A stretch of DNA of 64,000 nt from Octopus vulgaris. Its lineage: Eukaryota. The stretch is taken from NCBI GenBank assembly GCA_951406725.2, contig OX597823.1, positions 104,842,001 to 104,906,000 on the forward strand, in the 5' to 3' direction. Shown piece by piece: positions 1-64,000 of this stretch. The notes beneath the pieces were generated by a model. The model was not told the DNA's origin, made no database searches, and worked only from the letters and a program-made list of their open reading frames with translations. Every line of letters begins with the position of its first letter. Position 1 is the first letter of the stretch. Position numbers and translations under genes: made by a program.

Positions 1-29
1 ATTTTTATAAGTTTTTTATATATATATAC

Positions 30-243
30 ATATATCTTTGACCTTTTTGTTTATCGCTCGAAGATTGACCGTTTTTTCTAAAGGGCCAATCAAACAAGTC
101 CATTTCTTTTTAAAGGTGTAGCGTTTGTAAGAGTATAGATTGAATTGATATATCAGTTCCATTCTAGCAAAAACTGTCTGATGAACGGCAACGAGAAACT
201 CAGAGTAACAGATTTTGTTGAATTTTCTGCTGCTTAAAATAAA

Positions 244-245
<2 letters not shown>
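30..245 (+). mobile_element. Penelope-like element terminal-repeat (pLTR) remnant between (TA)n arrays
   Basis: Short unique segment between TA microsatellites, carrying a hammerhead core and ending in AATAAA followed by (TA)n. Confidence 0.55.
170..216 (+). ncRNA. Minimal type I hammerhead ribozyme-like motif
   Basis: Stem I aaaactgt / acag(a)tttt; CTGATGA at 178-184; stem II cg-GCAA-cg; GAAAC at 195-199; stem III ACTC-a-GAGT; GUA cleavage triplet at 205-207. The pair closing stem II is an A/A mismatch. Confidence 0.6.
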
Positions 246-292
<47 letters not shown>

Positions 293-295
<3 letters not shown>

Positions 296-590
296 TCATC
301 ATCATCATCGTTTAACGTCCGTTTTCCGCGCTAGCACGGGTTGGACGGTTCAACCGGGGTCTGGGAAGCCAGGGGCTGCACCAGGCTCCAGTCTGATCTG
401 GCAGAGTTTCTACAGCTGGATGCCCTTCCTAACGCTAACCACTCCGCGAGTGTAGTGGGTGCTTTTTACGTGCCACCTGCACAGGTGCCAGGGGGGTCCA
501 GCATCGGCCACGATTGGTTGGAGCTTTTAACGTGCCACCGGCACGGAAGCCAGCCAACGGCCACATTCGGATGGTGCTTTTTATGTGACT
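293..590 (-). mobile_element. RTE-LINE 3' UTR-derived repeat with (GAT)n tail
   Basis: catcatc-gtttaacgtccg...cagctggatgcccttcctaacg motif; the same sequence follows an RTE ORF C-terminus at 51822-52310. Confidence 0.8.
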
Positions 591-779
591 AGGCAGGGGG
601 TTGAGTTTTTGAGCAAAAAAACAGTTCACATAGCTCCAAGATCACTCACTCATAAAATGAATTCCAGGAATAGGTGGGAAGTTAAACAGATCTCAATGAA
701 GGCTGTGACCTGTGGCTAAGCAATTAAAAAAGAAAAAAAAGGATGAATGTGATTATAAATATATATATATATTCAATAT

Positions 780-983
780 GTGACTGCGTGTGTATCATTG
801 GCGATTTTTTCCCCTCCATCTTCTCTTCCTTGGATCTTTCCTTTTCCTATGTTTCGGACGAATAGCTCCGCTCAAAAAGTTAAATCCTCCTCATTTCTTT
901 CCTTTCCTGAGTGTCCAATAACACTATACTTGTTCCACGTCCTCGTGTTGTTGTGTTTTCTCTTTGTGCTTTCATGTTTGGAT

Positions 984-988
<5 letters not shown>
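780..988 (+). mobile_element. (TA)n-embedded repeat, probably Penelope-like (related copies at 28720-28905 and 56170-56305)
   Basis: Shared tcctgag(c/t)g...aataa...ttgttccacgt...gtttggattaac segment in all three copies, each flanked by TA arrays. Confidence 0.55.
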
Positions 989-1033
<45 letters not shown>

Positions 1034-1042
1034 TGTTTATAA

Positions 1043-1705
1043 CATCATCATCATTGTTTAACGTCCGTTTTCCATGCTAGCATGGGTTGGACAGTTTGAC
1101 CGGGGTCTGGGAAGCCAGGAGGCTGCACCAGGCTCCAATCTGATCTGGCAGAGTTTCTACAGTTGGATGCCCTTCCTAACGCCAACCACTCCAAGAGTGT
1201 AGTGGGTGCTTTTTACGTACCACCTGCATGGGGGCCAGTGAGGCGGTACTGGCAATGACCTTGCTCGAATCTTTTTACACATGCCAGTGAAGCAATGTTG
1301 GTAACGATCACACTTGATTGATGCCCTTTTACGTGCCACGGGTACGGAAGCTAGTTAGCTGCTCTGGCAATGATGACACTCAGATGGTGTTCTTGGCACC
1401 CTCCTAGCACAGGCATAAGTGCCAGTAAGGCAACGCTGGTAACGATCATACTTGAATAGCTGCTCTGTCAACAATCACACTCGTATGGTGCTCTTCGCAC
1501 CTTGCTAGCACAAATGCCAGTCATCAAAATGATTTTGATTTTGATTTTGATTTCACTTGCCTCAACAGGTCTTCGCAAGCTAGGTTTAGTGACCAAAGAA
1601 GGAAAAGTTATGCATAAGTGGGCTGGTTATGCTCCTGGTATAGGCCACGGGTTATGGTCTCATCTGGTTTGCCGGGTCTTCTCGAGCAGAGCATATTTCC
1701 AAAAG
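1043..1705 (-). mobile_element. RTE-LINE 3' UTR repeat with internal modular repeats
   Basis: Same terminal motif as 293-590, plus repeated ggtgctttttacgtgccac-like modules. Confidence 0.75.
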
Positions 1706-1717
1706 TATATATTTATA

Positions 1718-1766
<49 letters not shown>

Positions 1767-2394
1767 TCTATGTGTCTGTCTATTGTCTCTATCTCTTTCT
1801 ATACACACACACACACACACGCACGCATATATATTATATATATATATACATATATATACATACATAGATATGAGTGTGTGCTTGCACCCATATATTCACA
1901 CACACACGCACATACAGATACATGAATACACACATACACATATACATACACATGTTTGTATATAAGTATATACATGTATATATGCACATAAACATTATGT
2001 ACACACACGTGTGCTATACATATAATTATACATACATATAAGACATTAATATGAACTCATGTATGTCTACAAGTGCACATAAACGAATAAAATCAATCTG
2101 CACGTATCTAAAAACCTGTCAGCATGTGTGTACATGCAATGTGTTCTTGTACACACGTGCACATGTGCATAAAGGTATATGATGATGATGATATTAATAA
2201 TAATAATAACAACAACAACAACAACAACAACAACTACTACAACAAAAACAACAATAGTAACAAGGAGAAGAAGAAGGAAAAGAAGAAGAAGAAGAACAAC
2301 AACAACAACAATAATAATAGTTATTATTATTATTACTATTATTGCTGTTGTTATTATTATATACCTTTATGCATGTGTGCACGTGTGTACAAGA

Positions 2395-2830
2395 AAAATT
2401 AGATTCCTATTCAAATGGACACGAAATTAGAAAATAATAGATCAGATGTAACGATTGTTGATAAGGAAAAGTGAAGTGGCTTACTTAACCCATCACGGCT
2501 GTTTGATTCCAGGGTCATAAAGGAGGCGGAAGAGAAGTAAAAAAAAAATACAATCCCTTAAAAGTTTGAAATAGGAAGATTCTGGAACATGTGAACAGTA
2601 AAGGTTTTGCCTATAATAATTGGTTCGTTGGAAACAGTAAGCAAAACTATAGACAAATGGCTGGAGGAGATTGGAATAGAATGCCCAGTAGAGCTCCTAC
2701 AGCAAGTTTGTCTCTTAGAAACAGCAAGGATTATCAGGAGGGCTCTAAGCACTTGTGGATGCCTAAATAGTAACCTGCTATCCATTTAATTCCTACCAGG
2801 AATAAAACTGAACCTGAGCCAAACCAAAAT
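2395..2830 (+). mobile_element. R4/Dong-type LINE 3' fragment (RLE domain C-terminus)
   Basis: Translates as ..PIIIGSLETVSK..LLQQVCLLETARIIRRAL and is followed by (TAA)n. Confidence 0.75.
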
Positions 2831-2847
2831 GATAATAATAATAATAA

Positions 2848-3060
2848 TCCTTTCTACTATAGGCACAAGGCCTGGAATTTTTGGGAAAGGAACAAGTCAA
2901 TTACATCGGCCCCAATGTTTCACTGGTACTTAATTTATCGACCCCAAAAAGATGAAAGGCAAAATCAATCTTGGGGGAATTTGAACTCAGAATGTTAAGA
3001 TGGATGAAATGCCGCTCAATATTTTGCCTGATGTGCTCACGATTCTGCCAGCTTGCTGTC
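2848..3060 (-). mobile_element. SINE family B (ggtgagctggcagaa...ttgcctttcatcctttcgggg)
   Basis: Matches copies at 40208, 61118, 61356 and 63888. Confidence 0.7.
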
Positions 3061-3094
3061 TTAATAATAATGGTAATAATAATAACAATAATAA

Positions 3095-3712
3095 GATGTC
3101 TGTTTTCATGCTGACAGAAATTGAATGGCTTGAATGGAGGTGGTGAGCTGGAGAACTGTACAATGCTCCAGTCATCTGTTTTGGATTGGTTTCTATGGTT
3201 GGATGTCCTTCCTAATGCCAACCACTTCACAGATTGTACTGGATGTCTTATATGTGTCACCATCATGGGTGCCCCTTTATGTGTCACTGGCACAAGTGCC
3301 CTTTTATGTTTCACGAGCACAGGTGCCTTTTATGTGTCATTAGCATAGGTGTCTCTTATGTGTCCCTGGCACAGGTGCCCTTTTATGTTTCATGAGCACA
3401 GGTGCCTTTTATGTGTCATCAGCACAGGTGTCTCTTATGTGTCACTGGTACGGATGCCTTTTATGTGTTACTGGCACTGGCTATGACCATGGTTCCACTT
3501 AGCTTGACATGTTTTCTCAAGCACAGCTAATTGCTGGAGGTTTTGGTCACTTCTCATCACCTACATGAAACTCAACAACCAAAAGCAATTTTTCACCACT
3601 TTGTCCCATGTCTTCTAGTGTCCACCCTTCCACAGGTTCCCTCCACAATTAGAGACTGGCACTTCTTTACACATCTGCCTTCATCCATATGTATCACATG
3701 ACCATACTAGCA
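3095..3712 (-). mobile_element. RTE LINE 3' end (ORF C-terminus plus UTR)
   Basis: Minus strand reads YGHVIHMDEGRCVKKCQSLIVEGTCGR; the UTR contains a ~26-bp degenerate tandem array at 3250-3480. Confidence 0.75.
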
Positions 3713-3744
<32 letters not shown>

Positions 3745-3746
<2 letters not shown>

Positions 3747-4355
3747 GCCCTGATGCAGTACCAAGATGCCCTGATGCAGTACCAGGCAGTGGCTCTCAAT
3801 ACCCTGATGCAGTACCAGGCAGTGGCTCTCATGGCTTCTGATCTTAACTGATTGGAAGTGTTATCATGTACATTGTTTTGTCTTGGTATAAAAGATGGGC
3901 TACAGCAAATATTCTGCTCAATACCACAGATTTGCTTGTCAGTTGTTTGACCTTAACCAGTTGAGCATGTCCCTTAGTGGCTGACGATATGTGCATCTCT
4001 GATCACGAGCAGAAGTAGTGGGGGAGCATCATAGCCATGTGTTGAGAAGGATTCTTTGGGGTTTGAATAATTCACCTCTGGAAACATGGGTGGTTCTTTC
4101 AACATCCTTAAACAACCCTTATTCAGGGACCTTTTGAGCGGGATGGGCTACTCAACCTGAAGAAAATTCTAACTGGGCTCCCATCTGCAAGGTCATGTGC
4201 TGTTTATCTTGATATGAGATCACCATGTCGCGCACATATGGTTGTGATGCATGTGCCTGGTGTACCCTTATCAGACGGGTAGTCATGATGGGTATACTGG
4301 GCTTCGTATATTTTACCCCAGTGTCACTTTGATGGCATGCACTGCTCTCTCACTC
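3745..4355. mobile_element. ~560-bp non-coding repeat inserted in (TAA)n, copy 1
   Basis: Near-identical to 18768-19324 with the same boundaries; the ccctgatgcagtacc start is triplicated in this copy. Confidence 0.8.
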
Positions 4356-4397
<42 letters not shown>

Positions 4398-4399
<2 letters not shown>

Positions 4400-4672
4400 C
4401 ACAGTAATTGGTGCGTTGGGAATGATAAAGAAGGGAGCTGAGAAGTATATTAAGCAACTCCCTGGTAACTCCAATCTCCATGAACTACAAAAGATAACCT
4501 TGATGGGTTCAGCCCATATACTACAGAAAGCACTCACCATCTAAAATGGAATGAATGTTGTGATAATTCTAGCATGCGTAGCAAAACAAAAGTGCCCTTG
4601 TTGCTCTTGGCCTCCGGAGGATGCCCGGTACGAAGGCAGCTGAAATAAAGTTACAATGAAGAGAAACCATAA
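4398..4672 (+). mobile_element. R4/Dong-type LINE extreme 3' fragment
   Basis: VIGALGMIKKGAEKYIKQLPG...LQKITLMGSAHILQKAL, flanked by (TAA)n on both sides. Confidence 0.8.
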
Positions 4673-4740
4673 ATGATAATAATAATAATAATTTCAAATT
4701 TTGGCACAAGGCCAGCAAGTTTGGGGGAGAGAATGAATTG

Positions 4741-6210
4741 GAGAGAATGAATATGCCATTGGTGATGGGTGTTGAACCTGTAGACTGGAGAACAGTGATA
4801 ATCTGCCCGATTTTCAAGAATGGGAGCCGCGAAGACCTGCTTAACTACCGACCAGTTTCCCTTACTTAAATAATCAGCAAGATGTTCGAAATCATCCCTA
4901 AGAAAAGTATGTTGCTCCACCTCTAAAACACAGCCTCTATCTCTGATTCCTAACACGGTTTCATGCCGAAGAGATCATGCTTGATCAACTTACTGGTAAT
5001 GGAAGAATTGGTGACGCGTATCCTGGATGATGGTGATGCTGTTGACATCGTTTTATTGGGCTTTGTCAAAGCTTTTCACTCGGTTAACCACCGCCTATTA
5101 CTTGTCAAGCTTCAAGCATATAGTTTCCATCCGGATATTGTATGATGGGTTGGTGCCTTCCTCTCAGATCGCTCCTTCCAAGTCCAAGTTAATGGCTTGC
5201 TGTCCGACGTCTCCAGTGCGAGCAGTGGCGTGCCTCAAGATTCAGTGCTTGGGCCGTTATTGTTTTTAGTCTTCATCAATGACTTGCCCGACAACCTCAC
5301 GCAACACGCCCTTCTATTTGCCGACGATGTCAAACTGGTCGCTCCTCGCAGTGATATAGATGATCTTCGCCGATGCCTCCACCAAGTTTGGAGATGGTCA
5401 AACGAATGAGACCTGTGTCTGAACGTGTTAAAGTGCTGTCATCTGCCTGTTGGCTCCTCTCGTGCAACTCAACTTGATTTCAAGCCGGGTCGTCTGCTGC
5501 TGGAGAAGACCGACCAGGTAAAGGACCTGGGTAGCTTGCTGGATTCTTCCTTTTCGCCTTCGGCCTAATGCGTCCATGCTGCCAACAAAGCACGCGGAGT
5601 TCTGTTTTTGATTCGACGGTCATTCGGAATGCTCACAGCAGCCATATTCCTACCGCTCTATGTCACCTTGGTGAGACCCATATTGGAGTATGGGATTCAA
5701 GCCTCTTCTCCTTATCTCCTCAAAGACATACATCATCTCGAAAGAGTCCAGATGCTGGCTACCCACATGGTTCTTGGTCTCAAGCATTTGTCTTATGAAG
5801 AAAGGCTGAAGACACTTGACCTTTATTCTCTCGAAAAACGCCACCGCCGTGGTGATCTCATTCTTGTTTACAACATCATAAGCGGAAAGTGTACCCTCTC
5901 GAAAGAGCTGTTCTTCACTCCTGCTCCAGAGCGTGGGCTGTGGGGTCACTCCGTAAAGCTCTATCTACGACGATTTCATCTCAATCGAAGGAGAGGGGCT
6001 TTCTCCGTCCGGGTTGCAGATCCGTGGAATAAGCTGCCGGACGAGATAGTGAAGATGTCGACGACCATTCGGTTCAAAGTCTCTCTTGACCAGAAATGGC
6101 CTGAACTCTTTGTATGAACATCCTCCCTGTACGTAACTCCATGTCCCCCTACATGGCCTTGCTTTTGCTTTTTGAGCCAATAAAAATTGAATTGAAATTG
6201 AATTGAATTG
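4741..6210 (+). mobile_element. CR1-group LINE, 5'-truncated RT pseudogene with (AATTG)n tail
   Basis: SCLINLL, SGVPQDSVLGPLLFLVFINDLP, LFADDVKL, TLVRPILEYG and LSYEERLKTLDLYSLEKR..RGDLI motifs, with stops and frameshifts; it splits a family B SINE (4693-4740 / 6211-6545). Confidence 0.9.
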
Positions 6211-6264
6211 ATTACATTGACCTCAGTACTGAACTGGAACATATTTTATCGACCCCAAAAGGAT

Positions 6265-6496
6265 GAAAGGCAAAGTTGACCTTGGTGGAATTTGAAAGGC
6301 AAAGTTGACCTTGGTGGAATTTGAAAGGCAAAATTGACCTTGGTGGAATTTGAAAGGCAAAGTTGACCTTGGTGGAATTTGAAAGGCAAAGTTGACCTTG
6401 GTGGAATTTGAAAGGCAAAGTTGACCTTGGTGGAATTTGAAAGGCAAAGTTGACCTTGGTGGAATTTGAAAGGCAAAGTTGACCTTGGTGGAATTT
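6265..6496. repeat. 29-bp tandem repeat x8 inside a SINE
   Basis: gaaaggcaaagttgaccttggtggaattt repeated 8 times head-to-tail, with one substitution in copy 3. Confidence 0.95.
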
Positions 6497-6574
6497 GAAC
6501 TTATAATGTAAGGATGGACAAAATGCTGCTTGGCAATATTAATAAAACGATAAAAATGATGAGATAAAAATAAC

Positions 6575-7310
6575 TGGGTCATGCTCTTGCGAAGACCTGT
6601 TGAGGCAAGTGAAATCGAAATCAAATTCGATGACTGGCATCAATGCTAGCGGTATGCAAAGAGCACCATCCAAACATGAACGTTGCCAGAGTGGCTAACT
6701 GGCTTCTGTGCCAGTGGCGCATAAAAGGCACCATTGAGCATGATCGTTACCAGCGTTGCCTTATTGGCACTCGTGCTGATGGCACGTGTAAAAACATTCA
6801 AGCGAAGTCGTTGCCAGTACCACCTGACTGGCCCCCGTGCCGGTTGCACGTAAAAGCACCTACTACACTCTTGGAGTGGTTGGCATTAGGAAGGGCATCC
6901 AGCTGTAGAAAAATCTGCCAGATCAAGATTGGAGCCTGGTGCAGCCATCTGGTTTGCCAGTTCTCAGTCAAACCGTCCAACCCAGGCTGGCATGGAAAGT
7001 GGAATTGTCAATATGCTGTACTTGAGAAGAAGACCCATCATGCCAAGAAAAATAGACATGGCAGATGCTGGTGTCGTGCAACTGGCAGTCATCCAGAGGC
7101 ACGTAAAAGCACCCATTACACTCTTGGAGTGGCTGGTATTAGGAAGGGTATCCAGCCATAGAAACCATGTCAAATCAGACAGGAGTCTGGCGCAGCCCCT
7201 CAGCTTGCTAGCCCTGGTCAATCCATCCAATCTACAACAACATGGACAATGGATGTTAAATAATGATGATGATGATGATGATGATGACGATGATGACGAC
7301 AATGACAACG
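6575..7310 (+). mobile_element. Two RTE 3' UTR-derived repeats
   Basis: The ggagtggttggcattaggaagggcatccagctgtag motif occurs twice; (GAT)n tail. Confidence 0.7.
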
Positions 7311-7593
7311 ATATATAAAATAAGGTCAAATAAAAAAAGATATAAGATGCAAATAGCTTATTGATCTGCTGATAGAAACAGCTGTAAACTCACTCTTACT
7401 CTCACCTTTCTTGACTAATTAAATAATGGCTTTTTAGCACCAAAGACACACTTCACATTGTTGTTTTTCCTCCATTTTCTTATTGTATTTATATATGTAT
7501 ATACATATATATATATGCAAACATATATATAAATATATATGTTTATATATAATGGTAATATATTGGTATATGTATATATATATATGTATGTAA

Positions 7594-7661
<68 letters not shown>

Positions 7662-7682
7662 CACGTGACATCATGTGACATT

Positions 7683-7977
7683 ACGTGACCGACCAGTCCA
7701 TCAGATGTTGTTACACATCACTGGTCACAATGCGTTCGCATTGTTTTAGCCTTCGAATGACGCCACCCCGCTGGCTAAGCGAGCAGGCCAACAGAAGAAA
7801 GAGTAAGAGAAAGAGTGGTGAAAGAGTACAGCAGGGATCACCACCCCCTGCCGGAGCCTCGTGGAGCTTTTAGGTGTTTCCGCTCAATAAACACTCACAA
7901 CGCCCGGTCTAGGAATCGAAACCGCGATCCTACGACCGCGAGTCTGCTGCCCTAACCACTAGGCCATTGCGCCTCCA
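7683..7977 (-). mobile_element. tRNA-derived SINE family D (possibly Arg-like head)
   Basis: Minus strand: ggaggcgcaaTGGCCTAGTGG (A box)...GGTTTCGATTCC (B box); related copies at 48810-49113 and 26400-26697. Confidence 0.8.
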
Positions 7978-8052
7978 CATGTATGTATGTATGTATGTAT
8001 GTATATATATATATATGAACATCAATACATGTATGAATATATTCATATATAA

Positions 8053-8097
<45 letters not shown>

Positions 8098-8165
8098 ATT
8101 ATATAAACATATATACATATATAAATATATAATGATAATATATTTGTATAGATATGTGTGTTTAG

Positions 8166-8202
<37 letters not shown>

Positions 8203-8264
8203 TATACATATATATATATAAATATAGATATATGTGTGTATATATATGTGTGTGTGTGTGTGTG

Positions 8265-8307
<43 letters not shown>

Positions 8308-8517
8308 TACACACACACACATTATATTTATACACATCAGCATCATTAACATTCAAAGTCCATTTTCCATGCGGGCATGCATCGATGTTTTCCCAATATA
8401 GTTTTGCATGTGTACAGATGTGTGAATGTAAGTTATGGTTACATATGCACAATACACACACACACACACACACCTGTACATGTGTGTGTGCATGTGTACA
8501 TATATACATATTTACAC

Positions 8518-8575
<58 letters not shown>

Positions 8576-8767
8576 CCAAAAGTTCTTGTAATACATCACT
8601 GGCAGTAAAATTGGTCAATTGATAAAACTGATAGTTACTGGTATATATTGATCTTTTCAATATCCAAAATAAATATTACTCCACACTTCAAGATTAAGTT
8701 CTCTCTTTCTTAGTTGTGTGAATACATAGTACTCTAGTTACAGTCACACACACACACATATATATAC

Positions 8768-8814
<47 letters not shown>

Positions 8815-9295
8815 GGGGGGGTGTAGTTATATGAGTGTATGTGTGTATCTATATATATATATAAAAAACAACGTTTCTGCTTATTTGATATATATTTTTG
8901 CATTTAGCATTGATTTCATTGCATTCTTTGTTTACTTTTGTTTTATCAATAATTATTATATTTTGTTTGTTTGACTCTCACATTGATAATTGCTGGGCAA
9001 CTGTAAGGATTAACACTTTATAGAAAGCTAATAGGAACTATCAAGAGTGATTTCAATTGTTATTGTATTACTATTGTTGTTGTTGTTATTTTTACAATTC
9101 TTCTTCTTCTTCTTCTTCTTCTTCTTCTTCTTCTTCTCCTTCTCCTTCTTCTCCTCCTCCTTCCCCTCTTCCCCTCCTTGCTGTTGTTGTTGTTATTTTT
9201 ACAATTCTTCTTCTTCTTCTTCCCCCCTCATCCCCCTCCTCCCTTCCCCCCTTCCCCCTCCGTTCCCCCCTCCGTTCCCCCTCCTTGCTGTTGTT

Positions 9296-9845
9296 GTTAA
9301 TGTTGACCTGTGGAATTATGTTGAAACCATCATGAAGATCATGTTGCCACTTTTCCTTTGATCAGCAAAGACAAGCAGTTTTTCTCTGTCTGGTGGCTCT
9401 GGCAAAAGAGGTTGTGTGCTGGATTGCATTGAAAGGATTAAATACAAACACTTTCCTTCCCAGTCAAAAGCTTTTCAGCATTTTAAAATTCCATTCGAAA
9501 AGGAAGGTGAAAGTTGAGAAAGACAAGAAAGTTAAATGTAGTGAAGAGGACCCAAGTGAATGGGTCTGCTCTAATCTGATGACTGTTGATGCATGAAGTG
9601 TATGGAGGTGTTCCATGGTACTTCCAATGAGTAGAGTAGTTTGTGATCTGTGGAATTTCCTGGAGGACTCTGAGTGGCATTTGTCCCCCTATTGGGGATT
9701 TTGTTTGTTAAGATTTCTTTTGCAAATTTTTTAGTTTTATTGTCTGTATATTTCTAGCTAAATCCCCACTGTCTTTCTATTGTTCTAAATGTTTTTTTTT
9801 TGTGGCCCTTGTGGCCTATAAAGAATTATTATTTTTATTATTAAT
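9296..9845 (+). mobile_element. Probable L1/Tx1-type LINE 3' fragment
   Basis: CLVALAKEVVCWIALKGLNTNTFL..LKFHSKRKVKVEK resembles a Tx1-like ORF2 C-terminus; followed by a T-rich UTR. Confidence 0.45.
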
Positions 9846-9912
9846 CAGTTAAAGAAGATTTAAGAAAAGAGGAGAAAAAAGAAAATAAAAAATGTGAAGG
9901 ACATAATAATAA

Positions 9913-10272
9913 CTAGCATTATGACCCAGCGTTGCCGGGTCATAGTGCTAGTGCATGCATATACAGCATGCGCACATACACGCGAGTACTCTCCAAATCT
10001 TCGACCAATCACATACAGCTAGCTGGCATTCAATTGGTGTATCAAGTTTCGGGCATTTTGATTGGGTTTTGGATAGAAAATTCACAAATAAGTCACTTCT
10101 ATTGATTTTTTAATGGCTTTGTTGGGTGACTGAGGGAAATGTAAAGATATGCACGATCACCCTTGGACGGTTTTGAATGACCATAGAAAGTGCGAGCCTT
10201 CTAACTGAAAAATTGTGGATTTGTATAAAGGACACACACACAGACAGACATTTTGCCGTTTATATATATAGA
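9913..10272 (-). mobile_element. Non-autonomous Helitron
   Basis: Minus strand starts with TC (10272) and ends with CTAG (9913); subterminal hairpin atgaccc..gggtcat at 9921-9943; inserted between A and T. Confidence 0.8.
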
Positions 10273-10337
10273 TATAATAATATATAATAACAACAACAAC
10301 AACAACAACAACAACAATAATAATAATAATATATAAC

Positions 10338-11220
10338 AACTGGAACTGCTGTCAGGCTTGAGGTGATCCAGAAGACAGTATTGGTGGGTACAGCTTGCAT
10401 TCTAAGGAGAGTATTGTCTCTTTGAGTCACAGGAGAAAGCACTACTTGAAACCTTTGGTGATTTGTTATTGCCTGCTTTCAAATAAAGAACAACCGTGAA
10501 TTAAGAACTATCTGGGAGTCTTTCAGAATAACAACAACAACAACAATAATGATAATAATAATGAAACAGTATCACATACTGCGAGTGGGAGTAGCAAACT
10601 GATCCAAAAGAAATACAAATGGAAGTATGATAACTTAGCTAATAATGTTCATTGGAAATTGTGTGAGAAGTACAGTCTTGAAAGACCATTGAAATGGTAT
10701 GAGCATAATCCAGAAGGGGTCACTGAGAATAATGAGTATAAGATCTTATGAGATCTTACAATCTATTATGACTCAGTAATTGATGGTCGGAGACCAGACA
10801 TTGTTGTGGTGGATAAAATGATGAAGGAAACCAAGATCATAGATATTGGTATATTAGGGAATGTATGAGTGGGTGAAATAGAACTGGAAAAGATTGAAAA
10901 GTTCAAGCCTCTAAAAGTTAAGATTGCATGAATGTGGGCAATGAAGGAAGTAACTGTCATCTCAGAAGTTGTAGGGGCATCGAGAGCATTAAGAACCAGG
11001 TTTGGGAAAGATGCTGGAGAAACTGGGATTGCCGTGAGAATAGAACAGGCTCAGAAAACTGTTCTGCTGGGGACGGCGAGGGCTTTGAGATTGGTAATTG
11101 GAGATGTTAAGTATTGTGGAAAGAGACTCTGTGAGGCCCATGGCAATGTGTTGTTTTCCACTCTTAAAAAAAATTAACTGGAGCAAGTAAACTCGAGAGT
11201 TCTGAGAAGTGAAATGAATA
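10338..11220 (+). mobile_element. Two tandem R4/Dong-type RLE fragments
   Basis: IQKTVLVGTACILRRVL; then HWKLCEKY, RRPDIVVVDK and IEQAQKTVLLGTARALR; separated and flanked by AAC/TAA repeats. Confidence 0.75.
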
Positions 11221-11620
11221 TAATAATAATATGTCATTGCATGTGAAAGGCACATGGTACACTCTGTGGAGTGGTTGGCATGAAGAAGGGCATCCAGCCA
11301 TAAAACCCTAGCCAAAACAGACTGGAGTTCAGTGCAGCTCTCTGGCATGGAAAATAGATGCTAAATGATGATGATAATGGATCCTTTCAACAATGGATAC
11401 AAGGCCAGAAATTTTGGAAGAGGGAGTGGATTGATTATATCGATCCCAGAATTTAAGTGGTAGTTTATTTCATCAACCCCGAAACGATGAAGGGCAAAGT
11501 TGGCTTCTGTAGAATTTTAACTCAGAATGTAAAGATAGATTAAATGCTGCTAAGCATTTTGTGTGCATGCTAATGGTCCTACCAGCTCGCCACTTCAGTA
11601 ATAATAATAATAATAATAAT

Positions 11621-11666
<46 letters not shown>

Positions 11667-11820
11667 TCGTGTTAACTGGAATGGCTCATGTACTGAGAAG
11701 AGCATTATCGCTGTGAAAACAACATCCATTCATGAATTTATTTATTTATTAATTTTTTAAATACATATTTTACCAGTGAATTTGTTTGTGTAATCTGGGA
11801 ATGCATACAATGAGCTTCTC

Positions 11821-11881
<61 letters not shown>

Positions 11882-12391
11882 CATAATAATAATAGTAATA
11901 ATCTTAATTGAAGGAAAGGGAATTCAAATCAAAGCTATGTATGTTTCAGTGAACAAATGCTATTTATTTCATATTACATACAAAGTTATGCGATCCAAGC
12001 AGCAAATTTAGTGTCCATTCACTTCTGCAGAGACTATAGTTAGAATCACAATCAATTTATGAAATAAACTCACAATGTGGCATGGATTTTCACTGCTCAA
12101 TGGACGTGTCCAGAAACCAGGCAAAGAGACAATATGTAAATGTTAATCTATTCTATCAGCTCTTTAGTACAGCATCCGTCCAAACTGGACTTAAAGCACT
12201 TAATCAAAATAAAATTCCTCCAATGGTTCAAGAAATCATCTTCCTCTCAGTGATAACTCCATCAGTAGGGTAATCTCTGTGGCAACAATTTATTATAGTC
12301 ACACACAAATGAAATGACAAAGGAAGAAAAGAATAAGCAACATGGTTTGCTAACCACTAACACCTTTCTCTCACTCACTCTTGCTCTCTCT

Positions 12392-12428
<37 letters not shown>

Positions 12429-12849
12429 TGGGTATTACTTTGCCTCTTGTCTAAAAGTCAGACAAAAAAAATGTGGTTTAACTAGCTTTTGAGCTTTGTG
12501 ATCTTAGCTTTGGCAAGAATTTACTGTTACTCTGTAATGGCTTCTTGGACTGAAAATCATCTGATGGTAAACTTTAACAACATTTCACCATCTTATAAAA
12601 TAAATGTTTAAATAACATTATGTTGTATTTATAAATAGTGTAAACCACGAAGTAGAGAGGAATAATGTAAAATGTGTTTTTGGTAAGATGTGAATATATG
12701 GCACTGGTGGAAACTTGTTATTATAGAAACAATAAAATTTAGAAATATCCATTGAGAAACCATACTTTATATATATGATAAGATCTTTGTAGAAAATGTG
12801 CAAAGGAAAAGAATCAAATTTATTGCAACATTTGAAAATAATAATAATG

Positions 12850-12885
<36 letters not shown>

Positions 12886-12959
12886 TTAATAATAACAATA
12901 ATAATAATAATAAATACTGTTTATAACTTGACTTATGGCACTTTATTTGGTTTCACAGG

Positions 12960-13187
12960 AGAAGAAGAAAAAGAAGAATGAGGAGGAGGAGGGGGTGGAG
13001 GAGGAGAAGACGAGGAAGAAGAAGAAGAAGAAAAAGAAGAATGAGGAGGGGGAGAAGAAGAAGAAGGAGGAGGAGGAGGAGGAGAAGAAGAAGGAGAAGA
13101 AGAAGGAGAAGAAGAAGGAGAAGAAGAAGGAGAAGAAGTAGGAGAAGAAGAAGACGACGAAGAAGAAGAAGAAGAAGAAGAAGAAGT
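12960..13187. repeat. Compound (GAA/GGA)n polypurine tract
   Basis: Seen directly in the sequence. Confidence 0.9.
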
Positions 13188-13799
13188 GGTACTTTATATA
13201 GACCTATACAATAAGAGACAAAATCAACCATAGCAAACACACGATATCTTAGAATCACATCAATCATTGACAGAACATTTTACGTAAGTTATTTTAAGAA
13301 GCCATGCAATGCAGCAGCAAAGCTACAAGGCAGCAGCAAGCTTTCTTATGTTTGATACATACAAACTAGTACAGGTTACCAAGGGAGGTTGTCGAGTGAG
13401 AGACAACCTGCCAATTCAAGAATAAACTCGATAAATATTGAAAGAACAATAAATTTTGAGAGAGAAACTCATTATAAATCAGTTGGCATCTTGCAGATTT
13501 TTATCTCTCAGCCTTAACAAAAAAAATTTTTTTTAATGAAAATATAAAAAAAAAAAGAAAAGAAAGGAAAAAAAATCACAAATTAAAGACGTGTAAAATT
13601 ATTGTTTCTGATGACAGAATGGGTGTTTAAATATTTGAAAATGAACTAACGATGCCAATAACCTTTTTGAAAGAGTTTGAGAAATGATTCATGTTTAAAT
13701 AGCTACAAACAGCAGATTTTTTATCATTAACTCTTTTGATGCTGTCTCAGCTGAGACCATCTCTAGTTCTATGGTACTAAACTTTCTTAGTTTTGAAGC

Positions 13800-14130
13800 T
13801 GCCTCCTCCTCCTCCTCCTCCTCATCATCATTATCATCATCATCATCACCATCACCATCATCATCATCATCATCATCATGACAACCACCGCTGCCACCGC
13901 CACCACCACCACGACCACGACCACCACTACCACCACTGCTGTCATCGTCGTCGTCATCGTCGTCGTCATCATCACCATCACCATCACCATCACCATCATC
14001 ATCATGACAACCACCGCTGCCGCCGCCACCACCACCGCCACCACCATTGCTGTCATCATCATTGTCATCTTCATCATAATTGATCACTACCACTGCTGCC
14101 ATCACCATTGTCGTCTTCGTCATCATCATC
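13800..14130. repeat. Compound (CAT/CAC/CCT)n trinucleotide tract with an internal ~125-bp duplication
   Basis: The atgacaaccaccgctgcc unit recurs at about 13877 and 14003. Confidence 0.85.
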
Positions 14131-16077
14131 ATGTCTACTTTCTCGTGCTCGCATGGGTCAGACAGAATTTGTTGAGGCAAATTTCCTATGGCTGGATGTC
14201 CTTCCTGTCATCAACCTTCACCTGTTTCCAAGCAACGTGGATATTTCCCTATGGCCAGGCAGGTGCTTCAAGGTAGAACTGAAGCAAATAAACTGTAGCA
14301 CTTTGCTTACAACCATAACGTGATGTCAAGACACAAGTGCATGCACACACAACAGGCACAGACACACACATACACACACATGCACACACACATACACACG
14401 CATGCACACACATGCATACACACATTCACATACACATTCTTATATTCAAGAAGCATCTATCAGTTTCGATCTACCAAATGCTCTCACAAGGCTGAGGTCA
14501 GTCTGGAGCTACAGTACAAGACACTTGTCCAAGATGTTACCAAGTGGGATTGAACCCTAAACCACATAGTTGGGAAGCAAACTCCTTGACCATATAGTCA
14601 TGTCCCCACCTGCATCCATATTCATTTTCAGTGTTTATATCCCTGCAATTTATCAGTTCAGCAAAAGAGATCCCTCCCATAAGCACGGGGGTTGATTCGT
14701 TCGACTAAAACCCTTCCAGGCAGTGCCCCAGCATGGCTGCAGTCCAATGACTGGAACAAGTAAAAGATAAAAGAAGACACAGACACAAACACACACACAC
14801 ACACACACACACACATGCACATGCACACAAACATATACACTCAGCCCCCCCCCCCCCACATGTTTACTTCAAGCATAAAGATTAACACAGTTCCTATCAA
14901 CTTGTGTCTCTGATAAAAGACACTTGCACAGATATTCTACAAAGTTGGTATCAAACCACAAATCTCAATGCTGAAAAACAAACACTTTAACCACCCAGCC
15001 ATGCTTAGATTACCGATGCATTCAAAATAAAGAAACAATCAGCCACATTTTTTCCAGCTGCAAGTTAGTTACTGCAAAGACAAAATATCTTCACAGACAT
15101 GACAGAGTAGTTGGCTGTATATGTTAAATTATGTGTACAAGACACTTCTACATGAAAACTGAGAATAAGTGTAATAAAAATGTACATGAAATCCTAGTAT
15201 GTGACAACAACATGACTACTGTACTCTAGGGTATGTCTGTATATCTATAATGGCAAAGGAGATCAAAGCAAACAGTCACATATCCTAATCAAAGACAGAA
15301 ACGAAAAATCTATGCAATCTAATTAACATAATGATACCTTCTAACCAAAACATTGCTTGGAAAGAAATTGAAATGCTATCAAAGTACAAGAACTTTGAAG
15401 CGGAAATAAGCAAGATGTGAGTTATAATAGTAAAATAAGCATTGATATTATTTGGTGTACTGAGTTTGGTATATAAAATAAACACACAAACCAAATTATG
15501 TAAGCCACACCACAATAAAAAAAGAAGAGTACTGTTATATATGGCTCACATCCGGCACAAGACATCTTTTTATCCACTTACATCAATTTTGGGCATGTAT
15601 TCAACCTGTTCACCTCCCAATTCTATGACACAATCACACAGCACATACTCTATCTAATCACATTCCGGTACAATAACACAACTCAAACAGCACATATTCT
15701 TTATAAATACCAACCAGTATTATAGCAGAAATCACACAGCACATACTCTTTACATAAATCACACAGTACATACACTTTATGTACTGTGAGGGAGTAAGTC
15801 GATTACATTGACACCAGTGATCAACTGGTACTTATTTTATTGACTCTGAAAGGATGAAAGGTAAAGTCAACCTCGGTGGAATTTGAACTCAGGACATGAA
15901 GACAAACAAAATGCCACTAAGCATTTCGCTTGATGTGCTAATGATTCAGCCAGCTTGCTACCTTCTAGTACAAACTTGAACTTCTAACTTGTCTCTGGGT
16001 GAGACTTGAACTCAATTTGTACAAATACATAGATAAATCCAAACATATAATAATAATAATAGCAATGATTATAATGC

Positions 16078-16125
<48 letters not shown>

Positions 16126-16126
<1 letters not shown>

Positions 16127-18741
16127 GTTCAAAAAGTTCAACTCCAACCCCAAAAAGTTCTACCAAGAACTGGGCAAAAATAAAATAGAAGTCACTGCAG
16201 CACCAACGGCAGAAGAATTGGAAGAATTCTGGAGAGAAATATGGTCGGCGAACGAACAACCAAAAAAAGGAGTATCAAAATAACAAACTCGGCATCTGAA
16301 CAACTTTGGACCCCCATAACAACTGAAGAGGTCACCCAGGCACTGCAAAGACTAAGCAACTGGAAGGCACCTGGGCATGACAAGATCCCCAACTTCTAGT
16401 TGAAATATCTAACAGGAATGTACAAAAAGCTGGCTGAAAACTTTAACAATATACTAGCAGAGCCAGAGACAATGCCTGAATGGCTCACGAAGGGGAAAAC
16501 CATCTTAATTCCCAAATCAAATGAAACAGCAAAACCAGAAAACTACAGACCAATAACCTGCCTCCCTACTATGTTCAAGGCATTTACTGCAGTGATATCG
16601 CAAAGGCTGAACAAGCACCTGGACGAAAACAAACTGTTCCCAGAAGAGCAGAAAGGATGCCGCAAAGGCTCATATGGCTGTAAAGATCAACTAATGATTA
16701 ATAAAGCCATAACTGAAGACAGCCACAGAAAGAAGAAAGGCCTCAGTATGGCCTGGATTGACTACAAAAAGGCGTTTGATAGCATCCCCCACACATGGAT
16801 CCTCGAAACACTAGCCATTAACAAAGTAGCACCAACAATCATAAAATTCATAGAGCACTCTATGAATAAATGGCAAACAGTCCTACACCTCCAAACAAAA
16901 GAGGGACTCATGAAAACCAAAGACATCCCCATTAGAAGAGGAATATTCCAGGGAGACACGCTCTCTCCACTCCTTTTCTGCTTGGCACTGTCACCTCTAT
17001 CTGATATACTAAATAGAACTGGATGCGGATATAAATGTTACGGCAAAACGATCAGCCACCTTTTATATATGGATGACCTAAAACTATACGCTGCAAATGA
17101 CAAACAGCTGGAAACACTATTAAAGACAGTTCATGGATTTACCAAAGAATTTGGATTAGAAAAATGCGCCAAAGTAACCATGAAAAGAGGAAAACTAGTT
17201 AAGAGTAACAACATCACACTAGATAAAACCAATGAAATAAAAGAATTAGACCAAAGCCAAACTTACAAATACTTAGGAATCCATGAACTAGATAAGACAC
17301 AACACACACAAATGAAAGAGAAAATAAAAAAAGAATATTATAGACGAGTTAGATCAATACTAAAAACAGAGCTCAATGCTAAAAACAAGATAATAGGTAT
17401 CAACACTTTAGCTGTCCCAGTTATAAGTTACAGCTACAATATCCTTAACTGGACACGAAATGAATTGACCAAAATAGATAGGAAAACAAGAAAAATAATG
17501 ACAGGATCTAGGATGCATCACCCAAAATCTGACATAGAAAGACTATATATACAACATATAGAAGGTGGTAGAGGCCTTATACAGCTGGAAAACTACTATA
17601 AAATAACCACCATAGGACTGCAAAAATATCTACTTCAGAAGGAAGGAAAACTGATCCAGATAGCGGCAAAACACGAGCAAAACAAAAAACTGTTCTCAGT
17701 ATTTAAGGAAGCTGACAAATACAAACAAGAAATCATGCCACCTAATAAACACGAAGAAGAAGAAGAAGAAGAAGAAGAAGAAGAAGAAGAAGAAGAAGAA
17801 GATGAAGAAACAACAAAAGCTATAAAACAAATGAAATCCAAACTAAAAATAGAACAGCAACGAACCATGATAAAACGATGGCAAGAAAAGCCCCTTCATG
17901 GTAAATACTGGACTAAACTAAACACAAAAGAAATAGACAAAGAAAAATCCCAGCAATGGTTGAGAAGCTCAGGACTCAAAGCAGAAACAGGGATTTTTAA
18001 TTGCAGCACAAGACCAAAGCCTCCCCACCAGAAATTATCAAAAACATGTAATGAAAAGAAATATTACAAGTAACTGCAGAATATGTGGAAGATGGACAAG
18101 AAACAATAAATCATATTATCTCTAGCTGCCCAGTCCTGGCTCAGAAGGAATATATTCACAGACATGACAGAGTTGGAACCTACATACATTGGAAGCTATG
18201 CCAACATTATGGAATAACAACAGAAAAAAGATGGTATAGGCACACACCAGAAAAGGTCACAGAAAACGAGAAAGCAACCATACTCTGGGATATGCCGATA
18301 CACACAGATAGAGAAATTAAGGCCAACAGACCAGATATAGTTGTCAGAGATCATGAAGAAAAAAATGCTTTCTAATTGATGTATCAATACCAGCAGATGA
18401 CAACGTGCCTCTAAAAGAAATGGAGAAACTTTCAAAATACAAAGACCTGGAAATAGAGGTAACTAGAATGTGGAATCTGAAAACAGAAACAATTCCTATC
18501 ATAGTAGGTGCATTAGGCATAATAAAAAAATATTCAGACGAATACATAACAAAAACACCAGGACTTACAAACACATATAACATACAGAAAATTGCACTAC
18601 TAGGCACTGCACACATCCTACGCAGAACACTTTCCATACAATAACCATCAGAGCATCACAACAAATCACAGCACATACCCAAGGCACACAGAGCTGCGCT
18701 CGGTAGTGAAGTGAAAGCACGCTATAAAAATAAAACTACTG
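16126..18741 (+). mobile_element. R4/Dong-clade non-LTR retrotransposon (RT + CCHC + RLE), 5'-truncated, inserted in (TAA)n
   Basis: ORF 16400-18073 has NYRPITCL, WIDYKKAFDS, RGIFQGDTLSP and LYMDD; then CRIC..H....C, RHD, RPDIVV and LLGTAHILRRTL; few stops and frameshifts; (TAA)n on both sides. Confidence 0.93.
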
Positions 18742-18767
18742 AATAATAATAATAATAATAATAATAA

Positions 18768-19324
18768 ATGCTCTGATGCAGTACCAGGCAGTGGCCCTCA
18801 TGGCTTCTGATCTTAACTGATTGGAAGTGTTATCATGTACATTGTTTTGTCTTGGTATAAAAGATGGGCTACAGTAAATATTCTGCTCAATACCACAGAT
18901 TGGCTTGTCAGTTGTTTGACCTTAACCAGTTGAGCATGTCCCTTAGTGGCTGACGATATGTGCATCTCTGATCACGAGCAGAAGTAGTGGGGGAGCATCA
19001 TAGCCATGTGTTGAGAGGGATTCTTTGGGGTTTGAATAATTCACCTCTGGAAACATGGGTGGTTCTTTCAACATCCTTAAACAACCCTTTTTGAGGGACC
19101 TTTTGAGTGGGATGGGTTACTCGACCAGAAGAAAATTCTAACTGGGCCCCACCTGCAAGGTCATGCACTGTTTATCTTGATATGAGATCACCATGTCAGG
19201 CACATATGGTTGTGATGCATGTGCCTGGTGTACCCTTATCAGACAGGTAGTCATGATGGGTATACTGGGCTTCGTATATTTTACCCCAGTGTCACATTGA
19301 TGGCATGCACTGCTCTCTCACTTA
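18768..19324. mobile_element. ~560-bp non-coding repeat inserted in (TAA)n, copy 2
   Basis: Near-identical to 3745-4355. Confidence 0.8.
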
Positions 19325-19359
19325 ATGATGATAGTAATAACAACAACAACAACAATAAA

Positions 19360-20710
19360 GATTATAATGCTGACAGCAGAATGGAATTTAGATTGAAAAT
19401 GTGTGGCATGTTAGTCTTGAATTAAACTAAATGCATGGATGAGTTAGTGATGCTATTAGGGAAGTTATGTAGCAAATAGAAGAAGTGGGTTATAAATACT
19501 TGGAGATACTGGAAATGGACAAAACAATGGAGGAGGAAATGATGGGGAAATTTAAAGAGACTTGCCCTTAATTTGAAATTGACTGGATGGAATAAGATTG
19601 ATGCTATCAAAACATGGGCAGTCTCACTCCTTAGATATGGAGCAGAAGTAATCGCGAGGATAATAGAAGCACTAAGCTTAGACTGAAATACAAGAAGGCT
19701 GTTGACTAGAGCGATACAGACAGACTGTTTGTACCATGAAAAAGGGGAGGAAGAGGACTGTTTGGGAGCAAACACAGCAATAGAATAGAAGAAAACAACA
19801 CATACTGTACATAAAAAGTGCTGCAGGACTGCCATTGCTGGAAGTAAGAAGGTTAGGCTCATGCAAATTTGAAGATTGCAAAATAGGACAAAGAGAAAAA
19901 GGTGGTTATAAATGGCTAAAAGTGATTTAAAACTGGAAATGGAAGCCTTAATCTTTGCTGCTTAAGAGCAAGAATTAAGAACTAATTACACACATCAAAC
20001 ACAGAGTATACTACACAGTGGAAAGTGATGGATGCAGAATTTGCAGAGATAATGGGTAAAATGCATGGCACATTGCCAGAAAGAACATAAGAGGTGGCAT
20101 GACAACATGGCAAAGATAGTCCATTGGGCATTTTGCAACAAATATGGAATTGACAGAGCAGAAAAGTGGTACAGACATAAACCCAAGGGTATTATTGAAA
20201 ATAATAATGCAAAGGTCTTGTGAGACTTTATAAGTCAGTGTGACCATGAGACAGAGAGTGGGAAATCAGGTACAATGATAATTGAGAAAGAAAGCAAACA
20301 GTGTTGGATCATAGATATAGCATGTCCAGCTCCCAACAAGGTATGCGATAAATAGTTATAGCATGTCCAACCGCCAATTAAGTAAGTGATAAAGAAGAGA
20401 AAGAATCAATAGGTATGATAGATTCGCTTGGAAGGTTAAACAGGTGTTGTTACTGCAACAGGTGATAGTAATACCAATAAGTGTCAAAACCTTAGGAATG
20501 GTAATTAAAGATCTTGAGAAATACATTGAACAAATAGGGATTACAATATGGGTGGATCACTTGCAGAAAACATTACTGCTTGAAACAGCTCAAATGCTCT
20601 AGAGGGTGCTTGAAAAATAAGGGGTGTTACCTCAGTTCAATGGTAATGAACAACTGATACTATAATACATCTCCAGTATTAGATGCTGAGCAAAGAAAAT
20701 ATATTTATGA
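19360..20710 (+). pseudogene. Old degraded R4/Dong-type LINE fragment
   Basis: Remnants MEFRLKMCGML, YKYLEIL, AIKTWAVSLLRYG, HDNMAKIVHW and LQKTLLLETAQMLERVL. Confidence 0.7.
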
Positions 20711-21299
20711 TAATTGTATTCGTAAACCATGAGATAGTGGTTTCAATTCCTCCTCCTCCTCCTCCTTGTTATTAATATCATTAAAACAGGGGTTAACTGC
20801 CAGAATTGCTAGCATTCCAGACCAAATGCTTTTATTTTGGCTTTTATGTTCTGAGTTCAAATTCTACCAAGGTCAACTTTGCCTTTCATCCTTTCAGGGT
20901 TGATAAATTGAGTGCTAGTGAAATACTGGGGTCGATCGATGTAAGCGACTAGTCCCATCCCTCCTAGTTTGAGGCATATGTGCCTTTGGTAGAAAGGATT
21001 ATTATTATTGATGAGGATGTATGGCCTTGTGGTTACGATGTTACTCTCATGATCATGAGATAGTGGTTTCAATTCCTAGATTGGGTACGGCATTGTGTTC
21101 TTGAGCAAGATACTTCATTTGACATTGCTCTGTGATCCCTTCAACACCCGATGTTTGGTTGGTACACCATGCAATGTCGATTCAATGGAGGGAGTGAGCT
21201 TAAGTACAGCACATACATTTGATCACCATAAGCAAATCATTTTGTGCAGGTAGTTAGGCAGAAGCTGAACACCCGCACATTTCAAAGGGAAAGTCTATC

Positions 21300-21403
21300 A
21301 TCAGCTTTGTCATCATCATCATCTTCCTCATCATCATCATCATCGTCATCATCGTCATCATTATCTTCATCATCATCATCATCATCATCCTCATCAACGT
21401 CGT

Positions 21404-21434
<31 letters not shown>

Positions 21435-22010
21435 ATCATTGTCATCATCATCGTCATCTTGATCATCATTATCTTCATCATCATCTTCATCTTCATCATC
21501 ATCATCCTCATCAACGTCGTCGTCGTCATCGTCGTCATCATCATCTTCATTATCATCATCATCAACGTCGTCGTTGTTGATGTCGTCATCATCGTCATCA
21601 TCATCATTATCTTCATCATCATTATCTTCATCATCATCTTCATCATCTTAATCATCATCATCAACGTCATCATCCTCATCGTCGTCATCGTCATCATCGT
21701 CGTCATCGTCATCATCGTCATCATCATCGTCATCATCATCATCTTCATCATCATTATCTTCATCATCATCTTCATCATCTTCATCATCATCATAGTCATC
21801 ATCCTCATTAATGTCGTCATCATCGTCATCATCATCTTCATCATCTTCATCATCTTCATCATCATCATCATCATCAACGTTGTCGTCGTCATCATCATCG
21901 TCATCATCATCATCGTCATCGTCATCATCATCATCATCATCATCATCATCGTCGTCGTCGTCGACATTGTCATCGTTGTTGTCATCGTCGTCATCATCAT
22001 CATCATCATT
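21300..22010. repeat. ~700-bp compound (CAT/CGT/CTT)n microsatellite
   Basis: Seen directly; it generates the spurious poly-M/I/S/D ORFs. Confidence 0.95.
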
Positions 22011-22124
22011 AACTTCTTCATCTCCAAATACTTAAAATTTGTTTGCTGAAATCCTTGGAAATGAGTGAATTCATAATGATAATAAAGCCATGAATTACCA
22101 GAGAGAGAAGAGGGAGAGGGGAGA

Positions 22125-22162
<38 letters not shown>

Positions 22163-22866
22163 AGTTGTATTTTATAATTGATCAGTATTTCTGTTTTAGC
22201 CCCTTATTCTCTGCACCCTCATCTCCCTCTTTTGAAGGAACAACTAAAATATCAGCTCCATGCTATGAACCTGATTGGAATAATGCTTGTTGTTTTTTAA
22301 CGAAGTTTTTGAAAATAGCTTAAAGGTAATTTTTCACAGCAGTTATTTTTGTTACGAAGATTGTAATGAAGAGGAAAAGAGAATTGAGCTTATTGTAAAG
22401 GCTAAAACGGAAAATCTGATTAGCAAATAATCAATTTGTTTGCATTATTTGCAGGGTATAAAATGAAAGATATAAATAAACTTTACTGAAAAATTAACTT
22501 TAGTAGTTTCACCATAGAATTAAAATGGAATAAAGGGGAAAAAGAAAAATATTTCTAAGAAAATAATTGTAGCTTTATCTGCCAGAAATTGCTTGTAGTA
22601 AAGCATAGAAAAGTAAAGTAAATTGATCTTATTAGGGAGAAACTTCTGGAAAATATTCTCATTGTTATCTTTGATGACTACGTGTTGTTGAATCCATCTT
22701 GCCCCAAACGCTTTAAGAAAACCCATTATTCATAAGTGACTTCCCGAATGTATTCTGAGCTATATTTAGCAGTCACTGCTATAACTGTAGTGAGAATGTT
22801 GTTCATAGAAAACTTATGCTTATGCAAGTATATCTACATATATATATATACATTTATGCATACATA

Positions 22867-22919
<53 letters not shown>

Positions 22920-23317
22920 ATATATAAATCATCATCATCATCATCGTTTAATATCCACATTCCATGCTGGCATGGGTTGGATGGTTTGACATAGAGCTGT
23001 CCAGACTCCAGTTGTTTCTACAGCTGGATGTGCTTCCTAATGCCAACCACTTTACAGAGTGTGCAGGGTGCTATCTTTGTATCACTACCATGGACCCATT
23101 TATGCAGCACCAGCATGAGTGTTTTCTATGTGGCACTGGTACCTGATAAGACAAGACTGTATGTTTGGAAGACACCGATTTTAGTTAGCTTGGCACATCA
23201 AATGCAACAAATTCCCACATCTCCCAGTCTCTTGTCATTTCTTCAGTGAAGCCCAGCATCCAGAGATCCTTTCTCACCACTTCATCCCACATCTTCCTGG
23301 TTTTACCCTTTCCACAG

Positions 23318-23510
23318 GTCGACCAGGGCAAGAATCTGATGATTTTTTACCTTGGCTTTTGAATTGCACTATAATTCTATTAACAGTAGCAAGAGGAATT
23401 TGAAGATTTTCGACAATTTTCGCTGGCTAAGATCAGCCTCAGATTGCCCACCAATACAACCTCTTTCAAAATCTGACAGTTCTGCTGAATTTTTTTGTGT
23501 GTGGCAAGGT
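23318..23510 (-). pseudogene. Tc1/mariner transposase N-terminal HTH fragment
   Basis: Minus strand, with a frameshift: SAELSDFERGCIGGQSEADLSQRK.VENLQIPLATVNRIIVQFKSQG...CPGRP. Confidence 0.75.
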
Positions 23511-23799
23511 TACTCTTCGCAAATGTTTAATATAATGGCATCTGGAATGAAAAAGAATAATTACATTGTAAATTCTACACCGCTGAGAACATATTAAGAC
23601 CAGAAATTTTGAAAATTAAAGGTGTCTATTTACTTCCTGCATGTCTGTATATATATATATATATATATATATGAAGTGTTATGGCCACAACAGAAATGTA
23701 AAGACCTATCATCCAAAGCAGAAGTGCTAAAGCCACAACATGAGTACTATATACATATACATACACATACATATACATATATACATATATACATATACA

Positions 23800-24430
23800 A
23801 GACCTGGCAAGCCAAGTGAGACCATGACCATGGCCTATGCTAGTGCAGCATAACCGGCCCATTTAAGAGTACCCCTCAATCATTGGGCAATAAACTGCAC
23901 TTGATAAGGCCTGTCGAGTCAGGTGAAGTCATTGTCATGGCCGATGACAGTACTACCTGATTGGCACCCGTGCTGGTGGCACATAAAAGGCACCATTTGA
24001 GCGTAGTTGGTGCCAGTGCCACCTGACTGGTCCTGTGCCAGTGACATGTAAAAAGCACCTTTTGAGCATGATCATTGCCAGTGCCCCCTGACTTGTTCCT
24101 GTACTGGTGGCATGTAGAAAGCGCCATTCAAGCATCGGTTGTTGCCAGTGCTACCTGACTGGCTCCCATGCCGGTGTGGCATGTAAAAAGCACCACCTAA
24201 GCATGTTTGATGTCAGTACTGCCTGACTGGCCCTCATGCTGGTGGCACATAAAAAGCACCCACTACACTCTCAGAGTGGGTGGCATTAAGAAGGGCATCC
24301 AGCTGTAGAAACTTTGCCAGATCACATTGGAGCCTGGTGTAGCCTTCTGGCTTGCCAGCCCTCCGTCAAACAGTCCAACCCATGCCAGTATGGAAAACGG
24401 ATGTTAAACGATGTTGATGATGATGGTGAT
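23800..24430 (+). mobile_element. RTE 3' UTR repeat with five ~66-bp internal modules
   Basis: gtgccggtggcac(a/g)taaaaagcacc-like motif at about 23968, 24032, 24098, 24165 and 24234; (GAT)n tail. Confidence 0.75.
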
Positions 24431-24869
24431 CATACATATATATACATATGAATATAAACAAATAACGATAAAAGGGAAAGTTGATTTTGGTGGTATTTGA
24501 ACTCAGAAAGTAAAGAGCTAGAACAAATACTGCCAAGCACTCTTTCCAACGATCTAATCCTACTGCCAATTCACTGCCCTTCTAAGAATAAATTTTAAAA
24601 AAATGAGCTTATTGTCTGTAGAACTTAAGTGCATTACAGTTCATCAGAAAAGGGCAAAGAAGAGGACAGAAAGCAACTATGAGTCAAGTAAAGAAAACAG
24701 TTATAAAATCCAAAAATACTTGCACAATACACAGAATAAAACGTAGAAAGACAGGAAAGAGAACAATAAAAGACCCATAAAGAGAAAAGGGTACATAGGT
24801 ATGTCAGGGGCAGTGCTTGCAAATTTTGGGAGCCATGGTATGTTCTGGCAGCAAACAATGTAAGTAGTT

Positions 24870-25870
24870 TATTCCTTGATTTGATAATCCCAAGTTGGAG
24901 GAAAATGTTTCTGTAAGTTAAGAGTGCTGCACAATTTAAAAAAACAACTTATTTTATAAGCGTGTCCATGGGTGGTAGACATATTGAATTCAAAAAGTTG
25001 GCCAAAATTGTTGTTGGAAAGATGGCGGATGCAGTAGGCTTCTACAAAGTCAGCTGCAAGACATTGAAACTTTAGTTGTATCAATGCCCACAAAAGCAAG
25101 ACACTCGAGATTCAATATATGTCTAGCTGCACTTCTCTGAATGGCATCTTCCAGCAGATTGATATCATGGACAAGATGAATGTTCTGGACCAGAGATGTA
25201 AGTGTGAACTGCTTCTTATAGATAGCTAGCGAGTGGTCAATAGAAACCATACTGAGTGAGGCTAAGGCATTATTTAGCCATTTTGATGATTTTAGAAATG
25301 TAGGTTATCCAAAGCAAATCATTATTAGGGAGGCACATGGTTTAGTGGTTAGGGTGTTGAACTCATGAGTGTAAGTTTGCGGTTTCATTTCCTGGACTGG
25401 GTGACGTGTTGTATTCTTGAGTAAAACACTTCATTTCACATTAATTCAGTCCGTACAGCTGGCAAAAACGAGTAATCCTGTGATGGACTGGCGCCCTATC
25501 CAGGTGCGGAATATATACACTATGAAAGTAGGAACTAGCCTTTATGAGTCGGCATGACCCAAAAAGGTAACTTTACCTTTTTACCTTTAAATCATTGTTG
25601 ACAATAATGCCTAGGCCTTCTTCACTCCTTAAAAGTTAGTGTTGTGGAGGTAGTCTGTAAATTTCAGGTTTCTCATCCCCAAATGTATAGTGGTGCCCTT
25701 GTCAGCAACCAACTTGAGTTGCTGCTAGTCAGCAATCTGTAGCTGTAATTGCAGGTCAGATTGCAGGAAAAATCTACAGCATAAAAGATCTGTTCTTTTT
25801 ATCTCAAGATATAGTTCAATGCTGTCTGTATATTTTAACTCAGTAACATACTTCAAGTTTGCATCTATTC
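24870..25870 (-). pseudogene. Old CR1-like RT fragments, interrupted by a SINE at 25329-25590
   Basis: Minus strand: HDINLLEDAIQRSAARHI, TTHGHAYKI and LQSDL...IHLGMRN. Confidence 0.55.
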
Positions 25871-26399
25871 ACGAATAGATACATCTAGTTCAAAACAGTT
25901 GATCTGATCCATGGTACAACCTGCTTGGGAAATTAATGCACATGTGGCTGAGCACCCGACAAACACATGTAACCTTAATCCAGTGTCATAGAATGTGACA
26001 AGACTTGCTCTTTGAAATACAGGTGCTACTCATTTTTATCAGCTGAGTGGACTGGGTGAAATAAAGTGTCTTGTTGAAGGCCACAGTGCTCTGCTGGGTA
26101 GCAAACTTGTGGTCTTATGATCATGTGTCGAATACCCTAACCACTTAGCCATGTGCCTCCACCACTGCAAGTCAACATGTGCAGGAATGATATGAGCAAC
26201 TTGGAAGTTCCAGAGAGTCAATATTCTGGGAAGGAAGGACTGTGCTGTTGTAATTGGTTTTTCTTTCGTTATTGTTTTTTTTCTTGTTATTTGATTCTTC
26301 TGCATAGTGATTAGTATAAGATATGGAGAGGGTTCCTTAGACACAGCAAGAGTGAGAAATCATTATTATATATGGCTTTTAAAACAGCAAATGGCTGTT

Positions 26400-26697
26400 T
26401 GATTGTCTGTTCCTTCTCAAGCCATGCTTGGCTCATAAGGGCCAGTTTCTGATTTCCTTGGAGTATAGGTTCCCCACCTGGATGGGGCACCGGTCTGTCG
26501 CAGGTGAGCTGCAAGATGCAGGAGGAAAGAGTGAGAGAAAGTTGTTGTGAAAGAGTCAGCAGAAGTTCGCCATTACTTTCTGCTGGAGCTGTATGGAGCT
26601 TAGGTGTTTCGCACATAAACACACACATTGCCCGGTCTGAGATTCGAACCCGCGATCCCTCGACCGCTGCTCTAACCACTAGGCCATGTGCCTCCAC
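26400..26697 (-). mobile_element. tRNA-derived SINE family D
   Basis: ggaggcacatggcctagtggttagagc...ggttcgaatctc head. Confidence 0.7.
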
Positions 26698-27386
26698 TTA
26701 AATGGCTGTTTACATAAAACTGTGAAAGGTTTTAATTTAAATATGGATATTTTTGAATCAGAAGTAGGGAGGGATCTCTAGCAGGTTGGTATCTGGTGAA
26801 TGAACTCAAAGAAACAGACAACAGAGCTGATCCTGACCATATTCAGAATCTCAATGCAGGCACAGAGAACTAAATACTGTAAGACATTCAATCCGGTGCT
26901 TCATCATTTTGGCCATTATCCTGATAATGAGCAAAGTTAACGCTGCATGTGACTAAAAGGGAATTCTGATGTGTTCTATAAAAAATTCTGTTCCAATGGT
27001 AAGAGGCTTTAAAAATAAAAATTGCTTTGTTTCATATCTGTTTTGTATTGGAGTAAATTCAAAGATGAGGGAAATATCTAGAAGAATATTTATTAGGTTA
27101 AAATTGTCAACAGAGACAGAAATGAACACAATTTCAATAACATATGTGTATATGAAGCAGGGCGATGGTGTTGGTGGTTGAATGCAAATAAGAAAATGAC
27201 AAATGTGCAATGACAGATACAGCGATGATATCGTAATATGTATGGAGAACATGGTTGAGATAAATCTTAATGAAACATTTCTCTGAGAAAAAATATAAAA
27301 AAAAAACCTCATTAGCATGGGTGTTTTCACTCCACCCTTTATTTTCTGAAGCAATGAAGTCAAAATGCTAATATATATACATGCTG

Positions 27387-27491
<105 letters not shown>

Positions 27492-27950
27492 TGTATGTAT
27501 GTATGTATGTATGCATGTATGTATGTATGTGTATGTATGTATGTATGAATATATATATATATACACACACATGCATATATATATATATATACATATATGC
27601 ACACATACATATATACATGCATATACACACACACATACATATATACACAAATACACACACATATTCATATATGTGTGTCTCTGTGTGTGTGTGTATATAT
27701 ATATATATATACACACACAAACATACACACATATGTACACACACACACATACATACATACAAACACACACACACACGCACACACACAAACACACTACATG
27801 AAATATTCCAAAGGTCACGCATGATTTATTGTCAAATGTCAACTAACCTGATCTTTCTCATACATAACTGTTTTGTTAAATTTTCTTTTATGCTGTTGTT
27901 GTTATTGATTGTTTTGTTACTATTTCTTCTGCTTCTTCTTCTTATTCTCA

Positions 27951-27984
<34 letters not shown>

Positions 27985-28449
27985 TTGTGGTTTCTTCTCT
28001 CTGTAAATGAAACATGCAAACTAATTTGATGGCACATTCCTGTAAGCAATCATTTTGTTTTTTTGCACTTATCTATATTTTAAACCATATATGGACAGAT
28101 TTTACCAACATTTACCATCACAATTTTTTTTTTATTTTTGTGCTGTTTTTTTTTTATAACTATAATTTATTTCTAACTTATTTCTGATTCACAGATACTT
28201 TCATATATCTAAATATGGAACATAAGCAGTGGAGCAGAAATATATGCAAATTTACACTGGTTTTGTCACAAATTCAGCAGAAGCCACTTCAAATGAAATC
28301 TGATTTGCAATTTCATTGGTGGATTTTTTTTCCCCGTTATAAACATACAAAGATGTGATGGGTTTATATAAAGTAGAATTGGTAGACGGAGAGATTAGAG
28401 AAGAGTTAAAGATTATATGCCTATCTGCACTTACGTAGGAATGTCTATA

Positions 28450-28501
<52 letters not shown>

Positions 28502-28549
28502 TATATATATGTATATATATGATGATGATGATGATGATATATATGTATA

Positions 28550-28608
<59 letters not shown>

Positions 28609-28625
28609 GTATATATATATGTATA

Positions 28626-28699
<74 letters not shown>

Positions 28700-29489
28700 G
28701 TGTGTATATATGTATATTTGTGTGCTTTTTTTCCCTCTGTTCGCCTACCTCGGGATCTTTCTTTCTTCCTTCTCTTATGTTTCCGACGAAGAGCTCCGCT
28801 CGAAACGTCATACCCTCCTTCTTCCCTCTTTCCTGAGCGCCTAATAATAATACTTTAATTGTTCCACGTGTTGTTGTTTTTTCTGTTTTCCCGTTTGGAT
28901 TAACCTTATATATATATATATACATATATATATATACACGTATGTATGTATGTATGTATGAATGCATATGCATATATGTATGTATGTATGCATGTATGTA
29001 TGTGCGTGTGTGTATGTGTGTGTGTGTATATATGTAGGTTTACCTATTTTATATCACACCTTGATGCCGTATGGATTGAAATCCTTGCTGATAGGTTGTT
29101 GATATCAAATAAAGTGTCAAATGCTCATAGTATGCAAATTAGTGGCTCCAGTTTTCTGCAGCTAGTGGGATCTTTCTTGTGTATATAAATAAATCGCCAG
29201 CTTATTTCTGTGGGATTGGGTCAAGTTATGTAGAGATCTCTGATGAGAACTCAATAAGGTTCAAAAATATATATTGAACACACACACACACTCACAAATA
29301 GTATATGATGATGATGACGACAACGACAACGATGATGATGATGAGGATGATGATGATGATGAGGATGATGTTGATGATGAGGATGATGATGATAATGATA
29401 ATGATGCCGATGATGATGATGATCACCACCACCACCACCACCATTATCATCATCATCATCATCGTAAACCACCAGTCTTCTTTCTGACA

Positions 29490-30030
29490 CATTGATAAAG
29501 ACAAAACTACTAAGTTGGCTAGTTATCTATAGAGACCAACTGCACATTACATACAATCAATTAGAGAATTGTGGATAAATCTTCACTATATATAAATGAA
29601 TCAAAAAGATGTAAGTTATGCATAGCAGAAAGATTGCACATTCATTTTAGATCCAGAAATTCCACCACACTACTTAATTCCAGATCTGAAATTTTTAGCA
29701 AATGCAAACACATAGACAAGTTTCTTTTGTTGAACTGGAGGACATCAGCCACTCTGGATTGAGTAGTTATCTCACAGACTTTGGCCTACTCTCAGTAATA
29801 TTATTCTACATCAGCAAGTACTCTTTTCTCATTTAACTTTTTCATCAATCTTTTTCATATTATTTTTCTCATGTTTTCTCCGAGGTTAGTGTCCTGGTTT
29901 TTAAATACATCTAACAATATGCATTGAGCCTAAAATATTTCTTGGAAATACATGGCATGTTATATAAGCCAGTCAAATTATTGTCTCTCTAAAGTATAAA
30001 ACAATTAGTAGCTCTTTTGTAACTTGCGTA
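29490..30030 (+). mobile_element. Penelope-like element 3' fragment (C-terminus of the GIY-YIG endonuclease region)
   Basis: SKRCKLCIAERLHI...LLNSRSEIFSKCKHIDKFLL matches the typical PLE C-terminal CxLC/LNxRxE/CxH pattern. Confidence 0.7.
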
Positions 30031-30097
30031 TATTAAATGAAATATGTATATATGTATTTATGCATGTCTGTATGTACATATGATATACATATATATA

Positions 30098-30885
30098 GGC
30101 AACTCCAGGTCATCAGCATCACTTGGGCTTATCATAGATTTTGCATAAATAAGACACATGCCTGCTCGAAGAATTTCACATTTTTCCGCAATATTTCTAG
30201 CCCCAAATGGCTTATACTTTATATCTAGTGCTACGTCTTTCTTCATTTCAAAGTAAAGGGCAAAAATAAAGCAACCCTGCAAAACACAACTGATTTTTAG
30301 ACTCAAACATACAGAATAACAGCAATCAAATAACAACAGCTGAGTCAACAACAAACATCAGTGATCTGACTGTTGCCTGTACTCTTGACAAGAGATGCCA
30401 GTTAGACTTTTACACCTACCAGGCTCGTTCATTTTAGCCAGAGTTGCTGGGTAATTTTTTGTTCCTTTAAGAATATTGTAGAATGGAAACTTTCCATAGA
30501 TTGGAATTTTAACCCTAGTCTCTATAAAAATTTATTGTTTCATGAAAACATTGAATTTGAGCTACTTTTAATTTTTATGATTATGGATAACAACTCAGGC
30601 TGGTACCTTCTGAGCCTGAGTCAGGCACATGTGAGCAATGTCGCGAGAACGTCTGCTACGAATGATATTTTTTGACACAGGGCACCTTGAAGACGACCAC
30701 CAGATGCTGAATGAAAATAAATGAACTGCAACCAGGCTCAATAAAAGGAGCCTGAATTATGGGCTGCAATTACATACTTGAACTCAGTGTTGACAGAAAT
30801 TAAATCAGCTTGCAAATACACGTTCACTTAACTAAATTTATACACGGGCTAAGCCCAAACAGCCCAAGTGCTGGAGTTGCCACTG
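30098..30885. mobile_element. Non-autonomous DNA transposon with TIRs, possibly hAT-like
   Basis: ggcaactccag...cacttgggct at the left end is the reverse complement of agcccaagtg ctggagttgcc(actg) at the right end; flanked by TA arrays. Confidence 0.55.
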
Positions 30886-31139
30886 ATATATATATATATA
30901 TATATATATCATCATCATCATCATTGTTTAATGTCCATTTTCCATGCTGGCATGGGTTGGACGGTTTGACTGGGGACTGGCAAGCCAGGAGGCCTCACCA
31001 GGCTCCAATCTGATCTGGCTATGTTTCTACAGCTGGATGCTCTTCCTAATGCCAACCACTCTGAGAGTGTAGTAGGTGCTTTTTACGTGCTACTGGTCTG
31101 GGAGCCAGTCAGACGGCTCTGGCATTGGCCACATTCAGA

Positions 31140-32335
31140 TACAAACACTACTTTCTCTATCAACATTCCTACTAGTCCACCTCATCTCTTATGTGTCCAT
31201 AGCTTGCACTGCATGCATCAAATAGAATTTTGGCCTAAACCCTTTCTACATAGTGAGCTGGGCCATTTACCAGAAGGGCGAAGGGTCTTATCTGAATTCA
31301 TACTTACTAGGACCTTGGTCCTTACTAAGTTCACTTTGATTCCAGGTTCTCTTTCCACTCTTGGAATTTCTTTTTTAATTCTGTCATAGATTCTGCTATG
31401 AGAGCAAGATCATCAGCATATACTGGTTCCCACGGACTTCAGTCTTAAATTCTTCTGTTATGGCCTGGAGGATGAGGATGAATAGGAGGAGGCTGAACAT
31501 TGGTAAACAACTACTTGTATGCTAAATTCCTCACTATTCCCATGGCCAACTCTTACCTTACTAACAACACCCTCTACATGGCCTGTACTGCTTTCACAAA
31601 CTATTCGTTTATTCCTAGCTTCTTCAGGGACCACCATATCACAGAGTGAGGTACTCTGTTGAAGGCTCTCTCTAGATCAATACATGTCAAGTACAATGGC
31701 TTCTTTTTAACTAAATACTTCTTTTGCAGTTGCCTGACTATGAAAGTAGCATGTGTGGTGCTTCTTCCCAGGACAGGAGAAAGCCAAAGTACATTTCATC
31801 AGGTCTAATTCTGTTCCTAATCAATTGGGCTATAACTCTCCCCATGACTTCCATCACCTGGTCCAGCAACTAGATGTCTTTATAATTACTTCTAGCTAAG
31901 GTATTACCCTTGCCCTTATAGCAGTTGACTATAATGCTGCTTTAACAGTCATTAGGGATTATACTTTCCTGAATAACCTGATTAACTATACAGGTAACAA
32001 GACTGTATCCAACGCTACCAGATATCTTAAGCACCTCTACAGTGACTCCCGATGGACCTTCCCTATCTTTATAATTTTAATTGCCTTATCTATTATGTTG
32101 CTGTCATTTAGGATTGCTGGTCCCTCTACTGAGTTCACATGAGTAAGACTCCCTTTCTCCCATCCATTCTCCGCATTTCATAATCTTTCATAGTAGCTCT
32201 TCCATGCCTCTTTTATTTTCAGGACCACTAAGAGCAAGTGTACCGTTATCTGTCCATGCACATTTCTTGCCCACGACATCTTGATTCTCTCTAATACACA
32301 GTCTGGCAACCTGGAACACTATAAGTCTCTGATAT
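31140..32335 (-). pseudogene. RTE-clade RT fragment
   Basis: Minus strand: GRSTTHATFIVRQLQKKYLVKKKPLYLTCIDLERAFNRVPHSVIWWSLKKLG, YADDLALIAE. Confidence 0.85.
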
Positions 32336-32613
32336 TCATACTGTAAGACAGACAGACAGGCAGACAGACAGACATACAGACAGACAGACATACAGACAGA
32401 CAGACATACAGACAGACAGACAGACAGACACATGCATGCACACACACAGAAATACACACACACACATACATATGTGAATATGAGGGGTTTAGTTCACTGG
32501 TAATTTAAACGTAAAAGTACGCTGAGTAAGTGCTATAATTGGTCATCCATTAGGTTCTAAGTTCACAGCCCAGGCTGGAGCCAGGGATCCGTATTAGGCT
32601 TCCATGTTAACAG

Positions 32614-32810
32614 GTATATATTATATCGGAGGAAAAAGGACAACAAAATCCAAGGCTGGAAGAGTATCTCAAGTCATTTAGAATAATTTAATTAGGTTAA
32701 GGGTAAGGTGAAGCTGTAAGACTTACCTTACCTTAGTTGAATTATTCTAAATGACTAGAGATACTCAGCCAACCTTGGCTTTTGTTGTCCCTTTCCCCTC
32801 TAATATAATA
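32614..32810. repeat. Fold-back element with ~85-bp imperfect inverted arms
   Basis: ggacaacaaaatccaaggctgg..gagtatctcaagtcatttagaataatt pairs with aattattctaaatgactagagatactc..ccaaccttggcttttgttgtcc. Confidence 0.8.
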
Positions 32811-35420
32811 CATACATATGTATATATATATATGTGCGTGTGTGTGTGTGTTTGTGTATACACACACACACATACATAAATATATTTAGCTACCTCTCTA
32901 CATACCTACCTATATACATTCTTACATATATGCCACAATTCAACAGGAATAGAACCAACTCATGCATGCACCTTATGTGACTGCTTAATCAGGACACAAG
33001 GCTGGAGACTATCTTCACCCAGGCATTGTTATTAATACAGCCTCAGTGGACAGCAGTTCGCCAAGTGTCAATTGTCACTTCACTAAACAACTTGACAACT
33101 ACACACTGAAATATCATACATGTTTCCCACCTGCAGTCAAGGATTTATAACATGACACAAAGAAAATCCATTAACCTTTGTGTGTGTGTGTATGTGTGCG
33201 TGTGTGTGCGTGTGTGTGCACACATGCATGTTTATGTGTGTATACATATATACAAACATACAGACAGACATACAGACACATATATAAATATAAAAATTAG
33301 TGTACAGACTTTGTATACATACTAGGCCACTAGCAGAAAAATTTCTATAATTTTTCCTACCCTATATTAATTTTAATATATATACATACATACATATATA
33401 TCATCATCATCATCATCATCGTTTAACGTCCGTTCTCCATATACACACAAACATATATACACACACACACACACACATATATATACATACATACATGTAT
33501 GTATATGATCATACCTGTATATACATATATATGTGCGTGTGTGTATGTTTGTGTGTGTGTGTGTGTATGTGTGTGTGTGTTTGTGCATGCATGCGAGTGT
33601 GTGTTTGTGTGTTTGTGTGTGTGTGTGTGAACAGACAGATGAATGTGTGTGTAGTAGAACAAAACAGAAAGAACACCAGGGCCAAGACCTGGAGACATCA
33701 GTCCATATAATGTGACTGCCTTTTGAAGAATCTGCACTCTTGTCAAATAACTCATCGTTAATAGTTATTACAGACTACTACTACTACTACTGCTGCTGCT
33801 GCTACTATTACTAGAAATGCATAAACATATGTCTGTCTACGAACACACTCACACACACACACATGATTAAGAAAAGAGATTACAATGGAATAAATGATTA
33901 TTTTATGCGTTTCATTAGCTTACAGCTGTTTCCATTATAAGAAACAGTGGACTCATAGTTGAGTGCCTGAGTAACGCCTTACAGTTTTATCAGAGTTTCA
34001 AACATGAAGTGCAATTTTTATGCGGAAACAAATACATTTATGTATATACACAGGAAAGCATTACCAACATATCATCATCATCATTTAATGTCCATTGTCC
34101 ATGCTGGCATGGGTTGGACAGTTTGACCAAAGCTGGTAAGTAGAGGGGCTGCACCAGACCCCAGTCTGATTCGGCATGGTTTCTATGGCTGGATGCTCTT
34201 ACAATTGCCAACCACTCTGAGAGTGTAATGGGTGCTTTTACATGCCACCAGCACCGGTGCCAGTTGCGTGACGCCAGTATCTTCCATGACTACGATTTCA
34301 CTTGGCTCGATGGGTCTTCTACTCAAACATGACATAATGCCAAAGGGCTTGGTCATTTATCATTGCCTCCAAGAGGCCAAATGATTGAAAGGTGCTTTTT
34401 ATGTACCACAGGCATGGGTGCTAGTTACACAAGGCTCAAAAGGTCTTTTTTGTATGCCACCAGTGTGGGTGCCAGTTACGTGACACTGGCTTCGACCATG
34501 ACTGCAACTTCACTTGACTTGAAATGGGTCTCCTCATGGAGTGCAGGTCTTCTCAAGCATGGTATAACATCTATATATATATAGAATAATAATATTAGGG
34601 AGTATATCCAAACTCTACAGGGTTTTTTATCCTATTATTGAGTTGCCTAATAGTGGTTTTATCTCTAATTTAATTTATATATATATATATATATATATAA
34701 AACCTTCCATCATATGACACAAGATCACCTCCTCCAATGTTCTCTCCTCTCTCAAAAGAGATTATTTTTGTCTTGCAAGTACTTGGCAACCCTGTCAGTG
34801 CAGGTGCCACTTAAAATCAGCGAGTCCACACTGTAAAGTGTTTGGTGTTAGGAAGGGCATCCACCTGTACTAACCTGGGAAAAACTGACCTTGACTGTGC
34901 TTGTGCCATTTAAAAAGCACTAAATCCACTCTGTTGAGTGGTTAGTGTTAGGAAGGGCATCCAGCTGTAAAAATCCTGCCAAAACAATTACAAAAGTCTG
35001 GTGCAGGCTTCTGCCTGGCCAGCCTTTGTCAAACCATCCTACCCATGCCAGCATGATGATGATGATAATGATGTGAGTGAGTGTGTGTGTATTTATACGC
35101 AGACACTCGTAATAGGATAAAAATATTAATAAGTAAACAACTGGTGTTGGGCTTGATTATGACATTTATAAATTTAAACCTGATGGTTGAATTTTTATGA
35201 GTATACACAAGAATTATACATAAGAAGGAAGGAAGCAATAAGGCAGGCAGAGTCTCTCTCTCAACTGCTCCAAGAACATATGTGCAGATTGTGCATGTTG
35301 TGCAAGACAAATGGTAACAACCCATATTGTGTGGTTATCTGTTCCATCATCAGAGAAGAATGAGATGCAGCAGTGATAGTGCTTGAATTATATATGTATA
35401 TATATGTGTGTATTTATATA

Positions 35421-35468
<48 letters not shown>

Positions 35469-35498
35469 GATACATACATACATACATACATACATACA

Positions 35499-35553
<55 letters not shown>

Positions 35554-35914
35554 ATGAATATGTATTTATGCATAACAATGTATTTGCATCAGATATTAAT
35601 GGGTGAAGTATTAAATATGAGTGTAATGTATGTGTATATGTGTGTATAAATCATTGTTTTTTGTGCATGTATGTATGTATGTTTGTGTGTGTGTGTGTGT
35701 GTGTATGTATGTGTGTGTGAGTGCACATCTTAGTGCATAGGTGTGTGTACATGTGTGAGTGTGGGTGTGAGTGTGTGTGCGCGCGCGTGTGTGTGTGTGT
35801 ATTTGTATGTATTTTTTTTAGCCTTTACAAATAAAATTTTGGTAATTGATGTCTCTGGACTGAAGAAAGTGACAGTGAAATTGATAATGTTGTTCATAAA
35901 TGAAAGAAAACAGT

Positions 35915-35978
<64 letters not shown>

Positions 35979-36499
35979 CATATATATACATACTTACACA
36001 CACTCACATGTACATATATGTATGTCAATGAATATGTAAATAATAAAATTCAAAGAGAAATATATGGTTTTCTAAATCAATATTTAATTCATTTCATTTT
36101 TCTTATATGTTCTTTATTTTTGCTTTCAGTTGCAAATAGAATTTCAAGCAGAGAAGATTTGATAATCAAAATATAATCACTAGAATTTGTGGCAGTGAGT
36201 GGTAGTGGTGATGGTGATGGTGATGGTGATGGTGATGGTGGTGGTGGTGTAAGTTAATACAGTGGAGTGCCATAAATATGGAAATATGTTTTGAGAATAA
36301 GAAAAAAATGTAACTCAGGTTCCTTCATTGGAAAGTGATTGACATTTTTTTGATATTTCCTTTATTTGTAGCAACACACTAACATTCTTGACATTTTTAT
36401 TTATTTGTTTATTTTACCAATACATTAAAAGACAAACATATCTCACTTTTTTTTTTTTTAACTAATGTATTAATCACATTTTAGAACTGCTCCCATTAA

Positions 36500-39400
36500 T
36501 TTGTCCTGACATACATTGATCATACTTGATGACTGCCTCGGTTAATTTTACTAACAAGTTCGTTACATTTTACTCTTCTGGTTATTTTATTAATACATTA
36601 ATTATACATGATGACTACTCTGGTTATTTTTTATAACACTAATTACATTTGATAACTGCTCTGGTTATTTTTAATAACTCACTAATCCCACTCGTTCACT
36701 GCTCTGGTTATTTTTAGTAATGCTACAAATGGCTACTTCCGGTTGAGGTGCATTATGGTAGATTCTAGTTGAAAGCTGGCAACCAGCCATTTGCAATAAA
36801 TACAGACATTTATACTTGTGCTTCTTAAATTGAAGTTGTATGTTTGAGCTGAATAAAATGATTGGTTTGGCACCCATTTTCTTGTTACAACAATAACAAT
36901 AGAAAGATTCCTTCAACTACATCTGATACAAAAACATTATGTGCACAGTGTTTCTTAAATTTTCCTGTTAATTTCCAAAACTCAGCTGAACAGCAAAAAT
37001 TCACTCTGCGTACCAAATTTATCTCACTTTCAGTCTTCAGCTGTATCACTGATTCTATTGACTACATTACTGTATAAATTATCTTTGATCATATCCCTAT
37101 TAAATGTAATCTTTGCAGATTTTAGTTACATTCATGATGACAATAACCAAGTGAATACTGGGAAACTTTTAGGAAATTCCTATACACCCTCTTCAGGCAC
37201 AGATATTTCAAGTTGTAATTACCGATATATATAAAGAAAAATGCTTTAGAAATTCCTGTATTTCTAGGATTTCTTACTCATTGTAGTCCACAAAAACTCC
37301 CTGAGAATAATTTACAGGATTTGGAACAGGCAATCATTAACCCTTTTATTAGTGACCCGCCTGAAACCGGCTCTGGCTCTGTAGTACAAATGTCTTGTTT
37401 TCATAAGTTTTGAATTAAAATCTTCCACCAAACTTTTAGTCACAATTAATGTTCCTATCACCAGCTTAATGATAACTAAGTTATTTTACTAAATTCTTTG
37501 TTATATCTAAAAAAACTGAGAGAAACACAGAGCATCTCAAAATAAATACAGTAATGAAAGGGTTAAAGCTTTTTCTCTTGAAGCTGCTAGAAAAAAAAAG
37601 AAAAAGGTTACCAGTGACCATATTTAATAGAGATTCCTCGAGAATACCTTATTGAATTTGGAGCTGGTAATCACTAGAAACTCATTTTCTGGAATTTATT
37701 CAAAGAAATGCAGAGAATTACCAGTGGTCCTACCTTCCAACAAGGAAGCTATTTTTGTGCTAGTTTCTGTTATGACTACTCTATTTGTATAACAAAGACT
37801 AAAACTTACCCAAAAGTTTGATATTTTTCATAAAGATGTTGATCAAAAGAGTCACTACAGCAAAGGGATATCAAATAATCACATTTGAAAAAGCCATTGT
37901 CAGTATATATACTGCCATCCAATGTGTTGGTGTTATACTCAGTTCAGGTGGTGCATTCAGTTTCATAGATGAGGTTGTTTGCAAGAGGCTCTCACTCCCA
38001 ACATCTTGGTGCTGTCTTTGAATAGGATTGCCAACTCAATCTAATTTTTCATCTAAATTTCAAATTTCTTCTTGTGTGGATTTTTGCAATCAAAGGTGGA
38101 TTAAAGTGTTTTGTTTACTGTGTTTCTCTATAATTCTGGCACACCACTTCTTTGATTACCACAGCATTGTTGCATTGAATCTTGGAGGATCTTTAACAAA
38201 AATCTTACTATTGGTTGTCTTGTTCTTATGTCAGTGACCTCTTCTCATATTTCTTCATATACAAAGACTTGAAACCAATTCCTATAAAATTTTGCTGCTT
38301 TTTTACTCTTCATGAAATATTTATTAAGAAAGTTTAAATAACTTCTTAATGGATAATATTACTACACCTGCCATCTCTCTGTGGTGAGTAATAAGAAATA
38401 ATGGCTAACACTGTCTTGCTATCAACTAATGGTAAATTACTGCTTTCTGGATGTTTATGTACTTCCTGATATTGAAGATCATGTGAGTTCTATTTTCTTA
38501 TAAATTCCATTGGAAATTGATTCTGAAAGCAGCACATCATCAAATTCTACTCCAGAATGACACTAAGATATATTCTACATCTGAAGTTGATGGATACTTG
38601 TTTTAGCTTATAAGGTTACCTTTTGTGTGACTTATGCTATTCGCAGTTTTCAAAGTGTGACAAATGGTATAGTTACTGACAATGCAATCAAAGAAGTTCA
38701 CGCCTTTGACAATGTTATTGTCATTGGCAAAATCATTGAGGAACTCAATGAGAACTTGGCTAAATTTATTTCATTTTCTAAGAAACTCAACATTCCATTG
38801 AACAAAGGTAAATGTCTTCTCCCCCAAGCATGCATTTGTTACCTAGGATACAAAATAGAAATTAATTCTTTGCAACCTGACCTATAAAGTCTTAAACCTC
38901 TCATTTATTATCTGGAACCAAACAATGTGGAACAACCACAAGGTTTGCTTATTAATTTAAATGTGTCTTCTTTCTTGGAACTAATTCAACCCTTGCTAAA
39001 TCCTGCTTTTACATTGTAAAAGAGACAAATAGATGCTATTCATTTGCTTAGAGCTGCAATTGTTAATGGCTCTCTCTCACACCTGTATATTGAAACTGAG
39101 GTTTCTGCAACTAAAATTGTGGGCGTTGCTCTCTTCTCAAAAATTCTTCATCACTCTGAATAAAATTTCTCATCATTTGAAAAGGAAGTTACAGCCACCA
39201 ATAGAAAGTGTAAGAAAATAGAAAACATTTTAGCTTTCAGGCAATTTTATATAATACACTGATCAACAAGTGATCTCATTTATAGTTAATAACAAAAGAA
39301 GTGGAAAAATGAATAAAATTCTTCATTGGTGCATGTGCATAGAATTATCACTCGTTAATTATGATATTCAACACACACCTAACAAAGAAATTCAGCTGCT

Positions 39401-40200
39401 GATACTCTACCGGATGTTCTTCTATAACATCTCTTAGAATCACAGATTTACATAAACACTTGCATTGTTCTGAAATGACGTGATTATGGTACTCTGTCAG
39501 ATCTAAGAACTTAGCATTTTAAATTTAAAATATAATTAAAAAAAAAAAATGATAATGATCATACTAAGAATTAGAACCCTGTGGTTTTGATCCCCATCAT
39601 GCTAAACTTATTAAGTGTATTTAACCATTGAAGTATGTCAGCATCAACTTCAAAGGTTCTCTACCTAGTCCGCTTTTGGATCTGAATGTTCAGATATGAC
39701 AATGCCTACAGTATTTCACTGCCATCAAAATATATTCTGCATATTTACTGCTCCAGCTTCAATTCACTCTGAATGAAGATTTATATTATGAGATGTTTCA
39801 TTTTTGTGGCAATCATGTCATCTTACTGGGAACAGTCATGTAGAAATCCTAAACAAATCTTCTTAGAGAGAACCATAATCTTATTTTTTTATTCAAGAAA
39901 GTTGCCATTAAACAAAGGCAGTGACATTTAAAAGGAATTACTTCATACAATTAAATTCCTCTTTCACACTGCAACCAACTTGATACCTCATTAAAGACTA
40001 TTTAATTCCCAGCATTTCTTGTCAGTGTAACAAACTTTACTTGGATGGCTGTCTACATTCAGAGAAGTTTTGCTAAGACAGTTTAATCCAAACAGTAAAT
40101 ATGTGCCAAAGTGAATTATGTTAAAATAACTGATACTCGTCATCATTAAGCTTGTATCATCTTTCTCAACAATCAAATTTATACCATTTAAACTGAAGGT
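36500..40200 (+). pseudogene. Highly decayed Ty3/Gypsy LTR retrotransposon (gag, RT, RNase H and integrase remnants)
   Basis: LPFCVTYAIRSFQ..VHAFDNVIVIG..LNKGKC..ICYLGYKI (RT); SFEKEVTA, TDQQVISFI, IELSLVNYDIQH and AADTL (RNase H); PASIHSE (integrase). Confidence 0.8.
37337..37566. mobile_element. TTAA-flanked piggyBac-type MITE inside the Gypsy remnant
   Basis: TTAA-cccttttatta ... taatgaaaggg-TTAA. Confidence 0.75.
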
Positions 40201-40207
40201 ATATCTG

Positions 40208-40440
40208 GAAGGCAGTGAGCTGGCAGAAACGTTAGCATGCCGGACGAAATGCGTAGCCATATTTCATCTGCCGTTACGTTCTGAGATCAAGTTCCGCCAA
40301 GGTCGATTTTGCCTTTCATCCTTTCGGGGTTGATTAAATAAGTACCAGTTATGCACTGGGGTCGATATAATCGACTTAATCCGTTTGTCTGTCCTTTTTT
40401 GTCCTTTCTGTGTTTAGCCCCTTGTGGGTAGTAAAGAAAT
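40208..40440 (+). mobile_element. SINE family B, well-preserved copy
   Basis: ggcagtgagctggcagaaacgttagc...ttgcctttcatcctttcgggg...ggggtcgatataatcgact. Confidence 0.75.
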
Positions 40441-40723
40441 CGGTATACCTGGAAGTATAATCTGGAAGACCAAGTACCAGAGGAAACTGACAAGTAAATG
40501 TTACAATGTTGAATTGTTGGAAAAGCCAATGGAAGCGTGCTCTGGATCTACTAATGCATATTCTATCAGTGCTTGTCACAGTAATGTGCTGAAAAGTTGT
40601 GCCTAAATGACATGTGATGGGGAGCAGTCCAGCATCACTCCAGTTATTGAAAATGAAACTCCAGCTTGCATTACTTGGAACAGATCAGTGTCCCACTTAG
40701 GGAAAGATTTATTTCTCATCTAT

Positions 40724-41251
40724 TTAACCCATTGACAATGGTTGATGCAAATATGCGATCACACTTTTGCTTGCCTACCCATGGTTAACATAAATATACG
40801 ATGTAGAGCTGCCCTTCCTCTATCACTGACTTTTTAGCGGCTGATGTGTGTTTACGTTTTCTATCATGTACTTTATCTCTTGAGGTGCATGTGCTCACCA
40901 TCCTGTGCATTATCTTAGCTATTTCAGGTTATGTTCAAGTCATGAGACTAGCAGTAGACCAATGACATGCGGATACTTTACATGCATAATACTGTTTTGA
41001 GTTGTACCACACGCAAGCTATTTTTTGAACTTGAGCAGAATTACGCATGCATATCATATTATGATAAATAGCTTTACATAATTCGTTTTCATAAACCGGT
41101 AGACGTAAATGTACGATGCTATGATATTGTAACGGTGAACGTAAATAGATGCGAGCTTGTTGGCGCTTGTGTGTTTGTAAGGCCTCATTAGATAAAAAAA
41201 ACTGGAGCAGTGTCTCACATTCTTCAGGTAATATCGGTGTCAAGGAGTTAA
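40724..41251. mobile_element. TTAA-flanked non-autonomous DNA transposon
   Basis: TTAA-cccattgaca ... tgtcaaggag-TTAA imperfect TIRs. Confidence 0.55.
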
Positions 41252-41372
41252 TACAACTACAGACCAAAACTAAGCAATAAGCTTGAGTCTCTATGATTGA
41301 GCCAACATTAGCGTGAGATCTTTTGGGGACTTTTGCTCTAAAAAACTAAATTTTATTTCCAGATACCTGAAT

Positions 41373-41645
41373 TTTACCTCCGCCTTCGCTAAGGCGGTGG
41401 TATTATTTTCAGTCATGTTTGTTTGTTTGTCCATGGACAAGATATCTCAAGAACCACTGGATGGATTCAAATGAAACCATCAGGGATGCTTGGCCTCATG
41501 ACTGGCACGAACTGATTAGAATTGATCTGGTACCAGACAAGGATTCTGGATTATTTTTCTGGTTTTGTTACTTAATTTTTGTGAGCGGTCAGGTTCATCA
41601 CTTTTAGTATTCTTGTTTGTGAGAGAAGTCGAGTTTGGTTGCTAT
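41373..41645 (+). mobile_element. Helentron-associated (HINE/DINE-like) non-autonomous element
   Basis: ttacctccgcc..hairpin..aggcgg start, (GTTT)n, and gatatctcaagaaccactggatggatt..atgaaac core. Confidence 0.55.
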
Positions 41646-42337
41646 CTCTTGCAGGTCTAATATCATGTGTAGCACTGTTTGCTTACATTGACAACAGGAG
41701 TGATGAGTATGATGGCAGTGATGTTGATGATGACAATGATGATGATAATGACAACAATGGTGGTGATGATGATAACAGTAATGATGGTGATGGTGATGAT
41801 GATGATGATGACGATGAAGACAACAATGATGATGATGATGATTCGTTCACTCCTCTTTGACATATTGGCATTAAAAGTTGGTAGAAATAAGAAATTTGAA
41901 CACTTCTCTCATAGTGCCAACTCAGAAACACACTCTAGACAAAAAAAATCACAACATGTAGTTCTACCATAATTCTAGTTGCATGCTGCAATAGCACATA
42001 ACTGGGCAATGAAGAATAAATAGTTAATAATAGACAGCTAAAAGATTTCAACAGAATATTTTTGAATTCCTCAAATTTGTGCCAATTCTTCAAATGTTTA
42101 GAAACTAGCTCCACTCAGCAGGTGTTGTGAATGTTTGAGATTTGTTTGTTTAGCAGAAAACAAACAACAAATTTATGTCAAGAAATGGTGAGAAGCAGGA
42201 AGATGAATTGGATGCTAGAATTGCAGATGCTGGCACAGTAAGGCACCAGCTCCAGCATTTGATTTTCAGAAGATGAGGGGTCAGTAAAAAGAACTTATCT
42301 TCAGCTTGGGGTTTGTGCCTATCCTCCCTAATGGATA

Positions 42338-43927
42338 TTAACCTTTAGCATGCTGTAGGTGCATCATCTTCCCTGTAGCTGCAGGTGTATTGTGTTGCAT
42401 TGAGAGGGGTGCTTAAAATAAACACTTTACAAAATTTATTTCCTGTAATTTAAGCTGGAAACAGCCTACTTTTCATTCAGAACAAGGCGAAACTTTTGTT
42501 TTCTCCCACCATTTGGATTGTTTTTCTTTCAACATGCGGTACAGAATTTTTTCATTTGAACATAGCATTTTTTTTTTATTCTCTTTGGACAAAAATACCT
42601 GCTCCTGCATTTGACAAAGCGTTTCTTGAAGAAATCTTCTTTGATTCAGACTCTGGAGATGATTTTGAGGAATTTACTCAGGCAGATTTTGATGGTGAAT
42701 TGGTCAGAGGTAATGGTGAGAATGATGACAGTGGTGATAGTGATAGTGAGAATGATGTACTTTGTGAAAACTATCATCCATGGCTGATTGATTTTAAGGT
42801 AAGTACTGGGCTCCAAACAGGTACCTGGTGGCATTTCTGAGGGGGAACTCTTTCGTTTTTTCAAGAATAATTAAACAATAACTTTGTCAATGACACAAAT
42901 ATATATGTTTGCCAAGCAAAGGCAAAAAGAGAAGGGCAAATGCTGGTTCCCACTCATACATCAACATGTAGAATCATGTCACTTTTGATGAAATGAAGGT
43001 ATTTGTAACAATTTTGTTTCTGACTGGACTTGTTAAACTCTCATCATTTAATTTGCACTGGTTCACTGATTTTATTGAGATGTCAGGCTTCAGACACCCG
43101 AGCAACAGACAGGTTTCTTAGAAACCTGTCCTTTACCCATCTTTCAAACAACTTGACAGCAAAACTGAGAAATCATCCTGAGCATGGTAGAGCACATAAG
43201 ATCTGGTCACTTTTTGAAAAACTTGTGCCACTTAGGCAGAGATTCTTTCATCCTGGGAAAGAACTTAAAGTGGATAAAAGTATGATTCTTTTCAAAGGAA
43301 AAAACAGGCCTACTGAACTACATACCAAGCAAAACCAACCAAGTGGGGCTTGAAAGACTAGGGGCTAGCTGACATGAAAACTGGCTGCATCCACAATTGG
43401 CAGACTTGCTTGGGTTGAGAAACAGCCCAGGCACCAAGGGCACTTGGTATTGCACATAAAGTGGTTTCCCCTCTTTCAGAGAATGTCCAGAATAAGGAAC
43501 ATATTATTTATATCGACAATTGTTTCTCTTTACCTGCATTATTTCATGACTTGGCCCAACATGGACAGAAGCATGTGCACACTACACGCAAACCACCAGA
43601 GCATGCCAAATGAAATCAAAGCAGGAAGACCCCAAGCAGGCAAGCACCCCACCCTCATCACACTTAGAGATGGATACATTTTGCATATTTCCTGGTTTGA
43701 CAAAAAGCCAGCAAATCTTCGAACAACTATCCACTCTGCTGAGACCTTCAGAAAAGAAGTTTAATTGAAACATCATGAAGTTCATACCAGGATTGTATAC
43801 AACCCTTATGCTGGGCAATTCTACTCACTGCACATGGGGTGAGAGGTGGTGGGAGGTAGACAGAGCAAACAAACAGATGATATACTACCTGGTGCTGCAA
43901 AGCCTTGTGAATGGATTTGATATGAAC

Positions 43928-43974
<47 letters not shown>

Positions 43975-44780
43975 TATGCATGTGTCTTTGTGTTTGTATT
44001 TGCCCCCCCCCCCCACTGCTTGATAATCAATATTGGTGTATCTACATCCTCATAACTTAGTGGCTTGACGAAAGAGACCGATAGAATAAGTACCTGGTTT
44101 ATCAAGAAAAATTAAGTACTGGGGTCAAATTCATTCAATTGAGAATTCTTCAAGGTGGTGCCCCTGCATGGCCACAGATATACCACGTGGTGGGAAAAGT
44201 TTTCTTTTATCTTTTTGAAATATCTTTCTGTAAGCCCTGGTCATTTGAAAGCCTAGTCAGCCTGTGGGGTCAATGCTGAAAAGTTCAGGCTGAGAATTGT
44301 GCATTCTCTACTGGAAGGCTACCAGTCAGGTGTGTCTCATAGGAGAGGTAGAAGGACAAAAGATCCTTCTACATACACTAGAAAAGTTGATATTAATAGA
44401 AAACCACCTTATCATCAACTCCAGGTGCCTGAAATTGCCCAGATTGTGTTGTATGTGCAAACCAAGACAAGAAGTGCCACCAGACCCAGTTCATGTAGGG
44501 AAAGTGTGATGTGGCACTCTGCCTATAGCCCTGATTCCAAAGGTACCACAGTCTGATGAATTACAAGGTAAACTTCATCTCAGAACATCGACACTGATAA
44601 AAGTATGGCAACATATTTGTGTTTTTTGCTTTTGTGTTTATCTTTAAATGTCAAAACATGCCTGCAGGACATAATGCATTGCATCAAAATATTCCTCATC
44701 CATTTCTTTATCAGTCTACAAAAGCTCAAGTTTGTACACACAACAGAAAGAACAGTCATAAAAATGTTTTAAACAGTATA
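42338..44780 (+). pseudogene. Decayed piggyBac transposase element
   Basis: TTAA-cc left end; acidic N-terminus DSDSGDDFEEF; FFHPGKELKVDKSMILFKGK, PSKTNQ/KWGLK, HIIYIDNCFS, ISWFDKKPANLRTTIHS; Cys-rich tail; interrupted by a SINE at about 43930-44180. Confidence 0.85.
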
Positions 44781-45420
44781 GGTGCAGGTGTGGCTGTGTG
44801 GTAAGAAGCTTGTTTTCCAACCACATGGTTCCAGGTTCAGTCCCATTGTATGACAACTTGGGTAAGTGTTTTCTACTCTAGCCTTGGGTCGACTAAAGCC
44901 TTGCGAGTGGATTTGGTAGATGGAAACTGAAAGAAGCCCGTTGTATATATATATATATCATCATCATCATCATCATCATCGTTTAACGTCCGTTTTCCGT
45001 GCTAGCATGGGTTGGACGGTTCGACCGGGGTCTGAGAAGGCAGGAGGCTGCACCAGGCTCCAGTCTGATCTGGCAGTGTTTCTACAGCTGGATGCCCTTC
45101 CCAACGCCAACCACTCCGTGAGTGTAGTGGGTGCTTTTTACGTGCCACTGGCACGAGTGCCAGGGAAGGCTGGCAGTGGCCATGATCGGTTGGTGTATGT
45201 GTCTTTGTACCTGTGTCTGTTCCCCCACACCACTCGACAAATGGTGTCGGTTTGTTTACATCCCTGTAGCTTAGCATTTCAGCATAAGAGGCCGATAAAA
45301 TAAGTACTAGGCTTTAAAAAAAAAATCCTGGGCTCAATTTGTTTGGTTAAAACTCTTCAAGGTGGTGCTCCAGCATGGCCACAGTCAAATCACTGAAACA
45401 AGAAAAAAAAAAAGAATAGT
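44780..45420 (+). mobile_element. SINE family C, split by an RTE 3' repeat (44957-45195, minus strand)
   Basis: ggtgcaggtgtggctgtgtggtaag...ggttcagtccca head and ccagcatggccacagtcaaat tail. Confidence 0.7.
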
Positions 45421-45629
45421 AGGTGATCATGTTTTTTGATCTTGAAAAACAAAAGCAAGAAAAAAAAAACACAAAAAAAAAATGCAAAAGCAGGGAAAAG
45501 AATTCTAGAGAAAATGGAGTGTCCCAAAGGTTGGGTAATGACCAAATGAATATGGTCACAAATTCAAATGGCCAAAATGGGGTTCCTCTGAAGGAGCTCT
45601 GGACTGACATTCCAAGACAGGATGTGTAG

Positions 45630-45920
45630 CATGGAGATCAGAATGTATCTCTTGGTCAAGCTGCTACTTCTCTGCATTGAGCGGTCACAGTTCCAGTTCT
45701 ACAGACATGTGGCTTGAGTGTCACAGGAAAGAATCATTAGACGGATTCTTCAAGCCAAGTGAAACAGCAGGAGACCCAGGAGTAGACCAAGAACAAGATG
45801 GTTAGATAATATCCATAGCGAGTGTCAATTAGTTGTACTTTCAGAATCCAGCCAATAAGTCTAATGATGGTTGCTTCTGATAGGACCCTATGGAGGAGGC
45901 AACTGAGGACTATCCCCCCC
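45630..45920 (+). mobile_element. RTE-like LINE C-terminal fragment (different family)
   Basis: QFYRHVA..QERIIRRILQAK...RRPRSRPRTRWLDNI. Confidence 0.55.
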
Positions 45921-47350
45921 ATGACCTGGCTAGAAATTGTAGGTGGAAGAGATGGATGGATGGTTAGTGATTTGTTACCTTTGCATGCCATGTAGCTAAG
46001 AAACATCCTGATTGCAAGCATGGATCTATGGTTAAGAAACTTGTTTTCCAGTCATGTGGCCCAAGGTTTTATCCTAGTGGCTAAGTCAAGGATCTTCGAC
46101 TGGAGCCTAATAATTTGGAAACTGTGTGAAAGCCCCATCATAAATGTGTGTGTGTGCGTGCAACTGTTTGTGTCTCACTGCTTAACCACCAGGGACTGGT
46201 TAGTTTGTTTATGTCCTTGAGACTTGGCAGTTCAGCAAAAAGACACAGATGAAATAAATACCAGATTGAAAAAAAAAAGTATTGTATGGTCAGTTTGATT
46301 TGATTAATGAAATGGGTTGGAGGGTTCGACCGGGGTCTGAGAAGCCAGGAAGCTGCACCAGGCTCCAGTCTGATCTGGCAGTGTTTCTACAGCTGGATGC
46401 CCTTCCTAACGCCAACCACTCCATGAGTATAGTGGGTGCTTTTTACATTCCACTGGCACGAGTGCCAGGGGAGGCTGGCCGTGGCCACGATCGGTTGGTG
46501 TATGTGATGCTCCAGAATGGCTGTAGCCAAATGACGGAAACAATTCAAGGAAAAAAAAAATATAGTTGGAAAAAATCCAATATCTGTTTAGACAACATTT
46601 CCTGTAGAACTGTCGTTACATTATATACATTAGTTTAACAAATGTATCTATTTTTATCCTTTATCAAGATGCCTAGTTGATTGGAACCTAGTATTTCTCA
46701 TACAAATTCATCTTTTAAAACCTCTCTCTCTTTTCCCTCTGTCTCTTATCTCCTTGTTAGATTCATTAATTTCCAGTCATCTTAACCGTTACACTTGAAC
46801 GAGCCTTTAGCTGTTGTGTTTATAAAGTTGCATCTTCCACTTATAATCAATTGCACACTTCACTAACTGCATCGCCATCTTCATCTGTTTCACCAATTGT
46901 CCTCTAATGGAAGATGACAATGATGATGATGATGATGATGATGGGCAGGCAGGTTAGTTGGAGGGGAGAGGAGAGGAGATAAATATTTTCCATTTCTCTT
47001 GAGGGGTGGAAGAAGTGCTAAAGAACCCTTGACTGATTACTGAAAGCCTTATCAGATCAAATTGACATTGGTTACATTTTCTTCCTCTAAATCTTCTTCT
47101 TTCCTCACTCTCTTTCTTCTCTCACTTTACTCCTCTCTCTCTTCCTCTGTCTCCTACACACCCTCCTACCTCATATATTTGTGTCAACACCCTCAGAATT
47201 CGATCAATATGAACATTATATGATGCAACTCTAATATTCATATAAACCTCAAGTTTTTTTCCTTCTTTATGTTCAAATAAATATACTTTGAGCGATAATA
47301 CTTTTCTGCAGTCATACTTAACACCTGTATCCTACACCTCTCTCTCTCTT

Positions 47351-47386
<36 letters not shown>

Positions 47387-47521
47387 TCTCTCTCATTACG
47401 TATATTTCCATATATAACCTATACTGAACTGTTTCAAAATTATTGCAACTCAATTTAAAAGCCGACACCTAGGTCTCTTGTGGAATAAATTTTCTCTCTC
47501 ACTTTTTTTTGCTTTTTTTAG

Positions 47522-47560
47522 CTAAAGCCAGATATATTCTTTAATGCTTCGATAACTAAG
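47522..47560 (+). CDS. Candidate 39-nt host microexon (LKPDIFFNASITK); gene unknown
   Basis: Long polypyrimidine tract with AG at 47520-21, AAG|GTAATA donor, length divisible by 3, only one open frame. Confidence 0.25.
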
Positions 47561-48809
47561 GTAATAACAAATGACAGAACTCTTCTGTTAGTGTTCATTA
47601 TTATATTCTTTGGTTTAGATTTGAAAAGCAATTTCTCAGACAACCAGCTGCTACTTTTTGATAAGATTAAACATATTTCTTTTGTTTTTGGTGTTTTTTT
47701 AATGACTTTTGTATATATATATTTTTTGTTCATTCCTATAATAGAGCTTAAGTGGTTCCTCTCTTTTCTCTTTTTTTTTGTTCTTGTTCTTTTACTTTTT
47801 TAGCAGTTTTACCATTTTTTTTTTGTAGTTTTTATTCCTTTTTTCTGCTAGCAGATTGGTATAATATGGATGTATTTCTTATTGTTTTCATCATATAACC
47901 GCCCTTCATCACCAGCATCACCATCAATATCACCCTCCACTTCTTCCTCCTCCTTCTCATCACCATCATCACCACCATCAGTATTCTTCTCCTCCCTCAC
48001 CTCATCACCTCTCGTTGTCATCATCATCATCATCGTTGTTGTTGTCATCATTGTCATCATTGTTGCTGTCGTCATTGTCATCGTCATCATTATCATCATC
48101 ATCATAATCACCAGTATTCTTCTCTTCCTTCTCCTCCTCCTCATCAGTCAATCAATCAATCACTCATAATAATTAGTTGGTTAAATCAATAATAAAGTGT
48201 CAGTCTGCAGGTTAAAAGGTTGATCATTTGTTTCCTTATGTCAATGGCTCCACACCCTACACAAGACCAAATCATAACCCTAACCCGCTGTCCAAGAATT
48301 TGGACCTGGAGATCTTCATTTTCAGCGACTTTGAGGGCCACCTCCCAGTGGTGTCAGGCGTCAACGAAGAGCCCTCGACTACAACAAGACAACCAAAGTT
48401 GTTTTTTTTTCCAAGGTCTGGGGTCTCCCGCCCCTAAGCCCTAGACCATCATCTAATCACCCTTACCCATCTTGTTGCTTAACAACAACAACAACAACAA
48501 TAACCCTAACCCTAATCAACCCTTCCCAACCCACTCTATTTGGCTGCAAATATGCTCCCTACAGAAATATAGTTCATTGTAACAAAAAAGGGGATGTTTC
48601 ATAATTAACATATATTATTTTAATTACCTTGCAATGCTGAGATCAAGTCCTGAAGAAAATTTTGACAACCCGCTTTGGTATTTATGCAGAGTACAATCTA
48701 CCATATTGGATTTGGGCCCTGGGTTATGGTTATGGACTATATATGAAGGCTTGTGTTCAACAGCCCAACCCACATTAAGTAGGATCATATATATATAATA
48801 TCACCTTGA

Positions 48810-49113
48810 TCACCGTGACCGACCAGGCTATAAAATGTTGCTACACATCACTGGTCACAATGCGTTTTGCATTGTTTTAGCCTTCAAATGATGCCACTCC
48901 GCTGGCTAAGCAAGCAGGCCAACAGAAGAAAGAGTGAGAGAAAGATGTGGCGAAAGAGTACAGCAGGGATCGCCACCACCCCCTGCCGGAGCTTCGTGGA
49001 GCTTTTAGGTGTTTTTGCTCAATAAACACTCACAACACCTGGTCTGGGAATCCAAATCGTGATCCTACAATTGCGAGTTCGCTGCTCTAACCACTGGGCC
49101 ATTGCGCCTCCAC
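48810..49113 (-). mobile_element. tRNA-derived SINE family D
   Basis: Closely similar to 7683-7977. Confidence 0.8.
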
Positions 49114-49407
49114 TATATATAATATAGTGAGTTGAAAAAACTGATTTACTGAGATCATCCATGCAACTAGTAGAAGGATCCCCCCCCCAAGGTAGGGGTG
49201 CTTGAAATCTAGAAAAAACAACAAACAAGGTGATTAGCTTCAATGAAGTTTTTCAAAATTGAATTCAGTGGCTGATAGTTGTGGATTTTGTCTTTAAAGG
49301 CATTTGAAGCAAAAAATGGGCTGCAGATTCAGTGCTGTTACATCTCCCCAGAAAAGTATATTCTATGCAGTATGACTTTTAAATGATCAAAATGTGTGTG
49401 TTGTGTG

Positions 49408-49485
<78 letters not shown>

Positions 49486-50361
49486 TTGTATATCTGTATA
49501 TATTTGCATATATATATATATATGTATATGTAAAAAATACAAACTGGGACAAGAACGCAAAACATTTAGAAGACGATACAAAAAACACGGACAGGACATT
49601 CGAAGCCTTCAGTCAAGAACTGGATCATCCTTGCAATTTCGGCTGATTAATCTTGAGATCGCTCCGATACGGCCAGCCCCAAGGAAAAACTAAGCTACGA
49701 GCATTCTTGGAAAAAGGATCGAATGTATACGAAACAAGGACAGAAAAATGGACGATGCCACACGAATATAAAAACAAAAACCAATAATAGCAATAACAGG
49801 ACATATATATATATATCAAAAATCAAATGGAAATTGTAGTTGTGATACCTGTACTGGTGGCATGTAAAAAGCACTACTTTGACTGGCTTCTGTGCCGGTG
49901 GCACGTAAAAAGCACCAACCAATTGTGGCCACTGCCAGCCTCCCCTGGCCCCTGTGCCGGTGGCACGTAAAAAGCACCCACTATACTCACGGAGTGGTTG
50001 GCATTAGGAAGGGCATCCAGCTGTAGAAACTCTGCCAGATTAAGATTGGAGCCTGGTGCAGCCTCCTGGCTTCCCAGAGCCTGGTCGAACCGTCCAACCC
50101 ATGCTAGCATGGAAAACGGACGTTAAATGATGATGATGATGATTATATCTTTTAAATTTGTCTATGGGACATGTTTTGAATATGCAAATAAAGCTCCTAT
50201 TCTATTATGCTGACCACAGTCTAACGATGCTGACTGGTGAACCAGTTGTACATCCATTAAGGCTGTACATCTATTAATGACATATCACCTGAAGAAATGA
50301 ATCCACAAAGAGGATCAACCTGATGCCCACGGATATTATGGACTGCTCTGTAATCAACAGC

Positions 50362-50738
50362 AAACAACGTGAAATAAGGAAACAAATGAGTTCAATACAC
50401 AAACAACGAGAGAAACAAATGGAAAACAGAACAAGTAACATCAGTTGTCAGCTGTATATCTGCTCCTCATTTTGAGCATTGAACGACAATATGGGTTTTC
50501 GAAGACAGTTGCTCCCATAAGTACCAGAATAAAATTTGGGTCAAAGTTGGGATCAAAAACAGGACAGTTGAGACATACAAGGAAACCGAATGAAAACAAA
50601 CATAGAGGGTCGTTTGAGGAGTAGACAGACAACTGACAACTGATGAAGGGTCGTTCCTTATGCTACTTATCCTGTCTTCCATTTATTTCTCTCGTTGTTT
50701 GTGTATTAAACTCATTTGTTTTGTATTTCATGTTGTTT
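50362..50738. mobile_element. Fold-back element with ~110-125-bp inverted arms, possibly Penelope-like
   Basis: aacaaatgagttcaatacacaaacaacgagagaaa...tcagttgtcag is the reverse complement of ctgacaactga...tttctctcgttgtttgtgtattaaactcatttgtt. Confidence 0.75.
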
Positions 50739-50758
50739 ACTGTTGGTGACGTCCTTTA

Positions 50759-50850
<92 letters not shown>

Positions 50851-51794
50851 TTGATAGATAGATAGATAGATGTGTGTGTATAAGTATATATGGAAATGTA
50901 TATGTATGTATATATGTATATATATATATATGAATATATATATATGTGTGTGTGTGTGTGTGTATATATGTGTATGTGTGTGTGTATATATATAATTGTT
51001 ATTATTATTATTATCATCATTATTATTATTATTATTGTTGTTGTTGTTGTTGTTGTTGTTATTATTGTTATTATTATTAAGGTGGTAAGCTGGGAGATTT
51101 ATTAGTTCACTGTCTTTACATTCTGAGTTCAAATTCTGTTGAGAATAACTTTGCCTTTCAGGCTTGATAAATTAGGAATATATATATATATATATATATA
51201 TATTTACTTATCCATAGATTTATGTTTCTTTTCTTTTTCTTCTTCCTCTCCTTGATGTATTTTTCTTTTTCTATCCTGATGCATTTAAACTGCTAAAAGT
51301 TTTCTGATTAACATAATCCTTGGTGATTTTTGTAAACACTGGTTGTATATGAATTTGATTTTAATTAACTTAATTTAAATTAAATTCATTATGTATTACT
51401 ATTATGTAATTATACATCTGGTGGTCTTTATCTTAATGTAACAGCTGCTGACCACAATTAAAGTGTGAACAATATGTAATGTTTATGCTTTTCTGGTTTT
51501 ATGCTAAACATGTTGCTCTTGAAGATCTTTCTTAGCTGATTATGAATATATACACAAGTTGAGCTCTTAATTACAGTGAGCTTATTCTTTGATGTTTATA
51601 CATCATCTCTCTATATGGATATACATCTATACAAACATACCTATATACATACATACGTATGTACGTACATACATATATGTATACATATATATATACGTAT
51701 ACATTGATGATGATGATATATATAATCATCAGGCACTGTCCACATGGTATAATATATATATATATACATATATATTTGCGTGCAGGAGAGAAGA

Positions 51795-52310
51795 TTGCGT
51801 TGGTATTGTCATGTACTATAAATGGATGAGGAGAGATGTGTGAAGAAGTGCCACTCCCAAACTGTTGAAGGACTCCGGGGTAGAGGTAGACCCAGGAAGA
51901 CATGGGACAAGGTGGTCAAGCATGACCTTCGTACTCTGAGTCTCACAGAGGCTATGACAAAAGACCGAGACCTCTGGAGATATGCTGTGACTTCGAAGAT
52001 CCGACAAATGAAGTGAACTCATGGCTCGCAGGATGGTCTGCTGTGCTAACCTTGGATTGTAGAGTGACCCGTAAAAGCACCAACTGATCATGGCCATTTG
52101 CCAGCCTGCTCTGGCCTCTGTGCCGATGGCATGTAAAAAACACCTACCACACTAATGGAGTGGTTGGCGTTAGGAAGGGCATCCAGCTGTAGAAACATGG
52201 CCAAATCAGACTAGAGCCTGGTGCAGCCTCCATGGCTTCCAGATCCCAGTCGAATCGTCCAACCTGTGCTAGCATGGAAAACGGACGTTAAACGATGATG
52301 ATGATGATGA
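51795..52310 (+). mobile_element. RTE LINE 3' end: ORF C-terminus, UTR and (GAT)n tail
   Basis: MDEERCVKKCHSQTVEGLRGRGRPRKTWDKVVKHDL...DRDLWR followed by the common UTR motif. Confidence 0.85.
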
Positions 52311-53050
52311 TATTTATATATCAAAACAAAGAGGAATAAGGGGTTAGTAATCCAGTCAAAATACTTCTTAAGCTCTTCGTAGATGAAGATACATTAGTCT
52401 GCAACTTCTAGTATTTCAAGAAGAATATTGATCACATCAATTTCACTTGTCTCACATGATCTGTGAAGGCCATTAGCACAACCATTTCTTGATTAAATCA
52501 TAAAAAGAAAAGGGGGAAAAAATCATAAGTCAGTGTAGAGAAATGCATGAATATCATTATTTCAAACGAATATAATATAATTAGTAGACATGATTGGTTA
52601 TAATAAAGCCAAAAAGTTGAGTAGATTTTTACAATTCAGTGAGATAAAGGAAAATTATTAATGCCATAGTTAAGTACGCGACGATAAATTACAGAGGAAA
52701 GAAAGCCTGAAAATGTATCATGTCTGTGTTTTTCAAGAGATTTGGTTATTTAAGTGAAATGAAATGATGTGAAGCCAAGTCAAGTGAAAGGAATTTTAGA
52801 AATATAAAACTGTGTGACTGACTTTTAACATTCTTGGATCTGGCCTCTCTAGTTTAGCTGTAATTGCCAGTAAGCATCTTGAGTTTTGTGATAGGCACAT
52901 GTGATCCATGCATGCTGCAAGACACAATTGGAAAGGTTGGTATCAAAAAGGGCATCTGGCAGCAAAAAAAATCTTTGGGCTAAAAAGTCACATCCAACTC
53001 ATGCCAGCATGGAAAAGCAAATATAAAAAATGATGTTGTTGTTGTTGTTT

Positions 53051-53088
<38 letters not shown>

Positions 53089-53691
53089 ATAAACTATTGA
53101 TTCCTCCTATAAATAAATTGTCTAAATGTCTACAAAGATATTGATTTCTCAACATTGGTACAAGACTAGAAATTTGTTTTGTGAAGAAGAAGAAGGGGAG
53201 GAGTATGGCCATTCGAATTAGCTTTGGCTTCCTCGTCTTGAGTACATTTCTGGTGCCCAGTTTTACTGAAACTCGAGGAAGGAAAGACAAAGTTGTCCTT
53301 GTTGAGATTTAAATTTAGAAGGCAGATGGATGGAACTCAGCACTAAAAGCTTGCTGCTACACAGTCTGTTTTCTCTCCCTTACTGCTTAGCTAGGGGAAT
53401 GGTAAGGCATGAGGTTTAGTAGTTGAGGGGTTTTTAGATTGAGCAGTGTACTGTGTCCTTAGGCGAGGTACTTCACTTCATGTCGTCCCTATCCACTCTG
53501 CCAGGAAAGTTTATCAGCTGTAGCTGAGCGTTAACCTTCTGAGAGACTAGCATCTCATTCAGTGGTGAGGGGTAGGGTTGATTCTTGTTCTCTTGAAAAT
53601 CCAGATAAATTCTGATGTTATGAGCCAGTTAGCTTCAAGAAGGCATTAATCATAGAATGTAAGGTAGCAGTCATAAACTTTTTACAGATCA

Positions 53692-53874
53692 TAGGCACAG
53701 GCATGGCTGTGTGATAAGAAGCTTGCTTCATAACCACATGGTTCTGGGTTCAGTCCCACTGTGTGGCACCTTGGGCAATTGTCTTCTATTATATATTTGG
53801 GTTGACCAAAGCCTTGTGAGTGGATTTGTTAGAGGGAAACTGGAAGAAGCCCATTGTATATATGTGTGAATGTG

Positions 53875-53932
<58 letters not shown>

Positions 53933-54150
53933 TGTGTTTGTCCCCAACTGCCACTTGACAACCAGTATTGGTGTGTTTACATCCCCATAACTTAGTGGTT
54001 CGAGAAAAGTGACCAATAGATTAAGTACCAGTCTTAGCAAAAAAATTAAATATTGAGATCAATAAAAATTCAAATAAAAATTCTGCAAGTTGGTGCCAGC
54101 TCCAGCATGGCTGCAGTCTAATAACTGAAACAAGTAAAAGATAAAAGAGA
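53692..54150 (+). mobile_element. SINE family C, near full length, with internal (GT)n
   Basis: tRNA-like head, gcaccttgggcaa core, and ccagcatggctgcagtc...gaaacaagtaaaagat tail. Confidence 0.75.
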
Positions 54151-54361
54151 CCTAAGACTGGTTGGCCACCTCTAGGTTCAGTCCTTATTGTGGTTAGGTG
54201 ACTTATGTACCTCAGTGACTGAGAGTTATGCCCCTTAGAGTACAAGATCTTGGTAGGGCCTTCCAAGATGGACAGGTCAAAAGATAGGGGTCAGACTAAT
54301 ATATATATATACATATGTATATATATATATATAAATATATATATATACATATATATATGTG

Positions 54362-54401
<40 letters not shown>

Positions 54402-54583
54402 TATATATATACACACACATAGGCACAGGAGTGGCTGTGTTGTAAGTAGCTTGCTTACCAACCACATGGTCTTGGGTTCAATCCCACTTAGTGGCACCTT
54501 GAGCATGTGTCTTCTACTATGGCCTAGGGCCGACCAAAGCTTTGTGAGTGGATTTGGTAGACAGAAACTGAAAGAAGCCCATC

Positions 54584-54621
<38 letters not shown>

Positions 54622-54867
54622 ACATGTATATGTATGTATATGGCAAAAGAAAGATGAAATTTATTTTGAGGCAGATTTTCAACAACCAGATGCCCTTCCT
54701 GTTGTCAACCCTCACCTGTTTCCAAGCAAGGTAACATTTCCCCATAACCAGACATGTTTTTGGAGAACATTAGAAATGCATGACACTACTTGTATGACAA
54801 TGATTGTATCATTTACAACTACACATGATGACAATACAAAGCTACAAAACCTCACATGCACACACAT

Positions 54868-54927
<60 letters not shown>

Positions 54928-55185
54928 ATGCATGAACACACACACACATACACATGCACACCTACACACACACATACTCTCACTCTCTCTCACACACACA
55001 CACACACTCACTCTCTCTCACTCTGTCTCACACACACAAACACACACACACTCCATCTCTCCCTGTGTCTCTCTCTGTCTCTCTCTCACACACACACACA
55101 TACACACGCATGCACACCCACACATACACACACATCTACACACACACATACTTTTACTCTCTGTCTCTCTCAGTGTCTCGCTCTG

Positions 55186-55217
<32 letters not shown>

Positions 55218-55930
55218 GCGCACACACATACATAATGAGCTTTGTTTAGTTTCCACCTACGAAATCCCCTCACATGGCTTCAGTTGGCCTGGAGCTATGT
55301 CAGAAGACTCTTGCTCGAGGCGCCATGCAGCAGGACTGAACTAAAACCCTGTAGCTGGGAAGTAAACCTCTTAACCAGTTCTAATGTATTTAGCTGATAT
55401 CTCAAGATGCTATTCAACAAGATTCCTTAACTTTATGGAAACTTGAATGTCTCATGAACTTCTTCATCTTCTTGAATAATTTTCTTCTCAGTCTTGTAGG
55501 TTACTCTTTACTCTTTACTCTTTTACTCTTTTGCTTGTTTCAGTCATTTATTTGACTGTGACCATGCTGGAGCACCACCTTTAGTCGATCAAGCAAATCG
55601 CCCCCAGAACTTATTCTAGTATTTATTCTATTGGTCTCTTTTGTCGAACTGCTAAGTTACAGGGACGTAACCACACCAGCATCGGTTGTCAAGCAATGCT
55701 GGGGGGACAAACACAGACACACAAACATATACACACACATACATACATACCACGTAAAAAGCACCCACTACACTCACGGAGTGGTTGGCATTCGGAAGGG
55801 CATCCAGCCGTAGAAACATTGCCAGATCAGACTGGGCCTGGTACAGCCTTCTGGCTTCCCAGACCCTAGTTGAACCGTCCAACCCATACTAGCATGGAAA
55901 GCAGACGCTAAATGATGATGATGATGATGA

Positions 55931-55980
<50 letters not shown>

Positions 55981-56310
55981 GATTAAACTACAGATCCTTC
56001 TGTAGGAATTTGTTGCTCTATAACTCACGTGGATGGACAGGGGAGATGCAAAGCCTCATTCGTACGTTTTGAATTCGTTAGTACTGGTGGTCGAAGGTGG
56101 TTTGTCTGAGGTTACTCAAATCAGACAGGTATGTTCGATTTTTAGTGCTCTCAAATTTAAATTTAACGAAATCTTGGGCTGATGACGCTCGAAATGTTAA
56201 ACCCTCCTTCTTTCCTTCCTTCCTGAGCGTCCAATAATACTATATTTGTTCCACGTCCTCGCGTTGTTGTGTTTTCTCTTTGTGTTTTCATGTTTGGATT
56301 AACTTATACT

Positions 56311-56402
<92 letters not shown>

Positions 56403-56406
<4 letters not shown>

Positions 56407-57820
56407 AAATAAGAAAATGGAGAAATACATCCAAATCAAATATCGACTACCAGATAATACCCAATCACATACTTTATTAAACCACCTCATAAGAAACTTT
56501 AAGGTCAAACATAATAATATATGACAAAACAGTGTACATAAAGAAGTAATATGGTACAATAAGTACAATATGTATAAGAGAATGCGGATGTATGTGTGTG
56601 TGCGTGTGTGTATAAATGTCGGCACAGACAACTATACCTGGTCGAAGTGCGTTGTTATCACGGGATGCATGATTGAGGTGACACCGTGTATTTCGTGAGC
56701 GGGTTGTCTTGTCGCTGGAACTTCTATGTCGTTGCATTTCTGCTGGGCCGGCGCAGGCATGGGAGGATTGTGCCAACATTTGTGCACACACCCACCCACA
56801 CGCGCATGCATCCGCATGTGTCCATAGATGTTTGTGCACTCTCATGCGCTGTGTCTGCAAACGTTCACATATGCATGTGTGCATATTTGGGTGTGTGTCT
56901 GCATGCTCATACGTGTGGGAGGGACATGCACATGTGTGTCCACCCATGGGTGTACTTGTGCATGCGGGGACATACATGCACGTACGTATACATGTGGACA
57001 CGTTTCGACGTGTCCACATGTATTTGCTGGATTGCAAGGTGTGTGTCTGCCCATGGGGGGACGTATGGATGGGCCAGCACATGCGTGGGAGAACCGTGCC
57101 AACATTTGTGCATGCACGCACACACACACGCACGCGCATCCGCATGTATCCGTAGGCATTTGTGCACTCTCGTGCACTGTGTCTGCGGGCATTCACATAT
57201 ACATATGCATGTTTGGGTATGTATCTGCGTACTCATACGTGTAGGAGGGGCATATACATGTGTGTCCACCCATGGGTGTGCGTATACATACAGGGGCATG
57301 CATGCACATACATATACATATGAGCACATTTCGTCATATCCACATGTATTTGCTGGATTACAAAGTGTATGCCAGCCCATCAAGGGACATATGAGTGGGC
57401 CAGCACAGGTGTGGGACAGCTGTGCCGACATTTATACACACACGCACACACACGCACATCCGCATTCTCTTATACATATTGTACTTATTGTACCATATTA
57501 CTTCTTTATGTACACTGTTTTGTTCTATATTATTATGTTTGACCTTAAAGTTTCTTATGTGGTGGTTTAATAAAGTATGTGATTGGGTATTATCTGGTAG
57601 TTGATATTTGATTTGGATGTATTTCTCCATTTTCTTATTTTGTATTATGAATTTGTGGTAAAACACTTTACCTTTGCCCCTATAGTACAGTAAATGAATT
57701 AATTGCATCGCAATTCTTAACATTTATGTATTAACTTTGTTGGGTACTTCACTGGCAGTATATTGGATATATGTTATCCCATGGAGGGTTGCATTTACAA
57801 CCCCTATCTCAATTTGCAAC
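56403..57820 (+). mobile_element. (TA)n-embedded non-autonomous element with 225-bp inverted arms (56403-56627 / 57420-57644) and 326-bp tandem units
   Basis: The arms differ at about 6 of 225 positions; units start with gggcc at 56745, 57071 and 57397 (partial). Confidence 0.85.
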
Positions 57821-58665
57821 TATATATATATATATATATATATATACATACATATACAATGGGATTCTTTCAGTTCCCATTACCAAATCCACTCACAAGG
57901 CTTTGGTTGGCCCAAGGCTATAGTAGAAGACACTTTCCCAAGGTGCCACACAGTGGGACTGGACTTTGAACCATGTGGTTCGTAAGCAAGCTACTTACCA
58001 CACAGCCACTCACTTTAGGTTGGCCTCATTAAGGACAAAAATCACACCAGCAAATGTTCTGTCTTAAAAAATGACAAAAATAAATCCAATCCAATTAAAT
58101 TTCTTAATTTAGATTTTGGTGGCCGTTAGTTCTAAAACATTTCTTCAGCTGTGGCATTGCTTGATGGTACACTGCAAACGGTCAATGCACATTCTGATAA
58201 ATATGGCAATGCAAGTTCATCTGTTGCTGTTTCTGAAATTACCAACTGATCAACAAAACTGAAAGGAGAGCTGCAAAAGATTGTTTGAATATGATTTAAC
58301 CATTTAGAGAAAATGTTTTAATCTTTTGAAGGGTTTCTATATTTCTAGGTCACACAGTTCAAAAGTTCATTACATATCCATCTCAAAACACTTAGACCTG
58401 GTTTTTGCTTATAGCATTTTCTTGGGAAATTTATCTTCATGAAATTTTACTGGTCATAAAGTTAGAAAATGTTTATTTTAAGTGTATTTTTCTTCATAAG
58501 GAAAGAACTGTGATTTAATATCTAAATTCATTTCAGGATTCACATATTGAAAATATGAAATTCCTGTAAATGTAGACAATGCAAAACAGCATAATCAATT
58601 TCAGATATTACTGTGACCCACAATTACTTTTTGTGAAAAAGTAATTAACTTTTTCTAAGTTCCCT

Positions 58666-58881
58666 CAATCCTTTAGCATATAAATTGGCCATATCTGGCC
58701 CAAATATTCTACCTGTCTTATATTTAAGCCAGTCAGATCTGGCCCTTTACACCTATCCAACAAAGTCATTCTAAAAAAAAGAAAAAAAGAAAAAACAATC
58801 ACATCATTGAGATCTTGAAGCTACAAGGTAATGCATGATCCATTCAAACCAATCTGAGTAATCTGAATGCTAAAGGGTTAT
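58666..58881. mobile_element. piggyBac-type MITE inside the hAT remnant
   Basis: cctttagcat ... atgctaaagggtta TIRs; TSD degenerate. Confidence 0.65.
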
Positions 58882-59975
58882 CTCAAGCCTTATGGATGTC
58901 TTATAAATAAAGTCCATATGTTGCACTGAGTACATGTCATGTAATTCCTTTGTATAATACTTGTCCCAGCCGGAAAATACCATTTAGAAGAAGTAGTGTT
59001 AATGTTTCCCAATGGCTAAGAACCTCTTTCATTCCATCACTTCTCACTAATTATTTTGTGGCAGAAAGAGGAACCATTTTTACTGGTTCCTCACCATGGT
59101 TGATTAATTTATATAAGACCCATGGCTCAGTGGTCTGAGTGTTGAGCTTAGTCATGAGGTAGTGAGTTCGATTCCTGGACTAGCTATGTGTTATGTTCTT
59201 GAGCAAGATACTTCACTTTTTTGTTGCCCCAGTTCACTCGCCTGTAGAGATGAGTTGCAACATCACTGGTGCCAAGCTGTATCAGCTTTTGCCTTTTCTG
59301 TGGATAACATTGGTAGTGTGAAGAGGAGAGGCTGGTATGCAGGGGCAACAGCCAGTCTTCCATAAACAACCTTGCCTGGACTTGTGCCTCAGAGGGGAAC
59401 TTTCTAGGTACAATCCCATGGTCATTCATGACTGAAGAGAGTCTTTACTCTCTACCCTAAGTTGTAGACAGGACTTCTCTTATAGTTCAAGACTAATCAA
59501 AGCCTCAAAGCCTTGTGTGTGGAATTCATAGATGGAAACTAAAGGCAGTTTGTTGCACACACACACACACACACACAGAGTTCAAGTAGACAAGTTAGAT
59601 GCATATATGATGACAGAGCTACGATGAATTATTACTCTCTTTTACAAGATCAGGTATAAAGAGATGGTGTACTGGTCTACCTCCTCTGATATAAACCCCC
59701 ATTGATAGAAATTTATGTTGGTTGGGGTCACGTACACAAGATGGACATCAACAGACTCCCTAGACAAATCCTTTACTTCTAACTATGCAAGGGAGAAAGA
59801 AACCACAGAAGACCTAGAGTGAGATTCAAGGATGCTACAAAAAGGAATATGAAATGGAAAGGAATTGGTCAGAATAATTGGCAAACTCAAGTGAAAAACT
59901 GACCAGCGTGGAGAAAGCTTATCTAGTCATGCCAAAGCCAGAAACAGTCGTAGTTGCTGTGACTGACTGCAGATA

Positions 59976-60027
<52 letters not shown>

Positions 60028-61117
60028 CTGTCTGTGTGTTTATACATATGTATATTTTTGAGTAGATAAAGGACTGATGTAACAGTAAGGATCACATATT
60101 CTTTGTAAATTCCAGAAATGAATCATAGTTACATGTTAAAATAATTTCAGAGTCTCTGCCAGGCAAAGGTTGCATGGTTTTGAATATATTACACTCTTGG
60201 AGTGGTTGGCGTTAGGAAGGGCATCCAGCTGTAGAAACTTTGCCAGATCAGATTGGAGCCTGGTGCAGCTGCTGGCTCTCCAGATGTCAGTCAAAACCGT
60301 CCAACCCATGCCAGCATGGAAAATGGACGTTAAATGAAGATGATGATGATGATGATGATTGATATCTATGTGTATGTAGGGGTGGGGAATGCCTCGTATT
60401 AGGTTTTTGTGTATACTCCTGTTCAGACAACACTCAATGATTGTAAAGTCATACCATTGCCATACAAGAATGGTTATTTGTTTCCATTCTAACAGTAAAA
60501 GAATACTACCTTATTTGCAAACAGGGCATTTGCTTGTACAATTTCTGCCTCAAGGAATTTGACCCATGCAAACCTGGAAAAGTAGATATTCTTTTCTACT
60601 CTAGGCACAAGGCCCAACATTTTTGGGGAGAGGGCTAGTTGATTAGATCAACCCCAGTATGCTAAGTAGAAGACATTTGCCCAAGGTGCCAAGCAGTGGG
60701 ACCCCAGGATGGAAGGCAAAGTCAACCTTAGTGGAATTTGAACTCAGAATGTAAAGATAGGCGAAATACTGCTAAGCATTTTGCCCAGTGTGCTAATGTT
60801 TCTGCCAGCTCACAGCCTTGGAAAAGTAGATATTAAGATAATGATGATGATGATGATGATGAATTTTCATGTAGGATTTTCTTTTCAATGCGAATCTATG
60901 GAACCAATAGTAAGTTTCTTTTAACAGGTAGTCAATGACAGAAGTTAATTCGTCAGCAACATAGCAACATGGTGAATAGTGAGAGTACAAAATGCCTTTT
61001 ATGTCAAGTTTGTATTATCTAATTTATTACTGTGAAAGATAGAATTATTAATGCTTCAAAGGTTGGAAGCTCCATCTGTTGCAACAAGGAAACAATTTTT
61101 AATGTTAATCCCCAAAT

Positions 61118-61570
61118 CAAGGCAGCAAGCTCAGCTCGTAGGACTGTTAGTACACTGGGAAGAATTCTTAGGGGCATTTCATCTGTCTTTATGTTCTGAG
61201 TTCAAATCCTGCTAAGACTGACTTTGTATTTCATTCTTTCAGGTTCGATAACATAAGTACCAGTTGAGTTCTGGGGGTTAAATAATCGAACTAACCCCTC
61301 CCCCAAAATTGCTGGCCTTGAGCCAAAAATTTGAAACCAGTATTAATTCCTAAATCAAGGTGGTGAGCTAGCAGAACTGTTAGAACACTGGGCAGAATGC
61401 TTAATGCACTTCGTCCATTTTTATGTTTTGAGTTCAAATTCTGCTGAGATCAGCTTTGCCATTCATTCTTTTGGAGTTTAAAAAATAAGTACCCGTTGAA
61501 GACTGGAGTTGATGTAATCAACTTACGCACCCCCCTGAAATTACTGGCCTTGTGCCAAAATTTGAAATCA
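61118..61570 (+). mobile_element. Two tandem SINE family B copies
   Basis: The ttctgagttcaaat...aagtacc...ggccttg.gccaaaatttgaaa unit occurs twice. Confidence 0.7.
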
Positions 61571-61699
61571 ATATGAATTCTCAAATAATTCAGGAACATT
61601 TTTCATGACTTCAGTAGTTTTGCTTTTAACAGAAATCAACCCAAAAACTGTGATTCAATTCTATTTTGCTATTTCTTATAATCTCTAGCACATACAAAT

Positions 61700-62100
61700 A
61701 CTCTTTTACTTGTTTCAGTCATTTGTCTGCGGCCATGCTGGAGCACCACCTTTAGTCGAGCAAATCGACCCCCCTAGTACTTAATCTTTGTAAGCCTAGT
61801 ACTTATTCTATTGGTCTCTTTTGCTGAACCGCTAAGTTACGGGGATGTAAACACACCAGCAATGGTTGTCAAGCGATGTTTGAGGGACACACACAGACAC
61901 ACAAACACACACATACATACATATATATACATACATATATACGACGGGCTTCTTTCAGTTTCCGTCTACCAAATCCACTCACAAGGCTTTGGTTGGCCCG
62001 AGGCTATAGAAGAAGACACCTGCCCAAGGTACCACACAGTGGGACTGAACCCGGAACCATGTGGTTGGTAAGCAAGCTCACACAGCCATTCCTGCTCCTA
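61700..62100 (-). mobile_element. SINE family C, full length (a similar copy lies at 62605-63022)
   Basis: Head and tail motifs as at 53692. Confidence 0.8.
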
Positions 62101-63887
62101 TATATGTATAGACTTTCACAAACATCAAGTGATACATTCAAAATCAAGGAAAATAGACAACTACATATGCTTTTAATTTGCTCTTTAAGGATGGAGTAAT
62201 AACATTTTTTTTATATGTGCCTTACATTTGGTTCTATGTAGTTTCAAACCAGCTGCATTTGATGATCAAGAATTCTTTTATTAATATCTTCTCCTAAAAG
62301 ACCAACACTACAAATATGTAATGTTAGGATACAAATGATGTTCACTTTGTTGCATTGCATCTGGAAAAAACTGCTATCAAAGTTTACTGCAAATTTGAGT
62401 TTATTCCTAAAGTGCTGTATTATTTGTTTGGCTGAAAAAATCCTGCTTTGTTGAATCAGTTTTGTGAGCTTGTTTTTCAACATTGCACATTTTGCACATT
62501 GCTTTGGTGACAGAGGGTTTTTTATTTCTTTAACCCAGTTTGAACATTTGTGATCCATTAGTCAGGATTGAAACTTTTGTCACACTTCAACCACTTGTCT
62601 TTTATTTTTTACTTGTTTCAGTCATTTGACCGTGGCCATGCTGGAGTACCGCCTTGAAGGGTTTTAGTCGAACAAATCAACTCAAGGGCTTATTTTTTTA
62701 AAGCCTCGTACTTATTCTATCAGTCTTTTATTGCCAAACTGCTAGGTTATGGGGATGTAAACACACCAACACTAGTTGTCAAGAGATGGCAGGGGAGAAA
62801 CACAGGCACAAAGACACACACACACGCACATAAATACACACACGCATACACACACGCACACATAATGGGCTTCTTTCAGTTTCTGTCTATCAAATCTACT
62901 CACAAGGCTTTGGTCAGCTGAGGCTATAGTACAAGATACATTAACAAGGTGTCACACAGTGAGACTGAACTCAGAACCATTTGGTTTGGAAGCAAGCATC
63001 TTACCACACAGCCATTGCCTGCACACTTGCTCATTTTTTTCCCAATGGATACAGTTTGGGAGTAACTGAAATTTATTTATTATAAAATACTTAGTTTGCT
63101 CAGACTTCTCTCACATGACAGAGTAATTGCCACCAACAACTTCCAGTTCACTTTATTATACTAAGGGGCTTCTATGTGGCTACTCAACATGCAAAATATA
63201 GCAGTCAAACACCTCTCAATTCACACACACGTACTACTGTCGTAAAGATACATTGAAAAGAATATTAGAAGAATCTGTTATCATTAAGATAGCATGTTAG
63301 CACTATTTATAATCTATTAATAAACACCTGTTACACCACCATGAGCTAAATGTTGCAAAATAGTGCTGCCAGGGTCAAAATATTGCCCACCAATCCTGAA
63401 TTCAATAATTCCCACATAACCACTTGACAACCAGTGTTCTTTTATTAACATCCTCATAACTTAAATGCTCAGCAAAAGAAACTGATAGAATAGGCTTAGG
63501 AAAATAAGTACTGGATTCGATTCATTCGACTAAAACCCTTCAAGGGGGTGCCCCAGCTTGGCTGTAAGATGTAAAAGGGAAAATGGTATGAAAGCAGGGG
63601 CTTGTAGTTCCAAATGTTTTTAAGTAATCTTAACTAAGGGAGGGGGCAGAAATAATAATAATAATAATAGTGTACTGTTTCAAAAGCACCGTAATCTACT
63701 ACTTGTAGCCCTATCTGACACGGCCAAGTGGAAAATTTGCTTGTAGTAGTGATAGATCAACAAAAAGATGTTGATCCTAGAGGAAATGGTGTTTTTTTTT
63801 TGAGATGTGCATATCTTCACAAGGTAGGGTGTAATACAACTGTCATTGTAAAGCAATGATAATGATGGTAATGATGACGACATCATG

Positions 63888-64000
63888 ATAAGGCGGTGAG
63901 CTGGCAGAAACGTTAGCACGCTAGGCGAAATGTTTAGCAACATTTCGTCTGCTGCTATGTTCTGAGTTCAAATTCTGCTGAGGTCGACTTTGCCTTTCAT
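63888..64000 (+). mobile_element. SINE family B 5' part, running off the window
   Basis: ggcggtgagctggcagaaacgttagc...gtcgactttgcctttcat. Confidence 0.75.

Follow-up and report, generated by a model that had tools for sequence, protein, structure and literature searches.

The stretch of Octopus vulgaris DNA analysed here (64,000 nt, hereafter the window) holds, at 56402-57820, one insertion of a 5'-truncated Penelope-like retroelement, and along about 800 nt of this insertion 47% of the A have become G on a single strand, the + strand. The best explanation, to which a probability of roughly 0.88 is given, is that ADAR edited duplex RNA and that a reverse transcriptase then copied the inosines as G into germ-line DNA. 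A-to-I editing is usually taken as never reaching DNA; the coleoids, the group of the octopus, are known for heavy editing. The ADAR reading alone jointly explains (i) the restriction to one strand; (ii) the neighbour context; (iii) the stop of the changes near a junction; (iv) the flipped changes shared by the two arms of the insertion; and (v) the bursts on the sense strand of SINE copies. A hyper-edited RNA written into the genome had already been proposed in a preliminary description of the window, and it is now supported by the one-strand spectrum, the ADAR-like 5' pattern and independent contigs. The window copy itself is most likely inert and without function, i.e., a record and not a working device.

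When 56623-57464 was scored against its four closest relatives (at least three of the four agreeing), 156 of 334 A read G and 3 of 212 T read C; its 806 scored positions also hold six C>T, five G>A and six transversions. With a wider reference of 22 loci, the figures become 162 of 339 and 6 of 212, respectively (Fisher p 9e-35). In the four-relative scoring, G>A affects 5 of 70 G and C>T 6 of 190 C, which is not the sense-strand G>A excess of APOBEC-type editing. GC-biased conversion and repeat-induced mutation were rejected because they would be strand-symmetric, and errors of the diversity-generating retroelement type because they would add transversions.

Most of the changed sequence is a tandem array with a period of 326 nt and 2.2 copies (56744-57458). 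Its first two units had been aligned by hand, leaving aside a CA tract, with about 47 A/G mismatches, 5 C/T mismatches and 5 transversions. A formal alignment of unit 1 (56744-57069) with unit 2 (57070-57395) agrees: 50 A/G, 6 C/T, 7 transversions and 4 gap columns in 328, so that the balance between A/G and C/T that would speak against editing is absent. The G is in unit 1 at 33 of the A/G mismatches and in unit 2 at 17, close to the private G estimated by hand (about 32 and 15). Since both units depart from the family (71 of 132 A changed in unit 1, 54 of 130 in unit 2), their mutual comparison reveals only 50 of the approximately 156 changes. The changed tract extends from about 56640, in a 116-nt stretch to the left of unit 1, to about 57427. 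The open reading frames across it are low-complexity frames.

Because the open reading frame and the tail of the element define its sense strand, the window can be read as an inverted arm, antisense spacer and units, a junction at about 57464, a sense tail, and an extension up to about 57820. The left arm (56402-56627, - strand) repeats in inverted orientation the 226 nt that precede the first 3' end, of which 182 nt are the tail and 44 nt belong to unit 3; the arm begins on a (TA)n tract (56316-56404), the likely insertion target, and family copies also end on (TA)n. The spacer (56628-56743, + strand) is an antisense piece of the 3' untranslated region of the element, and the segment 56623-56743 has 22 of 45 A changed to G, the first at 56640. 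Units 1 and 2, both of 326 nt on the + strand and antisense to the element, are followed by a partial unit 3 (57396-57464, + strand, also antisense) which ends at the antisense/sense junction. This partial unit had been thought to keep its A; actually, its first 30 nt or so are also changed (9 of 27 A in the unit, nearly all before 57428). The sense 3' tail (57464-57645, + strand) has 0 of 41 A changed, and the sense extension past the first 3' end (57646-57820, + strand), present at the right end only and found in many family copies, has 2 of 53. A second (TA)n tract (57821-57856) forms the right end. According to the alignments, the left arm overlaps at its end by 5 nt (56623-56627) with the native sequence next to the spacer, and two cDNAs were likely joined there. 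Native copies have the spacer and units on the strand opposite to the window's arrangement, about 1.2 kb from the tail.

The changes are confined to the antisense segment and leave the tail nearly free: tail and extension together have A>G at 2 of 94 A and T>C at 2 of 158 T. Even the margins of the segment are under-changed, with 1 of 6 A in the first 20 nt or so (3.4 expected) and 1 of 12 in the last 35 nt or so (4.2 expected). Between the inverted arms (56402-56627 and 57420-57645) there are 6 differences in 226 positions, as estimated earlier (about 3%). Changes at 57422, 57424 and 57427 recur in the left arm as T>C at 56625, 56623 and 56620, and both arms have the same junction. As these three flipped changes are common to both arms, they must already have been in the template before the arms were formed.

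This layout is also relevant to a deamination at the DNA level, in which ADAR or another adenine deaminase would have acted on the cDNA strand of an RNA:DNA hybrid while the inverted segment was first being made. The changed strand, being antisense to the native element, has the polarity of cDNA, and the tract matches the inverted segment with its quiet margins; furthermore, ADAR can act weakly on RNA:DNA hybrids. Nevertheless, the cDNA of the tail would be an equally good hybrid and has just the 2 T>C in 158 T given above, and other inverted segments of the family were not flagged by the screen described below. TadA-like enzymes prefer a 5' pyrimidine, whereas in the window a 5' A is as good as a 5' T. 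Deamination of cDNA is thus improbable, and it is weakened by the SINE copies, whose changes are on the inferred RNA strand. A shade less probable still is a polymerase origin, in which a reverse transcriptase put dG opposite U under scarce dATP, or a Y-family polymerase (eta, iota) put dG opposite T in the second strand. An A that follows A or T is a favoured site of polymerase eta as well, and HIV reverse transcriptase hypermutates U>C in vitro when nucleotide pools are biased. But the tail of the same molecule is faithful in both directions, the rate of change falls near the antisense/sense junction, transversions stay at background level, and the flipped changes common to both arms were made before the arms; the 3' G preference of the SINE copies is, in addition, an ADAR trait.

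The direction of the changes was established by comparison with the family. The other units compared have 19-30 G each in 20 of 20 cases, and the two window units have 98 and 81. Between unit 1 and the family copy L070 there are 70 G/A sites and 7 differing sites of any other kind. Moreover, identity to the best copies reaches 97-99% over the last 182 nt, but in the unit region it is only 66-80% to any other copy, a deficit almost wholly due to window G against the A of relatives. When A and G are treated as one letter, tree building places the two window units inside a young subfamily clade with a support of 0.997. Since 20 of 20 other units carry A and the window copy nests in this young subfamily, G is the derived state, as had been proposed. 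The opposite direction, with the window copy retaining many original G that G>A changes, APOBEC-like or due to CpG, removed from the rest of the family, is very improbable. The family is indeed poor in G on the + strand (19-30 G in about 300 nt), but it is A-rich on that strand instead of showing the G-rich consensus that such a history would leave; both subfamilies carry A, the private G differ between the two units, and equal losses would be needed in every lineage.

The changed bases appear to be in inherited DNA, judging from contigs of sequencing runs labelled as four organisms. Sequence words of the tract are found in contigs of 13 runs from seven studies with four organism labels, and 8 of the 24 entries listed were compared. 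Single contigs span 56620-57427 in the runs X1, X5 and X7, with 5, 17 and 19 differences, and 153, 152 and 152 of 155 changed sites, respectively, read G in them. A contig of X4 covers 56620-57397 with 16 differences plus 16 gap letters, and one of X13 covers 56620-56942 with 7 differences. Altogether, part or all of the tract is present at 97-99% identity in seven runs from six studies (X1, X2, X4, X5, X7, X10 and X13) with four organism labels, where the comparison is one of contigs and not of raw reads, the runs are presumed to be DNA or of unrecorded kind, and X1 may be the source sample. The demand for DNA support made in the preliminary description is therefore answered by independent contigs that carry the G, at the level of contigs and not of reads. 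An assembly or sequencing artefact could be suspected from the position of the locus between simple repeats and from the use of contigs instead of raw reads; nevertheless, it is extremely unlikely, as the seven runs come from six studies and each shows a few variants of its own. As for transcripts, no RNA run was listed with the tract, and one presumed-RNA contig (57056-57294, depth 2.2) was not taken as expression.

The changed A are not a random sample of the A of the tract. With the 22-locus reference, the proportions changed in the core are 71 of 105 after T, 51 of 77 after A, 27 of 95 after C and 4 of 12 after G, that is, 122 of 182 (67%) after T or A versus 31 of 107 (29%) after C or G (p 3e-10). 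On the 3' side, 54 of 81 A followed by A were changed as against 99 of 208 with other 3' neighbours (p 0.004), and both effects persist in a joint model. According to the accessible parts of the literature, ADAR favours 5' U and A and disfavours 5' G across metazoans (PMC9989829), a 3' A is favoured in invertebrates (PMC5625713), and the 5' neighbour is the strongest influence on ADAR (PMC3113232). The window's pattern of 5' neighbours and 3' A fits these published preferences. The ADAR signature anticipated earlier was found as regards the preference for 5' T or A over C or G; its depletion of 5' G is weak here, the rate after G (4 of 16, four-relative reference) being about equal to that after C (26 of 112) on few G sites, and far weaker than in the SINE copies. 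The 3' G sites (7 of 14 changed) are too few to weigh. CpG decay masks few changes after C, since CA>TG is seen at 6 sites versus 21 for CA>CG, too few to explain the gap.

In addition, G shared by both units had been taken as a possible trace of an earlier round of editing and retrotransposition. They number 40 versus 34.7 expected from the trinucleotide context (p 0.014), a small excess that a site-specific preference could produce. Tandem units are also present in unedited family copies, no family unit is G-rich and, as the tandem units predate the event, no earlier editing round is needed; this proposal was rejected.

The window copy is not the only case of its kind. In 15 copies of a SINE-like family, far commoner than the Penelope-like one (59 copies in a 600-kb blind sample), A>G affects 174 of 741 A and T>C 2 of 569 T; the repeats beside these copies are symmetric (A>G 67 of 2147, T>C 59 of 2075), and 104 background SINE copies have 0-5 changes each. 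A search with one edited SINE copy led to 39 other places, 40 of 1188 candidates being scored; with a cut of at least 7 A>G in 220 nt, 13 of the 39 pass and 26 fail (among them L241 with 6 and L208 with 5). The 15 copies are hence those found among the 40 of 1188 scored candidates plus pattern matches, and not a genome-wide total. A sense pattern with four forced G matched two SINE copies and the antisense forced-G pattern none, numbers too small to count alone. The changes seem to be on the RNA (sense) strand, as deduced from promoter-like boxes and a short-repeat tail; ARAGORN found no tRNA in the SINE, and its own fold is not notable (z -0.63).

The neighbour context of the SINE changes is of the ADAR type: 2 of 141 A were changed after G, 15 of 83 after C, 99 of 207 after A and 72 of 124 after T, and on the 3' side G is enriched (63 of 148, versus 21 of 88 for T). 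Since the set was picked with an edited query, the pooled context is biased towards the query's sites; at the sites left unaltered in the query, the counts are smaller but point the same way (17 of 56 changed after T, 27 of 178 after A, 9 of 98 after C and 1 of 139 after G). No two of the 15 patterns are alike and, of 253 site pairs, 190 fail the four-gamete test. This speaks for separate events, and descent of these copies from one edited master was accordingly rejected. The burst is mostly limited to the 3' half and reaches the 5' half in L222 (about 1348-1566, turned; 10 of 32 A) and L209 (1240-1570). The core of L245 has five T>C and no A>G, perhaps as a subfamily variant or through an opposite-strand change.

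Regarding the identity of the element in the window, longer copies lead upstream to a broken open reading frame with a YRDD motif (L061) and then to a C-terminal GIY-YIG-like piece. The nuclease piece scores 0.95 to clusters of which 35% are PF01541, and both the reverse transcriptase and the nuclease pieces match one protein of 803 aa (P0002); the named homologues of the element's protein come from Octopus. Pfam gave no match on the reading-frame pieces, and searches in Rfam, ARAGORN, Pfam and PDB sequences yielded nothing useful. The nuclease is continuous with the units in L038, L159 and L192, the reading frame being upstream of the tail on the same strand. Family copies are 5'-truncated, often tandem or inverted, and end on (TA)n with the extension at one end. 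EN+ Penelope-like elements are described as having a reverse transcriptase followed by a GIY-YIG domain, 5' truncation, an inverted 5' copy, a one-sided extension and (TA)n targets (PMC8557442), and the anole Penelope enzyme cuts and extends both strands in vitro (PMC11167929). By the order of reverse transcriptase and GIY-YIG, the truncation, the tandem and inverted copies and the one-sided extension of the tail, the element can be assigned to this EN+ group; its placement in a Neptune-like clade, from a cysteine cluster and the (TA)n targets, is a guess. The window copy resembles Penelope elements in the presumed priming on both strands, the (TA)n, the 5' truncation and the inverted 5' copy, but it differs from those described in its extension of about 175 nt (not 30-40), its internal antisense segment and a hammerhead that was not confirmed.

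Several observations on this family can be added. Two 3' ends about 175 nt apart are found in it (window 57646-57820; L070, L068 and L063), whereas described tails are much shorter, 30-40 bp. In L030, the tail is preceded by a motif that resembles a hammerhead but has a non-canonical core (z -1.9; Rfam without match). Internal 5' inversions with deletion, in LINE-1 style and beside the usual inverted terminal copy, are frequent and were seen in L151, L156, L186 and L192; as these inverted copies were not flagged by the screen, inversion alone is not mutagenic. L034 contains, at 2966-3096, a near-perfect palindrome of two opposed partial family copies. Five near-identical family copies lie among zinc-finger genes at 6.9-10.3 Mb of G000:C28 (L049-L053) and are probably segmental duplications. 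At 56100-56315 of the window, the 3' end of another repeat, with a minimal hammerhead-like core at about 56179-56194, adjoins the left (TA)n; it possibly belongs to a second Penelope-like family with the same target.

For the editing of the window copy by ADAR, the following course is proposed. A parent copy with a 5' inversion, in which antisense spacer and units were joined to a sense tail, would have been transcribed. Its antisense part would have paired in trans with sense RNA of the family, which has about an even chance, or formed a hairpin within a tandem array since lost, which is somewhat less favoured; in the same model, the sense tail would have stayed unpaired. ADAR would then have acted on the duplex. 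Finally, the element's enzyme would have primed on both strands of a cut (TA)n, and two cDNAs of unequal length, both started at the 3' end, would have been joined at the 5-nt overlap. Since no parent was located, the whole may also have happened in one event, by a template switch onto edited antisense RNA. The preliminary description had remarked that the changed part is the loop and not the present arms, so that its partner must have been elsewhere; this partner would likely have been ordinary sense RNA of the family, with which the loop, antisense to the element, could pair.

The search for the parent used an exact, A/G-tolerant junction pattern, which matches, genome-wide, the window locus only; on the chromosome of the window, the closest family copy detected, L163 at a distance of about 148 kb, has no units. 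No duplex partner of the edited segment was found. The 60 matches to the tract include no other edited copy (40 of 42 candidates were scored and 30 loci retrieved); patterns with forced G for the tail and middle, partly of uncalibrated sensitivity, gave no matches, and none of 94 matches to an unforced antisense pattern had at least three G. A screen for A>G or T>C clusters in 172 sequences (1.15 Mb, 326,899 scored positions), which took in 60 blind 10-kb stretches and 60 further family loci and left about 8 of the 94 antisense-pattern matches outside, flagged the window tract alone.

Capture of ADAR edits by reverse transcriptase is already known in proviruses and LINE-1 insertions. Clusters of ADAR-type A-to-G changes are reportedly found in HTLV-2/STLV-3 and avian RAV-1/ALV proviruses, and larger surveys of APOBEC editing of retroelements are said to exist. 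In the BLV 3' LTR, such A-to-G clusters span about 70 bp with seven or more changes (PMC8025556). As far as these accounts go, proviruses resemble the window in that one-strand A>G clusters were fixed after reverse transcription of edited RNA, but they are viral, mostly somatic and short, whereas the window has a non-viral retroelement in an invertebrate germ line. Among LINE-1-made pseudogene insertions in cultured human cells, ADAR edits were captured in 3 of 235 (PMC11702581). There, as in the window, clustered A-to-I changes were copied by a non-LTR reverse transcriptase into chromosomal DNA; nevertheless, those insertions are described as somatic and induced, the changes being confined to inverted Alus in mRNA 3' untranslated regions, and the window tract is inherited across four organism labels, derives from the element's own RNA, and comprises 800 nt at 47%. 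One study found no editing in LINE-1 RNA itself (PMC5224506).

ADAR is also reported to hyper-edit repeat RNA in metazoans, including octopus, sense-antisense duplexes being a known substrate (PMC5625713; PMC9989829); these are the same A>G clusters in repeats, described there in RNA only, whereas those of the window are in DNA. In APOBEC editing, G>A changes derive from deamination of cDNA cytosines, in LTR elements (PMC2873906; PMC12548423). Both are deaminase bursts in a single retroelement copy, detected against family members, but the changes of the window copy are A>G, have an ADAR context and are limited to a region in which duplex RNA could form. For one mouse provirus that was a candidate, the ADAR context was lacking (PMC12548423). 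No report of inherited ADAR bursts in non-viral retroelements was found in the literature covered, mostly openly accessible and largely titles and abstracts, without supplements.

Taken with the 15 SINE copies, the window locus indicates a route from RNA editing to heritable mutation. It would imply (i) that ADAR acts on the RNA of retroelements in the germ line or in early embryos; and (ii) that these reverse transcriptases can read through heavily inosinated templates. In general terms, we incline, with some reserve, to regard ADAR as a recurrent germ-line mutagen of octopus retroelements: many loci in several families would be fossil edited RNAs, some of them edited as sense-antisense duplexes between different copies, the genome would hold a datable record of ADAR activity and specificity, and editing would not block insertion. 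Each copy would be a single-molecule editing record, datable by species comparison and, in consequence, genome sequences could be used to test questions on germ-line editing, on ADAR as a transposon defence and on the insertion mechanism of Penelope elements. Copies of this kind would also distort age estimates of repeats and the calling of editing sites.

Two further kinds of feature were observed. The window contains, at 61143-61580, a tandem duplication of 232 nt (1.9 copies, 76% identity). Furthermore, weak C>T or G>A clusters were flagged in the window at 48961-49130 (9 of 12 differences) and 63921-63980 (6 of 8), and in L090 at 771-890 (13 of 20); they are probably due to CpG decay.
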